The notes under the pieces: model-generated
Seen by the model: the letters and a program-made list of their open reading frames with translations, nothing else
The model's database searches: none
What the model was told of the DNA's origin: nothing
Shown: positions 1 to 64,000 of the stretch, piece after piece
Layout of the letters: the number at the start of each line of letters is the position of its first letter
Position numbering within the stretch: position 1 is the stretch's first letter
Program-made: the position numbers and the translations under genes
NCBI GenBank assembly: GCA_965285935.1
Contig: OZ260662.1
Span: 80,662,001-80,726,000, forward strand
Length of the DNA: 64,000 nt
DNA from: Ophelia neglecta
Taxonomy: Eukaryota
Direction: 5' to 3'

Positions 1-3000
1 CCAGGAATTCACAGACTGACGTATCAGCGGGATCGACCAGACTCCCCCAAGGCATCAAGATGAGACGGGCAGCCGTGTGGATTGTAACAAAAGCCTTAAG
101 ATGAGGAGCTAGCCGCCGGATTTCCGTTTGTACGTTCTGGACTTCTATCTGATCAGCGGGAGCTTCTCCTTTGTAGACATTTGAACATGGATTGGCACTG
201 GCACCAGCGTCTGGAAATAAAATGTTCTAAGCTCTGGTTTTGATAATGCAACTGATATATCTAAAAAAAACATTTCCTCCCGTTTGAATGCAAAATTAAA
301 TGAACATTTGAAATAAAACGTTAGCACGTTAAGCCCACGCCACACAGATCCACATACTTCCCCATTGGTGTTCGTAATTTCTGTTCAAATCTACGCCTAT
401 GCAGTTTAAGACGAGTTCAGTATTGTTATATCTATTCTTTCTCCAAAGTCTTTCCTGAAACCAAAACCAACCTTAACATTACAAATATTGAGGCCAAAAC
501 AACCGGCTATTGATTAAAGACGGACGTGCGGAGGCTATGCGGAGGCGGACGTCATGGATATGTCTGGGTGGCAAGAAGCAAAATTCTCCATCAAAGCTAA
601 GGTAAGGGCTAGGGGTTTATTCAGTGTCCGGGAAAGGGTTAGGAACAGGTTTATACAGGTCTAGTATTGTGTCCTAAACTCGGGATTAACTTCCGCAAGG
701 CTCCGCTTTTAATCAGAGGCTAAAAAATGCAATAAATAAACGAACGACGGATCATGGGAACAAGTATTGTAATGACATCTTCTTACATCCGTCCAACTAT
801 AAACGTAACCATCCGGGTTGTGTACAAACAGGAAGTACCAGTCTCCATCATCTAACATCATCCGGGCATCCGTGTCCGAGTCGTAGTTGGTTATAATCTA
901 CAAAGAAAATAAAAACGAAAATGCCAAGAAGTAAGGCTATTACCAGATAGAGTAAGAATATAAACATTAACCAATCACGGAGCGAGCTATTCCGTGTAGT
1001 CTTATATGTGCAAGGCGGAATTCTAGGATGTCATTATTACTTGCACAATGAGGGATATTGGAATTTGAAATTCTCAAAATGGGGACCTGCGGCCAACCTA
1101 GATAATAGGTGTATAGGCATATTAGCAATGTTTTGGCAGAACCCATGATCAAAAAATTTCAGAAAGTCGCCAGTAGGTCTACCATCCTTTTGTATTTAAC
1201 ATTAAAAGGGAAAAAATCGCGATCGGCTTCAATATTTATCAAGGATGTTGTTTTGCTGATCAAGCCCTACTGCTACTGTTGTGAGCGGCTTTGTGCCTGG
1301 GGTCTGGGAGGCGTTGTGCATTTTTTCTCTCCCTTCAACTCAGGAGTCTGAGCTTATCAGCAGTGATCAGGTGTTGGTGGTGTTTTCTGCCCCCCCCCCC
1401 CCCCACTCCTCCCTCCTCTCGTTGCCCTCGCCGTAATAATAGTTGTTCTCCACCTTCTTTGCATTTAACTAAGTTCCATTTTCTGTGTTAATATTTTGCT
1501 CGCATTTATAGTTATGTAAATTGTATCAACTCCGGTGTAACTATGTAGTTCAGGTACGAACAGACGAACTGATACCCAAATACAGAAGGACAAGACAAAA
1601 ATGCGTAGCCCTGTAGAGGTAACCAAGAACAACAATGTATATAACATTGCTCACGTGGTTGGCTATCTTCAGATTTGTTGCCACAGCAAGCCACTCTCTC
1701 GCGTGGATCTGGGAGTCCATCCAGTAGGCTCTGCGATACGGCTGGTCTTTGTACACCTATAAATGATTATCATCTTAACAGAAAAACAGTATATGACAAC
1801 ATCTGCCAGAAGAAGCTTGATAATTACATTAGGGTTTTCCAGAAATTGCCCTGGAGCGGGGGGGGGGGGGGGATTTTATTTTTTGACCAAACCCCTCCGG
1901 ACTCGCTTGAAAAGCACCTTCCCTAACCCCTGTACAAATATGAGTAATTAAACCCACCACCCCCAGAATTCTCAACCCCCATCCTACGGACAATTTCAAC
2001 ACTTTTTTCTGAAAGTGATTGTTTGCAGAAATTTCTATTTTAGCTTTACTTAGACCTTATCACATCAAAAATCTCCATTGGAATTGAAAAGTAAAATCCC
2101 TGATTGGCAATAAGTTGCTGAATTAGTGGAAATGGCAGTAGACTTGCTGGTCTGATCACTTGGTGACAAGAGGTTCTCTGCCGCTACATGAATATCCAGG
2201 ATATTCAACTTCGATACATTTAGGTCAAACTATTGTACGTCAACAACTTATATGTGGAAAGTGTAAAAGGGGGATGGAAATCATGGATTGAAGTAAGGTT
2301 ACAGTCAATATTTATTCTTCATTTTTCCCAGTTATTATGTAATGTACCGCCCGCTTCTGTTAGGAAAGAAATGAAACAAGCTATAGCTGTGAAACCATAT
2401 TGAAACTGACTGCCCCCCCCCCTCCCCCAGAGGATAGAAAAGCCGGTATTTAATAGCTACTTACCCTCAGGACTTTCTGATCTCTTCCCTCGTAAGACTG
2501 ACCGATGACGTAGGTCTCACATTGTACACCAAGGTGTGTTGGACACCTAGATGCCATGACGTCCATTTCATCTATAATCTTTCCAAACAATATCATTCAT
2601 TAAAACAAGGCAAAATTTAAATTGATTTCTTATTGAAAACATCTCTTAAATATGAGTAAAATCAGACCTCCTCATATGTATGAAAGTCGTTGTAATCAAA
2701 TGTTGCACGTCTCTGCATCCTTCTTCGTTCGATAGCTTCCATTTCCCTCGAAATCAGGCTGCAAAATATCTAAAGAAGTTACTTCAACTTAAAATGATTA
2801 TAATGTAAATAAAATTGAAAATCCCGTAGCGTCATAAAAGCAGAATAATAGGAGCATTTACTTTTGAATGTCCGTAATTACAGTCTTGACCACCATGCCT
2901 TTTGACTGCAGGATGGAACGCACTTCATCTCTTTGACCCGGAGACACCATTATTTGTGCTTCATCTCCGATTCTTCGGGCATCCAGCCAGAAATCTAACT

Positions 3001-3424
3001 GAAGTTGAATCGTTTCAATCAATAACTGATACCCATTCCCCCAATGTCAGTTCCTCCATTTATAACGAAAATCAATTAATAGACATACATATTCTAGACT
3101 TCTACAATTGAATTAGCAAAGTTTGTTACTAAAGAAACGAAATGTCCACCTGGTCATTGTCTTGAGAAAGGTGATAAACATGATCTAGTTCTTCTCTTGT
3201 GGCTGGCACGACGCTAAGAAGCTGATAACTGGAAATGATTACAAATCTCATTAATTATAGATTGTATAATGGATTGTCAAGAATTTAGTTAATATGAAAT
3301 AATAACTTTGAGTATATTTTATAACGATCATACATTACCCTTTATACAAGTCCCTGTTTCTGAAACCATCACAAACTTGGAGGCCTAGAACGCCGAAGAA
3401 TAAAAGCAATGTTACAACGTTCAT
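1..3424 (-). CDS. M14A zinc carboxypeptidase (CPA/CPB-like preproenzyme), paralog 1; 3' end runs off the window
   Basis: Nine phase-consistent exons: 3424-3339 (signal peptide MNVVTLLLFFGVLGLQVCDG), 3228-3150 and 2998-2862 (pro-domain, LDFW), 2758-2668 (FDYNDFHTYEE), 2578-2465 (GQSYEGR), 1756-1655 (HAREW Zn motif), 897-787 (NPDGY), 454-358 (WRKNR, GVDLNRN), 210-<1 (PCSNVYKG, HTAAR..PWG). All introns are GT-AG. Confidence 0.95.
506..721. mobile_element. Intronic MITE-like insertion with imperfect terminal inverted repeats
   Basis: Left end GGCTATTGATTAAAGACGGA, right end TCCGCTTTTAATCAGAGGC. A related left end recurs at about 41219 (GCTATTGATTAAAAGCGAAGG...GCGGAGGCGGA). Confidence 0.5.
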
Positions 3425-5532
3425 GATTAATTATATTCTAGTAATTTAGTTCACCTGGCATGCAACTTTATTATCTCAACTAAATGAACTTTGGAAAGTT
3501 GATAAAATGCCACTGCTGTAGTTTCAACGAGATAAGTGAAACATTGTATTGCACTTTCCAAAAATTGGCTGCGTAATTAAGGATATTTTCTCCTTGCTTT
3601 GCTTATTATAAGTAAAAGTACATTTATAATTCGAGGTCTCCCTGTGCTATGCAGGAATAATAAGTGTGGATTCCAAAGTTATTATAAATGAGGGAATGAG
3701 AAAGATTGGGGCCAATAGAGCTGGTCGCTGACGGGGGATGGGGTTGGGGTCGGGGGTGGGATGAGTATATTAACACTATATACTGGCCATTTGTCAGACT
3801 GTTGTTGGGCATTTTGATGGGCAACCGAGCCGAGCAATTGAGTTGCTATGGAAGTCAGTGATTACAACATTATTCTAACTAAACATGGTAATGTTTTAAT
3901 ATTTATCATGAATTATAGATATCTTCTACATACAGGTAGGTATAGTCAAGTTTAAATCAAAGACCTGTGCTTGGTTTACAAAGGGATCACCTTCCTATAC
4001 TAAAGAGTGAATCATGACTGGTAGGATAGAAGGTAGGAGTCAATTAAATGCTTGCTCACATTTTAACTACGCATCACTTACCAAAACTCTTGAATTTTAA
4101 ACACATTTTTTCACGTTTAACCATATGCAAAATAACAATTTTTATAAGTATATATATCAATCATCACAATGTACAATATACAATGTCAAAGATACAGTAA
4201 TTTATATCCACAATCATTCATTAAACCAATACTCATTAGTTTCAGAACCTGTATCTATGTCACTTATGTCCTATTTAATTAACTGGAATGTCTAGCATGT
4301 ATTTATAGAAAGTTATTTTATCTTTAGAGAGGGTCTGAAATAGACTGAAATGACTATATTAACACATTCTAGAATATTCATTTGAACGATTCCATATCTT
4401 ATTATCTATCATGCCTGGAAATGTCACTGCTTTTCGCAAAGCCCTCCAATTGGCTCAATATTTATAAAGAATCAGCCTTGCCATAAAGTAAAACTTACTC
4501 TATAGTGTAAGAAAAAGACATCACAGTTTCGTGTCGTGTTTTTCAAGGTAAATCCAACATCCTACTATATGTAAATCGGCAAACTTTAACTAATGGTTGA
4601 TGGGAAATTATATGGGATTACATTATATTGGATAAGCCTATTAGGGGTGATGTTTCTTGTCAATACAATGATGTCTCATTTTCTGCCCCAATTTAATACG
4701 CAGACCGATTGCTCATTATTTATTTAATAGAACGTTACGCCACTGTTGCATATATTGTTACAAGGTAATTATATTACAAAGCAGATGAGGACTTAGTTGA
4801 CAGTTCGAAGAAAAGAGTTCCATTTAGGTGTTTTAAAGCATTTCATGTCATCGACCGAATGGGTTTTTCCCATCGTTAATCGAAATAGGCGAAGTCAACC
4901 TGTTTACAATAATTAGAAATGTCCTCTCCTTTCCATGGTGTTTCAAGTTTAAAATTTTACACATTGGAATGACGGGATTCTTTTTCGAGACGGAAATGAG
5001 ATAGGTGAAGAATAAAATTACATTTCAAAGTATAGTGATATTCATAAGACATTGATTAATGTGAATGTACATATCTTGTCTTCAACAACTGATAAACTCT
5101 ATAAAGCAAGGTAAGATTATAATTATTTTTTATTGACAGTCGAACGTTAAACAATAGCTTCTTCACTCATGCTCCTTGATTGAAGTCCATTCCATTTTAC
5201 TCACGTGACTTGACTTATACTGTATTAATTCTTGAATTGAATAATTACACCGCGATCAACAGAAATGAACATCATTGAATAGCATTTGAACATATGATTT
5301 GAATCCGGCGATAATAATTATGTTTTTTTCGTGGCAGTTCTTTTAGCCGTATAAATTCACCTCCGCATTCTGATATAAAATTGCCATTTAAATAAAAATT
5401 GTCATTTAAATATAAACTCATTAGACCCTCTTTTGTTATATGTTCTAAATAAGTTCAGACAAGCTTGCTTTCCAATCAGATATAATTTTAAGATAAGTAG
5501 TATCCATATTTCACCACATGTCACCACCGGCA

Positions 5533-8500
5533 TCAGACGAGAGGCCATCCAGAAAGAAAATAGAGTGGAATAAACAGCCACCAACAGAAGAGCTTAGTCA
5601 CGGTACCTCCGCCGCCTGTCGAACCTTTCATGAAAATATTTAGTCTGGCTTTATATACTACATATCAAACCACTGATCCAGGAAAATGTTTAGTCACATA
5701 CGTATTTAATCAATTAAGTTTCGGACATTGGCAATAATAACTAATCTTACCATTATGATTTTCACAATTAAAATTGCTTTCCCCTGCGTTTATAGAGTCT
5801 ACCATTGTCACAAATCCGGTCCACATTTCCATGAAGGAGAAATATATTTGCTCAGGAGGGGGTAACAATCCAAAATATGTATTATTTTCATCCCTGTTTC
5901 TCAACTCTGGAGTGAACGAGTATCTTATCATACCGACGCCCCTGGCATAATCTTGAGCCAGTCCTGCTGCTGGTGCTGAACGAAAACAATATGCAGTAAG
6001 AGCATTTTGAATAATCCATGCATCATTATTTAAAGATTTACTGTGCTATTTGGCGTTATGCTATATATTAGATTCAGAAACGACATGCTTACAAAAAGTA
6101 TCACAGGCGTTCCCTCCTGTCCACGTGCTGTGATTGAAATGTTCCTGTATCTTCTTAGCCATCAGCTTGGCAACGCCATCCTAAATTGTTGTTGATATCA
6201 GTATGTGTTCATTTTATCTTTAGTAATGCACCAATAATACATACAGCCGTTTCATATATGTGAATATAGGTACTTACTACATGTACGCTTTCGTACTCTT
6301 CTAGGAATTCGCAGACATATTCCGTGGCGTTGCCTTCAGCTATCGTGCCCCATGGCGACAAAATAATGCGAGCGGCGGTATGCAAGGTAACGAATGCTTT
6401 CAGACGAGGAGCCAAACGCAGGATTTCATTTTGGACGTTAAAGACCTCGGCCTGGTCAGCGGGAGCTTCACCCTTGTAGACTTCGGAACATGGATCGTCA
6501 CTGGTACCAACACCTACGGATAAAAATGCACATGTGCAACGCAGTCCGTTTACCCGTGGTCACATCCCGCCGTACTTGCAAGTGCGTGCTGTCTACTTGC
6601 AAAAACGTCGGCAAACATTTGGGGATACGTACGTGGTGAGTAACGCCTCTGTACGGATTTGGGAGCTCGCAGAGCAACATAGATACGCCGTAGAAATGTT
6701 AGTGCATGAGGAACTGTCGCTGCGGTCGGGCTACGGAAAAGAGGTCAATATATAAACCTGCCTTAAAGACAACCTCTATAATTAGACCACCTGCCAATCA
6801 GACCACTAAAAGGAGCACAATGATGTATACTTTCAATGTTGAATAACCTGTCAAAACAGACCACCTCCAAAATCAGAACTCGATTTTCCATTCCCTTGGG
6901 TGGTCTTAATTCACAGGTTTCACGGTATATATATGTTTAGTTGGTTGTTAATTTTCCGACAAAATGTTGTTCAAATAGCTGTATAACACCAAAGTAATTC
7001 AACTGTCCTCGTCATATAACGATGTACTGGATGTACTTAAAAAACTAACCCATACTACGATATTTCCACAAATTTCCTACGATAATATTCAAAGAACAAA
7101 AAACCTAAACTTTCAATCGCCTGTCCTTCAACCTGGTGTCCCAAAGGCGTGCTGGTCTTTCCAAAGTTCTTAAAATAATGTTTACCAATTTTACTAATTG
7201 AATTAACTATTTAGCATAAATGTACGTATGATGAACCATTAAGTACACTTTTTATTATAAAGCACTCACTTCCCCAACGGTAATCATAATTCCGATTCAG
7301 GTCAACTCCTTTGCACTCTGTTCCTGGTACTTTTTCGGAATTAGGGAAACGATTTTTTCTCCAGAAACGTTCCTAAATTGGACAAGTCTGATTAATCATA
7401 TATATGTGATTCGGTCAACAGTTTAGATGATTACGACAATAAATAGGTGTCATATAAAAGCCAGTTACATCGGTCCATGTGTAGGCGTAGCCATCTGGGT
7501 TGTGTAGGAAGAGAAAATACCAGTCTCCGTCGTCCATCAGTCTCCGGACCTCCTCACTGCTGTCGTAGTTTGTTATCAACTGCGGAAAATATTTGGCATA
7601 TCACTGGCAATTAACGCTATGGATTGCCTCATGTCTAGGCGTGAGTGCGACAAGCTGCACAGTTGCGGCTCATACAGAAATACAAACTTGCCAGGTTTCA
7701 AAACATGGTTAAAGCTCAATGTACGGAAGTCGGGGCTTGCTGACATTGTGCTAAATATGGGAGAAGATACCCGGCTGACACACAAAACTCGGTGATCAAT
7801 AATGAGCCAGAAAATCGGTCAATTCGTACATTTACAGAGTCACAGATTTGACTTAGAATTCGTCATGTTTTATTCTTAAAAAGAATATCGTTATATCCGT
7901 TTGGAAAGTCAATAATTATAAAATCGACGATTTAATTCTAGAATCAATTTGCAAATGCCTTAACACTATATATTCCAATGATTCTGTCGTCCATTACGCT
8001 GAGTCGAACTGAGACATCAACGTAGGTTGTAGATACACACGTGCAATCAAACTTTATAGGAAATTGGCACACTTTATATAACTATTGCACTACCGCGGAG
8101 TTGAACAAACCCGGCTTCCTCAACAGACGACAAGTACCTTTAAAAGTGTGCCATTAGACAGCTTGTTTTGCTGAAGTCAATTGCATCTCTGGTCCCACTT
8201 GTACTTAGTAGACTGTTTTAGCCATATTTTACTTACGGTGACCTTAGATTGGTTAAATTTGTGAATTAGCATCATGGGAATCTATTGAGTACACTTGATA
8301 ACAAGATTCATTATAATTTTTCTCGTATATTAGGAACCACTTGTAGATATCACCACTGGTTCTTCGCAATTATAGAGCTGGGGATTGCAGTTTGCGGACC
8401 TGCAGCTCACAGTTTCCGATGAATTCGGACAGATTTAGTGGATTTCTTTTGATCACGAGATTTGGTTTCATCCAATAGGTATATGTTTCCGTAGTTCTGT

Positions 8501-11500
8501 TTCGCCACCAACATCATAGGATGGACTGTCGTTGGGTATTAGACTGTCATCTGAACTCGGACCTAGCTCTTTAAATCCTCGATTCTTAGCGTTATCTGAC
8601 TTATTTTTTTTATATCATTTCCAGATAATTAGTGGATGATAAATTCGCATGGTTTTATTAAATTTATTAATGTATGATTAATAAGAAATTAAGCCACCCA
8701 GTTAACGTTCATACTTGAACTCAGGTTATTTAATTCCGTTTATTATTGAATGAATCTTTGAAAAATATCGGCTGTATACATTTTTATTTCTCAGGTCACT
8801 GTGAAGTTGATTAAAATAAAGCACAAGGACGTGGAATTAGTGACTTCGCTTTATTTATGTTTTCTATAAATTATTCCACACAAAATTAAAGATAATCCAC
8901 CCCAATCAACGAAAATGTATTTAATAATAGCGAAACAAATCAAAAGATACAGATAGGCTCATACTTAGAAGATTTTCTCAAGAAAGCTATTTACCAATCT
9001 CTATTATGATATCGTTTTCATCAAGAAAGCAATAAACCCCACTCTACCATGATTTTCGTAAATGGATTTTAATTGCTTGAACATAACTTACATGTTTGGC
9101 TATATTCATGTTGGTAGCCACTGCGAGCCACTCTCGGGCATGGACCATGGAATCCATCCAGTACGCCCGTCGGTTTGGCTTGTCAATATACACCTATTGA
9201 GAACCCAAGATTAGGCCACGCAGTTCAACAGACAATGCACACAATTATTACACAGCTATAAAGCAATTACCACTCCTCAAAATAAGTTACAGTGAAGCGA
9301 CTGTGCGTTTACCCTTTACCGTGTGTAATCAAAATAAAACAAAGCTGTTTTCGCAATTATTGCCTTACTCTCAGCACTTTCTGTTCTCGTCCCTCGAAGG
9401 ATTTCCCAAGTATGTACGTCTCACACTTGATACCAAGGTCCCCACGACACTTTGAAGCTAAAACATCAGTCTCCGCGATAATCTAGACATAATTATTAAG
9501 AGAGAAAACGAATTATCATAAACACATTGAATTAATGTAAATCTGCAATTACTTTAGGCAGGAGAAAACACGAATTAGAAACCAAAGAATTGAAAAATTT
9601 TACTTCTTCATATGTATGAAATTCGTCGTAATCAAATTCAGTCGATAGTTTGATTCTACCTAGAAGATGCATCTTCTCCTTGTACAACAACCTATAAAAC
9701 ATCTAACAAATAAACACACTGCAGTCGATCATGACCGACCATAGTTGCATTTTGTTGAATTTATCCAAAGGGATAATAACCATTTTATTTTATACTTTTT
9801 CCTTGTACGAAACTGTTGACATGACTGTGTTCGTCGATTTATTCGATCTTACCTTTCCACATAGTCGAATATAATTCTCTGCTCCATGCCGAGATCTTTC
9901 AGTTTTTTAAACATATTCTTGTATTTGTGTGGGGGCACCAAGATGTTTGCCTCATCCTTAGGCCTGTGTGCGCCAGCCCAGAAGTCCAACTACAGATCAT
10001 GCAAAGGTGAATATAAGAAAGCAAATATTGAAAATCTGTCGGCGCTATGCGGCCAGAAAACAATAGAGTGTCCTTACCAACACACATCCCCTCCCATTGC
10101 TCCCCAGAGCAGCAGCGCCAAGCGCACGACAGAGCGCCTCATTGTCGAATGTTCGTGACATTTTATCAAGTCACTTCTGACCCATGAAGTCAACATAAAA
10201 TTACAAACCCATTATATACAAAACAGAAATATTCATACGTTTCGCACACATACACACACAGTACTTTACACACGCTGAAACTTATTCAACTTGAACAACT
10301 GAACAGAGCGTAACATGAACAACCAAAGCTAAAGGTATTCACACATGCCAACGTAATTAAAAAGCAAGGTCCATTATTATGAAATCATATACACCAACAA
10401 ATAGCATACATATATCTATATAAAAGAATAATGAAAAAGTGCCATGCCCTTCAATGAATATGAAACTGAAAAAGGTTTAGATATTTGCACTACATGCGTG
10501 GAACTACAGAGGTTTTCTTTCCTGTGACACCGAGAGAAGCATACAATATATATGGACACATTCTAATAAAATAACTAAAAGCTTCAGGTATACTCAGGAA
10601 ATTTAGAACAGATCTTGCCAAAGAAGGTGCTCTCATTTCCCCAAGCCTATCGCAAACTATTAAGAAATGTAATTCGTCCTCGACACCAACTTGACACAGA
10701 GGGCTGCCGGCATATCCCGCTTTGTACTGGTAGTTTTGGTCTTTGGTGTATGCCAATCTCAATTTGCAGTCTGTGATTGCTTAGACGTAATTTAGTCAAA
10801 ACCTGCCCTGAATTAAAGTTCGTACAGGTAAGATATTATTCGCATGCGAAATCATTCTTAAAGAATTGGTAGATGCGCAAGATCGGATTACTCTCTGTTA
10901 GTGATTTTTTTTCCCATAAATCTATATAGGCCTACTGAGTTTAAATTACTTTTTAAAGTGACATACAATCGAGGCAATTCTAGAGATATCAACATGTGAT
11001 GCGGACCAGTTAATAAAATCGATAACTGACCTGTCCTTGGACGGCCATGTTCCAACACCCATATTTCCCAAATCTACAAAACTATTGTACACGTGTTTAA
11101 CAATCCTATCATCTGGGTTCCTTGGAAGCCTAAGCATAAATCTGTATATTTGTGCATAACAATACGTAATTCCAAAATAGTTCGAGGGGAAATGATCTTC
11201 CGCTATCATGCCATCCCCTCTCCTCCCAATCTCATTCAGCAGATCTTGTCGGAAGCTTGGTTTCCGCCAGCTTCGTGATAGGACCTGTTGAGGTCTTATA
11301 CTTTCTCAAGACATAGGTTCCATTGTAACAGCAAACAATAAAACAGCCTTCAAGACATTTTCAAACGTAAAAACAATAAAAGTGCATATATTTCAATCGG
11401 TCGCCACGGTTGCTACGGTGTTGTGGGGTAACAATATGTAATTATTGGACACGAGGGCAAATATTACAAGCCTTCTTATATTTAAAAACTTAGGACATAT

Positions 11501-12778
11501 ATTATGTCTAAGTCTACCTTTGAGTCTGAGTTATATGTGAAAACATATATGTCCAGGAGGGAAAGATCCCTTATAGCTCAATTGAGATGTGGCATTTTAC
11601 CTATTAATATAGAGACGGGAAGATTTAGTAACTTGAGAGTCGACGAGAGAATATGTACTTTGTGTGAATCCTGTATTGTCAAGGATGAGAAACATTTACT
11701 ATTTGAATGTCCTGTGTATATTATGACATAAGATCTGATTTCTATGACGTTTTGTCTAACTATAATCTAGATTTCAACAGGTTGAATATACAAGAAAAGT
11801 TTATTCACGTAATGAAACATTGTAAAGAACTGGGGAGGTTTCTAAATAAGGTATGGGAAAGGAGGCAAAATACTTTGTTAATAAAAGCTTCGCGCCTCGC
11901 TCAGATAATAACATTTCAAGCTTGTTGAACTTTGTTTTTACGCAAAGTAAGTTCATCCATACTCACATTTTAAATGTCCATATATTATATAACGTTATGT
12001 TATGTGTGACTGTGCAAAGTAGTATGTAGATATAAATGCAATTTATAGTAATGACAATTTATGACACCGATACAGGTAAGCGATAACGTATCAACTTCAG
12101 CACAGTATAAAACATATTTGAGACTTAAATATATCTAGTGTTGGTTTGATGTGTCTGCTATTATAGATAGAAGCTTATAGACAGTAGGGCCAATTTTTGA
12201 TCTGCTATGAGTTAAAAAATGCACAATTGAGCGTCAACCCCCCTACCACCAAGTAACTAACAGGTCTTATGCGGTTTGATCACGCTATTAATAGTATGTG
12301 ACAAACCTGTTTAAAAGCCATTAGCCATTTGACTTACATTGGCCTTATCGGCCATTTTAGATTTCTCGTGACTAACACCCGTGAATGTTTCAATAGTGGA
12401 GATTCGGTTTCAAAATACATATATAAAATAAGTACATTCTCTTTTTTGTGGCGATGTAATTATAGCAGAGAAAAAGTAATGTATAGCTGAAACGTACTAT
12501 CGGAAAGCGACTGACCTTGACTTCATTGAGAGAGATGTCACGCAGTTGTTTTACTTGTTCATCTGTTTGTGGCGTTACGCCTATCACTCGATATCTGAAG
12601 TCAACAAAAAACATGGTAAAATATAAAAATAACGACAAAATTAAAAAAAACCAATTTGTAGCATAATAAAATGGCTTAGATAGCAGTGACCCCTTGCCTA
12701 CCCTTTGTACAGCTCAGGATCGTAACCCTGGCAAAGGGCACATCCTATGAAAAATATCGCGAACGAGATGAAGTTCAT
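5533..12778 (-). CDS. M14A zinc carboxypeptidase (CPA/CPB-like preproenzyme), paralog 2, with C-terminal GPI-signal-like tail
   Basis: Twelve phase-consistent exons: 12778-12702 (MNFISFAIFFIGCALCQG), 12594-12516, 9989-9853, 9691-9604, 9482-9369, 9193-9092 (HAREW), 7579-7469 (NPDGY), 7372-7270 (WRKNR, GVDLNRN), 6513-6278 (HTAAR), 6180-6093, 5975-5751 (YSFTPELR, Glu270), 5624-5533 (GSTGGGGTVTKLFCWWLFIPLYFLSGWPLV*). Intron positions and phases match paralog 1. Confidence 0.95.
6754..6926. mobile_element. Tc1/mariner-type MITE (CAGTGAAACCTG family), intronic copy
   Basis: AAACCTG...CAGGTTTCACGG termini with internal GACCAC/GTGGTC subrepeats. It is the reverse-complement homolog of the copy at 29518-29694. 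Confidence 0.7.
10560..11200 (-). mobile_element. Decayed non-LTR retrotransposon ORF2 3' end (CR1/L2-like clade)
   Basis: Minus-strand translation LRIYQFFK..E*YL...LTKLRLSNHRLQIEIG followed by C..VEDELHFLIVC, a typical LINE C-terminal CCHC region. Stops and frameshifts are present. Confidence 0.8.
11470..11930 (+). mobile_element. Decayed non-LTR retrotransposon ORF2 3' end (CR1/L2-like clade)
   Basis: ERSLIAQLRCGILPINIETGRF...RICTLC...DEKHLLFECPVY, then a frameshift to ...LGRFLNKVWERR. Confidence 0.85.
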
Positions 12779-13099
12779 GCTCCCGTTTTCTTGATTAATT
12801 TATCAGATAGGCTCTGTGCCTTTATAAGGCAGCAGGATCGAACTTTGCAACTCTTTAGCTGCATTTGTTTATGCAGGCGATCGTAATTTATATAGATTTG
12901 AAGTCACTTCAGTAAGGATTATATAGCATAGAGGTAACCATTTTGTGATAAGACTCGTACCTCCCGTTACTTCTTGTCAGCTAATAATTAAGCCAGGTTG
13001 CCGTGACAAGGGTACCCAGGGACCATGAACCAGTGACGTCTAGCCTAGTGATAGTTATACTAATGAGGGTGTCTTCATCTTATAAGAACAGCATGATCC

Positions 13100-13184
13100 T
13101 CATATTGGTGGTCTGAATTGACAGGTGGTCTGATTATAGAGGTTGTCTGATTATAGAGGTGGTTTTTAAGGCAGGTTTCACTGT
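13100..13184. mobile_element. Partial Tc1/mariner-type MITE (right arm)
   Basis: GTGGTCTGAATTGACAGGTGGTCTGATTATAGAGG...GGCAGGTTTCACTG followed by TA, nearly identical to 29636-29694. Confidence 0.75.
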
Positions 13185-27004: not shown

Positions 27005-27125
27005 TACTAAGTGAGACAGTGTTCTCGGCTCCAGGGTCATTCCTAATAAAGTGCTCCAGGGCTGCGCCCTGTCGCACTTTATTAGGAATAACCCTGGAGC
27101 CTCGAACACTATCTCTCACATAGTA
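27005..27125. repeat. Long near-perfect palindrome (fold-back MITE-like hairpin)
   Basis: GAGACAGTGTTCTCGGCTCCAGGGTCATTCCTAATAAAGTGC..CAGGGC/GCCCTG..GCACTTTATTAGGAATAACCCTGGAGCCTCGAACACTATCTC: arms of about 50 bp with a tiny loop. Confidence 0.85.
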
Positions 27126-28393
27126 AGACTGGGTTAAAGTGTTAAATGTAATGTCATTGTCATCATAACAGGCTTATCATAATATTGGTAAACTGCAACC
27201 CAATGCAGCATCAATTGATCAATATATCATATCTGGTTATGAACATTTTACGCTCTTTGTTGTCGTAATAAACTTGGCGTTTCTTGTCTGAGGTCTAATG
27301 AAAAATTGACCATATGTATGTTTCTTAATTTTTTATAATAGGCCTATTATAATGTATTTTATTTTAAATATTATGAAGCAAGTTTTGTTTTGGACAATAT
27401 TAAAGCAACTTACGTTTAATCAGCACCCGCCCAGCACGTTTTGCACAGATTACGTGCGTGAGCAGCCCAATCTTTTTGGATTAAGTTTGGCCGATTTGGC
27501 TGGTTTTGTAAATGCGCTGAATATGTGATATAATTATATAGAAGTAAAATATGTGGTTCACTTCTTCTATATTAGTTATATATATATTTGACTCGAGAAT
27601 CCGCATGCCGGCGACGAATGTTGTATATTCTTTGGCTGATTTCGGATCGTTCAGAAATAACAGTTTTCTCTCGGGGGAGTAAGCTCCATATTGCTTAGAT
27701 CGGGCGGTGCCGATCAGGTTTTGAATACCCGACCCATGCATGTAAATCGTACCTAATAAATATGTACCAATGGATGGTAATTCCGGTTCTGGATAGCTCA
27801 GTGTAATAACGTTACACTACCGGTCTTCCCATTTCTTCAGTTTTTCCTCGTCCTTTGTCTGAACAAACTATCTGCATCCTGGCTGTGCTTGAGGTTATTA
27901 TCTCTGAACATTAAGTTTCGCTTAAAAAATGCCGCAAAAATACTTAATTCGGCCATGTCGTGTGTCCTATCGTCAGGTCTTCCACTCTGTCATCAGTAAG
28001 CGGGTTAATAGCTCATTCCTAAAGGTGAATACGTTGTCCATTGCAGGTGTCTGAATTAATAGTTAGACATTTGTGGAGAGGGATTAATCTTATTCGGTTA
28101 TTTTGCTTTGTCTTACGGGTATCCATATATATTATATTTATCTAATGAATATATACATATATATTTTAGCATCAAATTACGGTTAGAGGTGATTAATAAA
28201 AAACATAATTTAATATATATATATATATATTTGATGATGACACAACAGTAACAAGTAACGCAGTTGATCACAGTGGAAATCCCTGCATTATTATAACTAT
28301 TGAAATTGAAAAAATAAGTAGCTAAAATAAAAATTAGCCATGGAGACTCTCTTTAAGCTTTAAAATAATCGCTAGCATGGGAGCCATGCTCCA

Positions 28394-28680
28394 TAATATG
28401 CAATAATATAGATTAAGAGGTTATAACAAGACAAAAATATACTTTTGACAATTGCACGCAAAAGTTACCAGGTATATACAAACAAGACATTTAATAAACT
28501 GAACGATATCCAAGACACAGTGTCTGATCACTGTAATATGCAATAACATAGGTTTAGAGGTTATTAAAAAACAACATGAACATGATATGATTAACAATTG
28601 CACGCAAAATAATACCAAGCTTGTACAGACAAGGACTAAAAATGGAAAATGTCCATAACACAGTGTCAAATTACTGTAAT
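28394..28680. repeat. Diverged tandem duplication of an approximately 140-bp unit
   Basis: Both units share TAATATGCAATAA...AGAGGTTAT...ACAATTGCACGCAAAA..TACCA...ACACAGTGTC...ACTGTAAT. Confidence 0.75.
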
Positions 28681-29517
28681 GTGACAATGTAAAGTCACTT
28701 TAATATGACAATGTAAGACATGAAATGGCAAGCGGCCAGTAAAAAGGAATGAAAAGTAAATATTGGTGTCATACTTCTAGACCAAAGGCAGCACTCCACC
28801 CAACATAACACGTGTACGAGTATGATGCATATCCGTTAATCTATTTTCACTTTTAATGCTAAGATGAAATACCGTTCCCAAGTTCAAATTTAATACAATG
28901 TTGCGCATCTTCCTGTCCCTCATCGCGTTCGGAAATATTGACACAATTGCAACATGAACATTTTGCTGACACCTGAACAAGTATCCAACGCATGAGTAAT
29001 TGTAGCAAGAGCAAGATAACAATAGAACGATTTCGTCATATTTTGAGTCTCGCCATGAAGAGTACGGTATCTGCCTTGTCAATTTAACACTGCATTTTTC
29101 AGTTTCGTCCGACATCTTACAATTGCAACCCATGCGTCTATGACCCTGGTTGTACCAAGTCTCTGCTTCTGAGGCTACGTATTCAAGACTTCCTTCTCAT
29201 TTGTAATTGCTAACAGAATTTAAACGTGGGAGTATCATGTCAAGCCTATTATATATTGGTATACACTATTAATGAACACATCAGTCAGGTTCTGAAGACG
29301 ATAAACTTGGCCGAGAATAAGCCAGATTATCATGGATAAAGCCCAGTTACCTCGCCCAGAGGACACAGGAGTTTATATGTGGTCACGCAAGTGTTGACCA
29401 ATTGTTTATTTACAATAGCCTATGCATTTGCAAACAAATAATGAGCTCTTCCAAATATTTTCTTTACACCCATTACACAACAATCAGTAAAATCAGTTCC
29501 AGAATTGTAACTACATG

Positions 29518-29694
29518 CAGTGAAACCTGTGAATTTTGACCACCAATGGGACTGGAAAATACTGGTCTGCATAAAGAGGTGGTCGGCTTACACAGGTTAT
29601 TTTATATTAAAGAGTACACTATAGACTTCATATTAGTGGTCTGAATTGACAGGTGGTCTGAATATAGAGGTGGTCTTTAAGGCAGGTTTCACTG
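29518..29694. mobile_element. Full-length Tc1/mariner-type MITE
   Basis: Perfect 12-bp TIR CAGTGAAACCTG...CAGGTTTCACTG, flanked by TG (left) and TA (right). Other copies lie at about 6754, 13100 and, degenerate, 24080. Confidence 0.8.
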
Positions 29695-30929
29695 TATATT
29701 CATTATGAAAATATGATTCATTCAAAATGCCCAACATAGGCCTAGGCCTACGTCAACGGTCAGATTACCTCTTTATTTTTTAAGTCAATTATATAATGAA
29801 TAGTAAGTAGTTCGTTAAATTAACAAAATTGACCATTTATTATATTATTATTATAATGAACAAGATACAGTTTTTCACGATGAAATTGATAAATGGTCAT
29901 GTCCTAAAGTCCTTGAATATTCGATCATTAAACAGCCAATATTAATTTGTCTAAACAATTATTTATTATTACAAGAATTGTTTAAGAGGTTAAAGCCTTT
30001 ATTTATATTACCATATTTTTTAATGAAAAAATGTCTTATTTGAAAACGACATTCTTTTAACGATCAGAAATCTGGTTTATGTTGTCAGTAAAGCAACATT
30101 TGAAATTGTATACACGTTAAATCTCACACTGTAAGGCAATTTTCTGATTTTTCTAAGTACTTGTAGAGTTTCTTTACAGCTATTGACAAAAAGGATGGAC
30201 AAGCATTATCAATTTACGAAAACTAAAGGTAAACTTCGGAGAATTTGATAAGATAGAAATGGCTTAAGTTCTACGAAAAGGCATAGCTGCATGAGGCTGA
30301 CTCGACCGACAAGTATGTGACAAGCTTCATTTACAATCCAGAACTGAATCTTTGGGCAAATAGCCGCGGCTCATCTTATCAAGGAAGTTTTATCAGCGGA
30401 CCGTGGGTTTATCTTTTTCTTGTGATCGGCAATCAATCGTTGCGAAGACCTCGCCTCGACACCTAATTCACATTAACTATAGACACCAACAACGAAAGAC
30501 ATCCATACTTAGGTAGCAGGCATAAACAGGTATGTATATGGACACATATTTTTTTTGTAGTTAACTTTCCATTTTTACTCAAGAGTTTCATTATATTGCT
30601 AATATGAGCTAATATAACCTGTTGTGGGATTGACTACCCTAAAGAACACTGATTTTCACTTAATTATTATTATTATCTGTACTATATCTTTGAGTTGTTC
30701 TGAGACATTAAGTTACCAAAGCAATGATTTTTGGTTTTATGATATAGATTTATTGCGTTAAATATTATTCCTAGTGGTTAATGTGACCAGATATATATTT
30801 ACGGTTATTGGGCACAGCACACAAGATAATTTCTGGTAGACTTTTAACAGGCCTACCATTCAACGCTCTGCCTATTCAGTTTAAGCTATAGATCTGGCCG
30901 ATGTGTAATATCTTACTGCTGGACCACTG

Positions 30930-31166
30930 GGACCGGTTTCTAGGAGCGGAATTAAAATTAGGGATTAGATTAGCTCATTACCGATTAGCTGAGACCACGT
31001 TAATCGGTGTTTCCATCGACCAGGAGTAAGTTTAAGACCAATATGGCAAGGTTTGAGACCTAATCCAGATTACAGAAGCCCCTGATTAGCAAGTTAACAC
31101 TGGTTAAGCACTTTAATCCTGTTTTAATAAAAATTAAGGGCTAATACCGCTTCTAGAAACCGGGCC
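30930..31166. mobile_element. PIF/Harbinger-like MITE with 3-bp CTG target-site duplication
   Basis: CTG|GGACCGGTTTCTAGGAGCGGAATTA...TAATACCGCTTCTAGAAACCGGGCC|CTG, TIRs of about 25 bp. Confidence 0.75.
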
Positions 31167-32047
31167 CTGGTGTTCGTAGGTTGGCGGAGTGAAAACATCA
31201 TTCCCCTTTAAAAAGTGATAACCTATTATTGCCTGGCTTATCATTACTGATATGCCCCCCAGTGATGTTTTGTATACCTGTCGATGGTAGTTAAGCGTGG
31301 GTTGACCTTTGTGTATATTACTGTTGTCAATGGTAATGTTGTCAAGGTGTTTTCCGTTATACTCTGTACACGGGTCAGGAGCATATCTATTTACATGTTT
31401 GACTGTGCTATATAAAAATGTCGTCAATATACCCTGAAGGTAAAGGGTAGGTGAATCTGTTATTTTCGGATGGTTAAATGATACGTTTGAAGGTCTAAAT
31501 TGTTCTAAAGACTGGAAATGTTTTACCACAATCCATTTTAACTTGTACATTTTCCAGGCACGTATTGAAGTCGTCGATATATTATAAGAATTATAAAAGT
31601 AACATTTAATATTTCATCAAAATATAAGCTTGTGCTTTGAAATCCTGCTACTAGTTCTTTGTAAAATAAATGTGTGTGAGGCTTGACAATTGTAATGTTC
31701 ACTCACTGAGTGGCAAGGGAAAATACCAACAGAAAACCTACAAGCGACATTAATGAATTTTCACTGCATATGTTATAAATTAAAACTTTTCGTTTTCGTT
31801 AGGCCATAAAAAATTCTTCTTCATAACCCTTTGTCATACAGTGCTACTTTGTCACTACCAGTTAATTACTCAGTTATATAATTGATAACTTAAATGTAGT
31901 ATTTTTTTTCTATATAGAACTTTTTTTTTTGCTGATTTGACAAGAGTATATATAAGGACGCATGGTGTAAGAGATGCGATCATTCCAATTTGATATATTG
32001 AAATGATCATATATACTTTTTATTTTTGCAACTTTAGAGGTGTAGAA

Positions 32048-34547
32048 ATGCCAGAGAACATAGAGATGTCGGACAGCAAAGATCATATCAGCAGCCAAAA
32101 GAACTTAGTAGACCCCACTGACCAACCCCCAGAAGACCTTACAATTTATAACTTCGGAGAACATGTCAGGGTAAGATTTGTGCATCATTATTTTTTGTCA
32201 CTATACTATAGAGCCACTATAAGCAGGGAATGGAAATATTGGCCTAAGTTTTTCTTCATATACATGTATATAGGCATAAATCTTCCCTTACAAGCTTCCA
32301 GCAACTATTGCTGGTTGCTTTTTGCTGGAAATTATACTTGTATCAACATGTGTACCAACGACAAAGCATTTATCGAAAAAACAATTAGATAACTATGGGG
32401 CAAGTTGTTATATTTGCATATTACCGTATTCTCAATATTTTCGCGTTCATATAATTTTTTCGAGTTTTGCTAGCACAATGAATTTTCATGCTTCAATATT
32501 CCATAAAATGCTTTTCTCAAAGCTTCTAAAAACGGCACAAGCTAATATTTTGAATAAGTTATTAACAAAGCCATGAGCTCTTTAACATGACTATAGACAT
32601 AATGTATATTAGATAAAATCACATTTTAATAAAACCGTATTTCTTTTCTATTTTAGGTGGATTTTTTTGAGCTTTTTTCCGAGCCCGACAGTTACCGTGA
32701 CAATGCCTTAGGTCGAACAATCGGCGATAAAGTCATCCGAATAGGATATTTCAACTTATTTACATATGTACAGGTAAGACGACTATCTTATCTTGGGTAC
32801 TAACAGAAAGAGCTGACCGCCTCGCTGCCGATTGCCAGGATTGTAGCATGTACGTCCGCGCTATATTGCGCACTCATAATGTGTATGCCTACTTGCAAAT
32901 TTCCACTAAACTTGAATGAATAACAATTAATAATTTGCATTAGCATTAGAAAAAGATAGTAAGGTTACTGCATTATTCTTTTCTTATGATTGTCGCTACT
33001 TTTTCACTAAAAGTGCTGCACATTTTTTGTTGGAAAAATTAATTATATAATCAAAAGTGCCTCCAGGGGTAACAGCTAGTTAAAATGGAATAACAGCACA
33101 CACTTTAGTCAGATTTAATATTATCAATATAAAGTTAAAGGCCCCCTAAAAACCAATTAAAGATGAATATTATATAAAAAAAAAATCAAAGTCCAGTTCT
33201 ATTTGAAAACTGTTCGATGGCATTTTGCTTGTTATATATATTTGGGAGTTGTACTAATTTTCTCCAATACTCTTTACATCAAGCGAATGGTCATAATATC
33301 AATACTTCTACTAATAAAACTCAACTTCATAAATGGCCGTCCGGAATCAATAAATGTACGAAGAGACTTACATGGGTTATCAGCAATACTATGGTTATGG
33401 CAACGCAGACACCTTCGTTATCAGCTTATCATCCGCGGCTAGTAACACAATCTAGGCAGGTCTATAAATTTTGAAGATCATGGCCCGCAAGATCCCCTAA
33501 ACGGGTATGTACAATCCATACAAAGTATATGTATTTTCTGTTAACATGGCTACGCACCCATGCACTCCATCATATTGCACAGTGAACATGTCACCTTCCT
33601 TAATGCCTCATATAATATCATACAAGTTCCTCCTGCTTATTATGCTTGCTTATACAATTTATGATATTTCATTAAACTACTTTTATTACTGAAATCGTTC
33701 TAGCACCCTCAAGCACCGTCTCCTTATCAGTTCTCGGCCAGAGGTACTGACATTCCAGACATGCACATACTCGAATTCAGGATACCATTGAGATAGGCAT
33801 ATATCCTATATTACACTGACCTCTCTCCATCGATAACTTAAGGTTGAAATATATTTGCCGCGTTGAATAATTAAGCTTTATTTAGGAATTCTCCGCTCTC
33901 AAAAATTAAGCTTTATGTAGGGTTCTGCGCACTTAATAATAATTATTAAGATTCATTAAGTCATTATATACGCAAATACTTTTCACATAAAGCAAAACAT
34001 TAAATGGAAACCGAACGTTTAGTTTTTGTTCGATACTTTAAAAGGCATCATTTGCAGAACAGATTTTTATTTTAATGATTTGATACGTAAATGTGTCATC
34101 ATTCAGTTGCCATATATAATATCTGCATATCACAAACCGTAATTATAGTATGTTTGAAAAGTTAAAAAATGCATGTCAACAGGGCATTAACGCAGCAGAA
34201 ATGTAAATAGACAACTACGATATTTCAGCTTACACTCGCTGTTTTATTTACAGGCAGGTTTCTACTACATCCTGTCAGTTGTGGTTGGATTAGCCGCATC
34301 TCTGCTGTGGGCGATTCTCACTGGCGCTAACACAGTCATTTTGGTGTGGGTGGTCCAACCCTTCTTCAAGTTCTTCTTCACCTGGCTGCAGGTGGTTGGC
34401 GTCTGCTGGAGGGCTTTGACCCGTACTGCTTGTGACCCGGTGTGGCAATCTCTCGGTCTGTCTCTTAGCATGATCAGAGCCAAACTAAATCTAGGCCTAG
34501 TGGGGCTCCGAGGGCACGCCTCAGATATGATAGTCGAGAGTCTGTAG
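32048..34547 (+). CDS. Caveolin-like protein 2, isoform using terminal exon 3a
   Basis: Exons 32048-32170 (MPENIEM...GEHVR), 32657-32773 (VDFFELFSEP) and 34254-34547 (AGFYYILSVVVG...VWVVQP...CDPVWQSLG). Phase-0 intron positions match caveolin-like gene 1. Confidence 0.9.
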
Positions 34548-37331
34548 CAGCCTTAACCACAACCTCTACCTTTTCGTTGATTTCAGTAATGTTGATATAT
34601 ATTTTAATATATGTAATAACTTAATATAAGGAATGTATCGTTTCATATCGGTGTATAGACCTGTGTTATTATAAATTATACTATCACTTTACATTATGAA
34701 ATTGAGGGCAAGAGTCATTTATGCATTATTACTTTAGGATGCATTAATTGTAGGCCTACAACTTTTCTTTTGGCCATTCTAAGGGATTGAGGTATGGCAG
34801 GCAGCTATGCAAAAATGACTGATAGCTTGTCCGATTTGTTTAAATGGATGATATAAGGCCTATGCCGAGGAGTATATTTTTGTGGCGAATGACATTGTTT
34901 GTTTAGACGGAAGAAGTCTTTGAATGACATCCTACACAAAGTCCCAGTTTCAACTTGTACACTTGAATGTCAGACCGTTTATCCCCACAAGAAGGCCCCC
35001 GGAATTGAGCTGATTTGAGCATGTCATTTTGTTGTAATTTTCGCTAGACATGAAATGACGACTTTTATTGACCGTCACAACAAGCAAGCTGAAACCAATC
35101 TCCTCAAACCCCAAGAAAAGGTCATTTTATTATTAATTGTTTACAAAAAGAGTATTTATTGGACGACGCGGGTCCTTTTCGTCATTCCTTTTCGCGATTG
35201 AAATTCCGTTTCCGGTGTTGCATTTTCGTCCATGGAATAATACGTAATTCGTATTCAGAACGCCGGAAGTGGCTCGAAGGCAATTGCATGGGATTGATTC
35301 ATCAATCGCCTAGACCTATACGTTTGTGAATTAGTTCACGTATATCGGCAGGGACTTACGAATGAAAATAAAGAATGAATTCTTGTGCGATTAAATGGAT
35401 GATTTTCTTTCGAGTATGGTTGTTAATATTATTTCTAATCGCTTCTACATTACTTCCATTTCGATAAGACACTATTTAGTGTTTTTGCGGGAAAGAATAT
35501 TTTCAACCTTATAAATGAAATTAGAAGTAACCTAAATATCCCATCTATGCTATGGGGACATTGGACAAATATTCAGTCATCGTAACTTCCTGTCTAACTT
35601 CTACCATTTAGCATGAAAAAAGAAAGTTTAATGCAGCCAAACGTGGTGTATGCAAAAAGACCATTGCCCTTGACAACGTTTGTCCTAGACTACTCCCGCT
35701 TCTAGAACTAGTCCTCATACTAAGCCTATATTCAGTCAGAAAATGTTCACATGGTAACAAGTGTTCATGCGTTCAGACATAGACTTTTGAATTATTAATT
35801 TAATGATTATAATATAAGTTAGGTCATGTGTATCAAAATGTTTCATGTAGCAAACAAGGTTAAATGTGTTTCTATAGTTATGCAGAAAATAAACTGTTTT
35901 TGAAAAAATCAGCAATTGTTTTAAATTGGTGTGTAAAAAATGCGCGATTTCCTCCAGTTAAAGTTTTTTCAACTTACTATGTCAACCTACGATCGTGCAT
36001 TAAGGTAGTATTTCAAATCGTTTTTTAACGTCATTGGTTACGGAATTTCCGGGACAAATTTTTCCGAAAGTACATGTCTTCACCTTTAGGTTGATAATAT
36101 ATCACTGTTTTTAAATGTGTTTTCCTTTATTGTAAGGATCCGACCGTGGCAGAACATTTCAGCGCAAGAACCAATGAAAACAGACGCTTTTATTGTGTTG
36201 CTGAATGTTTCTATACACCGTATCAATACAGAATAGGACGAACTAAAGTAAAATATGAAAACCGTGTTAAGTTTTGAATGGCATGATATTGTTAGTTTAA
36301 GAGTGGGCATATTGCTATGCCTGGGTTAATTTGGACCCTGTGTGGACATTTTATAGTCGTTATAATAACCTGTCGGGATTTCGAAGTTACATAAAAGACC
36401 ACGCCCAGCTGGGAATTGTTACTGTCGTTTTGTTATTTTCAAATATATGATTTAACATTTTCTTCTTAACTGGTAATAGATATCTGAGTTATGTTATATT
36501 AGCGATTGCTGATCCTTTGGGTTCTTTGGAGTAAATCTCCTTAAAAATGAATGACATTGACACGGGGATTGTTTTGCGAATTATCAGAACAAATCAAGAA
36601 TAGCGTCGACATTTTTTCAATGTAGAAACTAGAAATGACAAAACAATGATCAATTTATCATATTTTATATAGTTACTTAGTAAACATAATGTTTCCCTTT
36701 TTTATTAGTTTTTTTGCCATTGTGCTCGAAGGTAAATATAACAAAAATTTATCAGCAATGACTTGTATCATTTTCCAAGGTATTTTAAATTAATTGGTTC
36801 ATTGCAATCCAAGGGAATAAAACAGCTATAGGGTGGCAAATCCATGCCTTTCTAAGAAGTTTTCACGAATTAGGATGTCCGAAATCTAATAGAATAGCTT
36901 CAGTACACCAGTTTCTCTACATATATTGTAAAAAGTTTTGTACGCGCATTATAAAAGATTTACTCATGTAACTAACGCACTAAAATTATACACTTTTTTA
37001 CGAGAAGAAAGAAATTAAAAAATTAGAAGTAAAGTTTTATATTCTGTTGCACCAAATTTCTCTTTGGACATTTTCATAATAACTAAGTAGCAATTGTCTA
37101 TATATTATGACTCATCTGCTTATACCAGTTATGTATAATTCATCAGCTTCCTCTCTTCATTTGGTTTGAATATAACATGTATAACAAACTATTGGTCATG
37201 ATGATAAATGCCTACCATGGTATACATTTAAAATATAATAAGCGAACAACATAATTTACCATCTGACCTGTATAACCAAGAGAAATATATCCTTTTCATT
37301 TTTATATAACGCATAAAATTACTTGTTTCAG

Positions 37332-37628
37332 GCGGGTACATACTACATTCTGTCGGTCATTGTAGGCGCCGTAATGTCCCTCGTATGGGCCATCGTCACT
37401 GGGGCCAATACCGTCATCTCAGTATGGATACTCCAGCCACTCTTTAAGTTTTTCTTCACCTGGTTGCGTCTGGTCGGTATTCTTTGGAAGGCCGTGGTGC
37501 GCACTATGTGTGATCCATGTTATCGCTCGATGGGTCTTTCCCTCAGCATGATTCGAGCCAAATTAAATCTTGGACTTGCCGGACTGAAAGGTTCCGCTAT
37601 AGAAATGGTAGAGGTTCAACAAATTTAA
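37332..37628 (+). CDS. Duplicated caveolin terminal exon 3b (alternative last exon of caveolin-like 2, or a partial paralog)
   Basis: Acceptor ttgtttcag, then AGTYYILSVIVG...VWILQP...CDPCYRSMGLSLSMIRAKLNLGL. The frame is intact, the phase matches exon 3a and the protein is highly similar. No exon 1/2 homolog was seen between 34548 and 37331. Confidence 0.85.
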   Translation, partial: AGTYYILSVIVGAVMSLVWAIVTGANTVISVWILQPLFKFFFTWLRLVGILWKAVVRTMCDPCYRSMGLSLSMIRAKLNLGLAGLKGSAIEMVEVQQI

Positions 37629-40600
37629 ACAAGCCAGTAGCAACATATAACTTTCTGTAGGAATATGTTACATATCATCCTTCATTGTGTGCTACCATTT
37701 ATTACAAAAAATCCCTCCATATGGAGTATATAGGGCTTATGTAAATATGGTTATTCTGCAGAATTCCCGAGCAAAAAAGCCTATCTTATAATGTTACCAA
37801 TTGGTGTGCTGTTTATACATTCTATATTATCTTTATAACGGTCCGTACCTTGTATATCTTATGTCACGCGGTTGAAAAGTGAGGAAGCCCCATGCCACAT
37901 GGTACCACGTCTAAGTATATCGATGACAAGCGACCAACAGGTCGTTATTCGACACCATTTCTATAATTTATCTATACCGGATAACCTATAGGCTCCAATT
38001 ACCAATTAAGCACATGCACATGTTTATACTTAGAATGCAGTCCCATAACTCTCGTGGAAATATCACGTGAGCCGCAAAGGGTAAATTAAATTAATAAAAC
38101 TCGGAACTTAGGAATTGTATGATTTATTACTTTGTACGGGTATGTCCCAAAAAACCCATATATCTCCAATCATTAATTTATCTGAATGGCTACATTATTC
38201 AAATACAAAATCATAACATGTGTCCCCGTTAGCTGTTGAGTATAAGACATAATTATGTTCAAATCAAAATCATGTATGTCCAATTCAACATTTTATAATT
38301 CAATATTCATAATGGCCATTATTAACCCAATGATCGGTTCCTGCTAATTTCGGACTGATCATATGGACTATTCTTGATCATGTTTTCGCTATGTCTGCCG
38401 GGTGTGCGCTCCCATTTTATTAACTTGCAATTCTAGAATCTAAATTATACATCTTATCCCGTGGTGAAGAGACCAATACTGACCATTACTTTTATATGAT
38501 GTCACTGCCCATTAAAAAAGAAATACTTGTTCGCCATTAGTTTTAATATTAACAAAAATGTATTACGAACTACCCTGCTTGGAAATCGCACATACACTCA
38601 TGACTTACCGCTCCGTTATTGGAGGCATCTCATAGATGCAGGATGATATGGAGTCAAAAATCTTCAATTTTGCAGTTGGCTTCGATGTAGGCCTTCCTGC
38701 TGTATGTTTAAAGGCACGGTATGGTACACGTGAATTCGGCTTGACCCCGTTTACCAGTACAGCAGTCACCGTCACTCCCAGCCTGACGAAATTAAAACCC
38801 TCTGCATGATTGTAGGAATAACGCATGACGGCTAAGAATAAAAGAAGTGTATATATATATATATTTTTATTTTCCAAACAAGACATTAGTTTAGCCCTAG
38901 TAACACTGAAACAACAAACAATGATGTTAAAGTGCAGTTCCTGTTACTAAACGTCACATGAAGTGCAGAGAGTCGATTTAAAAGATGGGGACTTGGGGGA
39001 ATTAGTTGGTTGTATGCAAGTTATTTTTGTTCTTTGCCGTCTTAATCCTGGGCTTATGTAATTCGTGAAGCTTAGCATGTGTTGCTAGTAAATGCTGTTC
39101 TCACGATTTATAGTGTGACGACTCCTCTTCTTATCTATATTGTTTCGTATTACACATACACTTATTCTGAATTCGTAAACGACAAAAGCAAACATTCTTC
39201 TGCTTCGTACATGGTTGTGTGAAGCGTAAGTTAAGACACAAAGCTAGGATGGGTTACATATCCAATACATTAGATGAATGAGTGATGATATACCATCACT
39301 TTTATGCAGTAGTTTGTGGTCAATGGGACACCTGCGAGGTGATGATGAAAAAGATAATTATATGGGGTCGTGCTTGGTTGAGCTCGGAAGTCACATTTAT
39401 CGATGGGTCCCGATCCGGTTGTTGGGATGGGAAGTAGTGAGAAACGATTGAAAAGTGACGCTTAAAGATTATTTGAATCGGTATTTAAATGCGATTTTGA
39501 ATCAGGCGCTGACTTTAAAGGCCGATACCTTTTGCATTCGACATGGCGATTATTTCCGAGTAGCCTTAGAGCGCAAAAGTAAACCGATATTTCAGAGCGA
39601 CCTGATAAAACGAGGAGTCATAGGTATTATAGTAAAAACTTTTAAACACGATGTGTCCATACAGAAATTTTATTTTATTTTTGGATGCCGACAAAAATCC
39701 AATTAGAATAATATTTGCCGTGAGATTTATCTTTGGGTATTCTACATACCTTTCTTTGGGTGTCAGTGGATCCCAAGAATATATCCTTATCAATTTTTTT
39801 TTAAATACTCAAATTATTGCCGTTTCATTTTTGGAACATTATTGTTTCATATTTCGTTTTCTAAACAAATTATAGAATTCGTGACTCATCTATATTTTTT
39901 ATGCTGGTTCCTGATGATATCGGAACTATTTAATGAATTATTCTTGATTAATGATTTCGTTTTGACTACCGGGTAGCTTATCCAGTTTATGTTGTTTGTA
40001 ACTGCCTTTTTGACAATTGAGTGCAAACGATGTGAAACTTGATTTTTAAAAAATATTTAAAAAACTGAATGTGATACATTTAGGCCTAAGTCAACTATAC
40101 TTGTTAATTGGTATTAGAATCAAATACCACAATCTCTCAAGATCAATCAAGGAAGCTCCAATGTAGCCGAACCCAGCTAGCACAGTCACATTGGGCCAAC
40201 GTTGTGCCAATTATTCATGATACATTGGCCCTTACAAAGCCGGGGGAATAAACTCAGATGTTGTTTTACCTCCTCTTCTTCTTGCACCTCCCAAAATTCA
40301 AAAAGGGCCTTTTCTCCTTTTTTTCAATTTAAACCCATCAACACTCCCTTTCTTAAAAGAAGAAAGTTGACATTCTTTTTTAGGGGAGGATCCGATGTTT
40401 AAAGATACTAAATGATGACTTATGTATTAAAAAAAGTTCCAATCTCTTGGCAGAATAACATGGCGACTAATCTATTGGGTATCAAGTTTACAAACATATT
40501 GCGCTGCTAGAAATTTAATCTCGAATTTCCTGATCTAGGTTGAGAGTAGGTGTGCCAAAGTATACGGTTGTGTTTTAATCTCAGGGTTCATATCAATTAA

Positions 40601-42479
40601 TCTTCAGCTTCTCCCTTTTAATCAAATGACAGAACTTGAAATAGTGTATCGAAACAAATCCAGGCATCATGCAATCAAACCAGAATAGCAACTTTCACGT
40701 GGAAACCTTTCCAAATTAACTCTTGCCAGAGATTAGAAAATAAGTTTTTGAATAAACAATCAACACACAAACATGATTTTCAAAAGGATTGATGAATAGC
40801 ACAAAGCTATATGGTGCGCTCCGGGTGGAATTCGCCGAGTTGTTATTTTACACGTATATTGATAAATGGTGACGGAGTTGGGGTACATTTCATTAACGTC
40901 CGTTTGATCTTAAAATTAATCTGGCTTATATTACTTCCTCCATAATCGTCTGTGATTTTATGCAGCGATTGGACCTTCAGTAGTCATATTCGAAGAAACT
41001 CATAAAGGTTAATGGTTAAAAAAACATATTTAAATAAGCTTCATCCGAACAGATGATTAAAGCCAACCTATATTTGGGAAATAGCCATAAAATGATATTT
41101 ATATTTTGGATATACTACCAAATATGGGATACTGCAAAACGCGTTCATATTTACACATACATAAAAGGCAGTCGTCAATTAGCATGTCTTGCTCAATAGG
41201 CAATATTTTAATCAATTTGCTATTGATTAAAAGCGAAGGTGTGGAGGCTACTTGCGGAGGCGGAACTTGATCATTTGTATTTCTGAATAGCTCGAAAATA
41301 AAATAGTCAGCAATGAAAGGTCACGCAAAAAATGATATTATTAAGTCATGTAGGGACTACGTGCGGATATTGCTCATCGCGTGGGAGCACACTCTTATTT
41401 AGTCCAATCTCAAGATCTGACCTTGCGGTAGAACTTCCTATGTCAGAATGGGTTGCAAACGGAATGGCGGTAAACAGTCTGACATTTCCGAACCTTTAAA
41501 AAGGACAAATGTTAAAAGGTCATAAATCGTGTTTTTTTTATTACTGTCAGTCGGGACATGACTTCACAAAGCTAGTCCACATCATTAGTATAGGGCTACA
41601 CTTGTGAGTTGCAGCGCAGGTGAGCTCATTGAAATCCATCAGAATCAAACGAAAATGTAACACGTATAATTGGAAAGCCCTGTTTTACAATAACCATCCC
41701 TGCATTTTTTTTGTTTCTGTCACTCGAGCGACTGCATGGGGAAAATTAACCCTTCTATCAAACCACTTGCTTACCACCGCAATCAGTCTTTAAAGGGGAG
41801 AAATGTTACTGTTGGTTAGCAGTAGGCCTATGTTATATCTCCGGCTGGGCCTTTTGTGGAACGCCTTTGGATTTTCGTAGCAAAAGATGAATGTAACCGG
41901 TATTAGTGACAAGTGGAAAAAAACTGTCCATTATTATTGATATCATTATATTGTATTTCTATTCTCCTGAACGTAATCAGAGCACATCAAGCAAAAATTA
42001 CATTCATAAACCACGCAAAATTAATATACAGATTATTAAGCATCACTCTGCATAGGCCTATATTTAAATTTAAATATGAAATCTAAAATGCAAATTTGAT
42101 TAATAAAGTAGTTGACAGATCTATTTGATGTTAATATATGAAACAACTAAATGACTTTTAGTTCAGTTTTTCAAAACAAGTTTTTCCAGGCTTACTTTTT
42201 AGGTAGCAAAAGTTCATATGAACAGATGATACATCGTTTGGTAAACTCAGTGTCACTTGTGCCCTTTCTCTACCACATACTGGGCTTGCACATGAATGCA
42301 AAGGTTCGCATATATGCTCGAATGTAAAACAAGACTTTTACCATTTAAAAAAAAATCCTTACAAATTCAGGCCTTTAGCATATACAGTAGAGAATAAAAA
42401 TCGTGTTCATTAATATATATGCCACAACTGTTAGCTACGAGAATATCAGCATTGACAAACCCGGATACTGCAACTACTT

Positions 42480-43450
42480 CAATCCACAAGGAGCTCCAAT
42501 TGCTTCTTATTTTGGGTAGCGTGGTAGCTACAGCTGTAGAGGCATCAACTGTGCATTTGCTTTAACAGGTACAACAAATAAATGAGGCACAAACTCAGAG
42601 TCTGGGAACAAGCTAAAACAATAAGTTCCGGTGCAGAAATTTGAAATAGTAAAAAGTCAATCCGTATCTCGGGAATGCCTGAAGAGGAAGCTGCCCAAGA
42701 AGATACAAACAAGAGAGCTCTTGGTAATTGACTATATGTATTACTATTGCCCCAGAAGATATCAGTATGTGTCATAGGGTTGGTAAACCCAGAGGCATTT
42801 GGCCCGAAGAATCTCTACCTAACCCAAGGCAAGTTCATGAGACGAGATCGGAAGAAAAATATGTGTGTCAAGAAGAGTGAGCTGAAGAAAGTTGAGGGAG
42901 GCCAAAGGCATTTAAAGAAGAACATCTCACTCCTCTCAGGGCCAAGAGGGGTGAAGGAACTCCGACAGGAAGAGGGCAGACATATGAGAACAATCAACGA
43001 CAACATTCACACTAAAATAACAAAGATGAGAGGGACCTTAAAAATATCTTGCACAGCCAATAAGTCTTCTTCAAGATTTGTTGGTCCGAGCGAAATATCA
43101 AAGAGACTTTAATTTTACTTAAAGAGACTCCTTCTTGGCAGATCAATACCCTGTCTCTGTTGATTGGGATCACGGTTATGCCAATTTAAATATAAGTCAG
43201 GCTTTAAATCTGTGTGCATTTAATGTAAATGGCTGACTGACCAGACAAAATTTGAATTTTTTTATTAATATAAACAAGATTTTGCTATTGTCTGCCTCAA
43301 TGAGAATAAAACTGACTTTACACCTGCAGAAGAAATTCCTGGTTATAAACCTATCACACTGACCGAGCAGGGGGAAATGTTCCGTTATGGCGGAGTACAT
43401 GGCATACCAATTCTAGTCAGTGATAAATTATATACTTATGGTAAGAAGTT
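42480..43450 (+). mobile_element. Heavily decayed LINE, ORF1 end and ORF2 endonuclease start
   Basis: Fragments KKSIRISGMPEEEAAQEDT (ORF1-type IRISGIPE..EDT), ICAFNVNG*, IVCLNE and GGV (APE endonuclease motifs), with many stops. Confidence 0.55.
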
Positions 43451-44795
43451 AAAAGTGCTATTGGCTATGTGTTAATCTCGCCTTATATGTTTTCCAATAG
43501 GCTACTACTGAGTTTTATGTGCATGTATTTGGCAAATATTTGTTTGATGTGGATTCATCCATCTGTGTTTCATTAACAAATTGTATCACAGGTATATCGA
43601 AAACGTTAGTGACTTCATGTTCGGTGACAGCATTTTAGAAGTTGAACATGATTAATCGGGTTAATCTGCCAGACGTGCCAAGTTCTCTCTCCTTACACCA
43701 GCTGGGAGACTATCACTTTAAGTTGATGTTCAGTGTGATTTATATTTCAAGATGTTTGTGCTTATTATATTTTATGAATGCGAGGTTTTGCGTTCTAGAA
43801 ATATTGATCTGATTTAACGTGATTTTAAGAAACTTTCTAAAGAATGTTCTATCACTGTCCACTCCCAATTGTATGGTGCACGGCAAAGTTTGTTTGCAAA
43901 ATCAAGTTAACAAAAGAATGGTACATTATTGGTTAAGTGTGATATCTGACAAATCATCAAAATCGACAAACATATTGTTTACAGTTCTTTTCAAATAACG
44001 TGAAAATGGAGTATTTAGTTTTAATTACATGGCTGTTGAATGTGAAATCTGTTTTGGGCCACTGTGGTCTGTCAAATGTGTGGTAAAAGCAAAATGAGAA
44101 TAATTATAATCAGAATAGCATAAAGATGGTAGTAGGCAAAAATAAAAGATATGCAATTCAGAATCGGCTCAGAGAAATTAACAACACCAAACAATGTGTA
44201 AATCACCTAGTTTTTAAAACAGTGCCTGCTAAATAAATCAACGCTATTCTGTGGATAGGGTGATATATTGTAAATTTAGATGTGGCAATCGTGAATCTGC
44301 AAAATGGATATTGATGTTGGAGAAGTTGTTAAAACCGAGTTTGTCAAAATTTCCGTAATCAATATTACAAACATTTTCTATGCAAATATCTAGCCATTTA
44401 GTTATTGGACCACCAAATGCAGCTTTGTTGTGATAATACTATCTTACTTTCTTTTAAAGGGTTTCTTTTTGGTGTAAATGTGTGTTTTTACATACGGGTA
44501 TTTTTAATTACATTTTGTTATCTATTTGATGTTTAAGCTTCATACCTAGTGTATGGTTAAAATACTTATATACTACCTGCCATATGTTGGAATATGCATA
44601 TGTAATAGTTGTTTCCATTCCCTCATACACTGAGAGGGGTCTCTGTATGTAATGATCAAACTCTAAAACTCCAAAAAAAGTATGAATACGTAATAGGCCA
44701 GTGCCAATTCCTGTGCGCATAATTGGGATTTTGAAAATTCTGAACATGAGCTCATCATTTTATTCACGGACAAGTGGTGGCTATCTGGCTATTGA

Positions 44796-47700
44796 CTAAC
44801 AGAAGAGGAAGCTGGCGGGGTCGGTCCTGACTCCGTAGTAGTCCACCTGGTAATGTATATGATCTGTCATCCCCGTGCCATAACAGCCACAATGGAGTCC
44901 CACATGGTTAGCGATATGTTGGCCTCTTGTTACTCGCTGACCGATCAGACTGGCAATAGGCTCACAGTAGAAAATCATCACCACGTGGCCTGCGAAGACA
45001 AATCATGGACCTCATAGTTATATTATACAATTGAACAACGTTCAGACCACCGATAAGGCTCGTTGACTCTATCACTGTTACAAAATAAGTACCACCGCTT
45101 TAGCCAATGGGAAAAGTTCCAGTTAAGTTCATATCTCTCCATTTAAAAACACAGTTGCTCAAACATTGTTGCTACTTAAAGGTGCAAGGAGCTTTTTTTT
45201 AATATTTGTATTATATTATTTTAAAAATAATAAGAACGCAACAATTAGCATTTCATAATACACAACATGGTATAATTATGATGGAACCAAAATGTATCTC
45301 TTTTATTGTGTCATATCACTCTATGGAATGTATGTATATTAACTACCAGTAGGGATACCTGTGAAATAGTAATTTCTATAAAAAAAAAAGATTTGGATGA
45401 AATAGGCGTTTACGATTATTTGTATTGTGACAAACTGAAACCATCTTACAGATTAATTTATTTCAACGTTCACTTCAGGTTTTTCATAATTTCCCCGTCA
45501 AAGAAACTTAGGTATTTTTTGTCGTACTATGAATACTTCGGTTATTTTCTTGTTGATTTCTACTGCATGAATTGCTACATGCAATATTGTATGTGACCAA
45601 TTTCCGATATTTCTATATATAAAGCATCGATATGACTTACAAAATTTGAAAAGAAAAGGAAGTACATGTATATAAATTAGATCCCACGTACTTTTGATTT
45701 GGTTTACATGTTTCAAATCGAAAAAATATTATACCTCACTTAAAAGATTGAATTTAAAAAGATTGTGATTTGATCCAAGTAAGATTATAAAAGGTTCGTG
45801 ATTGATAAGTAAAAAAAAGGTATTTTGTCAATCAAAACTATTGGTGAACCATATAGTTACCTACAGTGTATTTGATCAAATGGCAACCTCTTTCCGACTA
45901 AAGTGCGTTGGCGTTTGCTGAGATATTGATAAAAAATTTCGGAAATAAAATGTCGACATCTGATATTTCACTAAATGAATGAATCTGCAAATATTTTTGG
46001 GTATCAACAACAGAGACAGACCTACTCAGTACTGGAAGTGTTATCTAAGTTTTACCATACTGAGCCTATCACATTACTAACCTGCCCATATCCCAGTACC
46101 GGTGAACAACATTCCCGTGTCGCAGCAACTCCCGTTGCCATAGGGACGGGCTTTTCGTACCAGTGTTCCGTCAAATGGAGCGTACACAAGTGCCCCTCGG
46201 TTACATTTGACATCCCAACCAGTGTGTGCCCTGGTCCCTCTGGCAGTAAAAAGTTATGATACAAAAACTCGACAGTGTTTAACGAATCTTTATAAAAAAT
46301 AACGAGTCATATAGGGGCATGTGACCTGTGAAGTCCCGCACTAAATTCACGGGCATGAGCTTAAAGGTTTAGCATTTGTGTTTCTTATAAAAATGGCTTG
46401 TCGCAATCTATATAACATTGTTCGGTAAATAATCCAAAGACGTTTAACCATATTATTTATTATTATTAAACTTATACAATTTATATAGCGCACATTCCGG
46501 ACTAACCAATCACAAGCGCCTTACATGAACATGGCAACCATCGGATAAGAACGAGCAAACAACACGAAGCCTAAGATTGAACATATCATCCAGGCATATC
46601 ATTATCCATCTCGTTTCTAGATTGGTCAGCCTTTATCGCCACAGGTGCTGTGCCTTTCAAAGACTGCATAGCACAATTTTGTTCTGCTATGTCCCTTTCC
46701 GTTTTTTAGGTACTCAGCCCCTCAGAATATTTCGTCAATCCTCGCATTCTCTACTATGCGAGTGCGGAGTAATGAGGAACCTGCGTGGGCCTTTCATCGG
46801 GGCTGTACGTTGTTGTGGTTTATTTACCTGATCATTTAGCTTAAATACAAATGGATCAATTTAAAAAATAATTAATTAATGTAATTCTGAGAAATGTTCC
46901 AGTCTCGGAAAAAATGTACATCAGGTCTATCATCAAGATGATAACCGTAATACCATTTCGATGTAGACACATTGGAAAGAAAAAAAGGCCTGGTAGCCGT
47001 ATAGGCCTATAACATATATATGCTGTTGTTCTATTTGGAACCTACATGTATGTCACCGACTGAACTACCTGACCCCTATAATGACTAGCTGGGGTTACAG
47101 CTAAAGATACACAAACTTATCCATGTCCCTTTAATAAAAATGTAGCCCGTGAGCTGAGAAAAAGTGTCACTGCGTGTATGAAGTAACTTTTCCTACATTT
47201 TTATTCGAATTTCAGTTATCTATGTTATCTTGATTTCATTAGAATCAATTTCCGTTGAACTATAAATAAATGAATATGAAGTAAACATGATTCAGTGAAA
47301 AAATAAACAACTTTACATATTATAAAGCACTATTGTCTTGGGGAGTTGCTCCAAACGTTCGCTCGCATTTTGATCGAAATTAACCGTTATTGCCCGTTCC
47401 TTTATTACATAGAACGCAAACATAATTATATAACAGAATATATGCATTTAATTACACTATAGGTGGTTACATAAACCTTACTAATATACTGATATATTTC
47501 TACAGCACCGATAAAATAATTTCTTGCCTGCCCGCGCCATAATTGCCACATCCGTATGAATCACACGTTCTTTTCTGGTTGGATGAAAATGATGAGCACA
47601 AGTTTGCAGTGCACAATCCTTCACCTAGTAAATATTATAACATTGTCGCATTAATTCAAAAACACAACTAATATAATTACATAGTCTCCTGCGCACAGGA

Positions 47701-49933
47701 GGCTCAAGATTGGAGGATACCGCGTTCACATCTACCTTTGCGTCTATCTTACGATATTCCGCGACAAAACAGTAGAGATAAGTAGCTCCACATTAATTTG
47801 GCCTCCTTTGTCATTTCGTTGTTATATTTCTGTTTTCCTCACATGGAGCAAATATAGGCATCACATGTAGGCGAGGCCCCTATCCCCTGCTAAATATGTT
47901 TAACTATAATTTTTATATATAGGTTCCAGCGGACAGGCGCCTCTTGGCAATTATGCATGTATAGGAAAAATGGGAGAAAAAACACTGGCAACCTTGTGAC
48001 TCGATAAATATAAATTGTCGGGATTTGTCGGAGGTTTGGAAATACATATTATTATTATTTTCTAGTGAAACTAGTGTGTTTGAAACAGTATTACCTATAC
48101 CCTTGATTTGTTGACAATTACCCCTGTGCCATAACACCATTCAGTGCGTTCGCTTTTATTCTCTGTGTCAAGTATTCACGAGTTTCGTGCTATTAAAACC
48201 AAAAATTCGCAAGAATTCACCACTCTCATTTGGTCGCATACGCGAGATCACCAGAATTAATTGGCCGTTCTCATTCGCACGCATACGCGGAGTCTGTATC
48301 CGATTGGTAATCTCTGGCATACGTCGCATATGCCAACATACGCATATTTTGGAATACGAGGCAAATCGGTCTTTTTTACGCAATGAAAAGGTTGAAGACC
48401 AAAATCCCGTAGGAATCCATGGGTGAGAAATTTACTCTCTCGCGTCTCTCCCCGTGCTCCTTAGAGTATGGATATACATGGGTACCTAGATTAACAGAAT
48501 CGGCTGTGTATTCCCATGACCAACTTGAGAGTGCTATAATCAAATGAACATGTCCGGTGACCAGGGAGGTAAGCCTAATTGTAAAGTCGTGGGGTAGGTT
48601 TATCAGCTCACATAAACTCCAGCATATATTATAAACTCCTAGCTTAAACTTAAATTTAAGGTCCGTATAACATTTTTGTCGGTTTGAATATTGTTTCCTA
48701 CTTTACCTGCTCCACCACAATGCTGAGGACCAGACAAATAATCACCATGGGCAAAGGCTGCCTGGAAAAACAACCAATACTCAACGTTAGTACTCAAAAG
48801 TCATCAATGCCCAAGTATACACTTAGGGGTAATTATCTGTCAATAAGTGTAGACGAGGAAGGGAGTGTACATGAACACTGGTTACACGTCATTAAGATAT
48901 ATAAGACATTCCATCCATTCTCTTAATTCATCGAAGTTCTTTTCACAAACTTTAATTTGATTTTAAAATTTAGAAGCCCATACTTGGCCATTATATGTTA
49001 TTTCATGCCAGGCTCCACTCCTCGTGCGATAGTCGTAACATTGTCCTGGGCTGATAGACCCGACAATCCCGCAGGAGGTGCTAGCGCAACTACGTACATT
49101 CACCTGCAACAACATTGAAGAAAATACATTAGGGCCTTGTTCCCTTCAGGAGGAACAGAGGTATCAGCTAACCCACTCGGGCGGTTATGATGGGCCGCTT
49201 GTTCATTAGGCCACGAACAACAACAAACTTTGAATGTCTATAATTTTTTTTATTTACAAGTAACGTAATATGGTCTGAAAGTGATACTTATTATTTAACA
49301 CATTAATTTATCCCTGTGCGTAATCTGTATGAACAAACGCTGCTACAAAAGTGGGAAAAATACATTGAGTGCTAAGGAATCTGTAGGAAACATGAACAGT
49401 GAAACAGTATATTGGCAGAAAGAGGTTCTCAAGAGTAGATTTATGTGTAGGTTTATCATTGATAAGAATTTTGTTCCGTAAATGTGTTTGTACACAACTC
49501 CATGTCATCGTCGTCCACATTGATTAATACCAATTTGGTTTCCTAATCTGATCTCCAAGTGTGGGTGAACAAAGTGTGATTGAAACCGGTTTCAGGCGCA
49601 TTCTTATTCTAACATGCGTCATTTTTTACATTAACATGTAAGTAGGCTTTAAATAATTATCCAATGTATAATAAATAAATAATCTGGGTTTTCTGAAAAT
49701 TGATGACTTGATCTGTACAAGCAACCACCAAATAACCCTTTAGTTGAAAATGAACCTGCTGGCATTAAATGTCATTGTAGTGGTAGATGGATTTGGCAGT
49801 GTTGATGATAAATTCATAAGCATAAGAAGGTGTAAATAAATACCGTTCCTCCACCTCTTGGAGCCCCGCATGAACACGTTCGTCCTAGGGCGTTCCCTAT
49901 TAGAACAACCAAAATGAAGACTTGAATCATCAT
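44796..49933 (-). CDS. Secreted SH3b-LECT2/M23 fusion protein (about 237 aa, six exons)
   Basis: Exons 49933-49844 (signal peptide MMIQVFILVVLIGNALG), 49103-48984 (VNVRSCASTSCGIVGSISPGQCYDYRTRSGAWHEITYNGQ), 48761-48707 (AAFAHGDYL; completes SH3b), 47624-47528 (NLCSSFSSNQKRTCDSYGCGNYGAGR, GC donor), 46239-46082 (HTGWD...VYAPFDG) and 44989-44796 (MIFY...HIH...DPASFLFC*). Phases 0,0,1,2,1 join in frame. Confidence 0.9.
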
Positions 49934-50778
49934 GGCAGTCGCTCCTTTTAAAGTTAATAACAAACCATTAACTTTGAAAGGGCTATAAGTAGTTAACTCT
50001 AAATGTTCACTTTGCAAATCCACTGTAACTACACAAGGGTTTTAAATATTACTATGTAGCTTTCTTTCTACTCTGGAGGTGAATTTGATGATTTAGGTTA
50101 AAAGCCCAGAGTAGATATTATCATGAGATTGTCGCAGGTGGAAATTGGATTATATACACGTCATTTAGGTAAACTAGAACCGGTATCTAACGTTCCTCTT
50201 AATCAGTACAATCAAATTCTGAACCATATCACGTCTCAAGATATGATAAAGTGGGTAGCAATTCAGTTGTTTTAAATATCAATATTTAGCAGTTAATTAT
50301 CTAGTATGTCAAATGATTAAACCGAACCTCCAATTTCCCCCATTCGCGTTCACTCACTAAATTTTAAAGTGTTGTACCGGAAATGTTCTCATGTTCTGCT
50401 GCACGTTTTTTGATTTAACATTTATATTAGACTAATCTAACCCATGGACGCGATGTTCTTACCCATGTCTCAGTGCGACAACACAGTAGGGTAGCTCTGA
50501 ATTCATTTATCTGGCCTACATAGACTGTGCGCGGAAATGTCGACATTCTTTTATTACAATGCAGGTATTATGAAAAAATAAATCCGGAATTACCTTCTTA
50601 GTAGATGCATACAAATAAAATTTAATAAGCGGAAAAAATTGAATTATCGCACATTTTTAGCTTTAAAATGAATATCAATTTGAAAACTTAGTCGATGAGG
50701 AGAGATAAGTAGAGAAGTATAATTACTCTGGTGGATAAAAGTCTACTCAGTATGGGCCCCAACAAATATTATATTATA

Positions 50779-51689
50779 TATAAATAAATAAATAAAAACA
50801 AAACAATCTCAAATATTGCTCATCTTTGTTCCTACTTCAAGTTCAAAAAAATCAGATCTACACAAGATTTTCAACAGGAATACGATTAAACTGAGTTACA
50901 GCTGTATGAACAATTTGAAAAATATAATAGATGGACACAACAAGAGCCAACTCGATAAAGTGAAAAAGAAGGAAAATAGTAATGCCAAGAGCTGTAATTG
51001 CCAGAACAAGAAAGTATGTCCATTGGACGGAAAATGCCAGCGACAAAGTGTAATATATCAAGCCAAAGTTGCACCCAAATCAAAAGATTTCCAACCAGAA
51101 ACATACATCGGACTAACAGAGAATAGTTTCAAAGTGAGATATAGAAATCATAAAGCTTCCTTTAAAAACAAAAGGCAAAAGAATTGTACGGAACTTAGCA
51201 AATTTATATGGCAACTAAAAGACGCGGATGTGGACTTTGATATTGACTGGAAAATAATGAAGCAGGCAAACTCATACCAACCGTCCACAAACAGATGCAA
51301 TCTTTGCATGTGGGAGAAGTATTATATTATATGCTGTCCAGAAGAAGCTACACTAAATAAAAGAACAGAACTAGTAACTGCATGTAGACATGCAAAAAAG
51401 TATTTGATAATGAACTATGAAAGCGGAAAAAATAGGTGAAAATAGGTGTAAAGTAAATTAGTGTCATTTTGTTGTTGTTGTTGTTGAGAATCTCCCCCCC
51501 CCCCCCGCCATTTGGGGAGATTTTAGTGATTGTGACATCACGTTATGACGATATTGTTATTTGAACGTTTATAAGATTCTGAGCTATGTATTCCCTGATG
51601 AATGGCTGGCTAAGCCAGTTATGAAACTTGAAGTAGGAACAAAGATGAGCAATATTTGAGATTGTTTTGTTTTTATTTATTTATTTATA
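50779..51689 (+). mobile_element. 5'-truncated Penelope-like retroelement (GIY-YIG endonuclease end) bounded by 65-bp inverted repeats
   Basis: ORF 50816-51439: LHKIFNRNTIKLSYSCM, CNC..CPLDGKC, VIYQA..YIGLT..FKVRYRNH, CNLC..EK, LNKR.E..CRH. Positions 50779-50843 are the exact reverse complement of 51625-51689. Confidence 0.9.
51591..51639 (+). ncRNA. Minimal type I hammerhead ribozyme in the Penelope-like element 3' region
   Basis: Stem I TTCC/GGAA; core CTGATGA; stem II ATGGCTGGC-TAA-GCCAGTTAT; GAAA; short palindromic stem III ACTT-G-AAGT; cleavage triplet GTA ending at 51635. Confidence 0.85.
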
Positions 51690-52989
51690 ACGCTCTGTAC
51701 AAACTGTACATTGAGCACTTTTGGAGTTTTTTATGGTGCAGAACATTGAAAACATTGTATTATATTATATATATGTATATATATTATTTTGTCCGTAGCT
51801 TTGTTATTTAACGTAAATATATTGTCGTCTTCTCTACCAATACCCTACTGTTTCATATTCTACTTTTATGTTCGATGGGTTTTTTTTAGGACGATGGGTT
51901 TTACTATTACCCACTGAAAAAAATTGCAAGAGCTCCGTGAAGTAGCCAGTAAACAAAATGGCTTCACCTCCGCGAAATTAATTTACATTTAGTGGTAAAC
52001 TTTGTATCGGATATTAATAAATTAGCATATGTACTCGAACTCACACCCGGGGTCCTACAAATAAACTTAAGTAGGCTACGCGAGTCAGTCAGTCGACCCG
52101 GGAACAAACTACATGTAGCGTGGCATGTGAAGTGCCGTATTAAATGGCGTCCACTATACTAGCTTCGGCAATCGTTCATATATAATATGGCTTAGCAAGT
52201 TTGGGTCAACAGCGTTATTATAAAAGATCCTATACGAAAGCAATCATTTCAAAATCAATCATTTTCTAATTTACTGCAAGCAAGGGCTTCTATGATCATT
52301 TATCTCTCAATACACACGAAAACCACAGCCTGTTCATGAATTTCGGCGATTTTGAAAATGTCCACTTCGATCGAGGTACTATTCTCATTTATTTTGCGCA
52401 TTTCTCCGTTGGTTGCAGAAAATATATATCAAAAATTGACCAGTTTCGGTCAATTTCACATAATATTTCACCCCTTAGACCATAATTGTGTTGAACTGTG
52501 CTCAATTTCTCAAACTCCATTCTATGTCAGGGTTTAACAGGCAAAATCACTGCTAAAATTGGCCTCGCAGCCGGCGTTCTTGCCCGAATTTGCCTTTTCT
52601 TTGGGGAATTTTTGACGACTTAATAGGCGTGGGAGGGGGGGGGGGGGCATTTTAGCATCTTCAGTACTGTACGTCAAACTTGCAATGTAATGACTTTTTG
52701 AAGTCACTTGTTTTAATTTTACATAGTGTTGGATATATCAATCGCGCATAAAATACCGGCGGGCAATAATGCTTGGAATAGACAGCTAATATCATAGTGA
52801 AATGGGACACTTGTGTAAAATGTTGTGAAAACCCACCACAATATTCAGAGCAAACGCAATGCATGACATTTCTTGGTAAGTGGGTGCAAAAATGGTCTGT
52901 TGAATTGAATATATGTATTCATGAACAAACAAGAATGCAATCTTTACGTACCTGAGAAGCAGCTGTCCCCTTATATTACTCCACTGTGC

Positions 52990-64000: not shown

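Follow-up and report, generated by a model that had tools for sequence, protein, structure and literature searches.

We describe an animal gene in which a bacterial-type SH3 (SH3b) module is joined to a domain of the LECT2 type. It lies on the minus strand (49933..44796) of a 64,000-nucleotide stretch of Ophelia neglecta DNA (the window), and its six-exon structure, with the SH3b module and the LECT2-type domain in one protein, is confirmed. The gene is intact and has two paralogs; we consider it probable (about 65%) that its product is a secreted protein of two domains, rich in disulfides, that targets the cell walls of bacteria. This architecture was not found in the literature on LECT2 with SH3b or SH3_3, nor among annotated proteins, and the pairing of SH3b with LECT2 appears to be undescribed so far. 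Animal lysozymes and PGRPs with an N-terminal SH3b are already known, as is peptidoglycan binding by fish LECT2.

A six-exon gene and its paralogs

The initial annotation had described six exons encoding about 237 aa; all six lie at the described places, on the minus strand, and the phases and splice sites agree with that description. The features of the gene are as follows.

49933-49844, minus: exon 1 (90 nt, 30 aa), phase 0 end at a GT donor; start codon, predicted signal peptide (MMIQVFILVVLIGNALG; judged by eye) and the RTCSCG strand that opens the SH3b module
49103-48984, minus: exon 2 (120 nt, 40 aa, residues 31-70); SH3_3 core with three of the six module cysteines
48761-48707, minus: exon 3 (55 nt), ending in phase 1; final SH3b strand (AAFAHGDYL), the sixth module cysteine and a Gly-rich linker
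47624-47528, minus: exon 4 (97 nt), with a GC donor next to it at 47527-47526; codes for the LECT2 N-terminal loop (LCTANLCSSFSSNQKRTCDSYGCGNYGAG), including three of its four cysteines
46239-46082, minus: exon 5 (158 nt); first half of the LECT2/M23 domain, with the zinc motif HTGWD (His126, Asp130) and VYAPFDG
44989-44796, minus: exon 6 (194 nt including the stop TAG at 44798-44796); second half of the LECT2/M23 domain, with FYCEP at the site of the classical M23 second catalytic His, the family-invariant His202 and DHIH (His217, His219)
44764-44759, minus: AATAAA, a putative polyadenylation signal read from the sequence, beginning 32 nt beyond the stop

The six exons sum to 714 nt (237 codons and the stop). 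The phases are correct and the acceptors are all AG; four introns are GT-AG, and intron 4, with the donor CAG|GCAAGA, is GC-AG. Exon-by-exon translation yields VNVRSCASTSCGIVGSISPG..., AAFAHGDYL and the GGAGEG junction, together with HTGWD and HIH, the two M23 zinc motifs first noticed in this gene. The window DNA contains no N. A search for public RNA runs with this DNA found none; the three matching runs are DNA contigs from one sample. Placed on the gene, these contigs lack exon joints and confirm its sequence, not its splicing. They carry a single letter only at the GC donor of intron 4, and over a 5.45-kb stretch they hold 20 variants in the non-coding part and 0 in exons.

Three intact, old paralogs, the window gene included, lie on one chromosome and have all six exons in common; a genome search with the family profile returned exactly these three loci. 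In 3/3 genomic copies the SH3b and LECT2 exons share a strand, the former 1.8-2.7 kb upstream of the latter. In both other paralogs the six exons are open, exon 1 counterpart included, the lengths of exons 2, 4, 5 and 6 are identical and the splice sites are canonical. Their exon 3 counterparts, bordered by AG and GT, are 55 nt and 61 nt long, and their exon 4 counterparts (97 nt) end at GT donors, compared with GC in the window copy. As a measure of selection, pN between paralogs was 0.17-0.35 in both halves, against a saturated pS of 0.6-0.9 (for exon 2, 0.19-0.35 against 0.60-0.79). Genome-wide, the Pfam M23 profile gave no match, because the domain is divided among exons. The third SH3_3 match in the genome (C2:89.98 Mb) proved to be an ordinary eukaryotic SH3 exon.

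The same protein (236-262 aa), in one open frame, is encoded by about 18 intronless transcript-like contigs of 0.9-1.8 kb from public metagenome and SRA assemblies. Both Pfam domains score above their cut-offs (SH3_3 37-50 bits, M23 30-38 bits) except in P0091, where SH3_3 reaches only 24.3 bits (Pfam cut-off 27 bits). An identical start base was seen in 4/6 such contigs, from different samples. Look-alikes in the protein atlas are generic bacterial SH3_3 and M23 clusters and were not taken as evidence of kinship. With six-exon paralogs, single-frame contigs and scores for both Pfam domains, the SH3b-LECT2 fusion is real. The view of a single intron-containing animal gene, encoding a signal peptide, an SH3b and a LECT2-type M23 domain, is thus borne out by three paralogs and about 18 uninterrupted transcript-like ORFs.

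The SH3b and LECT2-type domains

Searches used single exons, and statements about the full-length protein rest on natural homologs. Structure was predicted for the homolog P0088 (pLDDT 79.7), which is 69% identical over the aligned exons, and not for the window protein itself.

Exon 2 alone matched Pfam SH3_3 (PF08239) over profile positions 4-44 of 54 (E 2.5e-5). Its 24.8 bits fall below the cut-off because the SH3_3 domain spans several exons; in the six-frame genome search exon 2 scored 27.6 bits, above the 27-bit Pfam cut-off. Solved SH3b domains in the PDB were matched by exon 2 with E 0.002-0.05 (2kq8 and 2kyb at 0.002-0.004), and the family profile places the exon 3 stretch on the C-terminal part of such domains. 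The SH3b part of the homolog model matched 9ovi with Z 10.1 (66/67 residues, 1.9 Å), 3pvq with Z 10.2 and 4krt with Z 9.2, compared with Z 6.2 for eukaryotic SH3, and the equivalent of the exon 1 strand (E21-25) sits in its barrel. The Pfam SH3_3 match and the bacterial SH3 barrel of the homolog model uphold the earlier assignment of the N-terminal module as SH3b. The module is of SH3_3 type: SH3b domains of Bacillota cell-wall hydrolases gave Z 9-10, lysostaphin SH3b only Z 6.5. The closest relatives recovered for it, Bacillota NlpC/P60 proteins (35-42% identity), are consistent with a possible bacterial origin of the SH3b.

In the C-terminal half, exon 5 matched human LECT2 (5b0h, 9non) with E 4e-8, and Pfam Peptidase_M23 was matched by exon 5 with E 4e-4 and by exon 6 with E 0.038. 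These exon-level matches, like those of exon 2, lie far above what chance would give. The family profile gave E 5e-25 against LECT2 and only 0.2-1 against classical M23 enzymes; through this profile, exon 4 aligns with human LECT2 residues 4-30. Vertebrate LECT2 (5b0h) is the best match in fold as well as in sequence, the P0088 model matching human LECT2 with Z 21.0 (rmsd 1.7 Å, 133/133 residues) and the next structure with Z 15.4. The C-terminal half is thus of LECT2 type, as had been proposed. Cys98, Cys109, Cys114 and Cys133 align with LECT2 Cys7, Cys18, Cys23 and Cys42, the four cysteines of the LECT2 N-terminal loop that we take to be paired in two disulfides. The first cysteine of what is presumably the third LECT2 disulfide is replaced in the worm protein. 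The zinc triad His126, Asp130 and His219, invariant in 17 homologs, aligns with LECT2 His35, Asp39 and His120, the zinc ligands of that protein (PMC8039541).

While vertebrate LECT2 is a stand-alone secreted domain of about 130 residues, the worm protein has two domains, and its N-terminal SH3b (about 70 residues) is present in 3/3 paralogs and about 18 homologs. It further differs in six additional cysteines, in its three paralogs and in His202 (ATH motif), which is invariant in the family and Leu in human LECT2. The second catalytic histidine is missing in both proteins. In LytM this residue is His260, about 30 residues ahead of HxH (PMC9662197); in the sequence alignment, its position reads FYCEP here and FYIKP in LECT2, and CEP, CDP, CHP, ANP, AYP, VEP, SEP or AKP across the family. 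The first His of HxH (His217) is kept and is invariant in 17 family members.

These features qualify the description of the pairing as lysostaphin-like. The domain pairing itself stands, since the worm protein resembles lysostaphin and ALE-1 in combining an M23-fold zinc domain (HxxxD and HxH) with a bacterial SH3-type wall-binding domain across a short linker. In contrast to these enzymes, it has the reverse domain order, introns and an SH3b of SH3_3 type, and its M23 half, which resembles LECT2 more closely than it does any enzyme, has no second catalytic His (Lss His329, LytM His260). With a LECT2-type half that lacks this histidine, 'lysostaphin-like' therefore names the domain pairing and not a demonstrated activity.

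Origin of the fusion

A phase-2 intron before exon 5 falls in the Arg codon following GNYGAx, and a phase-1 intron before exon 6 falls in a Gly codon five residues ahead of FY; channel catfish LECT2 has both, at the same position and in the same phase. A phase-1 intron also precedes the LECT2 domain, as in channel catfish. Because both domain introns match catfish LECT2 in position and phase, the LECT2 half is, judging from the gene sequences, an inherited metazoan gene in front of which the SH3b was added. The exons for the signal peptide and SH3b would have been inserted on the 5' side of the phase-1 intron that lies ahead of the LECT2 exons.

Bacterial LECT2-like M23 proteins (e.g. Pustulibacterium marinum; P0110) have a similar LECT2-type domain of about 160 aa, also without the second catalytic His, with 27-37% identity over residues 92-237. 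The precomputed annotation of P0110 holds a weak LECT2_C match together with Peptidase_M23, and at least one bacterial member (P0095) shows the LECT2 N-terminal cysteine pattern too. Unlike the worm protein, the bacterial proteins lack SH3b, and they form a separate, long-branched clade in the tree. Transfer of the whole gene from bacteria was rejected as the main reading, as the bacterial LECT2-like genes were found without SH3b and the LECT2 introns are shared with a fish, the channel catfish.

A similar layout is found in clitellate and bivalve SH3b i-type lysozymes (Ea-iLys, Ealb-iLys) and in mollusc SH3b-PGRPs (MgPGRP5), in which a brief low-complexity stretch links the N-terminal SH3b, itself preceded by a signal peptide, to a domain directed at the wall; for the worm lysozyme, three disulfides are likewise predicted in the SH3b (PMC11083476, PMC11810698). 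The partner differs, being LECT2-type here and destabilase or PGRP there. Five i-type lysozyme loci of this genome were examined over about 7-8 kb of upstream sequence, and none showed an SH3b-like exon there.

A probable wall-directed role and its alternatives

SH3b domains can have ligands other than peptidoglycan. In the model we favor, the SH3b would anchor the protein to a wall polymer, peptidoglycan or another, and the LECT2-type domain would then bind, agglutinate or kill bacteria, as fish LECT2-b is reported to do, acting on their wall or envelope by a route other than classical M23 hydrolysis. Such a protein may function in immune defense or help to digest bacteria that the animal has ingested. 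For the N-terminal SH3b of secreted animal lysozymes and PGRPs, a role in wall recognition has been proposed or shown (PMC11083476, PMC11810698), and fish LECT2-b is reported to kill bacteria and to bind both peptidoglycan and lipoteichoic acid (PMC10034042, citing Hu et al. 2022). In the LECT2-like transcript P0049, PG_binding_1 takes the place of SH3b. We regard a wall-binding or antibacterial role as likelier than classical peptidase activity.

Alternatively, the protein could be an active endopeptidase, comparable to lysostaphin but animal-encoded and with its wall-binding domain first. The zinc site of the LECT2-type domain would then cleave the peptide cross-links of peptidoglycan, another residue replacing the lost catalytic histidine. 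The invariance of the zinc triad and of the first HxH His in 17 family members fits such an enzyme, as does the further invariant His202. Active hydrolases typically carry a wall-binding partner domain (PMC9662197), and the predicted fold resembles the active M23 enzymes StM23, LytM and lysostaphin (Z 14-15). However, the site of LytM His260 is variable in the family and comparable to that of LECT2, which has no known enzymatic activity and in which, according to a review, an extra loop juts from the active centre (PMC8174566, PMC9662197). All four LECT2 N-terminal cysteines are kept, which argues against an open groove. We therefore hold this alternative to be unlikely, though worth serious attention. 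Slightly more doubtful is a bolder version of it, in which the LECT2-type domain of the family is a working, animal-encoded and SH3b-targeted peptidoglycan endopeptidase whose second catalytic histidine has moved to His202, and vertebrate LECT2 is a descendant that lost both targeting domain and activity.

Vertebrate LECT2 is mainly a receptor ligand. A host-directed signalling role of this kind (chemotaxin or receptor ligand), in which the SH3b would bind proteins or matrix and have nothing to do with bacteria, would suit the inheritance of the LECT2 half by descent, and host receptors do transmit the vertebrate LECT2 signal (PMC10034042). We consider this role improbable: in sequence and fold the best SH3b matches are SH3b domains of cell-wall hydrolases, the LECT2 receptors so far known are vertebrate, and relatives carry other bacteria-directed modules, such as PG_binding_1 in P0049 and, by eye only, the cysteine-rich defensin-like N-terminal regions of sturgeon and newt LECT2-like proteins. 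Finally, that the gene model of the window copy is wrong, with neighbouring genes mis-joined or the copy crippled by its GC donor, has very little in its favor, for although both paralogs have GT at intron 4 and the search for RNA runs found none, the three paralogs keep the six-exon order, homologous transcript ORFs cross the junctions, the donor fits the consensus apart from its GC, stops and frameshifts are absent, and the variants spare the exons.

LECT2 is usually studied as a vertebrate hepatokine (liver cytokine) and amyloid protein and, according to reviews, it is the sole M23-fold protein of vertebrates. Why an animal should retain a disabled bacterial-type peptidase fold has been a puzzle. 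An inherited LECT2 gene with a wall-binding module, and relatives with PG_binding_1 or defensin-like modules, together support at the genomic level the idea that the family arose as bacteria-directed, which agrees with reports that fish LECT2 binds peptidoglycan. These observations suggest that LECT2 began as a bacteria-directed protein. An ancestral peptidoglycan-related role for LECT2 is a reasonable suggestion, for which fish LECT2-b is an experimental precedent (PMC10034042, citing Hu et al. 2022). In this family a targeting domain and an effector domain are naturally combined in compact form, and lysozyme and PGRP, the earlier partners in the SH3b-fused wall effectors of invertebrates, are joined by the LECT2-type domain as a third.

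Gene model of the window copy and its surroundings

The reverse complement of the window was read and exon borders were set by script, giving a gene on the minus strand from 49933 to 44796 with six exons:

49933-49844, minus strand, exon e1, 90 nt
49103-48984, minus strand, exon e2, 120 nt
48761-48707, minus strand, exon e3, 55 nt
47624-47528, minus strand, exon e4, 97 nt
46239-46082, minus strand, exon e5, 158 nt
44989-44796, minus strand, exon e6, 194 nt including the TAG stop

Together the exons comprise 714 nt (237 codons plus the stop), with intron phases of 0, 0, 1, 2 and 1. All splice acceptors are AG and the donors are GT, except at intron 4 (CAG/GCAAGA, a GC-AG intron). The first base of an AATAAA hexamer (44764-44759) lies 32 nt beyond the stop. 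The window has no N. A search for RNA runs of this genome found none; DNA contigs from one sample span the gene without joints, with 20 differences (0 in exons) and no variant at the GC donor. Per-exon translation reproduced every protein string quoted in the initial annotation, and the borders, phases and domain matches confirmed the six-exon SH3b plus LECT2/M23 gene described there.

Exons were searched one at a time, and full-length statements were drawn from natural homologs. Exon e2 alone matched Pfam SH3_3 (E 2.5e-5, covering positions 4-44 of the 54-position profile), while e5 and e6 matched opposite ends of Peptidase_M23, the two domains that a Pfam search had been proposed to find. 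Among solved structures, human LECT2 was the sole match to e5 (E 4e-8), and e2 matched wall-hydrolase SH3b domains from Clostridium and Bacillus (E 0.002-0.05). The family profile recovered LECT2 at 5e-25, SH3b domains at 1e-7 to 2e-4 and classical M23 enzymes at E 0.2-1.

Elsewhere in the window, plus-strand ORFs at 52921-53472 and 56775-57281 are single-exon paralogs (26% identity, E 2e-10). In both, the N-terminus is signal-like, basic cleavage-like sites are present and six cysteines form a C-terminal block (C-x3-C-x2-C-x11-C-x3-C-x8-11-C), whose last five cysteines follow CHH/ITP-type neuropeptide spacing; neither had a Pfam match. An intronless gene at 15755-17104 (plus strand) encodes a 449-aa glycosyltransferase family 61 protein (Pfam E 3e-12); its nearest atlas look-alikes are chlorophyte, annelid and mollusc clusters, the annelid one sharing the most features. 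Plus-strand ORFs at 50816-51439 and 63345-63815 look like mobile-element remnants and had no Pfam match at E 0.01.

Paralogs and transcript-like homologs

The 762 Mb genome contains exactly three family loci, all on C2, with the window at C2:80.66-80.73 Mb. In each, the SH3b and LECT2 exons share a strand, the former 1.8-2.7 kb upstream of the latter. The two paralogs (L007 and L008) retain six of six exons, all open, with e2, e4, e5 and e6 identical in length to those of the window copy and with canonical splice sites throughout, including GT at intron 4. Synonymous sites between paralogs are saturated (pS 0.60-0.89), indicating that the copies are old. Since pN falls well below this in both halves, at 0.19-0.35 for the SH3b exon and 0.17-0.22 across the LECT2 exons, the SH3b half and the LECT2 half are both under purifying selection.

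Among 1.84 billion representative proteins, the top match to e5 was P0001 (240 aa), with 67% identity; its SH3_3 (50 bits) and Peptidase_M23 (30.6 bits) scores both exceed the Pfam cut-offs. Searching from P0001 and then from the family alignment yielded approximately 18 two-domain proteins (206-262 aa), none bearing a meaningful name and all from JGI metagenome-type assemblies or Logan assemblies of SRA runs. Each is an uninterrupted ORF, alone on a contig of 0.9-1.8 kb. These contigs look like mRNAs, because four of six from different samples start at the same position and one ends just past AATAAA-like signals. When the homologs were aligned to the window and both paralogs (tblastn), the breaks fell exactly on exon borders. 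The initial annotation had allowed that exons 1-3 and 4-6 might be separate genes; for the family this is answered by single ORFs that cross the SH3b-LECT2 junction. Judged from these sequences the fusion is real, the junction-spanning ORFs speaking for the family and not for the window copy. In P0084 (262 aa, JGI) the N-terminus is extended by sequence that resembles the last part of a second SH3b repeat, suggesting a longer isoform or variants with SH3b in tandem.

The homolog P0088 (237 aa, 69% identity over the exons aligned to the window by tblastn) was modelled with AlphaFold2 from a 17-sequence alignment (mean pLDDT 79.7; 83-90 across most of the SH3b barrel). In VIA-align, residues 92-235 superimposed on human LECT2 (5b0h) with Z 21.0 and an rmsd of 1.7 Å over 133/133 residues, and the top enzyme was StM23 (Z 15.4). 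Residues ~17-91 matched 3pvq (Z 10.2), 9ovi (Z 10.1; 66/67 residues, 1.9 Å), the phage endolysin Psm (4krt, Z 9.2), lysostaphin SH3b (Z 6.5) and eukaryotic SH3 (Z 6.2). Foldseek agreed in ranking LECT2 first, and both anticipated folds were found on this homolog model.

Origin of the two halves

Spliceosomal introns are present in the genome, and the two within the LECT2 domain are identical in position and phase to those of channel catfish LECT2: the first is in phase 2 at the Arg codon after GNYGAx, and the second in phase 1 at the Gly codon five residues ahead of FY. Both genes also have a phase-1 intron ahead of the LECT2-domain exon. The shared introns show that the LECT2 half goes back to a common animal ancestor and is not a new acquisition. 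A maximum-likelihood tree of the LECT2 domain (midpoint root, long bacterial branches, the copies of the window's genome left out) united the SH3b-bearing proteins in one clade (support 98/97) with P0023, a transcript without SH3b, as its sister, and placed vertebrate LECT2 and the LECT2-like proteins of bacteria in separate groups.

The SH3b domain is encoded by exons 1-3, and their phase 0 and phase 1 borders fit a model in which a signal-peptide plus SH3b unit would have replaced the original first exon at the phase-1 intron. The nearest non-family SH3b relatives found were Bacillota NlpC/P60 proteins with tandem SH3_3 repeats (35-42% identity). Pfam and family profile searches, including lysozyme upstream regions, detected no other SH3b in the genome, and SH3b was absent from the LECT2-like genes found in bacterial genomes. 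A bacterial source of the SH3b domain is plausible from these comparisons, although unproven.

Two bacterial loci (L018, 6001-6492; L033, 3001-3441) encode LECT2-type M23 proteins of ~160 aa without the second catalytic histidine. One of these genes is on a 111-kb metagenome contig rich in transposases, its protein weakly matching LECT2_C (PF26730) in precomputed annotation, and one is in Pustulibacterium marinum. The N-terminal cysteine pattern recurs in at least one bacterial LECT2-type protein (P0095).

Zinc site and predicted function

In M23 enzymes the zinc ligands are the His and Asp of H(x)nD together with the second HxH His; catalysis also involves the first HxH His and a further His ~30 residues upstream, LytM His260 (PMC9662197). 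Human LECT2 retains the zinc triad (His35, Asp39 and His120; PMC8039541). The window gene encodes the triad and the first HxH His (His126, Asp130, His217, His219), all invariant across the 17-sequence family alignment. While this conservation is what classical peptidoglycan hydrolysis by the LECT2-type domain would predict, the second catalytic His is missing: the LytM His260 position is FYCEP in the window gene, aligned to FYIKP of LECT2, and varies among family members. We consider such hydrolysis the less likely reading, and rather improbable. All four cysteines of the LECT2 N-terminal stretch are conserved (4/4). Six further cysteines set the window protein apart from LECT2, as does a family-invariant His202 in an ATH motif, where human LECT2 has Leu.

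Among animals, secreted wall-directed proteins with an N-terminal SH3b domain include mollusc PGRPs (PMC11810698, PMC9570181) and the i-type lysozymes found in bivalves, earthworms and enchytraeids (PMC11083476). PMC10034042, which cites Hu et al. 2022, reports that fish LECT2-b kills bacteria and binds both peptidoglycan and lipoteichoic acid. An environmental transcript (P0049, 910-nt JGI contig) joins an N-terminal PG_binding_1 to a LECT2-like domain; among sturgeon, paddlefish and newt LECT2-like proteins (P0019 and P0041 included), those of sturgeon and paddlefish have a cysteine-rich N-terminal region that by eye resembles a beta-defensin, and in the newt one a similar region is repeated. 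Tandem LECT2 domains occur in myeloid protein 1-like and Trichinella proteins. The SH3b plus LECT2 architecture was not found in the literature, NCBI or UniProt entries, within searches limited by word index and length window and to records from outside this genome.

Loci for i-type lysozyme (destabilase) number at least five in the genome (C1:29.41 Mb, C1:29.43 Mb, C1:54.63 Mb, C9:48.85 Mb and C2:81.35 Mb), two in tandem on C1 and one ~0.65 Mb from the window gene.

The initial annotation had proposed a cell-wall-targeted antibacterial or pattern-recognition protein with a lysostaphin-like domain pairing. The two-domain fusion and LECT2-type fold support this in part; the second catalytic His of a hydrolase is lacking. 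Most likely (probability about 0.65), the gene encodes a secreted, SH3b-targeted LECT2-type protein, bacteria-binding or antibacterial, that would serve immunity or bacterivory.
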